Source of the DNA: Octopus sinensis
Taxonomy: Eukaryota
Direction of reading: 5' to 3'
DNA length: 64,000 nucleotides
NCBI RefSeq assembly: GCF_006345805.1
Contig: NC_043004.1
Span: 52,948,001-53,012,000 of the forward strand
The notes under the pieces are model-generated. The model searched no databases. It was not told the origin of the DNA and saw only the letters and a list, made by a program, of their open reading frames with translations. Each line of letters starts with the position of its first letter. The first letter of the stretch is position 1. Made by a program: the position numbers and the translations under genes. Positions 1 to 64,000 of this stretch are shown here, in pieces.

Positions 1-1074
1 TTTCTCTGTAAATTTGTACTTGATGCGTGTTTACCGGCATCGCGTACCTTGTTTGTTATACAATTTATGATATATTTACGTTCTATGTAAGTCCTAGTTA
101 ATCTTATTTTCACCCAGGTCGAAACTGCATTTCCTAAGTTGTGGAATAGAAAAAATTGAAAGTATGACAAATGAATAAAACCCTGTAACCTCTTTCTGTC
201 TCCAATAATATTCTGTCTAATCAGAAAATTTCCAGAGTCTTTCTGCGCATGAGGTATTTGAACGAAGTCAATAATTCTATACAGTTTGGCGCATCAACGA
301 ACGGAAGTAGTGATAAGCCAGTTTGATTGACCCTAAACGCCTAATTGATTTGGCTCCATTCTTAAGACCACACATAATTTGTGCAACTTCTTTATGTCTT
401 TGGAAATAATTACCATTGATTTTCTACATGATTGGCAATGGCACTGATTTTTACCAAAATATTGCAGATTTCTTTGGAAATTCTGTTTTATTTCTGTCTG
501 TTAGTTTTATCGTGATTTACCAACATTTACCAATATATTATCATACACATACATCTATGTCTCTCTCTCTCTCTCTCTTTCTATCTAAGTCTATTTATCT
601 CTTTTCTTCTCCTCCTCCTCTCCTCGCTTCTTTTTCATTTCTTCTTTTATCCTACTTTTTCTTCTTTTCTCCTCCATTTCTTCTTGTATGTTTTTCTCTA
701 TGAGTGAATTTTATACTTCACTTCCATGTGTCACCCAGTTACTTTGTCTCATATATATACACACATATATATATATATATATATAACATTTCCAACATTC
801 AAGAGAATCATAGTAAACCACCAAGGTCTGGTCGGTGATAACGTGATAACGTTGTCGTGTATTTAAGGCCAAATAGGTACTTGAGTACACTCACTGCACC
901 TATTGTACCGCTGTCTATAGACTCTAGATTCAAACGAATTTCAGGTTCCGTTTTCTTTATATATATATATTTGTTCTGCAAAATTTTTTATGTGAAATCG
1001 TGTGTTGAAACAGATATTGTTGTATTTAGGAATGGTCATTTTGTCAGTTTACCCAATAAATGAAGACACATACA

Positions 1075-2503
<1,429 letters not shown>

Positions 2504-2507
2504 TATA

Positions 2508-3070
<563 letters not shown>

Positions 3071-4993
3071 AAAATGTTTAAACCTGTTTAAGGCTAGTAT
3101 AATGTCGAATAAGTATTCTGCATTTTAAATATTAAATGTCTACTAACTCTTAGGTGAAACTCGTTGAAAATGTATGTGACGTTACAAGTATTTACATGCA
3201 TCTCCTAGTATTAAGTGCGCCGGTCACATGATCATAAGCTGGCGGGTTCATTCTCGAACAACCCAACTTATTTCCCTTTGCTCTTATCTATTCAGCCTAG
3301 TCATATTGTATGTTCCTCGAAGCAATTTTTTTGCTGGGTCTATGAGGGGGTTTAGTTCTGTTATTTGTATCTTTCTTTCAGTCATTTGGAGCGCCACCTT
3401 GGAGGATTTTAAGCCAAGTACTTATTCTATCAAGTTGGGAATCAAGCTTCTTAACACAGCCATATTTCACGTTCATAAAGTGCACATTCGATCCGTTCGA
3501 AATTATATATTTTCTTTAATTAATGCTTTACATTCAACCGATTTCCAACCGATTAATGAGATTTTATTGAGCGTTAAACCATTCAGATAATTTGGCATCG
3601 TTGAAAAGAAATGGAAATATTTAGGATTTTGTGATACGGTCAAATAATATATTTTGCCTTTTGTATCTGATACGCATTCTTGTTTTGTTTATATCAATAT
3701 ATTGTTTTCTTCTAAATCTCTTTCGTTGTACTTTTCCAATATGCACACATACATACGCAAATACAATGTTTACTTGTGTGTACATGTATGTATATGTGCG
3801 TGTGTGTGAGAGAGAAATAGAGTGCGTGGATGGGTGGGGTTATAAAATCTGCTACTAACATCTGATATGCAACTTTAAAATCACGCTGAACTAAGTCAAA
3901 TTTATTAAGCTCGTACTTTTGTCCACTCACTGGTATGTATGTATTTATGTATGTAATATGAAGAAACGTAAGACTAGGTAATTTAATCAATAAACATTTC
4001 AGATGAGTTTAAAAAACAAGTATATATATGACGCATTAAAACATATAAATACATAGATATTTTTTAATAATCTATAAATAAATATGTTAAAAATATATAC
4101 GTACGATAATATATTTATAAACAATTAGATGTAGACATAAATATATTAAAACATACATGTATACGTAAATATATTGAAGAAGGTCTGAAGTAGTGACGAA
4201 AGTGATAATATCGAACTCATATCAATTCCTTTAATAATCCTAACTATAAAACAGTTACTATGCTTGCTAAGTATATCCACACTTTAGCGACTCTGATTAG
4301 AACTGAACTAAGATAAATTTTAATTTATCTTTTATTCTTTGTTATGAATAATTTATTGGAACATATTTAATTCACTTTCTTCCCCCACCCATGCCTCTTA
4401 TCTATAAGCAAACCTAATCTCTGGTACTTGTCATTGTAAACTTCCAAATGTAAAACCTATTATCTTGAAGAAGGAGGATTTGTTAAATAATACGTACTAC
4501 ATCCCCTTTAGTTTTGCCGGCAATTAACATCAACTATCATGACTTGTAATTCCTTCCATCTTTTATTTCGCTTTCAACACTACTTCAGACCTACTTGAAT
4601 ATATTTACGTATGCATGTATGTTTTAATATATCGCGTCTACATCTAAAAAAATTTATTATCTTACATATATTATTAATATAGATTTCAAAAAACTGTCTG
4701 TGTATTTATATATTTAATGTATCATGTGTATAATTGTTCTTTAAATCACGATTATGAAATAGATTACCTGGTCATACGTTTCTTCATATTATATATTTTT
4801 ATCTTTTGTCTCAAGTTCCTCTTGGTCACGTCTAAGGGCAAACCTTAACCGTGTGAGAGAAGTTCTGATTAATCATATTCTTTCTCAAATCATATATATA
4901 TATATGTATATATACATATGTCGATGTACGTTGCATGCACATATATAAATATATATGCGAATGCATACATCCATGAGTGTGTGTGCGCGCGCG

Positions 4994-6218
4994 CGCGTGA
5001 TCTGATCAATAAGTATCCGGACTCTTGCCATAGTAACGAAGCTAAAGCATGGAGAAAAAAGCTGCTTGGCACAGATGTTCTCGCTCACTTCCGCTGTTTA
5101 CAGCAGTGCTTGAAAGGAACGTGTGTAGCGTGCGATTGTCGCATTGAGAATGACAGAGAAAGTTGAGCAGAGAATCTGCATCAAAGTTTGCCAAAAGCTT
5201 GGCAATACCTACTCAGAGGCCTACGCAAATTTGCAGAAAGTGTATGGAGAGGAGCGTATGAGCCGCATGCAAGTATACGAGTGATTCGAACGTTTCTAAG
5301 ATGGCCTAAAAAATGTCGTTAGTGACCAACTCTCTGGGAGACACGAGACCAGCAGAACTGAGAAAATCATCGCAAAGTACGGGCAGTTGTGAGGGGAAAT
5401 CGTCGAATCACCATCCGTAACTAATCTGTACAAAGGATGTGCAGATTAGTTAGGTTTAATTCAGTCCATCATCAAATTTGAGTATGAGACGCGTGTCTGC
5501 CAAGTTTCTGCCAAAACTGCTTTCAGCTGATGAGAAAAAACTCGGGTTTCAGCTGTACAAGTTTTCTTTGATTGTGTAACGAACAATGAAAACTTTTTGA
5601 AAACGGTCATGACGGGTGATGTTCGTGGGTCTATGGCTTTATCCCCGAAAAAAGGCTCAGTTTTTGCAGTGGAAGACCCTAACCATTCATGAGAGGAAGC
5701 AATGTGAAGGCACTGTTGACCGTTTTCTTCGACTACAAGGGGATTGTTCATTATCAGTATGGTCCACGTCCAAACAAGGATACTATCATAATGCTTTGCG
5801 GCGTTTACGGCATGCTATTCATCGGAAAAGTCCATAGTTGCATGCATCTGACAACGTACCTGCGCATTCCACGTAGCTTGTGCAGCAGACTTTAGCTAGG
5901 AAGGGCATTCGCGAGATCTGACAGCTACTGTTTTCCGCAGATCTTGCTCCTTGCGACTTTTTCCTCTTTCCAAATTTTAAATCGCGCTTGAAAGGAAGAT
6001 TTCAGAACGTCTTGGAAATCGAGGTGAATACGATGAGGCAGCTGCTGATTATCCCAGAAAACGTGCTCCAGGAATGCTTCCGTCAAAGGAAACAACGCTG
6101 GATCAGGCGTGTATCTTCTGAAGGCGACTAATTTGAAGGTGATTAAATGCCAATTTAGTACGAATTGTAGTTTTGTTTTTATAGCACCAGTCCGGATACT
6201 TATTGATCAGACTTCGTA
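4994..6218 (+). mobile_element. Defective mariner (DD34D-type) transposon, ~1.2 kb
   Basis: Perfect 23-bp TIR TCTGATCAATAAGTATCCGGACT (5001-5023) and its complement (6189-6211). Broken transposase pieces on +: MTEKVEQRICIKVCQKLG, VMTGD, DNVPAH, DLAPCDFFLFP..KSRLKG. Confidence 0.9.
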
Positions 6219-6909
6219 TATTATTGAGACAGGAAAAGAAAGGAAGAGAGAATTAAAGAAAGAACGAAATAGACAAAGAGACAAAGATCATGTTACACCT
6301 CGTTTCCTAGATGTGTAATACTCATGAAACACTTAAATCTGTCAGTATTTTGCACCTTGGGCAAATAGGCACTTCTTAAAAATGGTACCGAGGCTTTTTT
6401 CCGTTTCGAAACTCCGTACTACTTATCTTGGCTATAGAGTTTTTTCCAACCTGTGTATCCCTCTTACCATATAACGTTATGTCACGTCACTTGTACAAAG
6501 TTCTATCATTGTAATTACTTTTAGCCCTGCAGATCATGCCCAGACAATCCGGACACAAAAGAAATTACAGTTTTCATATGATAGATTTTATAACATTACC
6601 ATTCATAACTTCCGTTTGAAGTGCAACTTTTTCCTGAATCCTGTGATTACAGCTGATTCCCATTGAGTCAAGGATACAGGAAGGTGGTAAATAATTATAT
6701 ACCTATCTATATTCTACCGATGAAATAGGATATTTTTTGTGCCCGTAGATTGCTATTATTGTCTAATTTTTGATTAACTAGTTTTTACATGAACCGTTTT
6801 CTAGAACGATTCCCTTTTTTACTGAGAAAATTATTTCTTAATGAAAGTATGATTTGGAATATTGATAAATGTCCTTAATTAGTGTCAATAGCAGAGATAA
6901 GTGTACGGT

Positions 6910-7380
6910 GGGGAGTTGGTAGAATCTTTAGCCGGGTAAAAAGCTTAGCGGTATTTCGTCTGCCGCTACGTTCTGAGTTCAAATTCCGCCGAGGTTGACT
7001 TTGACTTTCATCCATTCAGGGTCGATTAAATAAGCACCAGTTACGCACTGGGGTCGCTGTAATCGACTTAATCCCTTTGTCTGTCCTTGTTTGTCCCCTC
7101 TATGTTTAGCCCCTTGTGGGTAGTAAAGAAATTGGTATTTCGTCTATCCTTACGTTTTGAGTTCAAATCCCCCGAGGTCGTTTTGACTTTTCTCATTTCA
7201 TGGTCAGTAAAATAGTACCACTGGGACACTGGGATCAATATAATGGACTTACACCTACAATTACTTTGTATTTCATAATTTCGAGAGTCGATAAAGTAAG
7301 TACCAGTAAAATACCAGGGTCATTGTACACAACTTAACCTTCCCCTGAAATTGCTAGCCTTATGCTAAAATTAAAGATAA
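6910..7380 (+). mobile_element. tRNA-derived SINE family 2 copy (6910-7135) followed by degenerate tandem partial copies
   Basis: B-box-like GAGTTCAAATTCC; body matches copies at 50241-50459, 50565-50735 and 62411-62630. Confidence 0.8.
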
Positions 7381-9221
7381 GTAGTGATTTATTACAGTCG
7401 CAAGACTTTCATGTTTTCAGTAAGGTCTCTGGTTTTCTTTACGTTATACGTTGTGATATTTGTCATGGGTTTATATTATCAACTTCATTATCACACAGAA
7501 ATATTTCAACCAGAAAATTTCGGCTTTGCGAAATACGAGTAAAGCTCAAGTGATGTACAGTATCTATTACGATTTGCGCTGCGATTTTTTTCCGAGAAAA
7601 AACACCGAGAAAGCGCGAATTATCCACACTTCCCGTTTACCATTACACTGTTCCATGTTCTATCAGGTTTTCTGTTCAGTTCCCGTATTATACCCAACCC
7701 GTCGTTTATGGTAATAGTTTATTGCTATTACAGACTATTCGAAATTAAATAGATAGATTTACAAATACATTGAGAAATATTCCACGTATTGTAGCTGGCG
7801 TTGTTGCGTGTCGTAGCTTATCGTAGATGATTTTTAAACGTGTTACATCCCACCGCTCCAGGGTGCCCATTATAGATTTTTACTGAGATTCAATTCGCCT
7901 ATACTTCAACTGGATGTTAGAAACAAATGATTAACAAAAGCCAATGTAACGTGGAAAATTATTTCAATAAACAAAATTTGTAATTTTTAACATAATTTTA
8001 AAATCTCGCAATATGAAACAGTAACAGGGAAGACCCCACGAAATATACACAAAATATAGAATCAGACAGCTATAGGACGTCACACACACACACACAAATT
8101 CAGAAGCGTACACTCAAGTAATCACGAGTTTAAAATGGTTATAGTAGACATATGCATGTTTGTACTAATGTACATTTATGTATGCATGTGCGTCTGTGTG
8201 GGAGTGGTTCTTTGCGACGGACAGCAGAAAAGCCACCTACTTCCTGTCTCCTTAAAGCTACGTACTCCTCAAACACACCTTTGTGTGTGTATGCGTATTT
8301 GTGTCCGTGTGTGCGTGAGTGTGTGTGTGGGGGTTTCTTTGTTTCTATGTTGTATCTATGAATTTACAAAAGTATTATGCAACGTCACGTGTATATGGCA
8401 GCTCTATTAATGTCAACATCCCATTGCCACCACTTCTCTGCACATCACTGATATGAGTCACCCTCACTCTGCTATTACCTATTCCTCTAATACGTTTTGA
8501 ACCTCCTCATTTTTTCATATGATTAGTTCTACGCTCGTGGATATACAGTAAAGATTTATATAGACTTCCAATTAACCTATTATTGGGCTGGGTATGTATT
8601 AGTGTAACATATATGCAAAATTTCATGAATATTGGTTCGCTGGTTTAGGCACTAAGATGGCAACAGACAGACAGAAATTGCCACTTATATATATCGTATT
8701 TTGGTTAATTTTCTTTTGTTGTACTACTTTCGTGTTTTCATTTTAAGTTATTTATTTGCGGCACGAATTACTTTGAATCTCCAGTTTCTCTTTTATTTGA
8801 TGTCGATGTTCAGTTTGTTTCTACTTATGTTTTCTTTTTCATCAATAATTTAACGACCGATGAATTATTCATAGGTGAAACTTCCCATTTAACAAGTCTA
8901 GATGCCAGTATGCCTACAATATGTTTGTTTCTCTTAAAACAGATATATCATATAGAACGAAAAGAAAATTAAATATAATCAAGAACTACGAAGAAAAAAT
9001 ATATAACAGCAACAAATATAAAGTGTGAATAACAAGAACAACAACATCGACAACAACAGCAAAAACAACAACAACAAAAACAATAGCAATAATAAAGAAG
9101 AAGAAGAATTATTTACTGGGGGCCCAAGTGACAACAATGCAAACAATATAATACATCACCATATGCTACCAATACTTAAGCAGACATAGGTGGATTATAA
9201 AGAGTGTTTGGATATATATAT

Positions 9222-9264
<43 letters not shown>

Positions 9265-9394
9265 ATGTGTGTGTGTATACAGATGTGTGTTTGTGTATAC
9301 AGATGTGTGTTTTTGTGTGTGTGTGTATAAAATTTAACTATATATGCGTATATATATATATGTGTGTATATATTTACAATTCAAAAATAGGATA

Positions 9395-9545
9395 AAATCT
9401 TCATAAGAATTTATCAAGTAGAGCGTGAAAAATCCCATAAGAGAAAAAAACTATCAAATTTTTTCCCCTTAAGTCTATTTCTTTATATTATATAGAGGGC
9501 ATTATTATACATAAATGCCATACGCTAGGAGGGACTCTTAAAGTC
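9395..9545. repeat. Diverged dispersed copy of the 1.2-2.5 kb unit family
   Basis: Shares GCGTGAAAA..CATAA and TATAGAGGGCATTATTAyACATAAATGCC with 1186-1215 and 1505-1530. Confidence 0.65.
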
Positions 9546-10370
9546 AAAACTCGGATCGACAGGAGGAGGTTGAGGGTTGAGAAAGTCGAGAGTACGTTTA
9601 GTCTGTGTTGATAGCCGTGCCAGTGCTGATATAGTAATCATGCAGTGATCCTGAGTGGACGTTATAAGGCTCCAATCTTTTGAGGAGAATAACACTATAC
9701 GACTGAGAGTTGTACAGTGCCAGACAGAAACTTTCTATCAACGTCGGAATATAATAATATTTATCAGACCAACAACCGTCTTCAAAAAACAGATTCAACA
9801 GAGCAAAAGACCGCGTTAAAACATTTTTCTGGAGTATATAAAGGATCTCAGCATCACAATCATCATGCACTCAAATATTATACCCGTATAATAAAAAAAA
9901 AAAAAAAAAAAATAATTAATATTTAACAAACCGGTTGCTGGATCTTTGCATAATTCGCAGTTTATATAATTTAGAATGAGGTTCAATCAAAGCATTTCTG
10001 CATAGTTTAGTATTTCGCTCTGAAGTTTGAAATGCGTGATGTTAAATAGAGTTTTTTTTTATTTACAGTTCATGTCTTTATTTATTCATTTACATTTACA
10101 TTTTTCTGTCTCTGTATTTTTAGTCTTGATGCTTTATCTTCCTGAACAGCAACCCTACTGATTCAAATCTTCACTTCGTTCGGGGTGATACATTTGTCAA
10201 TAAGGGCAAGCGTCGCTCTAAAATATTTGTAACAGAGAGATGTTTGATTCTGTATTTAAAATGACAAAATATTCAATAGATACAGGTGTATATTTTTGTA
10301 GCAGTTTGCATGTTCCATATTACACACACACACACACAGATTTACATGTACAAATATATGTGTGTGTATA

Positions 10371-10434
<64 letters not shown>

Positions 10435-10746
10435 ATTTATCGCTTGCATGTGTGCTTCCTTCTCCCTTTCATTATCATAATCAACATCAATAGCACCATC
10501 GCAAATAAAAACGTCATCATCATCATCATAAACGACTGCAGAAACTACTTCATCGTCATTAATTTTAATTTCATTTGATGGTTTCCTATTCTGTCAAAGC
10601 TAACATATAATTCGTTTTATAGTTCAAGAAGTTTTAATGTCTCCCATATTCTCTCTTAATTTTAAATCAGCTCTCTCTCCGTCTCTTTCTCTGTCTCTCC
10701 ACCACTTTCATTCCATCTCCCCCCCCTCAGATGGGAGGTATATCGC

Positions 10747-10783
<37 letters not shown>

Positions 10784-11545
10784 AATATACATATATATCT
10801 CTAACACACTCTCTATCTCTCAGTCTTTCTTTATTCCTATATACACACACGCACACACACATATATATGTATATGACTATATAGATATAACTATATATAT
10901 GTGTGTGTGTGTATGTATATATGCATATATGTATATATATATGCATTAATATGTGTGTATACATATATACATATATATTTACATGTATATATATATGCAT
11001 TAATATGTATATATATATATATATATATATCTTTGTGTATATTTACGTGAGTGTGTGTATATATGTATATACACACACATAAACGTTATACTTTATTGCC
11101 AATTACATGTCAATGTTTTCTGGCGTTGTAACAACATAGCCTGAAGGTAAATGCTTCTAATAAAATATAATTACCAAGTAAACATTTACCTGTAATCATT
11201 AAACACTTATATAGTTGGGGGATCTTTGAAGTTTCGGCAATTTTATTTGAACTAATTTCCCTTTATAAATGTATTTAATAATTTACAAATGTAGTTGATT
11301 AATTAAATTCAATTTGCTAATTGATTAGGTCAAATCATGTTTTATCTCTTCCAGTAATTTTACATCTTGCAGTATTTGCATGTATTTATCTACACGTACA
11401 CTTCATATATGTTCACTTAGTTTAGAAGTATTTAACTTTCAGTATCTTGTATTTATTATACGCTAGCATTTTCGCTAAGATGTCAGAATTATAATCACTC
11501 ACTTTCTGTCTGTCTGTCCGTCTGTTTCTGTCTCTGTTGCTGTCT

Positions 11546-11585
<40 letters not shown>

Positions 11586-11640
11586 GTAAAAATATACATA
11601 CACACATACATATATACATACATTCATACATACATACATC

Positions 11641-11842
11641 CGAGAGGTGCTGAAAAGTTCCTGGCTTTAAGGTTCCCACGAAAAGCCTGTTTGGAGGCTC
11701 AAAGTTCCGAGTTCTTTTACAGGTTTTAGAAAACATAAAGACTCACTTCATCTGAGAGGATAATATTATGGACAAAATCGCATTTGACGGATCCTCCTGT
11801 ATTTTCTTTCACCCGAGGTCAGGAAATTTTCAGTACGCCTCT
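11641..11842. mobile_element. Mariner-derived MITE (~200 bp)
   Basis: Imperfect TIRs GAGAGGTGCTGAAAAGTTCCTG / CAGGAAATTTTCAGTACGCCTCT; homologous copy at 39816-40035. Confidence 0.8.
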
Positions 11843-12379
11843 TAGCTATATGTATCCGTTTAATTTAACTTGGGTTAAATCTTCGTAAAGCGCTCTTAAA
11901 ATCTCTTAAGATTTTTCTCGGCTACCACATATAAATTCCATCTCCCGTAGTGATCCAGTTGTGTGAGTATAAATTGGAAGTCGTTTCAGCTTTGGATAAA
12001 TCTAATAATCTCAATAATATCACGAGGACTGAATTTCGTAGGCCTCATCAATTAATCGCTAGATTTTTCTTCTACGCAGCATATCATCATTAAGTTACAA
12101 TTTTCATTTTCATATAATTTTAATTAAGATTACACACAATAATTATATATTTGAATATATCTACTGCGGATGCTTCCTCGGTCAACACATAATGATTTGC
12201 CAGATATTCTGATCATAAGGACATACACTATTTTACACCAATCAAATATTTTCATTCCATTGGGGGTTAAGTTCCATCATTGTACATGGTGTGAAATGTA
12301 TTTGAGGACATACATTTTCTGGGTCATTGCTGCATTTTTTTCTAACTTTGTATAATCTTTGTTTCAGAAAATAATTGTG

Positions 12380-13199
12380 TCAGACTTTCAGCTTACTCAA
12401 GAAATAAAGAGGCATGCTGTTATTCGGCTTATAAAGATTGAGCAGAGCGATTTAGAAATATCTTCTATTTTAAAAGTTGCCATATCTTTCGACTACAAAG
12501 TTTGTAGGGAGCTAGAGAAAATCCATGAGGTCAATTGCAAAAGATCCTCATGTTTCAGAAGGAACAGTCAGTAATGATGTCAACGAAGACATGAGATATA
12601 CATCTTCATCTTATATGATGAGGAAAGGCGGTCACATTGTCTGAAAATCCAAAGGAAAATCCCTACATCAGATCTAAAAGGCTCTTAAACAAACCGAAAA
12701 CTCCAGAAGATTTGATTTTTTTTTCAAACGCGAAAAACGTCCACCAAGATCAAAAAGTAAACAGAAGAAACGACAGATGGTTATGTGCAGACCCTTCTGA
12801 AGTTCCAAGTGTTATGCATATAAAATTTCCTGCAACTGCCATGGTTTTAGGGGTTTCCAGCAATGAAGGACCTGTTATGCTTCCTTACTTCTTTCCAGTT
12901 AGAGTTAGCTTTGCCACCTACATTGTCCTGGAAATAATTGTTAACCTTAGATAGACAGTGTATGCAGTGGAAGACCATATGTGCTTCAGTAAGACTCTGC
13001 ACTATCACACATGGTTCTAGTAACATAGGAATGGATGGTTGAAAATTTTCATGATCACATAACCACTAACATTTTTTGCATCCTAATTCACCAGATGTCA
13101 ATCCATTGGACTATTACATGTGAAGCGTTGCTGAGGTCAATGAACACGCCCATAAAACCATAGATGCAATAGTCAAAGTAATGCCCGAAATGAACCAGG
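12380..13199 (+). mobile_element. Defective Tc1/mariner maT (DD37D)-like transposase remnant
   Basis: Translation IFFSNAKNVHQDQKVNRRNDRW...KFPATAMVLGVSSNEGPVM; downstream DSALSH and PNSPDVNPLDYY motifs; ends at the N gap. Confidence 0.75.
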
Positions 13200-13299
13200 N
13201 NNNNNNNNNNNNNNNNNNNNNNNNNNNNNNNNNNNNNNNNNNNNNNNNNNNNNNNNNNNNNNNNNNNNNNNNNNNNNNNNNNNNNNNNNNNNNNNNNNN
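13200..13299. other. Assembly gap (100 N)
   Basis: Run of 100 N; flanks are unrelated elements. Confidence 1.
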
Positions 13300-14130
13300 C
13301 CTCACTAAAGCAACCATACTCTCTTCCTTCAGGGGAACCGCTCACAGCCTCTAACAATATCAGAGACCTGGGTGTAATTGTTGATGACGATCTCAGTTGG
13401 AGCGCACACATCAATAAGAAGGTCGATACAGCTCGTAGGATGAGTTCCTGGATCTTAAGAACTTTCCGGTCCAGAGAACAAGGTGTCATCATACCACTTT
13501 TTTCATCCTTTGTACGGCCACACCTTGAATACTGCTGCCCATTGGTCTCCCACACAAGACAAAACATCTCCAGAATTGAGTCACCCCAGAGGGCTCTCAC
13601 TAAACAAATTGAAGGCAGGCTGCTCTCGACTATGGGATCGCCTTAAAGCCTTGAAACTTTACTCCCTCCAGCGTCGCCGTGAGCGGTACATCATTTGTAC
13701 GATGTGGAAAATATACCGCCAACTTTGCCCAAACGACCTAAACATTAGCTTCAAGGTTCATCCGAGACTTGGACCACGGGCTATACGTCCCCTGCCAAAT
13801 TCAAGATCACAACATACATGTACACTGCAACATAATTTCTTTTCCTCAACACAGGCCTGCCCTATTTAACATTGTCCGAGGGAGATCAAAGAGGAAAAGG
13901 ATCCCATCAACTTCAAACAGAGTCTGGATAGATTCCTTCAAAGAATACCAGACAAGCACCCATAATTGGATACAACTCACCCAACAAGAACTCACTACTT
14001 GAACAAAACTGGATACAACTCACCCAACAAGAACTCACTACTTGAACAAAACTTGACTTAAACAGGATTCGAATAATCCTATCAGGTGGTGCTATTAAGT
14101 TAGACATGGCCTGGACCAATCTCTGGTCGA
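13300..14130 (+). mobile_element. 3' part of a CR1/L2-type LINE (RT thumb and C-terminus), frameshifted
   Basis: RDLGVIVDDDLSWSAHI, FVRPHLEYC, DRLKALKLYSLQRRRERY motifs; 43-bp tandem duplication at 13968-14053 in the 3' region. Confidence 0.85.
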
Positions 14131-15274
14131 AACATATCTAAGTTTTATCTAAGTTTTATATGTTGTGATACCTCGCAGTACGCGTTTAATTCGTTCCATG
14201 ACCGAGCTTGTTTTACTCTTTATTCGTTTTACAAATCAATTTTTCACTGAAATAAACCAAAATATAATTAATCCGTTCCAGTCCCCGCAAACCACCCAAA
14301 AATAATTTTTCATGCGTTTTAACACAGAAAATGTGTAGTTAAATGTAAAATAACAATAATAAAAAAGAGAATGCGAAAGAAGTACGTAAACTGATTTTAT
14401 TAATTTAATTACCTGAAAGATGGGATGATTTGTGCAAAGAAGATGATCGAGTGGGGAGGTGGATCACAGCTTGGAAGAATATTATCATTCCATTAAGAAT
14501 TCAGGAAGAACAATTTCTAGCGTTTTTGTCTCCGCTTAATTTTGCGCTTTTTCCTTCATTTTTCACACCTGCAGGTCGTTTCATTTGAAACATATTAAGT
14601 GAAGTCCTTTCAAAATGTTATAAAAATGTGCCAGAGCAGTGTCATTAAATTTAGCAGCTACAAATAGTTGCACACTTCTGGAGAAAAAAAAAACAAGAAT
14701 CAAGGATTCTGAATCGTCCTTCATGTTAATAATTTTTTCTACTTCCATGGTAAGTCCTATTCAGCAAAAATAAAGAAGTGAAGCCATATGTTCGATGAAG
14801 ATTTGTGATATGAGTTATTTATCCTTGAGAACTTCATGGGATAATTGGCAACTCCACACTTGAGTATTGTACAAGGGCAATGTCATGGGAATGTAGAGCA
14901 ATGCCAATTGCTCCACCACCAACAACATAAGATATTATGATTCTATCACAAACATTCAGACAAATCGTTATAAATAATTTAACCAGATGTGTACATGAAC
15001 ATTCGAAAAATAAATACTATTGTTACATGAGCATTGTAAATTGGATATAACTTCTATTAGTGAAGTTAATCAACAGAACTCATCTCGTAATAAGGAAGCA
15101 ATAAAGGAAAGTGAATCTATTACAAGTTAGCGTCTATGGAGGACAGCAGTGCCCGTCAATAGAGGTGTAGCTATTGTTATAAGGAAAAGCACATATTAGA
15201 ATGAATAAGTACAGGAAAAATATTCAAGACAATATGTAAGACATAGCTTCTGGACGAAGTTATATATTCTTTTC

Positions 15275-15476
15275 TTCTCTTAGTCTTTTACTTCTTTCTG
15301 TCATTTGACTTCGGCCATGCTGGAAGACTGCCCTGGACGATTTTAGTCGAAGCTTAGTACTTATTCTATCGAACTCCTTTATGGAACCGTTAGTTAGGGA
15401 GACATAAACACGCCAATACCGATGATCAGGCAGTGATGGAGGGACAAGTGCAGACCCAAACACACTCACAAACACA

Positions 15477-15516
<40 letters not shown>

Positions 15517-15715
15517 ACACGCACACACACACACACACGCACACACACACACAAGCACACACGACGGGTTCTTACAGATTATGTCTACTAATTCCACCCA
15601 GAAAACTTTGGTAGGCCCGAGGCTCCAGTAGAAGATACTTGATCAAGACAAGACGCAGTGGGACTGAACCAGAATCGATGTGGTTGGGAAGCAAGCTTCT
15701 TAACACACATTCGTA
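15275..15715 (-). mobile_element. Old SINE family 1 copy
   Basis: Degenerate match to 39213-39600 (GTCATTTGACT..GGCCATGCTGGA, GGGACTGAACC, GTGGTTGGGAAGCAAGCTTCTTAAC). Confidence 0.7.
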
Positions 15716-15847
15716 TATATAAACAACTGTAACATTCATTAGATAATCATAATAAATGTCAAAAATACTACTATTAAACAATAATATCGTCATATGAATA
15801 TATATACACACACACACACACACAATATACATATATATGTGTGTGTA

Positions 15848-15890
<43 letters not shown>

Positions 15891-17235
15891 ATATATATAC
15901 ATACATATCTCCTGGTTCTGGGGAATAATATGTGTGATGTATATCGTATAAACTGGGTGATATATTCTGCAGCACATTTTAATATCCTGGCTCTGGAAGA
16001 TATTATATATTATATTGGGAATTTATCTCTAACAACCCGTCTGTGCAATTCTAGAGATTAATAGATATTTAAGATAACATATCTCCGGTCTTTATCTCTC
16101 TCTCTCTCTCCTCTCTCGTTCTCTCTCTCCCTCTCTGTTTCTCTGTTTTTCTGCCTCTCCTTTACAGTTCTTTATTTCGTTTAGTATATCTTCCATTCTC
16201 TATGCTCCTCAGTTTTCTTTTCCATTCTTTTTCTTTCCCTACTTGTTTCATCTTTCGGTTCCCTTTCTTTATAGCTGGTTATGTTACTGAATTTTTAGTT
16301 TCCCTCCTATTTTAGCATTCTTCCTTGCTTTTCCCTTTAATGTTCCCCTAATCTTCTATCTCCTTTTCTTCCCCTCTGTCATTACATCTAAACAACTTTA
16401 TTTGTTTCTTTTATATTTTTACTCCATTTTTACTTTAAATTTCTTTCTTACCTACACACCTCGTTATACTCGGTCTTCCCCACCTCATTCACTCATGATA
16501 TCTCACTGTACTTCTGCAGTCTCCTTAATATATCTCCGTTTTTCTATCTCTCCTCTCTCTATATCTCTATAGATATATGCATTAATCTATATTTAATACT
16601 TTTAAATAACCTTTCTCTTCCCTGTAACTCATTATATCCACCTGATACTCTAACATCCTTACTCTCTTTCTCTTCTTACCCTTCTCTGTTCCATACTCAT
16701 TCTTCTACTCTTTCTGTAATCACTATTGCACAAAGAGACAGTTTTATGACTTTTTATTCCCAACCATTAATAACGAAGAATTACAGCAAATATTCGCCAA
16801 ATGGTTGATTGAAATGGTTCTAGTGAGAGGTGTTGTCCTGTAAATTAGCAAGGATTTTATTAAATAAGAATTTGGGTGTAGATTTATACGAATTTCGCCA
16901 TTCCTTCCTGGAATAGCGCGAACACGGTGAATATCCGACAAACGACCATTAATTTCTTAATTAAACCATTGCAGGTTTCATCTTTTACTATCAACCACAT
17001 CAAGCAGATAAATGTATCACATAAATTCTTGGTTATGGTTATTAAATAGGATTGGTTTTTACAAGGAATGATCCCAGTTCTATCACATTCTATCATATAC
17101 CTTGTAAATACATCTGAGTACACACATAAAGTGATACTTTCAAATGCATACAGACCTGTAGCCAAACGCACAAGCACATGTATTATAAATAGTATTGTTG
17201 TAATATATATATATATATATATATAATATATATAT

Positions 17236-17274
<39 letters not shown>

Positions 17275-17332
17275 GTGTATACATACATATATATATATAT
17301 ATATATGCTTGTGTGAATGTGTATGTGAAAAG

Positions 17333-17369
<37 letters not shown>

Positions 17370-17479
17370 AACACAAAATATATTTGCAGGTAATCCCATA
17401 AGCTAACTCTAATAATGTACTAGAAAATACTTGAATTCATAATCCCCTCATCAAATACGAAACAAAAACATGTAAATAG

Positions 17480-17790
17480 GCAAACAAGCTCCTAATGACC
17501 AACGTGATTTATGAATCCCAAATACATTGGCCATGTAATTATATCACTTTACTGCCAGCTTACCAGTAAGCTTACATCAAGGAGCAGTGTTTATGCATAA
17601 CATCACATGACATAAAAGTTAAGTACAGAAGAAAACATGAGCAAACATCACATGTATAGTATACAGAACTCCCACAAAAACAGGTGATCAGTGATGGAAG
17701 CAAAACTAATTGCACCTTATAATGCTAAAGTAAACCCTCTTATATTACATATTAGTTGCAAAAAGATGATAATACTGAGTTATAAATTTA
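17480..17790 (+). mobile_element. Possible ancient Penelope-like GIY-YIG remnant
   Basis: Short translated motifs TNVIYES, KYIG and APYN in broken frames. Confidence 0.35.
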
Positions 17791-18019
17791 ATATTTCAAA
17801 AGCGTTAATGTGCACACTTAGCCCCACCATTCCATCCGGTGGGTGAGAGGGAATGAGGCTCATAAAATTTGTGAATACTCCTTAACAAACTGCAAATAAC
17901 TCACAAGAATTAAAGAACATAAACTATGTTACCTTATTCTTAATACGTATTTAAAGAACAGTTGTATTCATACATATACGTACACATGTAAAGGTATGTA
18001 TAGATACATACATAAGTAC

Positions 18020-18350
18020 ATACATATATGAATATATATGTGTATTTATATGTGTATATATATATGTATTCATGTATATATCTATATCTACATGTGTATA
18101 TATATATGTATTCATGTATATATCTATATCTACATATATATATATATATATATATTCATGTATATATCTATATCTACATATATAATATATATATAATATA
18201 TTCATGTATATATCTATATCTACATATATATATATATATATATATTCTATATCTAACATATATATATATATATATATATTCATGTATATATCTATATCTA
18301 CATATATAATATATCTATATATCTATATCTATATCATGTATATCTATATC

Positions 18351-18392
<42 letters not shown>

Positions 18393-18408
18393 GTATATAT
18401 CTATATCT

Positions 18409-18420
<12 letters not shown>
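18020..18420. repeat. (AT)-derived minisatellite with recurring ATTCATGTATATATCTATATCTAC core
   Basis: Core repeated about 6-7 times with variable (AT)n spacers. Confidence 0.8.
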
Positions 18421-18444
<24 letters not shown>

Positions 18445-18445
18445 T

Positions 18446-18551
18446 AACGGGAAGCTTTATGAAAATAAACAAAGACGAAGGCAAGTGGAATACAAACAAA
18501 CAATTGTATTAGAATGGGGCTCAGGAATATAAATAAAACAAGTCTTTTATA

Positions 18552-18552
<1 letters not shown>
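18446..18552 (-). mobile_element. Truncated Penelope-type terminus in (TA)n
   Basis: AAAGACGAAG..AAAC..TGTATTAG..GCTCAGGAA is homologous to 28712-28860 and to the reverse complement of 60330-60417. Confidence 0.55.
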
Positions 18553-18604
<52 letters not shown>

Positions 18605-18963
18605 CAACAATTGAGGGTAAAATTAATTAATTAATCAATTTCACCAAGCAGATCTTCAGAAGCGATAAGAAGCCGAAAGGGTATGCTCCCACTTTCAGTG
18701 TTTTCAAATCCAAACCAGGGAGTTCTGAGCTGATGATAGAAATGTCGAGTTTGACTAATCTTGAAACGTACGTTCTCAAATAACCTTTGCATTTGATTTT
18801 TTAATGTCTCTACCCCCATACTTTCGTGAGTTGAATTGAGCAAACACTATATGAGAGAGGTTTTCTTTAAGTATTAGAAATAGTTTTGAAAAAGGTTTTT
18901 TTTTAGCTGCTATTTCTAATGAGTTCAGTATGCGGCAAAGTAATTTATTTTACTAAGCCCTTT

Positions 18964-19034
<71 letters not shown>

Positions 19035-19036
<2 letters not shown>

Positions 19037-19413
19037 GATGAAGCACTCCGTCGGTTACGACGATGAGGGTTCCGGTTGATCCGAATCAACGGAACAGCCT
19101 GCTCGTGAAATTAACGTGTAAGTGGCTGAGCACTCCACAGACACGTGCACCCTTAACGTAGTTCTCGAGGATATTCAGCGTGACACAGAGAGTGACAAGG
19201 CCGGCCCCTTGAAATACAGGTAGAACAGAAACAGGAAGTAAGAGTGAGAGACAGTTGTGGTGAAAGAGTACAGCAGGGATCACCACCATCCCTTGCCGGA
19301 GCCTCGTGGAGCTTTAGGTGTTTTCGCTCAATAAACACTCGCAACGCCCGGTCTGGGAATCGAAACCACGATTCTACGACAGCGAGTCCGCTGCCCTAAC
19401 CACTGGGCCATTG

Positions 19414-19415
<2 letters not shown>
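19035..19415 (-). mobile_element. tRNA-derived SINE family 3 (~380 bp) in (TA)n
   Basis: Minus strand begins CGCAATGGCCCAGTGGTTAGG (A box) and carries GGTTTCGATTCC (B box); 3' hairpin GTTCCgGTTGAT-CCGA-ATCAACGGAAC. Confidence 0.8.
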
Positions 19416-19453
<38 letters not shown>

Positions 19454-22400
19454 TTTTGTACTTTTGTGTGGTTTCAATTTGTTTGTGTGCATGTGTGTAC
19501 CTGTATGTGTACAAATTTCGTGAATAACTGTATCGGTTATCTCTTATACTCAGATCGTTTTACAGATAGTATCCCTTTTCTGACTATCAAGCAAATTTCT
19601 TGTTCGGAATACCGAGATGGCTATATATTATTTACCCCTGCGTAGACTGGACCAAAAATAAGAAACGAAGGTTTTTTTTTTGATCTGTCACCAAAATGTA
19701 TATCGGTAATGTTACGATCAAAATGCTTCATGCAACGGCTGCACCAAAAATATCGCCAGGAAGTAATTTCGAAAGTTATTATATTCTGTCTGGGAAACAC
19801 TGAATATATTGGTTAGCAGGGACTTGAGAGAGATGAAGGACAGTCTGTTTTTGAAGGTGTGTGTGCGAGTGTTTCGGAATACTTGAGTTGCGGTGGAATT
19901 AGTCTAGAACCACCACAATTCTGCCTAAGGTGTCTGGGAGTGCTGTATCGTTCTAAATATAGGAGTAGTGTCCGGTCGAGTGTCTCATCATATCTCTGTA
20001 TAGACTAAGATGTTGTTTTAGACTGTGATAATGTTTGGCTCTAAAGGGATGTAATATTTAATTTCTTTACTTTGTTATGCACTGTTAATAGTATTGCTAT
20101 TGTTCTTCACTAAGAAATATTCTCAGGGACGGCAAAGTTTGACACTTAAAGCAATCACCAGTTTTAATTGTATACTGTTAATGTCTAGGTGGATAGGCTT
20201 TTCATATGTGTGGTAGTTTGGGCATTTGTTTTCTGATTTTTATTCATGCTGGAATAAAAATATTCGAGGATGTTTTTTCAATATCTATTGATGGAATAAA
20301 TGTATATTTTAGCTGATCTGTTTCATTGTATTCGAGCGAATATTTAAGAATGTACGAAGGGTGTATGTTCTCAGTAAGAGTGAGCGTTGCTGATGCCTGG
20401 AAATAAATTTTGCTATTGTATTAGAGAGAAATGAGGGAGAGAGAATAAAGGTTGTTAAATAATTTTGTGAACTTTACTAAATCATAGACATGGACTTTGT
20501 TTGTATGGGAAACGTCTTGATGATTATTGACAGCACTTGGGTATGAATACTCACAGGCTAGATATCTCAAGCCCAGAGACGTAAAAGAAACATGGCAATA
20601 TCTAAAATGACAGACAAATAAATTTGAGATGAATTTCGTACGAGTCAGTTTAATTTGACAATGAAATTAAGGAGCATCATAAAACAAGACTTTAGAGAAA
20701 AGTGGTGAGGGTGTGACTGATTTATTTTGTTTACTGGGATATTTGAGTGCTACGTACCAATGCCATTAGAGTGGCTTTAGGGGAACATGCGAAATCCTTG
20801 AAACTCTTTTGGTTTGTTGTACACAACTCTAAAACGATAAATTATTAAATTAACAATTCCGTAGAGATAAAAGTTGGAATGAATTATATTTTACTATTTA
20901 TGCTTTATTTGATATTTCATTTCGATTCAGATACATAATAAATTTAAACATTATCGATCTAGCCTCATTTAGGTCAATTGAATTCTCATAGATATTGCAC
21001 TGGAAAAACAAACATGATGTACTTGAAGTACACACACACATATATATATACACACATATATACATATACATATACGTACATGCATACATATATTTATATT
21101 TAAGTACTATATATGTGTGTGTGTATGTGAGTGCGTGTGTATGTATATATGTATATAATACACACATATTATACATATTTATACATATATTGGAACGCTG
21201 TTGATTGCATGTAACCTGGGTATGTTGCAGATTGCGTGAAACATCTTTTCTACTTCAAACCTTTGCTTAACACAACCCGATCAATTATTGCATTCCTTTC
21301 CGAAACCCAGATCAAAAGAACATATAAAGATGGCATTAAAATGCTCCAGCAATTTGCATATAATCTACATAATCTTGTTTAAAGAAAATTCTGTAATTAA
21401 TATCTGAATATGTTGACTGAAATCTTTTCACCCGTTTCACGGATTCCGTATCTGTCGTATATACATATCTGACAGTGAGGACATGTTATTGCTGTGGTGG
21501 CCATGGTGGTGCTGACTTTGGTTGCATTGATGTTAATAATAGGGAGTTTATTGATTGTGACAGAAGGGTTAATGGTGGTAGTAATGCTGTTGTGACTATG
21601 GATGGGTAATTTTGGTGGTAGGGTTTGCGTGTCTGTTTATTGCAGTCTTTTGTATTGATTGTGGTGGGGATATAGAAGTTGTTGGTAGCGGCAATATGTG
21701 CGATGCTAATGGTTCTGCCGAAATTCTACTGACGGTGCCGATGTTGTATGATAGGCAAGTGTAAGGGGCGGCACTGTTGATAGGGATGATGTATCTGGAC
21801 TTGATACTATATATATTCCATGCCTCTAACTCGATATCACTTTGATTGAGAGTGGGATATGAATACTTCTTTGTTGTCTATATATATTCATGTAATTCAG
21901 TAATATATCCACAGCAAATTATATACATTTTATCTTCCGTGCTATTACAAAACACAAATACGTTATTTTATTTTTCGACTGTGGCATCTATTGTCAAGCC
22001 CAGTAGCATAATACGTGGTCAAATAGGCGAACAACCGTTGTTTAATAAGTGTAAAATCCGAATTACATAATACAAACTGAATTTTTACAGGCCGGCAACG
22101 ATGAACATGGCAATCAAACTAACTATAAAAAGATATATTTTAGAAAGAAAGAGAAGGTATTTCCATCTACTTCTGTATATCTAAATACGATATACTAATG
22201 TATACACCGAGTCACAAAGACGGCAATAATCTAAAAAAAATCAATTATTTAAATATATCAGATACAATATATTTCGGTATGAACATTATAATTAATCCCT
22301 CCTAGATTAAAAATACAAAGGAAGAGATGCATGCCCTTTAATTTCATCCTTAAATGATATATGAACTGCTAATCCATTAACCAAGAATCCAACGATTTTA

Positions 22401-23019
22401 GAATCATTTTCTAGGGATTAGATACCAAACTACTCGAGTCGTTAGAGAACCGGATGCATAGTCTTACAAATGATGTGTCTGTCACTCTGCTTTATGAGCT
22501 GAAATCCTGCCGAGGTCAAATTCTACTTCCATCAACTTAGAGTTAAAAACGAAAGTTCCAGTCGTGTACTCAAGACGATCCTCCCATACTCTCCTTCCCT
22601 AAAACCCCCTCCTTCTGTGCTTGTCTGTCTCTTTTATCTTTCTCTCTCTCTCTCTCTCTCGCTCTCTCCCTTCTCATCTTCTCCCTTACCTATTCTATGT
22701 CCCATTGTAGAAAAAAATCGCCTATTTTCAAACCGAGTAGACATGAGGTACACTTATTTCTAAAATTACCCAAATGTACATATTTTGGTTAAGCAGAGAC
22801 AGAGATATACACACACACATACATAAAGAGTACCATGGGTAAATCGTCACACATGATAGTTTTGTTTTCTCGCATGCGCATTTTTTATTTTTGATTTTGT
22901 AGACGCCACGGTATACTGAGTACATTTGGGTACCGTCTGAAAAAAAAACAGCACCATGACCCAAGACACTTTGCAAGAAATTTAGAAATGATATGCCGTC
23001 TCGCTTGGTATTCGCGCCG

Positions 23020-24020
23020 GAAGCTCCAATACTAACATTTCAGAGTGATTGTTTTTTGTGAATCTAAGGACAGTGCAGAGGATTTGGAAAAACTTGGATG
23101 AGTCTAATGATGATTGGCAGCTCGAAAAACTCATTTTGATCGTTCTGATAAGAGAAGAACTCCTGAATTCGTTTGTGGGATCGAGACCATGATTGACAAC
23201 GATCCCTCCCAGTCATTCAGGTCCATCGCCAGTGACATGTGAGAGTTTGAATTTCTTATCACATAAGTAGTGCATAAAGACATTCGGTATTCCTCATACA
23301 TGATAAGAAAGAACCAATTTTTATCCCAAGCCATCAAGGAAAAGAGGAAAGATCAAGCTACGAAGCTTTTAAACAAACTCAAGCATCCCTTCCAACCGAA
23401 CATGCTTTGGATTTCTTTTTTTTCTGCAGGGATCAGATAGTGAACACATAGAACAACCGTTGGCTTGACGTATCATCAAAACATGTACTGAGAATGATAA
23501 AAATCAAACATCCAGTCAACATCGTGGTGTTTCGAGTGACCACTAGTGATGGCGACGTTATGCCTCCATTTATATTCCCACAGAGCCTAAGACTCAACAC
23601 AGAGGCCTACATCAAATACCTGGATGAGCTAGTGCTACCCTTGGTCAAGAGGGTGGCTGCAGGAAGACCTTATGTCACCAAGACTCTGCACCATGCCACA
23701 CGAGCGGAACCCAGTGATGGCTGTCAGACGGTTTCTACGACCACATCACACTTAAAATCTGGTCAGTTGACTCCACAGACGGCAACCCCTTTGTTTATTA
23801 TTTGTGAGGCGCAGTTGAGTAAGAGACCAGCAAAACGCCTTGTAACATCAAAGATTAACTGAAGGCCAGCATTATAAGAGCATTCAGCAACTTAATCAAA
23901 GAGACAGTTGTGAAGAGATGCAGGAGATTTCGAAGTCGTATGGAGTCCGTGGTTAAAGCCAATGGCAATTTTGTTGAATAAATTTACTCTTTAGTATTTC
24001 AAGATATTTCTATGTAATTC
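23020..24020 (+). mobile_element. Second defective maT (DD37D)-like transposon
   Basis: NNRWL...IKHPVNIVVFRVTTSDGDVMPPFIFPQSLRLNTEAYIKYL...GRPYV; homologous to 12380-13199. Confidence 0.8.
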
Positions 24021-24027
24021 GGTATAC

Positions 24028-24074
<47 letters not shown>

Positions 24075-24079
<5 letters not shown>

Positions 24080-24164
24080 CAAACTTTGGTAAACAAATTG
24101 ATTCAATTAAATTAAATTTAAATTTAAATTAAATTTAATTAATTTGTTTACAAAGTTTGTCGAA
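24075..24164. repeat. ~90-bp imperfect hairpin with A/T-only core
   Basis: TTCAACAAACTTTG..TAAACAAATT versus AATTTGTTTACAAAGTTTGTCGAA. Confidence 0.75.
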
Positions 24165-25399
24165 ACTATGCATAGTCCAGAGATGAAAGGGGTAAATGTT
24201 TTTATTTCTCTTTCAATTTCAGAATTACAACTATTTAGCGGTTTGAGTTTGGCTGCTCTTTCTAGTGAGTCGAAAGGCCTATTATGGCCATTCCTTATAT
24301 TGTTGAATGTATAGTATATAGTCTTTGACTATCTTTTCTTTCTCACTAGACCGCTGGTAGCAGAGAATTTTTTCTAGAATTTTTTGCTACCCTTATATTT
24401 ATTAATATATATATATAGATATATGTATGTGTATGCGTGTGTGTATGTATATATGAATGCACTCATATATGCTGACGCACATTAAGCAATAAAGCATGCC
24501 AATGTGTGTGGTATTTTTTATTTGATGTCCATTATTTCCCCGCATTTTTCGCTGCCAGAAATTTCGCAGAATTACTGTTTAAAACATTGCAGCAATTTAC
24601 TGCAGCTAAATTTCGAGGTGGACAGACTTGCTTTATTATATAATAATTTGTTGTTTAGTTTCTACCAATATTTCGTTTTAAGTGTCCAACTGTCTTTTTT
24701 TATATCCTCCTTTAACGTTGTACATATTTCATATGTTATTTGGCATTGGTTTTAATTCTGTGAATTTCGGTCAAATACGCATGTACACACACACACACAT
24801 ACATATATATGTGTTTATGTATATTCACGCACATACAAACACAGACATACACAAACGTAAATAAATACATATATCATAATTCATTTTCTATTAGAAATTT
24901 CATGCCAATATCAGTTTGGTGTTTCGTCATTCAGAGAGAACATAAGTGACTTTGTCTTTCAAGAACTGGGGACAATATAATCGATTCTTCCTTCTCGAAA
25001 AGTTTTTGGGATAGTGCCTGAGTGTCAATATTTTTTTTATTGTTATTCATCATCATCATCATCATCACCATCATCACCATCATCATCATCATCTTACTTC
25101 TCAGTGCTCTCGATTTTAATTACTCCGGTAACTTCTATGAGACCGAACAGCAAACTGCTGTCGAATGTTTCGTAGGGTTTCTTTCTGGCATACTTAACAC
25201 CCAAATACCAAACTCGAAATCCTTGCTGTCTCCAATAGAGCAGGGTTTCGAGTATGTTTTGCCCTCATGCTAGTTCCAATACCTCAGACACATTTCTTAA
25301 ATTTGTTTGTTAGGTATCCTAGTGACCCGACAACTATGAGGATGAAAGTATCTCTCTTCACTACGAACATACATAAGATTTTGTACAGTGTTTTCTATT

Positions 25400-25925
25400 T
25401 TTTAAAATTCTTCTTCTTCTTCTGCTTACCACTTCCTGGCTGTTTTCACCTCTGGTGAGTTATGCCTGATTTCCATATCCTTCGATTCTCTCAGCATCAT
25501 GACCGTACGTATCTTTCCCAGTTTATATATTTCGACTATTGATGCTATTGGTAGCTGCAGCGAACCCCTTTTACGATAAAGAGCTGAACTGTTCAACATA
25601 CGAAGTAGGCCTAGCCACTTTCTAATAAACACATTACGTTTTTTAATGATTTGAACTCGTGACAATGCTCCCTCGTATATCAAATGTAGTCACGCAAGTC
25701 GCGGGTACAAGCCGAACTGCAAGCATCAAATTTTATAGTTACCTGGTAACTTCGAGTTATCAATCGCTGATAACCCAGCCTTGGCCTGTTTCATAATTTC
25801 AATCCCACGACTTCTATCTGACAGTGTTCCAGCGTATACTCGCCCCAAGCTGTTGACGGGCTCTTTCTTGACTGTTGGAATGCTTTCTTCACCTATTCGA
25901 AACTTAAATTCTTTCTGCACTCCCT
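25400..25925 (-). mobile_element. Internal fragment of a restriction-like-endonuclease LINE, HERO-like
   Basis: IPTVKKEPVNSLGRVY, IDNSKLPGNYK, RKWLGL..LNSSALY..LQLP motifs resemble HERO-clade RT thumb regions. Confidence 0.65.
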
Positions 25926-25927
25926 TA

Positions 25928-26145
25928 ATTATTATTATTATTATTATTATTATCATTATTATCATTATTATCATTATTATTATTATTACTATTGCTATTA
26001 CTATTATTATTATTATTATTATTAGTAGTAGTTAGTAGTAGTAGTAGTAGTAGCAGCAGCAGCAGCAGCAGTAGTAATAGTAGTAGTAGTAGTGGTAGTA
26101 GTAGTAGAGTAGTAGTAGCAGCAATAGTAGTAGTAGTTGTGAGTA
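25928..26145. repeat. Compound (ATT)n/(AGT)n/(AGC)n microsatellite
   Basis: Directly visible. Confidence 0.95.
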
Positions 26146-26679
26146 ATACTTTCAGTATATGTTGTATTGTTAGTACTACGTGAGACAGTCTCAGCAGGTT
26201 ATGTTGTATCGTATGTGGTATATGTACTATTAATTCGCTGCGGCTGTTTAGTATATCGGCTGTGTGAGTGGCTCTCGTTATTTTTCATCAGTTATGCTTT
26301 ATAAAATATATGGATTGTATTATTTTGTGGATTATAACATGCATTGTGTCTGTTGCTTTGTCTCAATTGGTTGCTTCTATGTGGGGTTTATGTTACAGGA
26401 TGAGATTGTCCTATGTGAAAGATCATTTAAAAGTCTTGAATTTTAGGAAAATAAACGATCGTTTTAATACAATAATGTCGTAAAATTATAAACACGAGCA
26501 ATTAATTGTCTCTTGTATCTGTTATCGTTCTACCTCAAAGGAAATCTGTAGTATATCACCAATTCCTTAGCCTCGCAGACTTAATTTTGGCAGTATAGCA
26601 TAACTATCTCCTGGTTTTCATATGTTTTACATATTAACGAGAGAGGATATTTATAATTTATACAATCACTTTTTCCATA

Positions 26680-26945
26680 ATCCTGGGTGCACAATTCCAG
26701 GCAAGCTTGTTTATGGGAGACCAGCAGTTGCCCATGCATACCAGCCTCTCGTATCCACACCTCCGATGATATCTGAGGGAAAAGCAAATGCAAATACAAC
26801 TTGGCACAGCACATTTCTACAGCTGAGAGAACTGAGACAACGTGAAATAAAGTGTCTTGTTTAAGAACATAATCCGGGAATCGAACTCACTACCTCATGA
26901 TTGATTGCAAACCCACCGCTGTGACCACTGAGATATGTGCCTTCA
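26680..26945 (-). mobile_element. CORE-like SINE family 4, old copy
   Basis: Homologous to 61425-61723 (ACCAGCAGTyGCCCATGCATACC, CATTTCTACAGCTGAG, AAGTGTCTTG, GGAATCGAACTCAC). Confidence 0.7.
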
Positions 26946-27858
26946 TAATGTTATAGGGTAAAATGAATAGGTTTGTTAGTACCTATCTACATAGTTCTAT
27001 ATGTCAGATATATCTATTCACATACAATAATCCTAGTATGCAAAATACATGACAAATAGATTCTGCAATCAGGTCATCAAAATGTTTCAATGGTAAAGCT
27101 ATTGTTTGCGCTTTATGAGCCATTGTAGGCATGGAAACATCATATTAAGCTTATGTCTGCTAAACATACAATCATAGAAGTCAGACTAATGAATGAAAAC
27201 AATAAAGAAGACAAAACTGCTTCGTAATCCCATGGAAGTTTCGTTCCTTGAGACATAATTTTCAAAGTTATTTTTATGCGGGTTTTTCAGAATCTGCAAA
27301 TAACGAAAATGCCTGCTCTGTAAAACAACAGCTGGTTTTCGGCATGTACCGAGGTATACATCACATGACTACAGGTATAATGCTGCCATCGACATTTTTG
27401 CCAACATCCACCCATGACCAAAATCCTACCGCCGCCATCATGATCATCATCATCATCATGATCATGATCATCATGATCATCATCATAATCAATCATTACC
27501 ACCACAATCGTCGACGTTTACGTTGTCATCATCTTCACCAGAATAGATGATAAATTAGGGAAATTTACATGAATAATAACACTATCAAAATTGTTATTTT
27601 CGAATGACTGATGTCTTGAATAAATATTCACATCATAACTTGCCGATTTGTAGCAGATTTGGTGATGATAAATGACAAAATTGCGGACTGTAAGTTGGAA
27701 AGAAAGGAAAGAAAATATGAGATGAAATTTCAGACGTAGCCAATCATTGTATAGCAGCCATATTGATTTGCATCGATGTTTTGAATAGTGAAGCTTACAC
27801 GCAAAAAACGTCCATTAAAAGAAACAGAGTTTTCTTAAATAGAAAACATCATCATTGT

Positions 27859-27889
<31 letters not shown>

Positions 27890-27958
27890 ATCACCAACAC
27901 CACTTCCATCAAATGGACATTGATATATATGTATGTGTGTTTATATATATATATATAT

Positions 27959-28002
<44 letters not shown>

Positions 28003-28061
28003 GTAGGCTTTAGTTGGCCCAAGGCTATAGTAGAAGACTTGTCCAAGATATATATATATAT

Positions 28062-28440
28062 AGGCGCTGGCATGGCTGGCGGGCTGACTGGCTGGTAAGA
28101 CGCCTGCCTCCCAACATCATGGCTCCGGGTTCAGTCTAACTGCGTAACATCTTGGACAAGTCTTCAACAATAGCCTTGGGCCAACTAAAGCCTTGTGAGT
28201 GTATTTGGTAGACGAAAACTGAAAGAAGCCCGTCGTATTCATATATGTGCGCGTATGTTTTTGTGTGTGTTTGTGTGTTTGTCCCTCACCATCATTTAAC
28301 AACCAATCTTGGTGTGTATATGTCCCCAGTAAACTAGCGGTTCGGCAAAAGAACCAATAGCGTAAGTATTAGGCTTGACTAAAAGGCTGCGCGACAGCAT
28401 GGCCGGAGTCAACTGAGTGAAACAAATAAAATAATAAAAG
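28062..28440 (+). mobile_element. Diverged SINE family 1 copy
   Basis: AGGCGCTGGCATGGCT...GGGTTCAGTC...AAAGCCTTGTGAGTG...GCGGTTCGGCAAAAG. Confidence 0.75.
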
Positions 28441-28549
28441 GTTATATTTACATACTTATATGATATATAGACACACACACAAGCACACACACACGTATAT
28501 ATATATATGTGAGTATATAATACATATATATATATATATATATTTATAT

Positions 28550-28666
<117 letters not shown>

Positions 28667-28711
28667 ATATATATATATATAGATATATATATATATATAT
28701 ACATATGTATA

Positions 28712-28860
28712 GTGAGAATTTACAAAAACTAAAGACGAAGATGGGTGTGTAAACAACAAACATGTATTAGTTTAAGGCTCGGGAAGGGAGAAAGTTTTTA
28801 TGTTTCTAGCCTACGCTCTTCGACAGAAATGAACACAGAAATAAACAGAGAGAGAAAACA
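28712..28860 (-). mobile_element. Penelope-type terminus with degenerate minimal hammerhead-like motif (28797-28829)
   Basis: Minus strand TTT CTGTCGA A GAGC GTAG GCTA GAA ACAT A AAA; homologous to 60287-60417. Confidence 0.55.
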
Positions 28861-29599
28861 GTAAATAGAAAATAGAAAAATGTATATATGTATATATTAT
28901 TCCCTGAAGAGATCATTCTAATAATGCTTAAATCACTGCATATGAATATGTAACAATATGCAGTTAGTGCGATCGAAACACCTCTCGGACAGATATCATG
29001 AATAAACTCACTGGAAATAAATATTAAACTTGAATAGTCAAATTCATCATCCTCCTTTTTATCAGTATTGTACATTACATTCTAAATAGCCAAGTAATAA
29101 ATTATGACACCAGATGGGAGTTAAAGGAAGCTTACTAAAAAACGCACCATGACAAAGAACCAGCTTTGGCATTGTACTCACAGAAATTCGGTTTCTGACT
29201 GGATATTATAAATATATATATATTCGATTTAGATCCTCTTGCGCCGTGTGGCGCATTTGGCGGCAAGGCTTCTCCAACGTAGTCGGTAGTCTTTCTTCTT
29301 TGAAACCTATTTCTATATATGTCTCTCCCTCTCTCTCTCTCTCTCTCTCTTCTCCCCTCCTTAATTCCTTTGTTCCTTTTTTCTCTCTTCTCTTCGACTG
29401 CTAACCCTTTTGGACCACGGTCACTGTCACAACGAATCTTTCCTCTGCCGTAAGGCTTAATTCCCAACACGCTAGCTGAATTTAATTTATCTCCAGTCGT
29501 AAGACGCCTGTTGTTATGTCCTGTTATTATTATCATTATTGTGTTATTTTGTATTATTTTTGTTTTTAAATTCGTGTAATATCGTTCGCTTTTCCGTCC

Positions 29600-29814
29600 T
29601 TGTTTCGCATACATTCGATCCTTTTCCAAGGAATCTAATGTTCTTAGCTCAGTTTTTTTCCTGGAGGTTGGCCAGACTGGAGCAATCTCGAGATTAATTA
29701 GCCGAAATTGCGAGGATGATCCGGTTCTTGACTGAAGATTAAAGGCTTCGAATGACCCGTCCCTGTTTTTCGTATCGTCTATCTGGATGTTTTGCGTTCT
29801 CGTCCCAGTTTGTA

Positions 29815-29820
<6 letters not shown>
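29600..29820 (+). mobile_element. Unclassified repeat terminus ending at (TA)n
   Basis: TTCCAAGGAATCTA..GGCCAGACTGG..GCCGAAA..CGAATGA.CCGTCC..TCTGGATGTTT is shared with ~47160-47345. Confidence 0.65.
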
Positions 29821-29854
<34 letters not shown>

Positions 29855-29857
<3 letters not shown>

Positions 29858-30053
29858 AAAATCCGTGATGTGAACAGGTCGCGGATTTTAGCGACGAAAA
29901 TATTTTGACAAATTATACTTATATGCTGAAGTGAATCGAACGGCTTTTGTGTGTATCTTAAATGGCTTACAAACACCTTCCACGCTGCAATTGTTTTCGT
30001 TCCAGCACACGATCACAGATCAAATCACTTGCTATGCGAGTACATCTCCGTAA
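29855..30053 (-). mobile_element. Single-arm copy of the 2578-2919 foldback family
   Basis: Reverse complement of TTACGGAGATGTACTCGCATAGC...CCGCGACCTGTTCAC; flanked by (TA)n. Confidence 0.9.
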
Positions 30054-30062
30054 TATATATAT

Positions 30063-30102
<40 letters not shown>

Positions 30103-30104
<2 letters not shown>

Positions 30105-31190
30105 AACAAAATAGAACATATGCATATATATAAACATATATGTACGTACCTACCTCTACATGTACATATACACGCATATATGTGTACAGGACACCAAAAA
30201 GACGTCGAACACATAGAGAGACGAAACACATAGACACAAACCAAGGAACAAGACAAGCAAAAAAGAAAAAAAAAAAGGAGAGATACAGGACAATAAGCAC
30301 AACGAAAAATCCCCTTCTTCAGTCGCTAAGATTTCATCTACTAAACGTTTCGAAGGATAAAAGCGAGACGTATACTTCGAAGAAAAATTCCTTCCGCGAA
30401 AAGCAAATCAATTAAAATTCTGAGATCTTTTCGCAGAGGGGTAAAAAAAAGCAAAACGGTAACGACAGTACAAACATATAAACAGTAAAAAATATATATA
30501 TAAACAGTGGAAAAATAAATATATAACAGTGAGAGACAGGACAAGGAGAACAAGATAAGAAGGGCTGTTAACGCCAGACGAAAAAGTATTGCAAACGCTG
30601 GATTATCGTGGAAGACGAGAGAGGGAAAATTTGTCGACCAGAAGCCTTACAAGGCGGGCGAGAAAGGACAGGATAGCAGTTACGACGGAAGTATCGTCGC
30701 AGATGGATGACGGGAATGGGGGAGGAGGAGCAAGAGGAAGAGAGAGAAGAAGGGGAATGGTGCGAGGAGACCATGAAGAATGGTGAAAGGGAGAGAGAGA
30801 ATGAAGAATGAGAGAGAGAGGAAGAGACAAGTTAAGTGAGGGAAAAAAAGACGAAAAAGGGAATGGGAGAGAAAGAAAGAAAGATGCAGAGTCGCGTGAG
30901 AGTTAATATCAAGGCTAACTTGATAAACAGAACAATCTTACTTAATAGGGTGCGTGCGTTTAGTCGTATAATATGTTAATAAAATAGAACATATGCATAT
31001 ATATAAACATATATGTACGTACCTACCTCTACATGTACATATACACGCATATATGTGTACAGGACACCAAAAAGACGTCGAACACATAGAGAGACGAAAC
31101 ACAGACACAAACCAAGGAACAAGACAAGCAAAAAAAAAAAAAAAAAAAAAAAAAAGGAGAGATACAGGACAATAAGCACAACGAAAAATA
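30103..31190. mobile_element. ~1.1-kb element bounded by ~205-bp direct repeats
   Basis: TTAA.AAAATAGAACATATG...GGACAATAAGCACAACGAAAAAT at ~30103-30309 and ~30976-31190; both outer ends abut (TA)n. Confidence 0.8.
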
Positions 31191-32153
31191 TATATATATA
31201 CATACATACATACAATTTTTTTAACAGTAAATTTGACTCACAGATGTTTATACGTTCGATATTGATAGGTTTACTAAATAGGCCCATTGATCCTTTCAGA
31301 AAAATTGAACGGCCTACAAAATTAATGCTACCGTCTTTAGAGTAATTGCTGATCACGGCCAAGTAGAAAATTGAATTAATAGTGCAGGCATGGGGAGAGG
31401 GGAGGGGGAAAGAGGCAATTAGAATAAGTAAGCTGTAAGTGGAAGAGAGAGAAAAAGGAAAGGGAAGACAGGCGATGTTTTCGAAAAGAAAGACTAAAGT
31501 GAAAAAAATGAAAAGAAGAAGGAATAGAAAGAATAGAGAAAGAGAGTCATTCAATAGAAAAAGAGTATGACTAGCATATGTACTTTTGGCTTCATCTCCC
31601 CGCCGAACTGGATTTTGTCATAACCTCTTCCAAGCTCAACAACGCTATGCATACATACTAGGGTCTATATAATCAGCTGACCCACTCCTGTAAATATTCC
31701 TGATGTCAAGTTCCAATTAGAAATTGTGATATATATATATATATATATATACATACATATACACACACGTTCCTATATCTAATCTTCGGATAAAAAAATT
31801 TATACAAGGCCAACGTCAATTGATGTTTCCATAATTTCTTACTAGACAACCTGCACAGATGGTTCCTTTACTGATGTCCCATCTTTGTACTGTTCACTAA
31901 ACTACCTCCCTTCGTCAAATGGACATTACCTGCAGAGATGCCCGATGGGTTACATTTCGGGCGTTAAAGTGACCGCAGTGCAGCGTCAGGTAAAAGGTTT
32001 TGCTTCAGAACACTGTGCACCGCCCTATTCGGTAATCGAAACTTCCATTTCGTGACTGTGAGTACATCCTGACCATTACAGTACATACTCTCGAATAGAC
32101 ATTTATCATATATAACTGCGTGTGTCAGGGTTTGTACGTATGAATAAGTAACG

Positions 32154-32221
<68 letters not shown>

Positions 32222-32236
32222 AATATATATATATAT

Positions 32237-32630
32237 AGGCGCAGGAGTGGCTGTGTGGTAAGTAGCTTGTTTCCCAACCACATGGTTCCGGGTTCATTCC
32301 CACTGCGTAGCACCTTGGGCAAGTGTCTTCTACTATATCCTCGGGCCGACCAAAGCCTTGTGAGTGGATTTGCTAGACGGAAACTGAAAGAAGCCCGTCG
32401 TATATATGTATATATATGTATGTGCGTGTATGTTTGTGTATCTGTGTTTGTCCCCCAAGCATTGCTTGACAACCAATGTTGGTGTGTTTATGTCCCCGTT
32501 ACTAAGCGGTTCGGCAAAAGAGACCGATAGAATAAGTACTGGGCTTACAAAAGAATAAGTCCCGGTGTCGAGTTGCTCGATTAAAGGCGGTGCTCCAGTA
32601 TGGCCGCAGTCAAAATGACTGAAACAAGTA
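32237..32630 (+). mobile_element. tRNA-derived SINE family 1, full length
   Basis: AGGCGCAGGAGTGGCTGTGTGG (A box), GGTTCATTCC (B box), CCTTGGGCAAG core-like block, A-rich tail. Confidence 0.9.
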
Positions 32631-32638
32631 AAAAAAAA

Positions 32639-32730
<92 letters not shown>

Positions 32731-33989
32731 ATGTGTGTGTGTGTGTACGTGTGTGCGTACGTGTGTGTGTGTGTGTACTTATTTCAATAAACAGGCATTT
32801 AACATATGTCTGCTATACAATCAGTCACTCCCAAGTTATCATCCTATTTAAATTATTCAGAAATTCTATACATACATCAAAAACATTATCAGTAATTCAT
32901 TATCAGTAATATTTTTTACTATTAATGGCACATTTTTTTCAGTCAGCTATTTTATGTTTAATCCATCAAAGAAATTCCTCTAACGTGTCTTTATTTGTAT
33001 CGTATGTTTCCCTGGCTTTCTTCCTCTCTATATGTCGATCTACACGGTTGTCACACTCATTCTACATATATATTCATGATTCCATATAATTATGTACCTT
33101 CTGGAGAAGTTGTATATCAGGTTGCATGCTTTCTTTTATAAACATCTACTTAGAGTAGATCCTTCTGAATTGGTTTCCTTTCCTCTCTTTCATGTTTTCA
33201 AATGTCATAAGGAAGTGTTAGGCATGGGTTACGTAGGCCCTGCGTGGCCGGTAATACTATACCATTCAGGATGACCTTCAATTGTTGCCAGTCGACGGCT
33301 ACTAGAAAACAACTATCAGTATAGTTATTTGTAAAGCGTGAATTTCAGATAACCGATGTAACGTGAAAGGAGAAATAAACTTGAGGTTCAATGTGAGCCT
33401 AAGATGATGCAATATAAGCCGTAAGAAATGGAGAGATGACTGAGGAAAGAGTGCTTGTGTAAAGCTGTCACAAACACAGCCATACTCCAAGGAGCAGACT
33501 CTATATTAGTAGCAAAAGGGAAGGCGGAATATCAAAAGTGCACACTGCCGTCCTGGAGTTGCAATTATCTGTTTACCTCCTTTGGTGACTCTGTAGTTTT
33601 ACATTCCAAATTCCATACTTCCTTTTTTCTGCAATCACCTGTCAGAAATAATCCTACAATGTACAGGTGAAGGCATTATCCGATGGACATTCTATCTCAA
33701 TATGAAAATGTTTCGTATTGGAATTTTAAAATTTCCTGTTAACTAAATTTTATGATGGATCAGCTATGTTGGAACGAACTTAACGCAAATATTGAACAAA
33801 CATTAGATCATTGTTGATTTTAAACTGAGTATCACTAGCTAACCTGATAATGTGATGTTAATCAAATATTGAACAAACGTCCACGTCACTATCACTCTTT
33901 TTAAAATTAAATTTACAAAGATTGCCTTTAAATTTTTACATTGAAACAGCATTTTCATATTGATCAAGTATTATCGATGGATTTTAGAT

Positions 33990-34390
33990 GATTTCATATT
34001 TAACACATTCCCTTTAAAACCCCAACAAATATTATTTTCTTTAGTTGATAACATATTTAATATTTTCCCCTAAAAATACAGCAATTTCATTTTCCATAAC
34101 TGGATTTAATATTTAAGATATTCCCCTTAAAACACCAACTTATTATTATTATTATTTTGCTTTAGTTGATTCCATACTTCACAGTTTCCCTGAGAAACCC
34201 CAGCAATTTCTTTTCGCTTTCCTTCATTTAATATTTAAAATATTTCCTTTAAAGCCTCCACAATTTCTCTGTTTCAGTTGATTTCGTATCTAACATTTCT
34301 CTTTGAAACCCTATAAATTTCTTTTTGCTTTTGATTTAATATTTAAGATATTCCCTTTAAAACACAATAACTCCTCTTTGCTTTACTATT
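33990..34390. repeat. Degenerate minisatellite, ~110-120 bp period with ~55-60 bp subunits
   Basis: ATTTAATATTTAAgATATTcCC(c/t)TTAAA recurs near 33991, 34104, 34227 and 34334. Confidence 0.7.
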
Positions 34391-35329
34391 TAGGTTCTGT
34401 GACATTTTCTTAATGTTCAACGTCGTTATTTTCATTTCTATTTACACAGTGATCTCTCGTTTTAATGCAAAATAACATCAATATTTTACGACTTTGATAT
34501 ATCGTCAAAGAAGATTCATTCTTGTCATCTGTTTATGACATTTAAATCTTCAAACAATTGAAATACACCAAGAAAATGTGACAGAAGAATGAAACAAATT
34601 TTCGATTTTTTTTTCGACGTGTAGATTCCTTAACCTTTGATCAAGTGGCACTTATATGAATACCTAGTTCATTGATTTTTAGAAAATCACCTAATCAATA
34701 ACCTGAACAATACATATTCAATGTTATTTTTTACCTTCCAATTTTATGCAAGAAATACTATTCTTCTGTTTGTCTGCAGATCAACAGTGTTACCAATAAC
34801 GGCGTAGCAGCAGCAGCACTACTAGTAGCATGCACAGAGACCAATAGTGAAATATGGAGAGGATTTTTACCGCCACTGACAATGAATGCACGAAATTAAG
34901 AGACAAGACCATGGCCAACAATGGACCTTAGGGAGAACAGGATGAATACGGACGATTCCAAAGGAATAGAAAGATTGATGGAACGTCAGAAAGTTAAATA
35001 AATAATTAAATAAATAAATGAATAATTAAATAAAATCCACATTCAGGATGTACATAACTACGAAAGACCATAACCAAAAACAAAACCGCACCAGGCATAA
35101 TAAATTAACAATAATAATAACCATAAACATAATAAGTATGATAAATACGAATAAACAAAGCTGAAATAAACATGAGTTAGCATCGAGAACAGGAATAAAA
35201 CAATGATAAAATAATCATGAAAATAATAGTAATAAAAGTAATTTTTGAAGAACAGTTTTCATTGAACTGATGGAGTATGTGAAAGGGATGAACATTGCGA
35301 GCAGTTTAAGGAAGTGGGATTATCGGCTT

Positions 35330-35620
35330 ATTACTCTCAAATGCAACCAACGGACTTGGCCAAATGACTATAATGACTCTACATTGAGTCTGCAAACATA
35401 CCTACTGTACTTAATAATATGCTGAAGAAAGAGGTGAAGCCTTTGGATGTTGGGTTCATTTGCGCGTGGAAGAGATTTAAGGAACTGTGAGAGGAGCTAA
35501 GCTACCTTATAAAGAGATTTGTTAGGGCTAGTAGTAATAGGTCGAATTTTAAGATTTGATCTACTAAGGTAGAAAGTAGGATGCTTAATATTCTTGGCTA
35601 TATTGTTGATGATTTGTTCT
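35330..35620 (-). mobile_element. Ancient Penelope-like RT remnant
   Basis: Minus translation KHPTFYL..KIRPITTSPNKSLYKVA*LLSQFLKSL, then LNVESL*, resembling the PLE P.FY..RPI.S..Y.LA and DV.SL motifs. Confidence 0.45.
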
Positions 35621-36559
35621 CCTTAATTTCAATCATCACGATAAGCTAATCCATTCACCATTAACCAGGAATTCAATCTTATCATTTAATAGACTAAAAG
35701 GGTTCATCTTCAAAATCCTCTGTAAAGACGCGTCTATTTCCATCTTATCTCATTTACATCTGGATTTTAAAGCATTAGATCTAAATATTCTACCCGTATC
35801 CTTTGGACAAAAGAAAGAAACTTCTTGCCTTTACCTATGATCACAGCTATTTAACTGACAGTCAGGGAAAGCAAGTTCCTAGATTCAAGGCATCAACGAA
35901 GTTGGGCCAAAGTTTTCAACTATAGAAATCTCCTTTTCAATGTTAAAGACAGTATTATAAGCAGATATAGACCTGTCATATTAAACAAATGAACCTGAGT
36001 CTCATTATAATCTCAACATTAGGGTCTATTTTTTGTAAATTGTAATAACGTTCATTGGATCCTCCCTCGATTTAGAACCTTAGTGCTTATCTCAGCTGTT
36101 TCAACTATCATCAGCAAGGTCCACCCATAGAATAGAGGTGAATCACCACATAAAGTATCGCATTAGAAGCACACACTGATTTGTCATGCCACATTAACTA
36201 CTACAACAGCTGTTGTCATATTGATTTAGATGCTATCCTTTTGAACTAGCCACAGCTACAGTTAGTGCTAATTCACAAAATATTTCGAGCAACATTCTGA
36301 AATGCGTTGCCAATATCAAAAAAATTTTTTTAGCATCCTTGCTTCTTTTCTTTCTTGTATTTGGGAAGTGTAATTTTCCCGAAAACAAGGTACGTAATTT
36401 TCTAAAATATCTTCTGGTGACGTCTATAGTCGCCTGGGGCTAAATGCATCAGTAACACCCCCACCACCCCGCCCTGTCCCTAGCCACATTCAGATGGCTG
36501 ATCCCGCTTATATTACAGAGCAGTTACTGTTTATACCTCGCTCAGAGATTTATTATTGT

Positions 36560-36617
<58 letters not shown>

Positions 36618-36624
<7 letters not shown>

Positions 36625-37300
36625 AATCAAGGAACGGCCATAATAGGCCATTCACCCACTAGAAATAACAGCCAAAAAGCTTCAACCGCAAAATAACATT
36701 AATTCTGTAAACCAGGAGAAAATTAAAAAAACATTTACCCTGAAATTCCTTATACGATGCACCGTTTCGTCTACTGTTTAATGGTAAACTAACCTGATTA
36801 AATTAAATCAAGCCAATCTACCATAGGCCCTTAGATTCATCAGTAAGGAATAGCCAAATCGGAACAGATATTTTTCACGAGGCATTCACGTCCATGCCTC
36901 GCCAATATCTGACCTAAAATTTTCAAATCGTCGCACTCGCGCCAAATTTATCGGCAGCAAATAAATATAAGCCGCCGATTCCATTACGGAACTAACCAGA
37001 AAATTCATAATTAATCAATATAGGGAGGCAAAAAAATTTTGTAGAATTCTTTTGCCCCCAGCGGCCTAGTGGGAAAAAATTAAATAGTCATAAACCATTT
37101 TTAAGTTCAATATCACAATCAAGGAACGGCCATAATAGGCCATTCACCCACTAGAAATAACAGCCAAAAAGCTTCAACCGCAAAATAACATTAATTCTGT
37201 AAACCAGGAGAAAATTAAAAAAACATTTACCCGTATAAGGAATTTCAGGGTAAATGTTTTTTTAATTTTCTCCTGGTTTACAGAATTAATGTTATTTTGC
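36618..37300. repeat. 123-bp direct duplication (36618-36740 = 37110-37232) followed by an inverted copy forming a 53-bp-arm hairpin
   Basis: Offset 492 bp; arms 37180-37232 and 37248-37300 are perfect with a 15-nt spacer. Confidence 0.9.
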
Positions 37301-37479
37301 ATATGCATATGTGGGTATTGGACGTCACGAACTTCGAGTATATGAACTATTCTTTCGAACAACGAAAGACCCAAATGAAAAATGAAACAAACAACATAAA
37401 GAACGACCCTTCATCATTTGTTGGCTGTTTTCAGTTCTCGTATTTCGAGCGTGTATAATATATACACACATATATATAT

Positions 37480-37941
37480 ATATACACATACGTATACACA
37501 CACACATACATATATATATACACATACGTATACACACACACACATACATATATATATACACATACGTATACACACACACACATACATATATATACACACT
37601 ACGTATACACACACACACATACATATATATATACACATACGTATACACACACACACATACATATATATATACACATACGTATACACACACACACATACAT
37701 ATATATATACACATACGTATACACACACACACATACATATATATATACACATACGTATACACACACACACATACATATATATATACACATACGTATACAC
37801 ACACACACATACATATATATATACACATACGTATAACACACACACATACATATATATAACACATACGTATACACACACACACATACTATATATATACACA
37901 TACGTATACACACACACACATACATATATAATACACATACG

Positions 37942-37960
<19 letters not shown>
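37480..37960. repeat. ~38-bp minisatellite (CATACGTATACACACACACACATACATATATATATACA), ~13 copies
   Basis: Regular recurrence of ACGTATAC; explains the long pseudo-ORFs at 37325-38124. Confidence 0.9.
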
Positions 37961-38011
<51 letters not shown>

Positions 38012-38349
38012 ATATATATAATATATATATATATGTATATATGAATATAAAGAGAGAGTGGGGGGCTTATTGTGAGAGCCTCTTTGAGTGCATTCGATTT
38101 ATTTGGACACATCATAATATACATTTGATATTCCGCCTTGCGACTTAAATGATATAAACTCGGTTGCTATCGTAGTCCTAGATCCATTGTCTGAATAAAC
38201 AATGATGACCATAGTTGAACAGGTTTAGATATAAACTTCCTGGATGAGAGCTGAATGTGGACTCCTCTGCAGCAGCAACAACTGCGTCAACTATAAAAGG
38301 GTTTGGAAAAATAATTCCTCGTAAGGTTTCGCCATAACGATGAGGAACT

Positions 38350-38820
38350 GGAGTAGTAGTAGGAGGAGGAAGAGGAAGCCGAGGAGGGTCATCACTATCA
38401 TCATCATCATCCTCTTCTCCTTGGTCGTCGTCGTCGTCACCTACTCCCCCTCATCCGCCTCCTCCACATCATCATCCTCATGCTCATCACCATCATTATT
38501 ATCATGATCGTCAACAATGACTTGAAATAATGAACCAAAATGAACATTAACGGCATTAAAAGAAAGGCGAATAGCAGTTCCATCAATAATAGCAAAAATA
38601 ACATGAAGAATGATGGAGAACATAACGACAACTGATGCAACACTGATGAAGTATAAACCATCAACGTCGTTGAAATCTCAAACGCAGTAAACAGCACAAA
38701 CAACAACAACAATACCAAAATGAAGAACAATAAGGATGCCATCACCCACCCCCCACCACCACCACCAACACCAACACTACTACCATCAAAAACAAGAACA
38801 ATATTAACAATACCGAACTG
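38350..38820. repeat. Trinucleotide-rich low-complexity region (GAG/CAT/CAA/CAC)
   Basis: Directly visible. Confidence 0.8.
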
Positions 38821-39212
38821 TACGTAGTGAGATGAGGCAGAACGGATAGAATTTAAGGAAATAATATTGATTTTTTTAAAAACTGATAATTAAAATACAA
38901 ACAGCTACAAACAATAAGAACGACAACAGGAACAGCTTCAAAAAATCTGCAAGCACTACAATAAATTCAAGAAGGAAAAAAATATAATAATATAAACTCT
39001 TAAAAGAATAGTCACAACAAATATGGCAACCACTAACAAATCGCTTACAGCAAAAACAAGCCACGAGAAAACGTGAACATGATGAACCAATAAGACATAT
39101 ATAAAAAAATATATAATATAATAAATAACAAAATGAACAGAAACATAGTTACATGGCAAATATCAACAACAGCAATAATTGTGTTTATTTTATTTTTAAA
39201 GTAACCACAGTT

Positions 39213-39600
39213 AGGCGCAGGAGTAGGCTGTGTGGTAAGTAGCTTGCTTACCAACCACATGGTTCCGTGTTCAGTCCCACTGCGTGGCACCTTGGGCAAG
39301 TGTCTTCTACTATAGCCTCGGGTCGACCAAAGCCTTGTGAGTGGATTTGGTAGAGGGAAACTGAAAGAAGCCCGTCGTATATATGTATATATATATGTAT
39401 GTGCGTGTATGTTTGTGTATCTGTGTTTGTCCCCCAAGCATTGCTTGACAACCAATGTTGGTGTGTTTATGTCCCCGTTACTAAGCGGTTCGGCAAAAGA
39501 GACCGATAGAATAAGTCCCGGGATCGATTTGCTCGACTAAAGGCGGTGCCCCAGCATGGCCGCAGTCAAATGACTGAAACAAGTAAAAGCGTAAAAGAGA
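39213..39600 (+). mobile_element. tRNA-derived SINE family 1, full length (uninterrupted reference for the split copy)
   Basis: AGGCGCAGGAGTAGGCTGTGTGGTAAGTAGCTTGCTTACCAACCACATGG...GTTCAGTCCC...; A-rich tail. Confidence 0.9.
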
Positions 39601-39815
39601 GTTATAAAGTAAAAAAAAAAACAATACCAACAATATTTTCTAAAAATGCAAGAATCACCCTACGTACAGAGTTGAAAGAAAATAGTAAGCAAAATCAAAT
39701 CACCAGAAACCACAGCCACGGGAGTATTTAGAAACAGAATCACCAGAATAAACACCACAAATATCAGGATTGCTGTTATATACAGCCACATCAACAAGCC
39801 GTAGGTTGATATCTA

Positions 39816-40035
39816 TAGGAGAGAGTGCTGAAAAGTTCCCGGCTTTAAGGCTGTCGCGAAAGGCCTGATTGGAGGCCCAAACTTCCGAGTTCTTTTACAG
39901 GGCTTAGAGAATCTGAAGGACCGCTGCAATAAGTGTGCGAATCTGAGAGGGGAATATGTTGAATAAAATAATTAATTCATCCTCCTGTATTTTCTTTTAA
40001 CCTACAGCCAGGAACTTTATAGTAACCCCCTCGTA
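39816..40035. mobile_element. Mariner-derived MITE, second copy
   Basis: GTGCTGAAAAGTTCC...CAGCCAGGAACTTT..CCCCTCGTA; homologous to 11641-11842. Confidence 0.8.
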
Positions 40036-40261
40036 TGGTTGATCGACCAGATAGAAATATCAACCAAATTGCACTCATCTCACCCCACTTTTTTTTTTAT
40101 AAAATTACACATTTAAAAATATAGCCTTGAATATATTCGATGTGTATACTATGGAATGGTTATGATTAAAAAGCTTCGATTAAATTACTTCCCGACCAAG
40201 GTGGCCTGAGGCTAAACAGCTACATCATCAGCAGCAAGGCAAGATATCAAACTTCAATATA

Positions 40262-40642
40262 CTCTCTCTTTTTACTCTTTTACTTGTTTCAGTCATTTGA
40301 CTGCGGCCATGCTGGAGCACCGCCTTTAGTCGAGCAAATCGACCCCGGGACTTATTCTTTGTAAGCCTAGTACTTATTCTATCGGCCTCTTTTGCCGAAC
40401 CGCTAAGTGACGGGGACGTAAACACACCAGCATCGGTTGTCAAGCAATGCTAGGGGGACAAACACAGACACGCAAACACACACGCACTTACATATATATA
40501 TATACATATATACGACAGGCTTCTTTTCAGTTTTCCGTCTACCAAATCCATTCACAAGGCTTTGGTCGGCAGGAGACACTTGCCCAAGATGCTACGCAGT
40601 GTGACTGAACCCGGAACCATGTGGTTGGTTAGCAAGCTACTT
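40262..40642 (-). mobile_element. 3' portion of a split SINE family 1 copy
   Basis: Matches the reverse complement of 39238-39600 from AAGTAGCTTGCT onward; its 5' head is at 46326-46363. Confidence 0.9.
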
Positions 40643-42816
40643 TATTTCAAAACATTTGCCATAAAGGCAGTACACAGATTAAGTTAGCTTTGCGGGCTGG
40701 ACGAGGACATTAATGAAGTGAATGATAATGAAAGAAAGATGATAAGGATGGGAGAAGACAAAAAGCGCCCGCCGACTTTCGCTTCTCTAAAACATTGTTC
40801 TTTTTAAAGATAAACACAAAACGAGGTATTAAACCTCTTACAATTTTTCCAATTTTTAGACTTAGCAGTCCATTATTAATAAAAATAAACACAAAACGAG
40901 GTATTAAACCTCTTACAATTTTTCAATTTTTGGACTTAGCAGTCCATTACTAATAATAACAGTTCAATAAATTACATATCGTCCTCGAAATCGCTTGTGA
41001 CCGCGCCCTCCACCATCAACCACGCCTCCCTCAGAACGTAATCAAGTTCCGAGTCAGCGTCGCCCGGGACCAAGCTCCTTTAGCCCAAGCGTCACGTCGA
41101 ACGCCACGGCCTCCACAGCTACCTGCGGAGGCCATTCGGGGTCCTGTGTGAAGGCTAAAGGTGCTCCCTTGTGGTGCTCTTCCATCACTTTTTCAATTTC
41201 TCCTCCTCTATAGAAGAGGACCAATACGTTCAGTTCTTTCGTTGGCGGCACAGTTCCCGCCAACGGTATTCCTTCTCTTGTCGGTGGCACAACCCCAACC
41301 GACGTAGTTCCGGGACATTCCGGTGCTACACTGACAGCCGGTAATGTCCCGTTTTTCTTCCTCTTTTTCTTTTTTCTTCCCTTTTCAACTGAGGGACGGT
41401 GCGTCTCCTCCGTGGCTGGAAGATTTGCCTTCCTCTCCTCATCCCTATTATCCTTTGGTGAGCACCCATTGTTGCTCACCTTCCTCTTTCGGCCTCTGTT
41501 TGAGGAGTCCTCTGCTTTCTCGGCCGTTATCATTCCCTCTTCTAGAGGGGTTTTGCTTAACTGTTCCGGGATCCTATTTTGTTCCCGGGGACAGTTCTTT
41601 ATGTGGCCGGACTCCAAGCACCGATGACAGTTAGGGGGACGACCCTCAAGCATCACCGGGTACCTGCACCCGGCCATTTAAAAAATCTGGAAGAACCAGA
41701 TTGGCTGATTGGGTCCACAGGGTCAGAATTGCTTTTGACCCAACCCAAGCAGCCGCAGGAAGAACTTTTACATTAAGGAGCTTAGTTTCGCTGCCACCCA
41801 GACCCCGGCGGATAGTCTCCTCTATCCACTCGGGTTCTATGTCGGGTGGCAGCCCGCAAATCCAAGCTTTCATCAATTTCTTTTTTTTGTACGTGGGCAG
41901 GAATAAGATTCCCTTACCCTCCAGGGGTTTGCTAGCAAATTTGCAAGCCTCTTCAGGGGTGTCAAATAGCAACCGCACCGTTGCATATTTGACACCCCTG
42001 GAAATGAATTTAATTGTTGGCAAATACTCTTCCAACTCCTTTTCAATTACCGTCTTTTCGAATAGGGCGATGGTGTCGAGTGCCTTGGAGTAGGTTCTCA
42101 ACACCACCGTCCTATCTTCACGGTTTTTTAACCACTTTTTAGGCGGTATGATCTCCCATTCCAAAAGCTTGTTATTTTTCATTGCCATGTTTTTTTTTGT
42201 TTTTTGTTTTTTTTTTAAATGTATTCAGAATAAAACTAAAAAACGAGAAGAAAAGGAAATCCGAAGAAAGTCACAGTGAAAAAGGGAGAGAGTCAAATAA
42301 AGTTAAAGAGAAAGTCAAATAAAGTTAAAAAGAAAGTCAATAACACAGCAAAAACCTTCTGGCCATTTGGTACTCCCGGCCTAAATTGAACCAGGAACGC
42401 ACAACTTCCACAAAAATTGGTGTAAAATTGGTAAAAATTGTTCAAACTCGGAGGCAAAATACTCCCCTATATAGCAGTTTTCACAATTCATAAAAGTTCT
42501 TCACAGCACAATACAATTCTCACAATTACGTGAAAAAAATATTCACTCAATTTATCGAAGATGGATACGCCCCCCAAAAATTTTCTCAGCGAGAAAAATA
42601 TATTTGCCACATGTCGGCAGAATCAGAATTCTGAATCCAGTAGGACTTCCTGCTTGTAAAAAACAATTCTCAACAAAAACTCCCACTGGACCCAGAAAAC
42701 AGAATCTTACCTTACATGGGGCTTCCAAAGTTTTCAATTCAAGACGGCTTCAAAAGCACGTCTTCACCGCTTCAGTGCCAAACACAACACTGACTCGCAC
42801 ATGCGCAGAAGCAACT
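40643..42816 (-). mobile_element. ORF1-only retroelement A (2174 bp)
   Basis: Bounded by 15-bp duplications; ~630-bp 5' UTR, one frameshifted ORF1, ~410-bp 3' UTR ending in hairpin + AATAAA. Confidence 0.85.
41054..42188 (-). pseudogene. L1/Tx1-type ORF1 nucleic-acid-binding protein, element A; frameshift near 41680
   Basis: ORFs 41646-42188 and 41054-41677 join into one homolog of the B protein; EGRPPNCHRCLESGHIKNC knuckle is one residue short (CX2CX4HX3C); basic tail. Confidence 0.75.
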
Positions 42817-42831
42817 GTTAGCAAGCTACTT

Positions 42832-44804
42832 TATTTTATATAATTTGCCACTAGGGCAGCACACAGAGTAGTAGCTACGGGCTGGACAAGGACATTAATG
42901 GATCATGGTGGTGGTGGATGAAGATGGTGATGGGAGAAGTCGAAAGCGCCCGCCGACTTTCGCTTCTCTAAAACAATGTTTCAATAAATACATTTAATAA
43001 AATGTTCAAAAAATGTTCAACAATTCTTCTCGTCAGATTCCCGAAGCAAATTGTCTTGCCGCCTGCAGACAACTCTGCGACGACAAGTTGGGGCCTGCAA
43101 AGAGAAAGGTAAAGTCTTTCTTTTCAAAGGTCTCTGCGACCCTTGACAAAGTATCTTCTGTTACTTTTTCCGCAGCTACCCGCGGAGGCCATAACGGACT
43201 CCTTGAGCCGACCGTGCCCTTACGCTCTCGGTCACCCAAGCCATTCAAGAATCTTTCAACCTCCTCTCCCTTGTGGTAAAGGAGGAGAAGCATCTCCTCT
43301 TCACAGGGAGGGACCTCACACTGCCCCGTCGGTGGCACACTTCCTACTGGCGGAGCCTTGTCCGCGGGTGGCACACATCCCACCCGCGGCTCCGTCGGCG
43401 ACACAGAAACGTCAGTCGTCCGACCTCTCCTTTTTCTCCTCCTTCTTTTGGGGGACACTGCTGACCCAGGGGACTCCGTCACCAGACACGGGGGATTGCT
43501 ATCCCCCTTCGCCCCCTGAGCGTTCCTTGGCGGGCAACCATTGTTGCTCGCCTTTCTCTTTCTTTTCGTGGAGGCAACCTCCTCCACGACTTCCATCGTC
43601 TCCCCCTCCAATGAGGGGGCGGCGGGCGCCTTTTCCCCTCTCTGCTCCGGGGCACCACCACGGCCCCTGGGACAATTCTTCCTGATATGTCCGGGCTTCA
43701 GGCACAGGTGACACTTGGGGGGGGCCACCCTCGAGTATCACCGGGTACCTGTGCCCAGCCATTCTCAGGAAGTCCGGGAATTTCATTTCTCCCACGGCTA
43801 CCGGTGTCCACAGGGTCAAAGTTGCCCTCGACCCCTGCCAGGCGACCGCGGGAGCCACCTTCACACTCAGCAGTCTGGGTCCGCTATCCCCCAGGCCTCG
43901 CCGGATGGTCTTCTCGATCCATTCCGCCTCCGTGCCCGGGGGCAGCCCACACACCCAGGCTCTTTTCACTTTTCTGCCACAATACGAGGGGAGGAACAAA
44001 ATTTCCTCTCCCTCCAGTGGCTCCCTAGCAAATCTGCTAGCTTCCTCGGGGGTACCAAACAGCAACCACACCGTTGCAAATTTAGTCCCCCGAGAAATAA
44101 ATTTTATAGTTGGCAGGTATTCCCCCAACTCTTTCTCTATAGTATTCCTGTCGAAGAGGGCAATGGCTCCACGCGACCTAGAATAGGTTCGTAGGACCAC
44201 CGTCCTCTTCTCAAGACTTTCAATCCACTGCTTGGGTGGGACGACCTCCCATTTCAAAGCGGTGGTTTCTTTTGTTGCCATGTTTTTTTTGTTTTTTTTT
44301 ATAAATAAATGTATTTAGAATAAAACTAAAAAACGAGAAGAAAAGGAAATCCGAAGAAAGTCACAATGAAAAAGGAGAGAGTCAAATAAAGTTGAAAGGA
44401 AATTCAAATAAAGTTAAAAAGAAAGTCAAAAACACAGCAAAATCCTTTTGGCCATTTGGTACTCCCGGCCTAAATCGAACCAGGATCGCACAACTTCCAC
44501 AAAAATTGGTGTAAAATTGGTAGTTCTTCACAGCACCATACAATTTTCACAATTCGAAGACGGATACGCCCCCAAAAATTTTCTCAGCGAGAAAAATATA
44601 TCTGCCACATGTCGGCAGAATCAGAATTCTGAATCCAGTAGGACTTCCTGCATGTAAAAAATATTTCTCAACAAAAACTCCCACTGGACCCAGAAAACAG
44701 AATATTACCTTACATGGGGCTTCCAAAGTTTCAATTCAAGACGGCTTCAAAAGCACATCTTCACTGCTTCAGTAGCAAACACAACACTGACTCGCACATG
44801 CGCA
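42832..44804 (-). mobile_element. ORF1-only retroelement B (1973 bp)
   Basis: Bounded by 15-bp duplications; 5' UTR nearly identical to A; single ORF; shares 3' UTR blocks with A. Confidence 0.85.
43033..44281 (-). CDS. L1/Tx1-type ORF1 protein, element B (~415 aa if one extra base in the G8 run at 43717-43724 is an error)
   Basis: Removing one base gives ...LEGGPPKCHLCLKPGHIRKNCP (canonical CX2CX4HX4C) in frame with the MATKE... N-terminus. Confidence 0.75.
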
Positions 44805-44819
44805 GTTAGCAAGCTACTT

Positions 44820-46325
44820 TATTTCAACTATTTTGCCATAAAGGCATTACATAGAGGGGACACTACAAAAACATGTGGAGACATATAACAATTAAAAATA
44901 AAATGATACTGTGAGTGACATGAAAATGAACGTGAGAAAATAAATTAAGTTTATGATAACATGCATGATATCTGAAAATGAAATATGAAATATGACGAGT
45001 GTGCTACTCACCCCACTCTGAGCAACACCACTCGCTGCCTTTGAGTCTGAATTCTTCTCTAATCTCTGGTCTAGTCCTTCTTTTTCCACTCTCGCTATCG
45101 CTTAAAGACAACTTTCTTTCGCAACCTTTTTCACCGGGGGAGGGGTTTTCTGAATTCTGTGGTGTCTGCTCTTTTTTCTTTTTCTTTTTTTCTTGTGGGG
45201 AAAGGGAGTGGGTGGGTCTGGTGTCTGTATGGGGCGGGTGGGTCTGAGTGGTCTTGGGTGGGATGGAGTTGGACTGGGGTACCATTTCACACTCAGTGTT
45301 CTTTCTTTTCTTCCTCTTCTTACTTCTGCTCTCTGCTACTATCCATTCTACCTCCTTTCGTCCGTCTTTGTCTTCGTCCTCTTTTTTCTTCTTTGTCTCC
45401 GCAACTGGTTCATCTATTTTTTCCTCTTTTTCTTCTGTAGGGGGCAGTGTGCTCTTTTTCTTCTGTAGGGGGCAGTGTGCTCTAATGTGGCCTTTTTGGC
45501 CACATTTAAAGCACCACGGGGTTCTGCCTTCTACCCATACTCTCAGTACCATTTCTCCCACTGACACCGTTTCCGCCAAATTTTCCAGCTCCTTCGCCTC
45601 CACTTGTATGGTCATTTCCAGTAATTTTCCTTTGTAACTTCTTTCCTCTGTCTCTGTGGCTTGGAGGACAGTCACCTCCTCACTTCCAACGAGGACGGCT
45701 GCCGCAATCCAAGCCACCTTTATGTCAGGTGGAATTCCTTCTACCCTCACCTTAGAATTTTTTCTTCCAAGATAAGAGGGTAGAAGCACCAGTTCCTCAG
45801 CTTTTACGGTTGCACTTGCCAGCCTTCTCGCCTCCTCCTCTGTTTTAAACTGGACAACCACCGTCCCATATCCGCTTCCGTTTGCTATGTATGTTACTTC
45901 GTTCGAAAGCCCCTTGAGAGCTTTTTCTATTTTTTCCATATTCATCTGCTCCACTCTCCTACTCTCCACTGAGTGCACCTTGTAGGTGATGGTTTTTCTT
46001 TCCATATTCACCATGACCGTTTTCGGGGGTAGTAACTTTACGTCACTTCCCACCTTCTGTGTCATCTTATACAGCTCCTTCAGTTCAGTCAGGTCCACTT
46101 CCTTTCTCTTCACTCCCGCCGCGTCAGCAAAACTCTTCATTTTCTCCAAATGTTGGTCCATCCTGTTCACCGCCTTAACGAGCTCCTCCTCAGATGTGAA
46201 CAGTTCGTACTCGCTAAGGTCCGAATACATTATTTTCCACTCGCCAACAAACCGCTGGCGAGCAGCTCAAAGGATTCTGTCCGCCTAGTCAAAACTTGAC
46301 ACAGTAAACAACTCGACGCATGCGC
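44820..46325 (-). mobile_element. ORF1-only retroelement C (1506 bp)
   Basis: Bounded by 15-bp duplications; ~95-bp 5' UTR, intact ORF, ~185-bp 3' UTR with the same terminal hairpin + AATAAA. Confidence 0.85.
45004..46230 (-). CDS. Intact 408-aa L1/Tx1-type ORF1 (helical N-terminus, RRM-like region, CCHC knuckle, acidic/basic tail)
   Basis: VEGRTPWCFKCGQKGHIRAHC knuckle; GTVVVQFKTEEEA and LPSYLGRK..VRVEGIPP align with A/B (ATV.LLF.TPEEA, LPSYCGRK..AWVCGLPP). Confidence 0.85.
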   Translation of the reverse strand: MYSDLSEYELFTSEEELVKAVNRMDQHLEKMKSFADAAGVKRKEVDLTELKELYKMTQKVGSDVKLLPPKTVMVNMERKTITYKVHSVESRRVEQMNMEKIEKALKGLSNEVTYIANGSGYGTVVVQFKTEEEARRLASATVKAEELVLLPSYLGRKNSKVRVEGIPPDIKVAWIAAAVLVGSEEVTVLQATETEERSYKGKLLEMTIQVEAKELENLAETVSVGEMVLRVWVEGRTPWCFKCGQKGHIRAHCPLQKKKSTLPPTEEKEEKIDEPVAETKKKKEDEDKDGRKEVEWIVAESRSKKRKKRKNTECEMVPQSNSIPPKTTQTHPPHTDTRPTHSLSPQEKKKKKKEQTPQNSENPSPGEKGCERKLSLSDSESGKRRTRPEIREEFRLKGSEWCCSEWGE

Positions 46326-46363
46326 GTTAGCAAGCTACTTACCACACAGCCACTCCTGCGCCT
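46326..46363 (-). mobile_element. 5' head (A box) of the split SINE family 1 copy
   Basis: Minus strand AGGCGCAGGAGTGGCTGTGTGGT-AAGTAGCTTGCTAAC. Confidence 0.9.
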
Positions 46364-46614
46364 GCAATATGAAAATAATTATAGTATAAATGCTAGATCT
46401 ACAACATAACAATGAAGAATGTTTCTTTTAATCTTTCAATTAGCAAACTTTATTAATTTAATAACAAAAACAATTCATATCAAGTACAAGGGAGGCTTAG
46501 TTAGATAAATCGAAATAAAACTGCAGCAGCAACGATATAATGCATGTTACCACTGATAACAACACCACCATATCTATAATCACAAAATCTTTCCACCACT
46601 AGCACCTGAAATAC

Positions 46615-46626
46615 TACTACTACTAT

Positions 46627-46676
<50 letters not shown>
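46615..46676. repeat. (ACT)n microsatellite
   Basis: Directly visible. Confidence 0.95.
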
Positions 46677-46677
<1 letters not shown>

Positions 46678-46919
46678 ATATAGCGGCCTACGTACACTTT
46701 GCTTTCTTATATGTAAGTACATACATACATACACACACACACACACATTTTGTACGTCCCTCTTATTCTTTCATACTTTCATTCTTTCTTTCGCTCACCC
46801 TCTCTCTCATTTTCTGACCTTCCCTTCATTCTCACCTCCCCTCCTCTTTCACTTCACTCTGTCCCTTTTCTTTTTTTTCTCGTCCCTCCCTAATTCTTCT
46901 ATCCCTCTGCCTTTACCTC

Positions 46920-47345
46920 TCCTTTCACGTGACCGTTGTTCGGCCAAGCCTGACCTTTCTTTCTTGGTTCGACTACCATCCGTGCAACATCTATATCCCT
47001 TCCCATGCTTGTCGTCTCTTATGTTCCTGCTTCACTCGCCAGCTTAATTTAATTCGTCCTTAGTCGAAAGACACCTGCTGTTATTTGCATTTGTATTTGT
47101 GTACCATTTCTCCGTTGTGTACCATTTTTTCCGCCCCAGTTTTCGTATAAATTCGCTGCTTTCTTCCAAGGAATCTAGTGCTTTTAGGTTAGATTTTCCT
47201 TGCGGCTGGCCAGACTGGGGCAGCCTCGAGTATAACCAGCCGAAACTGCAAAGATAATCTGGAACTCGTCTGGCGAAAGAAAACTCCGAATGATCCGTCC
47301 TTGTTTTTCTTGTCCCTTTTTTCTTTCATCTAATTATCTGGATGT
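46920..47345 (+). mobile_element. Unclassified repeat terminus, same family as 29600-29820
   Basis: Shared blocks as listed for 29600-29820; ends at (TA)n. Confidence 0.6.
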
Positions 47346-47348
47346 TTA

Positions 47349-47394
<46 letters not shown>

Positions 47395-47483
47395 CCGGAG
47401 TGAACACATAAATGTGAAACAAGGTGGAAAAAAGAGTACTCAAATATCAGGGGACGCTTATAGAATTGTCACATCTGTTCTAT

Positions 47484-47542
47484 TTTAACAAAACTGTCCG
47501 ACGAACAGGAACGTGAAACTCCGAGTAACAGGTTTTGTTGAA
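47484..47542 (+). ncRNA. Type I hammerhead-ribozyme-like fold (non-canonical CCGACGA core) in a ~170-bp (TA)n-flanked element (~47394-47565)
   Basis: Stem I TTTAACAAAACTGT/ACAG(g)TTTTGTTGAA; core CCGACGA; stem II AC-AGGAAC-GT; GAAA; stem III A-C-T/A-G-T with CCG loop; GUA triplet at 47525-47527. Confidence 0.6.
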
Positions 47543-49337
47543 TTTCTGCTACTTTTAAATAAAGTATATATATATATATATAGATAGATAGATATGTTGG
47601 TGCATCACATCAATGATGATTATATATGTGTGTGTATGCATGTATGTACACGCACACTTATACGCACAGCATACACGCACAGCATACACGCACAGCATAC
47701 ACGTGCACACGCACAACCAGATACGCTTACATACACACAAGGATTTCCATGTGCATAGCAGAGAAAAGTACTCAATACACGTTTTGTATTAAGAAAGATT
47801 GATTTGTTATAATGTGAGAACTGCTAGAAACCGCAGTCAAGTTCTTCTGAAATCATATTCGGCTGCCTTAAAAGAAGAACCATTCAAGTGGATATCGTTG
47901 ACCACGATAAACTGTATGTGCATTGATGATGAGTTTTTCGTTGGAATGCCTTTGGTAATTGGTCAGCCATGAGGTGGCAAGCTAGCACGGCTGATATAAT
48001 GCTTAGTGGTATTTAGTTCGTCTTTACGGTCTCTGTTCAAATTCCGCCGAGTTCGAATTTGCATGCCATCATTCCGGAACCAATAAAATAAGTACTAGGC
48101 GAACACTGTGGTCGATGGAATAGACATGACCCCTTTCACGAAATTGCTGGCCAAGTGCCAAAATTTGAAATTTGAAATAGATCAGGCTACTGAGACTTAA
48201 ATGGTGAGTATTTATTGCTGAGATGGGATCTTACAAACAGTTCGAAAATATTTCTTTGGGGGATGTCGGATTTTTGTGAGAGACCAGGATGATTGATGGA
48301 AATAAGATATTTAGCTAAAATACAGTCCTTAGTAAAATAAAATAAAATAAATATTGTCAGTATTAAAATATGCGCAGCACATTGTATATCAATGAGCAGA
48401 ACCCTGACTGACGATGCGTGAAGATCCACTTCCATTGAAGTTCTATTTACATTTTAACATAAGGAGCCCTTTTGTATGCAAATATCTAAATTAAAGCTGC
48501 TGATGGATAGATTAATATAAAAAGTTATGAATGATAATACACTGCATAAAATTACCTTGAATGATTTTTAAAGTCATACTCTGTTATATTCTGTTCTTTA
48601 GTTATTTATTTTTCAAAACTTGGTGGAAGGGTTTGATTGTAAAATGCGATCCGTTGAGAGGCGACACCGAGCAGAGAAATTCTGGATTTGCGAGATCTGC
48701 AGCAAAACATCAACACATACACTACTACTATGTTTTTACCTTCTACTATTTCTTTAACAAGGAAAACTATAAGAAAAATTCGTGTAAAACAACTAATATC
48801 ACGGCAAAAAATTAATATAAGCACAAGAACATTTTTCTTTTTTTTGTGGGGGGGGGGGGGTGTTAAATTAACTTTATCGAACTCGGAAGAATGAAAGATA
48901 AATATCGGCTGGACTTGAACTATGAACGTAAAGGGCTAGTACAAATACTGCAAGGCCTCTTTTTTTTCAGGTGTTCTTACGGCTGTGTCAATCCATTGCC
49001 CTTATTATTTCTGAATTAATGCTGATGTTTGCTATAGGGATAATTTGGAACCATCTATCCAATGCTTCGTTGGTTGTTTATCTTACTAAGCTCGAAATGC
49101 TGACCAGCTTATGCAGACATTGAATTTCATGCTAGAAAGTAAAAGCTCGACAAGGATGCGAGATACAGTGAGAAATTTTTCAGACACTTTAAAGTTTCTA
49201 ACTCGTCTCGTAGAATTAGGAAACATGATGATACTACATTCGGCACCAACCTAGCTATTCTGAGTTCCTTAGTGGGATAAGTCGCTTAAATCCACTCCAT
49301 TACATGACTGGTAGCTTAATTTATCAATCCCAACGAA

Positions 49338-49452
49338 ATCTGGGTGGGATTTCAACTGTGAAGGTAAATAATCGGATATGGGTGGGATTTGAACTCTGAT
49401 GTGAAATAATCGGATCTGGGTGGGATTTGAAGTTTGATGATACGCAATCGGC
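49338..49452. repeat. Three tandem ~38-bp units each with a B-box-like motif on the minus strand
   Basis: AT(c/a)TGGGTGGGATTT(g/c)AA at 49338, 49376 and 49414; minus strand reads (A)GTT(C/G)AAATCCC. Confidence 0.75.
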
Positions 49453-49569
49453 AAGGCATTTTCTTACAACACAAGCTATTCTGCTACATTGCCACCTTAA
49501 ATTGACAAAGGAAATACAACACTAATAAATAATCATGTTTTCTATGTTGACACATAGCCTGCATCTTTT

Positions 49570-50459
49570 GAAAGGAGGGGGAAGTCCATTACAATGACCC
49601 CAGTACATGAGTGGTATTTATTTTATCGACTCTGAAAGGATGAAACCATAGTTGAAGCGGAATTTGAACTTAGAACGTAAAGGAAGACGAAATGCCTTTA
49701 AGCATAATATTTGGTATACTAACGATTATGCCTGCTCGCCACCTATATAACAAATTATTTTCTGTTACAAGCATAAGGCCTAAAATTATGTGTGGACGTG
49801 GTTAAGCGATTATATCGACTTAAGTAGTAAACTGGTACTTATTCCATCGACCCACGCAATGATGAAAGCAAACGCGACATCGGAGGAATTCAAAACCAAA
49901 GCGTAAGACGGACGAAATATCGCTAAAAAGTTTTGTCCACCATTCTAAAATTTCTACCAGCATGCCACCGCTTTACGCTAACAAAAAATAAAGGTTTCAA
50001 ATTTTGCCACAAGTGCAGCAACTTTGAGGAAAGGGATGAGTCAATTAAATCGATCCCAATGTTCAACTGGTACTTATTTTATCGACCCGAAAAGGATGAA
50101 AGGTAAAGTTGACCTCAGTGGAATTTCAACACGAAGGTAGCGGCGGGCGAATTCCTACTAAGCATTTCGTCTGGCGCTCTAACGATTCTGCCAGCTCGCC
50201 GTCTTTCGCTAACAAATAATAGTAAGGGGCAATCAGAAACATATTCCTTTCTACTCTAGACACAGGGCCCGAAATTTTGTGGGAGGAGCCAGTCGATTAG
50301 ATCGACCCCGATATGCAACTGGTACTTAATTTATCGGCCCCGAAAGGATGAAAGGCAAAGTCGACCTCAGCGGAATTTCAATTCAGAACATAAAGACAGA
50401 CGAAATACAGCTAAGCATTTCGCCCGGCTTGCTAACGGTTCTGCCAGCTCGCCGCCCTA
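49570..50459 (-). mobile_element. Four head-to-tail SINE family 2 copies; the last (50241-50459) has an 11-bp TSD CAATCAGAAAC
   Basis: Repeated ATCGAC..ACTGGTACTTA..GAAAGGATGAAA..GGAATTT.AAC..GACGAAAT..CCAGCTCGCC; TSD at 50230-50240 and 50460-50470. Confidence 0.8.
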
Positions 50460-50564
50460 CAATCAGAAACTTATTAATACCTACAGACACACAAGAAACG
50501 CTAGCAATATTTACGTCAAATTAAATTCTTCATATTTGCATTGAGGAAAATATATCGGTTGAAA

Positions 50565-50735
50565 TAATCCTTACGTTGTGAGTTCAAATTCCGCCGAGGT
50601 CGACTTTGCCTTTCATCCTTTCGGGGTCGACAAATTAAGCACCAGTTACGCACTGGGGTCGATGTAATCGACTTAATGTCTGTCCTTGTTTGTCCCCTCT
50701 ATATTTAGCCTTTTGTGGGTATAAATAAATAAGTA
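50565..50735 (+). mobile_element. 5'-truncated SINE family 2 copy, opposite orientation
   Basis: GAGTTCAAATTCCGCCGAGGTCGACTTTGCC...TTTAGCC..TTGTGGGT. Confidence 0.85.
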
Positions 50736-51145
50736 TACCTAAATAAAATATTTGACGGTCACGTAAGTTGGTCAATACTTTTCGTAATAGGTCGAGAGTA
50801 TCATACCTGAGATATTAAATTAAAAAAAATACAACTAGCAAGGACAATATCATGCAATATGTACACTAAACACCGCTATTAATATAAATATCAACAAAAG
50901 CAATTCGGTACGATTTTCATCTCGAGCAAGAATGTTCAACTTCAGTTAATGCAATGTGAGTCTGGCAACCATATGGACGAACGATGAAGAAAACCTTTAC
51001 GTGCATACATAGAGACAGACAAACAAACAGGCACAAATCCACACACCTACCAACGCATATATATATATATAACATATATAACACCCACCCACACGCACAC
51101 CATACATATGTACATACATACATACATACACCATACATACATACA

Positions 51146-51181
<36 letters not shown>

Positions 51182-51204
51182 TATATACATATACATATGT
51201 ATAT

Positions 51205-51235
<31 letters not shown>

Positions 51236-51243
51236 GCATATAA

Positions 51244-51316
<73 letters not shown>

Positions 51317-51900
51317 GTATGTGTGTATGTATTTCCCACGCCATTCTTCTTCTTTTTTGTCTCCAAACGTCGGTAAGATATTTTTCAAGTCGTGATATTT
51401 TCTCATAAACCAAATTGATTTACAATTTCTACGAATCACGAGGGAAATTATTGCAAAGATCGAAGTGCCCTCAGGCGGACTAGTTTATTTGATGAATTCC
51501 CTCCCTTTGAACCTCCTTTTCTTCTAAGTCTTGTACGCTCCAAAAGACTTCAATGGAAAATTCAAGATCTTATATCGTCTGGGAGAAAAAACCGACAAGT
51601 GATTAGGAAGACAAAAATTAATATATAAAATTAAATGCGAGCATGTGACTCTATGCGCATGCGCAGATCGGTGTGTGTATATTTTTGTGTCTCTGTGCGG
51701 TTATACGGATGTTAATAAATCATATAGACTTCAAAGTATAAACTTGAATTCACCAAGTGTATATGCACACACTTTTATCGTAATAGATACATGCAAACAC
51801 GCACACGCATATATATGTCTCTGTATTTGTCTGTGTATGTGCGTATACACATACATGCATGTATATGCATGTATATAAATATGTGTGTATGAATATATAT

Positions 51901-51950
<50 letters not shown>

Positions 51951-52539
51951 TATATTATATTATATTAAAGTACAAAGATTATAAATTGAACATCAATTTA
52001 TATATGCATGTTTAATAAACATATGTATAATACTGACAAGCTCAATAAATACATTCCTTGTTTAATTGACAGGGCTCCCTCTATCTCTTCTCCCTCTTTT
52101 CTCAGGAGAGAGGGGTAGAGATAAAGATTGAAAGAGAAATGGAGAGAGAAGAGGAGAAAAGCATGGCAAGAGGCAAAGTGTAAGGAATTAGATTAAGTCT
52201 ACTTACAAGCCAAGCCAACTCATACTTAATGATTTCATATAAATGCGTATCACTATTTCCGTTTGTAACGTATTTATTAAAGAACTTCGACGTATTTTCA
52301 TTAAACATATGCACATAGATTTATTTCAGTATTTTTATTCATGCCTTTTACAATCTGCTAAAGTTCATCGCCGTCTTTGTTCTGGCACAATGCACTCCAG
52401 TCTCCTGTCTCGCTGACATCAGCTTGTTTCTGGGAAAAAAACTGTAACAATTCTGATAGGAAAACTGGGGTCTCTCTCCAAGAGAGCAATATTATGATAT
52501 CGAAAGTTGCAAATACTAAACTTCAGAGGAAGTATTCAC

Positions 52540-54737
52540 TTTGTAGCACCACTTGGAATATATCATGTGTTGTGTCTCTAAGCTGTGTGCCGGCGCTGAA
52601 AAACCTGAAGACAAGAAAAATCTAAAGAACCACCGACCAGTAGCATGTCTTACCACCACCTACAAGGTCCTCATATCGCTACTAACTGAAAGAATATACA
52701 TTTCTCTTGAACAGAACTCAATCTTTCCAGAAGCTCAAAAAGGTTGTAAAAGGAATTCTTAAGGATAGAAAGATCTATTACTCATAATTAAAATGATTGT
52801 AAAGAATTGCTGGAGCAAAAAAAGAACTTCAGTATGGCATAGCTAGCCTATAGGTAAGTGTTTGATAGTGTCCCACATATTTGCCTACAGAAAGCCCTTC
52901 AGATATATGATTTCTTCTGTCGTCTCCAAAATCTTAAAAGGTAGCATGACAAAGTAGAATACACATCTCTTTCTGCACCATAGTAATAGGATGAGCCAAT
53001 CTAAGAGCATCAACATCAAACGAGGCAACTCTCATTGTGACTCACTCTCCCCATTATTCTTTTGCATGACACTGATCCCACTCTCAAACAAACTGAATAA
53101 TACAAGGTACTGGTTCGAAGTTTACAATACGGCAATAAACCATTTGCTTTATATGGACGATCTGAAACTGTTTGCCAGAAATGACTAAGAACTAGTAAGG
53201 CTACTAACAACTGTTAAAGAATTCAGTAATGGCATCGGGATGGACATTGGCATTGATAGGTGTGCTAAAGTAACTTTTGTAAGAGGCAAGCTCCGGCAAA
53301 CAGCTTCCATTAAATTAGCTACCGACAGTACCATCAAGGAGCTTGACCTACAATAAAATTACAAACACCTGGGGATAAACGGAGATGATATACAACTAAG
53401 AAGGAAAAATAAAGGAAGCAATAATACAGGAGAATAAGACACATACTAAAAATTGAACTCAACTATAAAAATTCTATCGTAGCCATTAATACCCTGGCAC
53501 TTCGAGTAATCCAATATAGTTTTAACATCATTAACTGGCATATTACAGAGCTCCAACGCCTCGACAGGAAGACATGAAAATTACTACCGTCTAAGGACAT
53601 GCACCGTCCAAATGCAGATGCTGATTTTCTGTACCTACATAGAAGTAATGGGGTAATAGGAATCATGCAGGTAGAACTGTGCTATAAGACCTCCACAAAA
53701 GTATTGAAGAAGTACTTATTCACTACAGAGGACTGGATGCTGCGACTTGTTTGCAAACAGGAAAGCAGTAAAAAAATCACATTCTATTGTCTAGGAATCT
53801 TGCCAATTTACAAAGGAACTTAGCATTAACCCTGTAATAGTTATAGAACCTGAAACCACTGCCATAAAAAAAAGCAAAATGTATCAAGCAGACTGCAAAA
53901 AAGAACGGGCAGAAACAAACTTAGGAGCGAAGAACAGGAAACCTCAGTATAATTCGAAGATGAAATGCTGATGTAAATCAAGCAACAATGCATCAGTGGC
54001 TGGGTAGTTTAGGACTGAAAGCAACGACTGGAGGTTTCATAGTAGCGGCACAAGATGAAATCTTGCTCACAAAACACTTCCAGGCTAACGTTCTTCAAAA
54101 TTATTATGAGCCTAAATGCAGGTTTTGTGACACCAAATGAATGTAAAAATCGTCACGACAGGGCAAGACTGTACTTACACTGGAATGTATGTGAGCACTA
54201 CAAAATTAGCACTTCTGCTCACTGGTATGAACATCATCCTGAGTCAGACATTGAAGGTAAAAATATCACTATCGATCTAAGCTAATCGACCAGATATGAT
54301 TATTAAAGACAACGGAGAAAATACATGTATACTAATAAATAATAAATGTAAGTGTTCCCACTGATTAAAGTATATCTGCCAAAGAATTTGACAAACTCAG
54401 TAAATATAAGGACCTTGAAATTGAAATACAAAAGGTCTGACCTCTTAAAAAGTGACGCGTTCCTATTATTGTAGGTGTCCTATGTATGATAAAAAGAAGC
54501 ATCTGTATAAGATCCCAGGAGAACCATGTCTCAGAGAAACCCAAAAGATTGTACTAACAAGTAACGTACACAAACTTAGAAAACACTATCCATTTAAATG
54601 TCTGTGTTGTATTACATGCAAATATTTCACTACCTCTTCTTCCCCAGTCATACTGTAACATCTCTTATCCTTTACTCGCCCCAGGGCACTGGGTGTCTCT
54701 CAGCAAGTGGCTGTAACAAACATGCAAATTAAAAGTA

Positions 54738-54738
<1 letters not shown>
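52540..54738 (+). mobile_element. 5'-truncated, decayed R4/Dong-like LINE (RT + restriction-like endonuclease region)
   Basis: KNHRPVACLTTTYK, QKGCK, DSLSPLFFCM, NHLLYMDDLKLFA, LYLHRSNG, LHWNVC..Y...WYEHHP and RPDMII motifs; followed by (AAT)n to ~54797. Confidence 0.8.
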
Positions 54739-54799
<61 letters not shown>

Positions 54800-55033
54800 T
54801 ACTTTCTACTAAAGGCACAAGTCTTGAAAATTTTGTGGGGAGGGGATTACTCGATCACATCGACCCCAGTGCTTCACTGATACTTACATTTCCGATCCCG
54901 AAAGGCTAAAGCCGATCTTGGTGGATTTTGAGCATAACAACAATAGTAATGACATATTATTATAAATAACCTTATAGTATATATATTTATATAGATAGAT
55001 AGATATGTATGTATGTATGGTATATATGTGTGG

Positions 55034-56473
55034 TATATATATATATATATCAACCACACCCTCCGTCTCTTCAATTCCTTTTCCTTCCCTTCCAGCCCCT
55101 CACACCTCCTCTTCACCCTTGACATCAAATCCCTGTATACGGTAATTCCCCACAACGACGGTCTCCTAGCTCTCCAACACTTCCTCGACCGTCGTCCCGA
55201 CCCCACCCCTAGCACCCCACCCTCCTCCGCCTGGCAGAGCTCGTCCTAACCCTCAACTGTTTCACGTTCGCCGGGGAAACGTACCAACAGGTGTCTGGGG
55301 TCGCGATGGGAACGAGAATGGGCCCCAATTTCGCCTATCTCTTTGTTGGCTACATTGAGGCCCAAGTATTCTCCCAATTCTCCGGGCCGACCCCAGAACT
55401 ATACGGTCGTTACATAGACGACTGTATAGGCGCCACCTCCCTTTCCCGCGAACAACTCTGCCACTTCATCTCTTTCCTCTCTAACTTCCACCCCTCTCTA
55501 CAATTCACTTCCACCATCTCCAATACTTCCGTTAACTTCCTTGATATTTCACTCAGCATCGACCACCCCTCCCATTCTCTCACCACCTCCGCCTTCTTCA
55601 AACCCACGGATTCCCACCTCTATCTCAACTTCTCCTCCTCCCATCCCTTCCACACCAAACGGGCCATCCCCTACTCCCAGTTCCGCCGCCTCCGACGCTT
55701 GTGCAGCCGCGACCAGGATTTCGAGACCCAGTCTCAATACCTGGCCCGCCTGTTCAGGCTTCGAGGATACCCACCTACCCTGGTCTTGAACGCCCTCGCC
55801 CACGCTCGTCGCATCGACCGCACCACCGCCCTTTCTCTTTCCAATCACCCACCCCCATCCGCACCCCTTTCCCCTCCTTTTCCACCCCTCTACTCTACCC
55901 CTTCGTCGGAAGATACTTCGTGCCTTCCGTCGTCTCCAGCTCGATTCCACGACCCACCCCATTTTCCCCAACCCACCCCTGTCCTCCTTCAAACGAGCCC
56001 GGAATCTACGCGACCTCCTGGTCCGTAGCACCCTCCCTTCTTCCCCCTCGGCCCCACTCGGATCCTTCCCGTGCTCCAGATCCCGCTGCAACACCTGCCC
56101 CTTCATCACCAACACCACTGCTGTCACTGATTCCAACCGGCGAACTGTATGTATCAGGCATTATTTTACGTGCACCTCGTCTGGACACATATACTGCATT
56201 AAATGCAACCTCTGTGGGATGCTGTATATAGGACAGACGGGAGGCCGGTTGTCAGACCGATTCGCCGAACATCTGAGGGATGTTCGTCTACGGTCCCATT
56301 CTCCCGTCCCACGTCACTTCCGCTCGGCCAGCCATTCCCCCAATGACATCTCGGTGTTTGGTCTTGCCCCACACAACGGCTCTCCACAATCTAGGCTTCA
56401 CTTGGAGCAACGGCTCATATTCCTTCAACAGACTCCAACCCCACACGGACTCAACACTGCCACCTCCTCTTAG
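55034..56473 (+). mobile_element. Penelope-like element coding region (RT + GIY-YIG), 5'-truncated, few frameshifts
   Basis: TLDIKSLYTVIP, GVAMGTRMGP, GRYIDD, FLDI, FKPTDSH..L..SSHP, CxxC-rich linker, IYCIKCNLCGMLYIGQTG..RFAEH; GC-rich and C-skewed relative to flanks. Confidence 0.9.
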
Positions 56474-56579
56474 TGACTGCGCTCCACTTCTCCCCACTAG
56501 CATCTTTTATTCTTTATTTTTTATTTTTTATTTATTATTTATTAATTATTATTTATTATTTATTATTTATTTTTTATAA

Positions 56580-59500
56580 TTGTCCTTATGCAGTCACACA
56601 CAAACACATACTCAAGTACCCACGAATACACCTACTCCCAACACACCACACACACACAACGTACATGCACATGTACGCACACATACTTCCACACCTATAC
56701 ACCCCCCCACGCGCACACACACACACACCAAGGACAATACTCATACAGATACGCACACTCCTATAAACACCTAGCTGATACGCACAGATACACGCACGAA
56801 AGCACACACACGCACACAATCACGCGCATGTATGTTACGCCCACACAACTCCAAACCCCCCCACACGCATACATTCACACACACACATACATACGTACAC
56901 ACACATAATACATACATAGATACATTCATACATACATACATACACACACACGCATACATACATACATACATTCATACATACATACATACACACACACATA
57001 CATACCCACACATACATATACTTACACACATAAACACACACACACACACATACCCACACACACACGCACGCACACATACATATACACACATACATACATA
57101 CATACACACACGTACATACATACATACATACATACACACATACATACACACATACACACACAGACACAAATATACATACACACACATACACACACATACG
57201 CATACACACATACACACATACACACACATACACACATACACACACATACATATACATACATACATACACACACATACACACATACACGAATACATACATA
57301 CATACACACACACATACACACATACATAGATACATACACACATACACACACACATACATATATATAAATACACACACACACATACATATACACACATACG
57401 TACACACACATACACACACATACACGCATGCACACATACATACATATATACACATACATACATACACATACATACGCACATACACACACACACTTACATA
57501 CATACATACACACACACACATACATACACACATACACACATACATACACACACATACACACACATACATACATAAATACACACATACTTACATACACACA
57601 CGCATACATATACATACATACACACACACACACATACACACCTACACACATACATACACACACACAAACATACACACATATATACATAGACACATATATA
57701 CATACACACACATATACATACACATACATTCATACAGACACACACCTGCACACATACACGCATGTACATATACATACATACACATACATACACACACACA
57801 TACATACTATACACACATACACATACACACATACATACACAAACGCGTACATATACATACATACACAAACACATACACACACACACTTACAAACATACAC
57901 CCGTACATACATACATACACACACACATACACACACATACACACACATACATACCTGCTTACACACATACACACATACATACATATACACAAACGCATAC
58001 ATATACATACACACATACACACATACATACATACACACACATACATACACACATACATACATAGACGCATATATACATACACACACACATGCATATACAT
58101 ACATACAGACACACACATGCACACATACACGCATGCACACATACATACATACACATACATACACACACACACATACATACTATACACACATACACATACA
58201 CACATACATACATACACACACGCTTACATATACATACATACATACATATACACATACACACACACACTTACACACATACACCCGTACATACATACATACA
58301 CACACACATACACACACATACATACATACATACTTACACACATACACACATACATATACACACACGCATACATATACATACACACACATACGCACATACA
58401 TACATATATACACACATACATACCCACATACATACATAGATACATACATACACAAACATACATATACATACGTACATACATACACACATACACACACACA
58501 TACACACACACGCACGCACACATACATACATACACACATACATACACACACACGAACATACATACATACACATATACACACTTACACACATACACATACA
58601 TACACACATACATACGCACATACATACACACACATATACACACATACACACACACACACATACACACACATATATATACATACATACACACACACCTACA
58701 CACATACACGAATGTACACATACATACATGCATACACACACATACATACACTACATACATAGATACATACATACATACACACACACATACATATACATAC
58801 ATACGTACACACACGCACATACACATATACACGCATGCATAAATACATACATACACACATACGTACATACATACATACACACACTTACACACATACACAC
58901 ACACATACATACATACGTACGTACATACATACATACACACACATACATACACACACATACATACATACATACATACATACACACATACACACATACACAC
59001 ACACACACACATACACACATACACACACACACACATACACACACACCTACACACATACACGAATGTACACATACATACATGCATACACACACATACATAC
59101 ACTACATACATAGATACATACATACATACACACACACATACATATACATACATACGTACACACACGCACATACACATATCCACGCATGCATAAATACATA
59201 CATACACACATACGTACATACATACATACACACACTTACACACATACACACACACATACATACATACGTACGTACATACATACATACACACACATACATA
59301 CACACACATACATACTTACATACATACACACATACACATACTCATACACTCATACATACACACACGCATACATACACACATACACACATACACACACACA
59401 TACACACATACATACATACACACACGCATACATATACATATATACATACATACACATACACACACATACACACATACGCACATACATACATACACACATA

Positions 59501-60145
59501 TAAACATATAAACACACATATAAGCCTCTACTGTGTACACACACGCACACATATATATACATACATTCACTCGCACGCACGTACACACACACACATACAC
59601 ATGTACATATATATACTATACACGCACACACACATACACACGTACAAACACACACAAACTCACATATACACCGACAGATATACATACACAATATACACCT
59701 ATCCGCGCACGCACACATACACATAAACACAGACAAACGCACACATACACGCACACACTTACACGTACATACATACACACTCACACAAATGAACCCACAC
59801 ATACATCCCTACACACACACACGCACGTACAAGCACACACGCACACATACACTAGGTTAAGCAGTTACTCGCCACACACCTACACTCTACGCATACACAC
59901 ACGAACACACACATGCACACACACACACATGATACATATACTTACACGCACACACATATATACCCCTTTGTTTTCTGACCTGGCTTTGACCTGTCTGGAT
60001 ACAAACAAGCTAGCTGTCATAAAGGAGTGCCTTATGACAGCTAACTTGCCATGCTTTATTCACCATACATACACACACACACACACACGCACGCACAAAC
60101 ACACTTGTCATCCTTGCACCCACACACACGCACCCACACACATTC
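56580..60145. repeat. ~3.5-kb compound (CA)/(TACA)/(CATA) tract with internal higher-order duplications
   Basis: Block containing ACGAATGTAC recurs at ~58708 and ~59059; source of all His/Thr- and Cys/Val-rich pseudo-ORFs. Confidence 0.95.
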
Positions 60146-60417
60146 CTTTTTTGAAACTCTTGTTTTTAAAAATCATGATTCGTCTACCCCTCAACTTCTG
60201 TTCTTTCAACATGTGATCTCTTGAGCACCACCAGCAAAAATATTTTTTTCCCCTGTCTTCCCTTCTTGGGATCTTTCCTTCTCCTTGTTTCCGACGAAGA
60301 GCTCCGCTCGAAACGTTAAACCCTCCTTCCCTTCTTTCCTGAGCGTCAAATAATACTTTAATTGTTCCACGTCCTCGCGTTGCTGTTTTTTTCTGTGTTT
60401 TCTTGTTTGGATTAACT
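60146..60417 (+). mobile_element. Penelope-type 3' terminus ending at (TA)n
   Basis: Homologous to the termini at 18446-18552 and 28712-28860; contains a minimal hammerhead-like motif. Confidence 0.65.
60287..60321 (+). ncRNA. Minimal type I hammerhead-like motif (CCGACGA core, extra A, palindromic ACGT stem III)
   Basis: GTTT CCGACGA A GAGC TCC GCTC GAA ACGT T AAAC; stems I and II pair. Confidence 0.55.
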
Positions 60418-61424
60418 TTATATATATATATATATATACACTCGTGTCTCCAAAGTCTAACCATCTCGGCCATTTTGTAAATAAGAATGTTGTTTCCTTC
60501 ATATAAGCAAGTTTGAAACATAATTGCCCATGAATCTATTGTTACTACTCAGTGGTAAAATTATAATTTACTATCCACCTTCTATCTGTTCAAATAATGA
60601 AACCTTCCAGAAAGTTTTGTGTTAGTCATTTTTTTCCTTTCGTCTATATTTTTTCTGTCGATGTTGGTACTTTGTTAAAAAAATGAAAGAAAATAATTGA
60701 TCATAAAAATTAATCAGTAATAAAAGAAGAAAATATATTTTGTGCTCTCCCTTCGGTGCAAACACTATCTCTTCCACCAGATGGCGCGTTTATTAGCAGT
60801 ATCTACAGATGAAGAGCTTTACGATAATGAATCTATATACTGAATATTAGCTTATCGTATTAGCTTCAATGATTCGGTGGTTTCGGTTGTCTAGTAGAGT
60901 ATCGACGTCACTGTGTTGTTTGTAGTGCGCTACGTGTTTTGGCATCTGATTCATTGTCTGTATGGAGACTGAGATATATGCGTGGTGGGTGTTTGGCAGC
61001 GAGTAACTGTCAATGTTAAAAATAATTATGTTTTAGCATAAATTCATCAACGGGCTTACGGCCATTTTCATATGCGTTTACGCTGCTATTCATGGGCCTT
61101 CACGTGTGCTTATATGGGTAGACTGTAATGTTTGTAGATATATTCTAATTATTTTGTTTCATTGAAACAAAACCTGGTAAAACATTTGAATCTTATTGAC
61201 TGAAATTGTGGCCATGAATGAGTTTTTCTTTGTAAAATTATTTATCCGATTTAGTTAATCCTTTAATAATATATAAACATGCTGTTGTAAGCCGTGTATG
61301 CTTGCAGAGTTAAATAAGCTTCACATTTGTTGTTAAATTCACACCCCGACTTTGAACTCAATTGGGTTGCTACCGGTTTCTTATGCATCCGGATGTATAT
61401 CGTCTATATAAATATATATTGAGA

Positions 61425-61723
61425 CCCTCTTCGGTCATGACCGTGGGATTGCACCTAGAAGGTTACCTTCTCAGGCACAAGTCCGGGTAAGGTTGTTTAT
61501 GGAAAACCAGCAGTCGCCCATGCATACCGGCCTCCCCTCTCAACGCCACCAGTGTTATCCAAGGGAAAGGCAACGGCCGATACATTTCTACAGCTGAGTG
61601 AACTGGTCCAACGGGAAATAAAGTGTCTTGCTCAAGAATACAACACGCAGCTCAGTCCAGGAATCGAACTCACAACCTCACAATCATAAGCTCGATGCTC
61701 TAAACGTTGAGCCATGCGCCTTC
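61425..61723 (-). mobile_element. CORE-like tRNA-derived SINE family 4
   Basis: Minus strand GGCGCATGGCTCAACG (A-box-like), GAGTTCGATTCC (B box), TCTTGAGCAAGACAC core-like block. Confidence 0.8.
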
Positions 61724-61819
<96 letters not shown>

Positions 61820-62410
61820 GAGCGAGAGAGAGAAAGAGGACAGACAGACAGAGGGGAGGAAATATCCATCTGTCTGTAGCATACGTAACAATCAGTTACA
61901 TTTATAATATGTCGTATCTGATTTATTTCAGTTATAGAAATCTCTTATCAAGAAAGCATAAGAAAATCCGTGTCACTCTCTCTCTGACTCTCTTTTTAAA
62001 CTCCCTCCTCCCTCCTATCACCCTCACTCTCTCTCAATCTCTTTCTTTCTAATTTGGCCCACCCTTTCTCTTTTTGCGTAAATTACATTTACTATTAATC
62101 AGTCAGTTTTCGGACGAAATCTTTTGGAGAACTTGTTGCACTATGTGTACACCGTTTATTATTAAATTAACCAATCTGTAAACATCTTAAAATTCGAATA
62201 TTTTCATCAATTAGGTTATTTATTTTAATCAGCATAACTTCATTAGCTCTAAAATGTCTTATATTTGCTTTAATATTAGCGACCTTGATCACCTTATAAC
62301 TTCTCTCCAGATGGTTCTGTTTTTTTCTTACGGAACAAGCATTTCTATAAATATACACTTGAACGCTTACTTATGATTAAGTACACTACAAATTATGAGG
62401 TATAATACGT

Positions 62411-62630
62411 ATTTCTTTGCTACCTACAAGGGGCTAAACACAGAGAGGACAGACAAGGAGATTAAGTCGATTACATCGACCCCAGTGTGTAACTGGTACT
62501 TAATTTATCGACCCCGAAAGGATGTAAGGCAAAGTCGACCTCGGCGGAATTTGAACTGAGAACGTAACGGCAGACGAAATACGGCTACGCATTTCGTCCG
62601 GCGTGCTAACGTTTCTGCCAGCTCGCCGCT
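62411..62630 (-). mobile_element. Full-length SINE family 2 with 11-bp TSD GTATAATACGT
   Basis: TSD at 62400-62410 and 62631-62641; B box GAGTTCAAATTCC-like. Confidence 0.9.
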
Positions 62631-63410
62631 GTATAATACGTGGAACTATACACATAAGGCTACATTGTTGGTGGCGCGCTTGGGTCACATGCGAACATTT
62701 TTACCATTGGTTGTTTCATTGCTAGATATTTATTCCACTTTGATGAAGCTGTAGTAATTGAATAGCGCTGGTGCACAATGAGTAATATTCAGCGCGTTGT
62801 TGATTTCGAGAAAAATATATCGTATTTTACAAACGTTCATTTCCTTACAAAATGTATGTCAGCTAAGCAACTGAGCTTCTTTGCATGCATTAAAAACACT
62901 GTAATATAATCTGAATAGTATTTCAAGAAGGTGTCTCCGTTCTCTTACATCATATAAAAGACAAATTTAGGTGGGGCAAAATCAGCAAGACAAATTATGG
63001 TGAATTAACCTTAGCAGTTCTCAACAATTACATTTCGAAAAAACTCGCACATATTAATATCCATCTTTAGACTAGGAAATCATTATAAATGAAAACAAAC
63101 ATCTTCATATATGTAGGTCATATGAAAGAGGATCATGTAAAAATGGCACACGATATGATATTAATGAAACTCGACAAAAACTAAACGCTCAACATAAAAT
63201 ACTACCTATGAATTCTTCGCGATCAGCTGAAAGGGTAGAATGCTTTTTCCGGATATAATTACGCACCATATCCTTCTACAGAAAAAAATTATACTAGTCG
63301 TTACTCAGTTTGCCCCACTCTAAATACCATTCATTGAAACTTGAAAATTATCAACTTAGAAATTGCTGTGGGAAAAATTGACTTGGAATCCAAACTGCGT
63401 AAAGAATTTC

Positions 63411-63475
<65 letters not shown>

Positions 63476-63476
63476 G

Positions 63477-63570
<94 letters not shown>

Positions 63571-64000
63571 TGTATGTATAAACATCGAAAATTATGAAGG
63601 TATTTTATTAGAGATCTGAAATAAAATCGGGTGGAAAAATATATATCTACAAACATTGCAGTCTACCCTTATAAGCACACGCGAAGGCCCATGAATTGCA
63701 GCGTAAACGCATAGGAAAATGGCCGTAAGCCCATTGAGGAATTTATGCTAAAACATAATTATTTTGACTGTTACTCGCTGCCAAACACCCACCACACATA
63801 TATCTCAGTCTCCATACAGACAATGAATCATACACCAAAACCCATAGCACACTACAAACCACACAGTGACATAGATACTCTACGAGGCAACCTAAACCAC
63901 CGAATACATGCTGATCTATGGTAATTCTCAAAGATGACACAGCAGTACAAAATGATGACGCCATGCTTGCCATGTAATGATTTGAAACAGGTAGGGAGAA

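What the first reader, a model, noticed from the sequence alone, without database searches (positions are those of the whole stretch)
40262..46363. Three ORF1-only retroelements stacked at one site inside a SINE's tRNA-like head
Seen: a family-1 SINE is split 23 bp from its 5' end, just after the A box. Between the halves lie three same-orientation inserts (A 40643-42816, B 42832-44804, C 44820-46325), each bounded by the identical SINE 15-mer GTTAGCAAGCTACTT (four copies). Each insert has a single ORF with an L1/Tx1-type ORF1 layout and no RT, endonuclease, integrase or LTR. A/B and C are only distantly related proteins, so this is not simple tandem duplication. Known: Tx1-clade LINEs include sequence-specific families (e.g. 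Dewa at tRNA arrays, Keno at U2 snRNA), and HAL1 elements are ORF1-only L1 derivatives. Inference: at least two families of non-autonomous ORF1-only elements are mobilised in trans by a Tx1-like enzyme that targets this SINE. The ~15-bp duplication and the implied nick at CTT/ACC (a TT/A step) fit TPRT. Because each insertion regenerates the target, insertions stack. A hyper-abundant SINE would be a renewable, low-cost landing pad. I do not know of this combination being described.
Basis: partly seen in the sequence, partly recalled or inferred. Interest (0 to 1): 0.9.

Follow-up and report, generated by a model that had tools for sequence, protein, structure and literature searches.

The report
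ORF1-only retroelements stacked in SINE head
Three small retroelements that encode only an RNA-binding protein and no reverse transcriptase have landed one after another at exactly the same base inside one octopus SINE; relatives in another octopus genome also sit in SINE heads, so these look like dependent parasites that home to another parasite.

Summary
A minus-strand SINE is split 23 nt from its 5' end by three same-orientation inserts (A, B, C). The exact 15-mer AAGTAGCTTGCTAAC (sense strand) occurs four times. Removing the inserts restores a collinear SINE.

All four 15-mers carry a base not seen in the four other SINE copies examined. They are therefore most likely duplications of this site, not sequence carried by the elements.

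Each insert has a 5' UTR, one ORF and a shared ~35-nt 3' tail. The ORF is intact in C; in A and B it is broken once, in a homopolymer. The protein is a helix, two RRMs and a CCHC knuckle. There is no RT, endonuclease, LTR or TIR.

In Octopus sinensis, an A/B-type copy has its 5' junction at the same SINE position. A complete C-type copy with a 19-bp duplication sits in the head of a different SINE.

ORFs evolved under purifying selection (dN/dS 0.13-0.29).

Best reading: site-specific, trans-mobilised, HAL1-like non-autonomous LINE derivatives inserted by target-primed reverse transcription. The Tx1 partner is inferred, not shown, because no octopus genome could be searched. It is a new variant of known kinds and moderately to highly interesting.

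The parts
46341..46363 (-). SINE head: first 22-23 nt, AGGCGCAGGAGTGGCTGTGTGGT, containing an A-box-like TGGCTGTGTGG
   Evidence: Alignment with intact SINE copies; motif hits
46326..46340 (-). Target-site duplication copy 4 (sense AAGTAGCTTGCTAAC), next to the SINE head
   Evidence: D11
44820..46325 (-). Element C, 1506 bp. 5' end GCGCATGCGTCGAG. Intact ORF 45004-46230 (408 aa): N-terminal helix, two RRMs, CCHC. 3' tail ...TGCCTTTATGGCAAAATAGTTGAAATA. Exact 28-bp tandem duplication inside the ORF at 45424-45479.
   Evidence: (D18)
44805..44819 (-). Target-site duplication copy 3
42832..44804 (-). Element B, 1973 bp. 5' end TGCGCATGTGCGAG. ORF in two pieces, 43499-44281 and 43033-43728, with a frameshift in the C8/G8 run at 43715-43725. 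3' tail ...TGCCCTAGTGGCAAATTATATAAAATA.
42817..42831 (-). Target-site duplication copy 2
40643..42816 (-). Element A, 2174 bp. 8 extra 5' nt (AGTTGCTT), then CTGCGCATGTGCGAG. 628-nt 5' UTR, 94.5% identical to B's. ORF in two pieces, 41646-42188 and 41054-41677, with a frameshift in the T6 run near 41680. 75-bp tandem duplication in the 3' UTR, about 40798-40959. 3' tail ...TGCCTTTATGGCAAATGTTTTGAAATA.
   Evidence: (D10, D13)
40628..40642 (-). Target-site duplication copy 1, contiguous with the SINE body
40262..40627 (-). SINE body: B-box-like GGTTCCGGGTTCAG, central (TG/TA) region and 3' part

Best explanation
**What it is.** Three independent insertions of non-autonomous non-LTR retroelements. 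Each has a 5' UTR, one ORF1-type gene and a short 3' UTR. The gene encodes a helix, two RRMs and a CCHC knuckle. The 3' UTR ends in a conserved ~35-nt tail.

**How it inserts (inferred).** The elements are copied into DNA by target-primed reverse transcription, using the endonuclease and reverse transcriptase of an autonomous LINE supplied in trans. That enzyme would:
- recognise the shared 3' tail (stringent-type recognition; there is no poly(A) at the junctions);
- nick the bottom strand of the SINE head just after the A-box-like TGG(T);
- make the second nick 15 bp away (19 bp in the second SINE family).

Each insertion is therefore flanked by a copy of the target. The head-proximal copy keeps both sides of the first-nick site, so it can be hit again and insertions stack.

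**Shown:** the anatomy, the local origin of the duplications, recurrence of the site in another genome, absence of RT/EN, and coding constraint on the ORF.

**Inferred:** the mechanism (TPRT in trans), the identity of the partner (a Tx1-type LINE is the best guess) and the order of insertion (C last).
For: - Four exact 15-mers bound three different elements.
- The joined flanks give an intact SINE.
- All four 15-mers share a variant absent from the four other SINE copies examined.
- A, B, C and the O. sinensis element share the 3' tail, which includes a 4-bp hairpin with one compensatory change.
- The 5' ends start at the same element position. Only A has extra nucleotides, as is usual for TPRT 5' junctions.
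- L002 has the same SINE and the same 5' junction base.
- L001 is a complete 1.6-kb ORF1-only element in the head of a second SINE. Its 19-bp duplication differs only by one CpG->TpG change. The unoccupied consensus is seen at window 62599-62617.
- The AF2 model shows a helix + tandem RRMs + CCHC. The best structural matches are HuR/Sxl tandem RRMs. This is the type I ORF1p layout (PMC5203782).
- dN/dS is 0.13-0.29 with saturated synonymous sites.
- 15-19-bp duplications fit APE-type LINEs, not integrases or DDE transposases (established knowledge).
- O. vulgaris has 13 recently active L1-Tx1 families, and SINEs make up 11.6% of its genome (PMC13282606).
- Tx1-clade elements are known to target other repeats (PMC4494074).
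Against: - No partner LINE with the same tail was found, because no octopus genome could be searched.
- Only three independent loci (five insertions) support the site preference.
- The two SINE targets share little sequence around the nick (roughly TGG(T)|(A/C)AG.A), so one sequence-specific endonuclease does not obviously explain both.
- L002 lacks its 3' half, so only one junction there is informative.
- Three hits in one copy of a SINE that fills about a tenth of the genome is unexpected unless copy numbers are high or this copy is favoured.
- The array has not been checked against reads.
Confidence: 0.65

Rival explanations
1. Targeting works by tethering rather than by a sequence-specific endonuclease. 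The integration machinery is drawn to SINE heads by the pol III apparatus (TFIIIC/TFIIIB on the A/B boxes, or the opened early-transcribed region), as with the Dictyostelium TRE elements or Ty3. The elements themselves are still ORF1-only TPRT passengers.
For: - Two SINE families with unrelated sequence are both hit in the head, in the sense orientation, just after the A-box-like TGG, at 13 and 23 nt from the SINE start.
- There is little shared sequence at the two nick sites.
Against: - Four insertions from two element families in SINE 1 share the junction to the base (window x3 and L002). Tethered systems usually give a spread of positions outside the gene.
- The distance from nick to B box differs greatly between the two SINEs.
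- Neither head is recognisable as a tRNA.
Confidence: 0.15
2. The 15-mer is not a target duplication. It is carried on the element RNA by read-through: the AATAAA signal spans each element/15-mer junction. The array would then arise by template switching between such RNAs, or by recombination, in one or few events.
For: - AATAAA is formed across every GAAATA|AAG junction, so transcripts should extend into the downstream 15-mer.
- A and B share a 94.5% identical 5' UTR despite 54-68% identical ORFs, which shows that exchange between elements does occur.
Against: - All four 15-mers carry this SINE copy's own variant, not the consensus.
- The O. sinensis C-type element is flanked by a different duplication taken from a different SINE.
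- There is no poly(A) or flank beyond the 15-mer between elements.
- The upstream-most 15-mer is contiguous with the SINE head.
Confidence: 0.08
3. Assembly artefact: separate single insertions in different SINE copies were mis-joined into an apparent stack.
For: - The region is highly repetitive.
- The A and B frameshifts lie in homopolymers, which suggests an error-prone assembly.
Against: - Adjacent elements share only the 15-mer and a ~35-nt tail, too little to mis-join long reads.
- A mis-join through SINE sequence would leave SINE body or head between elements, and none is present.
- The three units are distinct sequences.
Confidence: 0.05
4. The elements are internally deleted or otherwise degenerate fragments with no life of their own. 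They would be dead-on-arrival copies of full-length LINEs that happen to have lost ORF2, not self-propagating ORF1-only lineages.
For: The autonomous relative is unknown, and independent ORF2 loss is known to occur (HAL1 arose several times; PMC5753468).
Against: - Four complete copies from three or more deeply diverged lineages (A, B, C, L001) all have the same ORF1-only architecture with defined 5' and 3' ends.
- ORFs are intact or one frameshift from intact.
- dN/dS is 0.13-0.29 between lineages.
Confidence: 0.07

Closest known systems
HAL1 (half-L1) elements of mammals
   Same: Non-autonomous LINE derivatives that keep the 5' UTR, ORF1 and 3' end, encode only ORF1p and depend on a LINE's ORF2p. 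They arose repeatedly (PMC5753468).
   Different: - HAL1 ORF1p is the Transposase_22 (type II) protein. Here it is tandem RRM + CCHC with no Transposase_22 hit.
- HAL1 is poly(A)-tailed and inserts without site specificity. These elements have a specific tail, no poly(A) and a fixed target.
Target-specific Tx1-clade LINEs (Tx1L in the Tx1D piggyBac MITE, Tx1-Mar in Mariner-N4, Keno in U2 snRNA genes, Kibi/Koshi in microsatellites, Dewa in the tRNA-Leu spacer)
   Same: - Precise insertion into multicopy sequences, including other transposable elements.
- RRM/CCHC-type ORF1.
- APE-type TPRT with target duplications (PMC4494074, PMC3706591, PMC5203782).
   Different: - Those are autonomous, with ORF2 APE+RT. 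The elements here have no ORF2.
- No Tx1 RT could be linked to them.
- In the papers searched I found no report of a SINE head as target.
SINE/LINE partnerships of the stringent type (shared 3' tail recognised by the LINE RT)
   Same: A conserved 3' tail is shared across otherwise unrelated passengers (A/B vs C), and there is no poly(A) at the junction.
   Different: These passengers are 1.5-2.2 kb. They probably use a pol II-type 5' end (a GCGCATGCG motif at position 1; the NRF1-like reading is from memory). They encode a protein that is under selection.
tRNA-gene-targeting retroelements that use pol III factors (Dictyostelium TRE5/TRE3, yeast Ty3)
   Same: Association with pol III promoter-bearing units and a fixed orientation relative to them.
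   Different: Those elements insert upstream or downstream of the gene at a distance set by TFIIIB/TFIIIC. Here insertion is inside the unit, at one base.

Membership tests
Non-LTR retroelement inserted by TPRT (APE type) | Flanking target-site duplication of variable, roughly 7-20 bp length derived from the local site | tested here: met
   15 bp, four copies, with a site-private variant. 19 bp in L001, with one CpG->TpG difference.
Non-LTR retroelement inserted by TPRT (APE type) | Defined 3' end, variable or extended 5' junction, no terminal repeats | tested here: met
   Shared tail ending in GAAATA. A has 8 extra 5' nt. No LTR or TIR in the repeat finder.
Non-autonomous (trans-mobilised) element | Lacks reverse transcriptase and endonuclease | tested here: met
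   Pfam finds only weak RRM_3 and zf-CCHC. The 3' UTRs are 185-410 nt, leaving no room for ORF2.
Non-autonomous (trans-mobilised) element | An autonomous LINE with the same 3' tail exists in the same genome | not testable with these tools
   No octopus genome is searchable. There is no RT in the window. The tail pattern was absent from JGI metagenomes.
Type I LINE ORF1p (Khazina & Weichenrieder classes) | At least one RRM followed by a CCHC zinc knuckle | tested here: met
   AF2 model with pLDDT 72.5: two RRM folds (residues ~80-235), then the CCHC. Foldseek top hits are HuR/Sxl tandem RRMs at E 1e-4. zf-CCHC found in 12 of 20 relatives.
Tx1 clade | RT/APE phylogeny places the element (or its partner) in Tx1 | not testable with these tools
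   No RT is available. The type I ORF1 layout also occurs in plant L1 and the Jockey superfamily (PMC5203782), so the layout alone does not assign the clade.
Tx1 clade | Sequence-specific insertion into a multicopy target | tested here: met
   Five insertions at three loci, all in SINE heads and all in sense orientation. Four share the same base of SINE 1. The sample is small.
HAL1 | ORF1 of the L1 Transposase_22 type; L1-derived 5' and 3' ends with a poly(A) tail | tested here: not met
   No Transposase_22 hit and no poly(A) at the junctions. It works like HAL1 but is not a member.
tRNA-derived SINE (the target) | Head recognisable as a tRNA | tested here: inconclusive
   A-/B-box-like motifs are visible, but ARAGORN finds none and Rfam has no tRNA hit at E<=10 on the isolated heads.
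DNA transposons targeting small-RNA genes (Dada) | Terminal inverted repeats, DDE transposase, short TSD | tested here: not met
   No TIRs, no transposase, and the TSD is 15-19 bp.

The most novel reading that the evidence does not exclude
Octopus genomes harbour a guild of protein-coding, RT-less retroelements. Several anciently diverged ORF1-only lineages have been kept under purifying selection, and they use the 5' heads of hyper-abundant SINEs as dedicated landing pads. Tail variant and target SINE co-vary: the GGCAAA...GAAATA tail goes with SINE 1 and the GGATAAATAAAGAAAT tail with SINE 2. That would imply more than one site-specific LINE enzyme specialised on different SINE families. The result would be a three-tier parasitism (LINE, SINE, ORF1-only hitch-hiker) in which the target is regenerated and insertions stack.
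Probability: 0.35. Interest if true: 0.75.

Novelty: new variant of a known kind. Interest (0 to 1): 0.62.

Why it matters
**If confirmed genome-wide, this would add two things.**
- A SINE head would be a new class of safe-haven target for site-specific retroelements.
- It would be an invertebrate, non-L1 counterpart of HAL1 in which ORF1 alone has been conserved across deeply diverged lineages. That bears on what ORF1p does for an RNA that must borrow someone else's ORF2p.

**Practical consequences.**
- The system offers a compact tail-plus-target pair for dissecting how a LINE enzyme recognises both RNA and DNA.
- Such nested arrays also affect repeat annotation in cephalopod genomes. SINEs and LINEs together make up about a quarter of the O. 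vulgaris assembly, and most SINE families there are unclassified (PMC13282606).

Tried and rejected
- **Homologue searches.** The three word-indexed searches returned only 6 proteins. The third, an alignment of 20 sequences, was swamped by low-complexity words. As a result the O. vulgaris, O. sinensis and Argonauta homologues seen in the exhaustive HMMER search could not be looked up on their contigs.
- **Exact look-ups.** C, the A and B ORF pieces, P0001, P0003, P0005 and P0056 were not on record. No independent assembly of the array was obtained.
- **Metagenome scans.** The tail pattern gave 0 hits. The protein-pattern scan gave a copia-like polyprotein (L003, RVT_2) and a short knuckle match (L004). 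Both are zinc-knuckle false leads.
- **Long homologues** (up to 1135 aa) were checked for APE/RT fusions and none was found. One is a Helitron gene model that has swallowed an ORF1 fragment. Another is a C2H2 zinc-finger chimera.
- **Apparent extra ORF1 copies** at the ends of L002 are C2H2 zinc-finger exons matched by that chimera.
- **PDB sequence search** found only retroviral and cellular zinc knuckles.
- **Fold search** did not return L1 ORF1p among the 50 matches listed.
- **Shared motif between the two targets.** GCTAAC / GTTAGC occurs in both, but in opposite orientation relative to the element, and it is absent from the L002 target. I treat it as coincidence.
- **The TT/A nick rule** does not hold for the second SINE.
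Full report
**What is in the sequence.**

The 15-mer GTTAGCAAGCTACTT occurs four times exactly on the + strand, at 40628, 42817, 44805 and 46326. Only 0.12 matches are expected by chance even with two mismatches allowed (family D11).

The interrupted repeat is a SINE on the minus strand. Its first 22-23 nt (AGGCGCAGGAGTGGCTGTGTGGT) lie at 46363-46341. The rest lies at 40627-40262. Joining head, one 15-mer and body gives a sequence collinear with two uninterrupted copies in the same window, at 39213-39601 and 32237-32633.

All four 15-mers read ...GCTAAC. The four other copies examined read GCTTAC, GTTTCC and GCTTCC and, in a diverged copy at 15687-15701, AAGAAGCTTGCTTCC. The four 15-mers are therefore copies of this locus's own target, not sequence imported with the elements.

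ARAGORN and Rfam do not recognise the head as a tRNA. The A-/B-box reading rests on motifs seen by eye.

**The three inserts.**

All three are in the SINE's orientation.

| Element | Window coordinates | Length | ORF state |
|---|---|---|---|
| C | 44820-46325 | 1506 bp | Intact, 408 aa (45004-46230) |
| B | 42832-44804 | 1973 bp | One frameshift in a C8/G8 run |
| A | 40643-42816 | 2174 bp | One frameshift in a T6 run |

The frameshifts in A and B may be mutations or assembly errors.

The proteins are homologous. The shared core is RG.KYGTV...LLP.YLGRK...GIPPDI..WI, followed by a CCHC knuckle. A/B and C are only 23-29% identical.

Pfam gives only weak RRM_3 and zf-CCHC hits. It finds no RT, endonuclease, integrase or Transposase_22.

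An AlphaFold model of C residues 1-262 (mean pLDDT 72.5) shows an N-terminal helix, two RRM folds and the knuckle. Its best structural matches are tandem-RRM proteins such as HuR and Sxl. RRM(s) plus CCHC is the type I ORF1p layout. That layout occurs in Tx1 and plant L1, but also in the Jockey superfamily (PMC5203782). It therefore identifies a LINE ORF1-like protein, not a clade.

There are no LTRs or TIRs.

The elements share a ~35-nt 3' tail, C(T)GTGTA.TGCCTTTATGGCAAA..TTGAAATA. It contains a 4-bp hairpin. There is no poly(A).

They begin with (C)TGCGCATG(T/C)G. A carries 8 extra 5' nucleotides.

An AATAAA signal is completed across each GAAATA|AAG junction.

**Related loci.**

The protein family is large: 911 representatives at E<=0.001. 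The named close relatives come from Octopus sinensis, O. vulgaris, O. bimaculoides and Argonauta hians. The window is therefore from an octopus.

Only two genomic loci could be fetched, both from O. sinensis.

- **L002.** An A/B-type element (ORF 77% identical to A at the nucleotide level). Its 5' end abuts the same SINE at the same base...GGTAAGTAGCTTGCTTCC|TGTGCATGCG. Its 3' half is lost.
- **L001.** A complete 1.6-kb C-type element (5458-7055). It has a single 384-aa ORF and a related tail. It sits in the head of a different SINE family, 13 nt from that SINE's start and in the SINE's orientation. It is flanked by CAGAAACGTTAGCACGCCG / CAGAAATGTTAGCACGCCG. An unoccupied copy in the window (62599-62617) shows that the C form is the original, so the duplication is 19 bp with one CpG-to-TpG change.

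In total, five insertions at three independent loci all lie in SINE heads, in sense orientation. Four of them are at one base of SINE 1.

A rough chance estimate uses three figures: SINEs cover 11.6% of the O. vulgaris genome (PMC13282606), the head is about a tenth of a SINE, and there are two orientations. A random insertion would land like this about 0.6% of the time. This is my estimate from those numbers, not a tool result.

Other SINE heads in the window and in L001 are empty, so occupancy is low.

**Evolutionary signals.**

Between lineages, dN/dS is 0.13-0.29 with synonymous sites saturated (pS ~0.7). The ORF has been under coding constraint throughout the divergence of A, B, the L002 element, C and the L001 element.

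A and B are a mosaic.

| Comparison | 5' UTR identity | ORF identity | 3' UTR identity |
|---|---|---|---|
| A vs B | 94.5% | 54-68% | 63% |
| A vs L002 element | 59% | 77% (RRM half), 62% (C-terminal part) | not available |

The L002 element is closer to A in its ORF than B is, yet its 5' UTR is much less similar. The 5' UTR of A and B was therefore exchanged recently. This happened either by gene conversion between neighbours in the array or by modular recombination before insertion.

**Mechanism.**

The best-supported reading is repeated target-primed reverse transcription of ORF1-only, non-autonomous LINE derivatives by an enzyme supplied in trans. The supporting features are:
- duplications of 15-19 bp;
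- a fixed 3' end and a slightly variable 5' junction;
- no terminal repeats;
- a LINE-type ORF1.

These fit an APE-type LINE mechanism and exclude integrase or DDE transposition (established knowledge).

The shared tail without poly(A) points to stringent recognition of the RNA 3' end.

In SINE 1 the implied first nick (bottom strand) is ...GCTACTT^ACCACA, just after the A-box-like TGG. In SINE 2 it is ...GTTTCTG^CCAGC.

After one insertion, only the head-proximal 15-mer keeps both sides of the first-nick site. Later insertions should then enter there. That would make C, the only copy with an intact ORF, the youngest. This order is an inference.

That the partner is a Tx1-clade LINE is plausible but not shown. 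The points in its favour are:
- Tx1 elements are known for targeting other repeats (Tx1D, Mariner-N4, U2, microsatellites; PMC4494074; Dewa at the tRNA-Leu spacer; PMC3706591);
- L1-Tx1 families are recently active in O. vulgaris (PMC13282606);
- among the LINE groups listed as active there, it is the one expected to have this ORF1 type (my knowledge).

**Rivals.**

- **Tethering to the pol III machinery.** This would explain why two unrelated SINE heads are hit. It fits poorly with base-exact junctions.
- **The 15-mer is carried on read-through RNA.** This is contradicted by the site-private variant and by the different duplication in L001.
- **Mis-assembly.** This is unlikely because adjacent units share only ~50 nt. 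It still needs reads to exclude.
- **Dead deletion derivatives rather than propagating lineages.** This is hard to square with four complete, similarly built copies from deeply diverged lineages under purifying selection.

**Comparison and novelty.**

Functionally these elements resemble HAL1, the ORF1p-only L1 derivative that arose repeatedly in mammals (PMC5753468). They fail HAL1's defining features: Transposase_22 ORF1, poly(A) tail and non-specific insertion.

In target behaviour they resemble site-specific Tx1-clade LINEs, but they lack ORF2.

I found no paper describing SINE-head-specific or ORF1-only site-specific elements in cephalopods. Repbase itself could not be consulted.

I rate this a new variant of known kinds. 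Confidence in the anatomy is good. Confidence in site specificity is moderate. Confidence in the partner is low.

**Limits.**

No octopus genome could be searched. Copy numbers, the full flank table, the autonomous partner and read support are all missing.

Noticed in passing
window 42189-42816 vs 44282-44804 (5' UTRs of A and B): The neighbouring elements A and B have 94.5% identical 5' UTRs. Their ORFs are only 54-68% identical and their 3' UTRs 63%. The switch falls at the start codon. An O. sinensis relative with a closer ORF has an unrelated 5' UTR. This suggests recent gene conversion between neighbours or modular 5' UTR swapping.
   Followed up: partly
window 45424-45479: An exact 28-bp tandem duplication lies inside C's ORF, just after the CCHC knuckle. 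The two copies are translated in different frames (HCPLQKKKS / TLPPTEEKE). With a single copy the frame would stop after the knuckle. With two copies the ORF continues into a C-terminal region that matches homologue P0005.
   Followed up: partly
window 40798-40959: A 75-bp tandem duplication (two copies, ~90-94% identical) in the 3' UTR of element A. Each copy contains a small hairpin (GAGGTTTAATACCTC).
   Followed up: no
window 39213-39601 (+) and 40262-40642 (-): An intact SINE 1 copy lies head-to-head with the body of the interrupted SINE. Together they form a ~380-bp inverted repeat, 84-97% complementary, separated by ~660 bp.
   Followed up: no
window 40643, 42832, 44820 (element 3' ends): A poly(A) signal AATAAA is completed only across the element/target junction (GAAATA|AAG). 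Transcripts of inserted copies should therefore end in or beyond the downstream 15-mer.
   Followed up: no
window 42802-42816, 44791-44804, 46312-46325; L002 5490-5503 and 7530-7545: Element 5' ends start with a GCGCATGCG-like palindrome, which resembles an NRF1-type site (from memory). A similar GCGCGCATGCGCAG lies in an unrelated ~415-bp repeat in L002 (7503-7916, and 9662-10067 at 94% identity).
   Followed up: no
window 50401-50456 and 62575-62630 (-); also 49731-50203: Unoccupied copies of the second SINE family, the one that hosts the element in O. sinensis locus L001. Both target families are therefore present in this window.
   Followed up: partly
window 37464-37971 and 56863-59852: A 38-bp minisatellite (13.6 copies, 96% matches) and a ~3-kb degenerate (ACAT/CA)n array. 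The long 'ORFs' listed at 55-60 kb fall in the latter and have no Pfam hits.
   Followed up: partly
L002 5-789 and 12525-12842: The O. sinensis A/B-type copy lies between exons or copies of a C2H2 zinc-finger gene cluster. One database protein (P0033) is a chimeric gene model that joins ORF1-like and C2H2 parts.
   Followed up: partly
P0056 (database protein, 1135 aa): A gene model with Helitron_like_N and PIF1 helicase domains that contains a 160-aa segment 50% identical to element C's protein. It is probably an ORF1-only element inserted in, or mis-annotated with, a Helitron.
   Followed up: no
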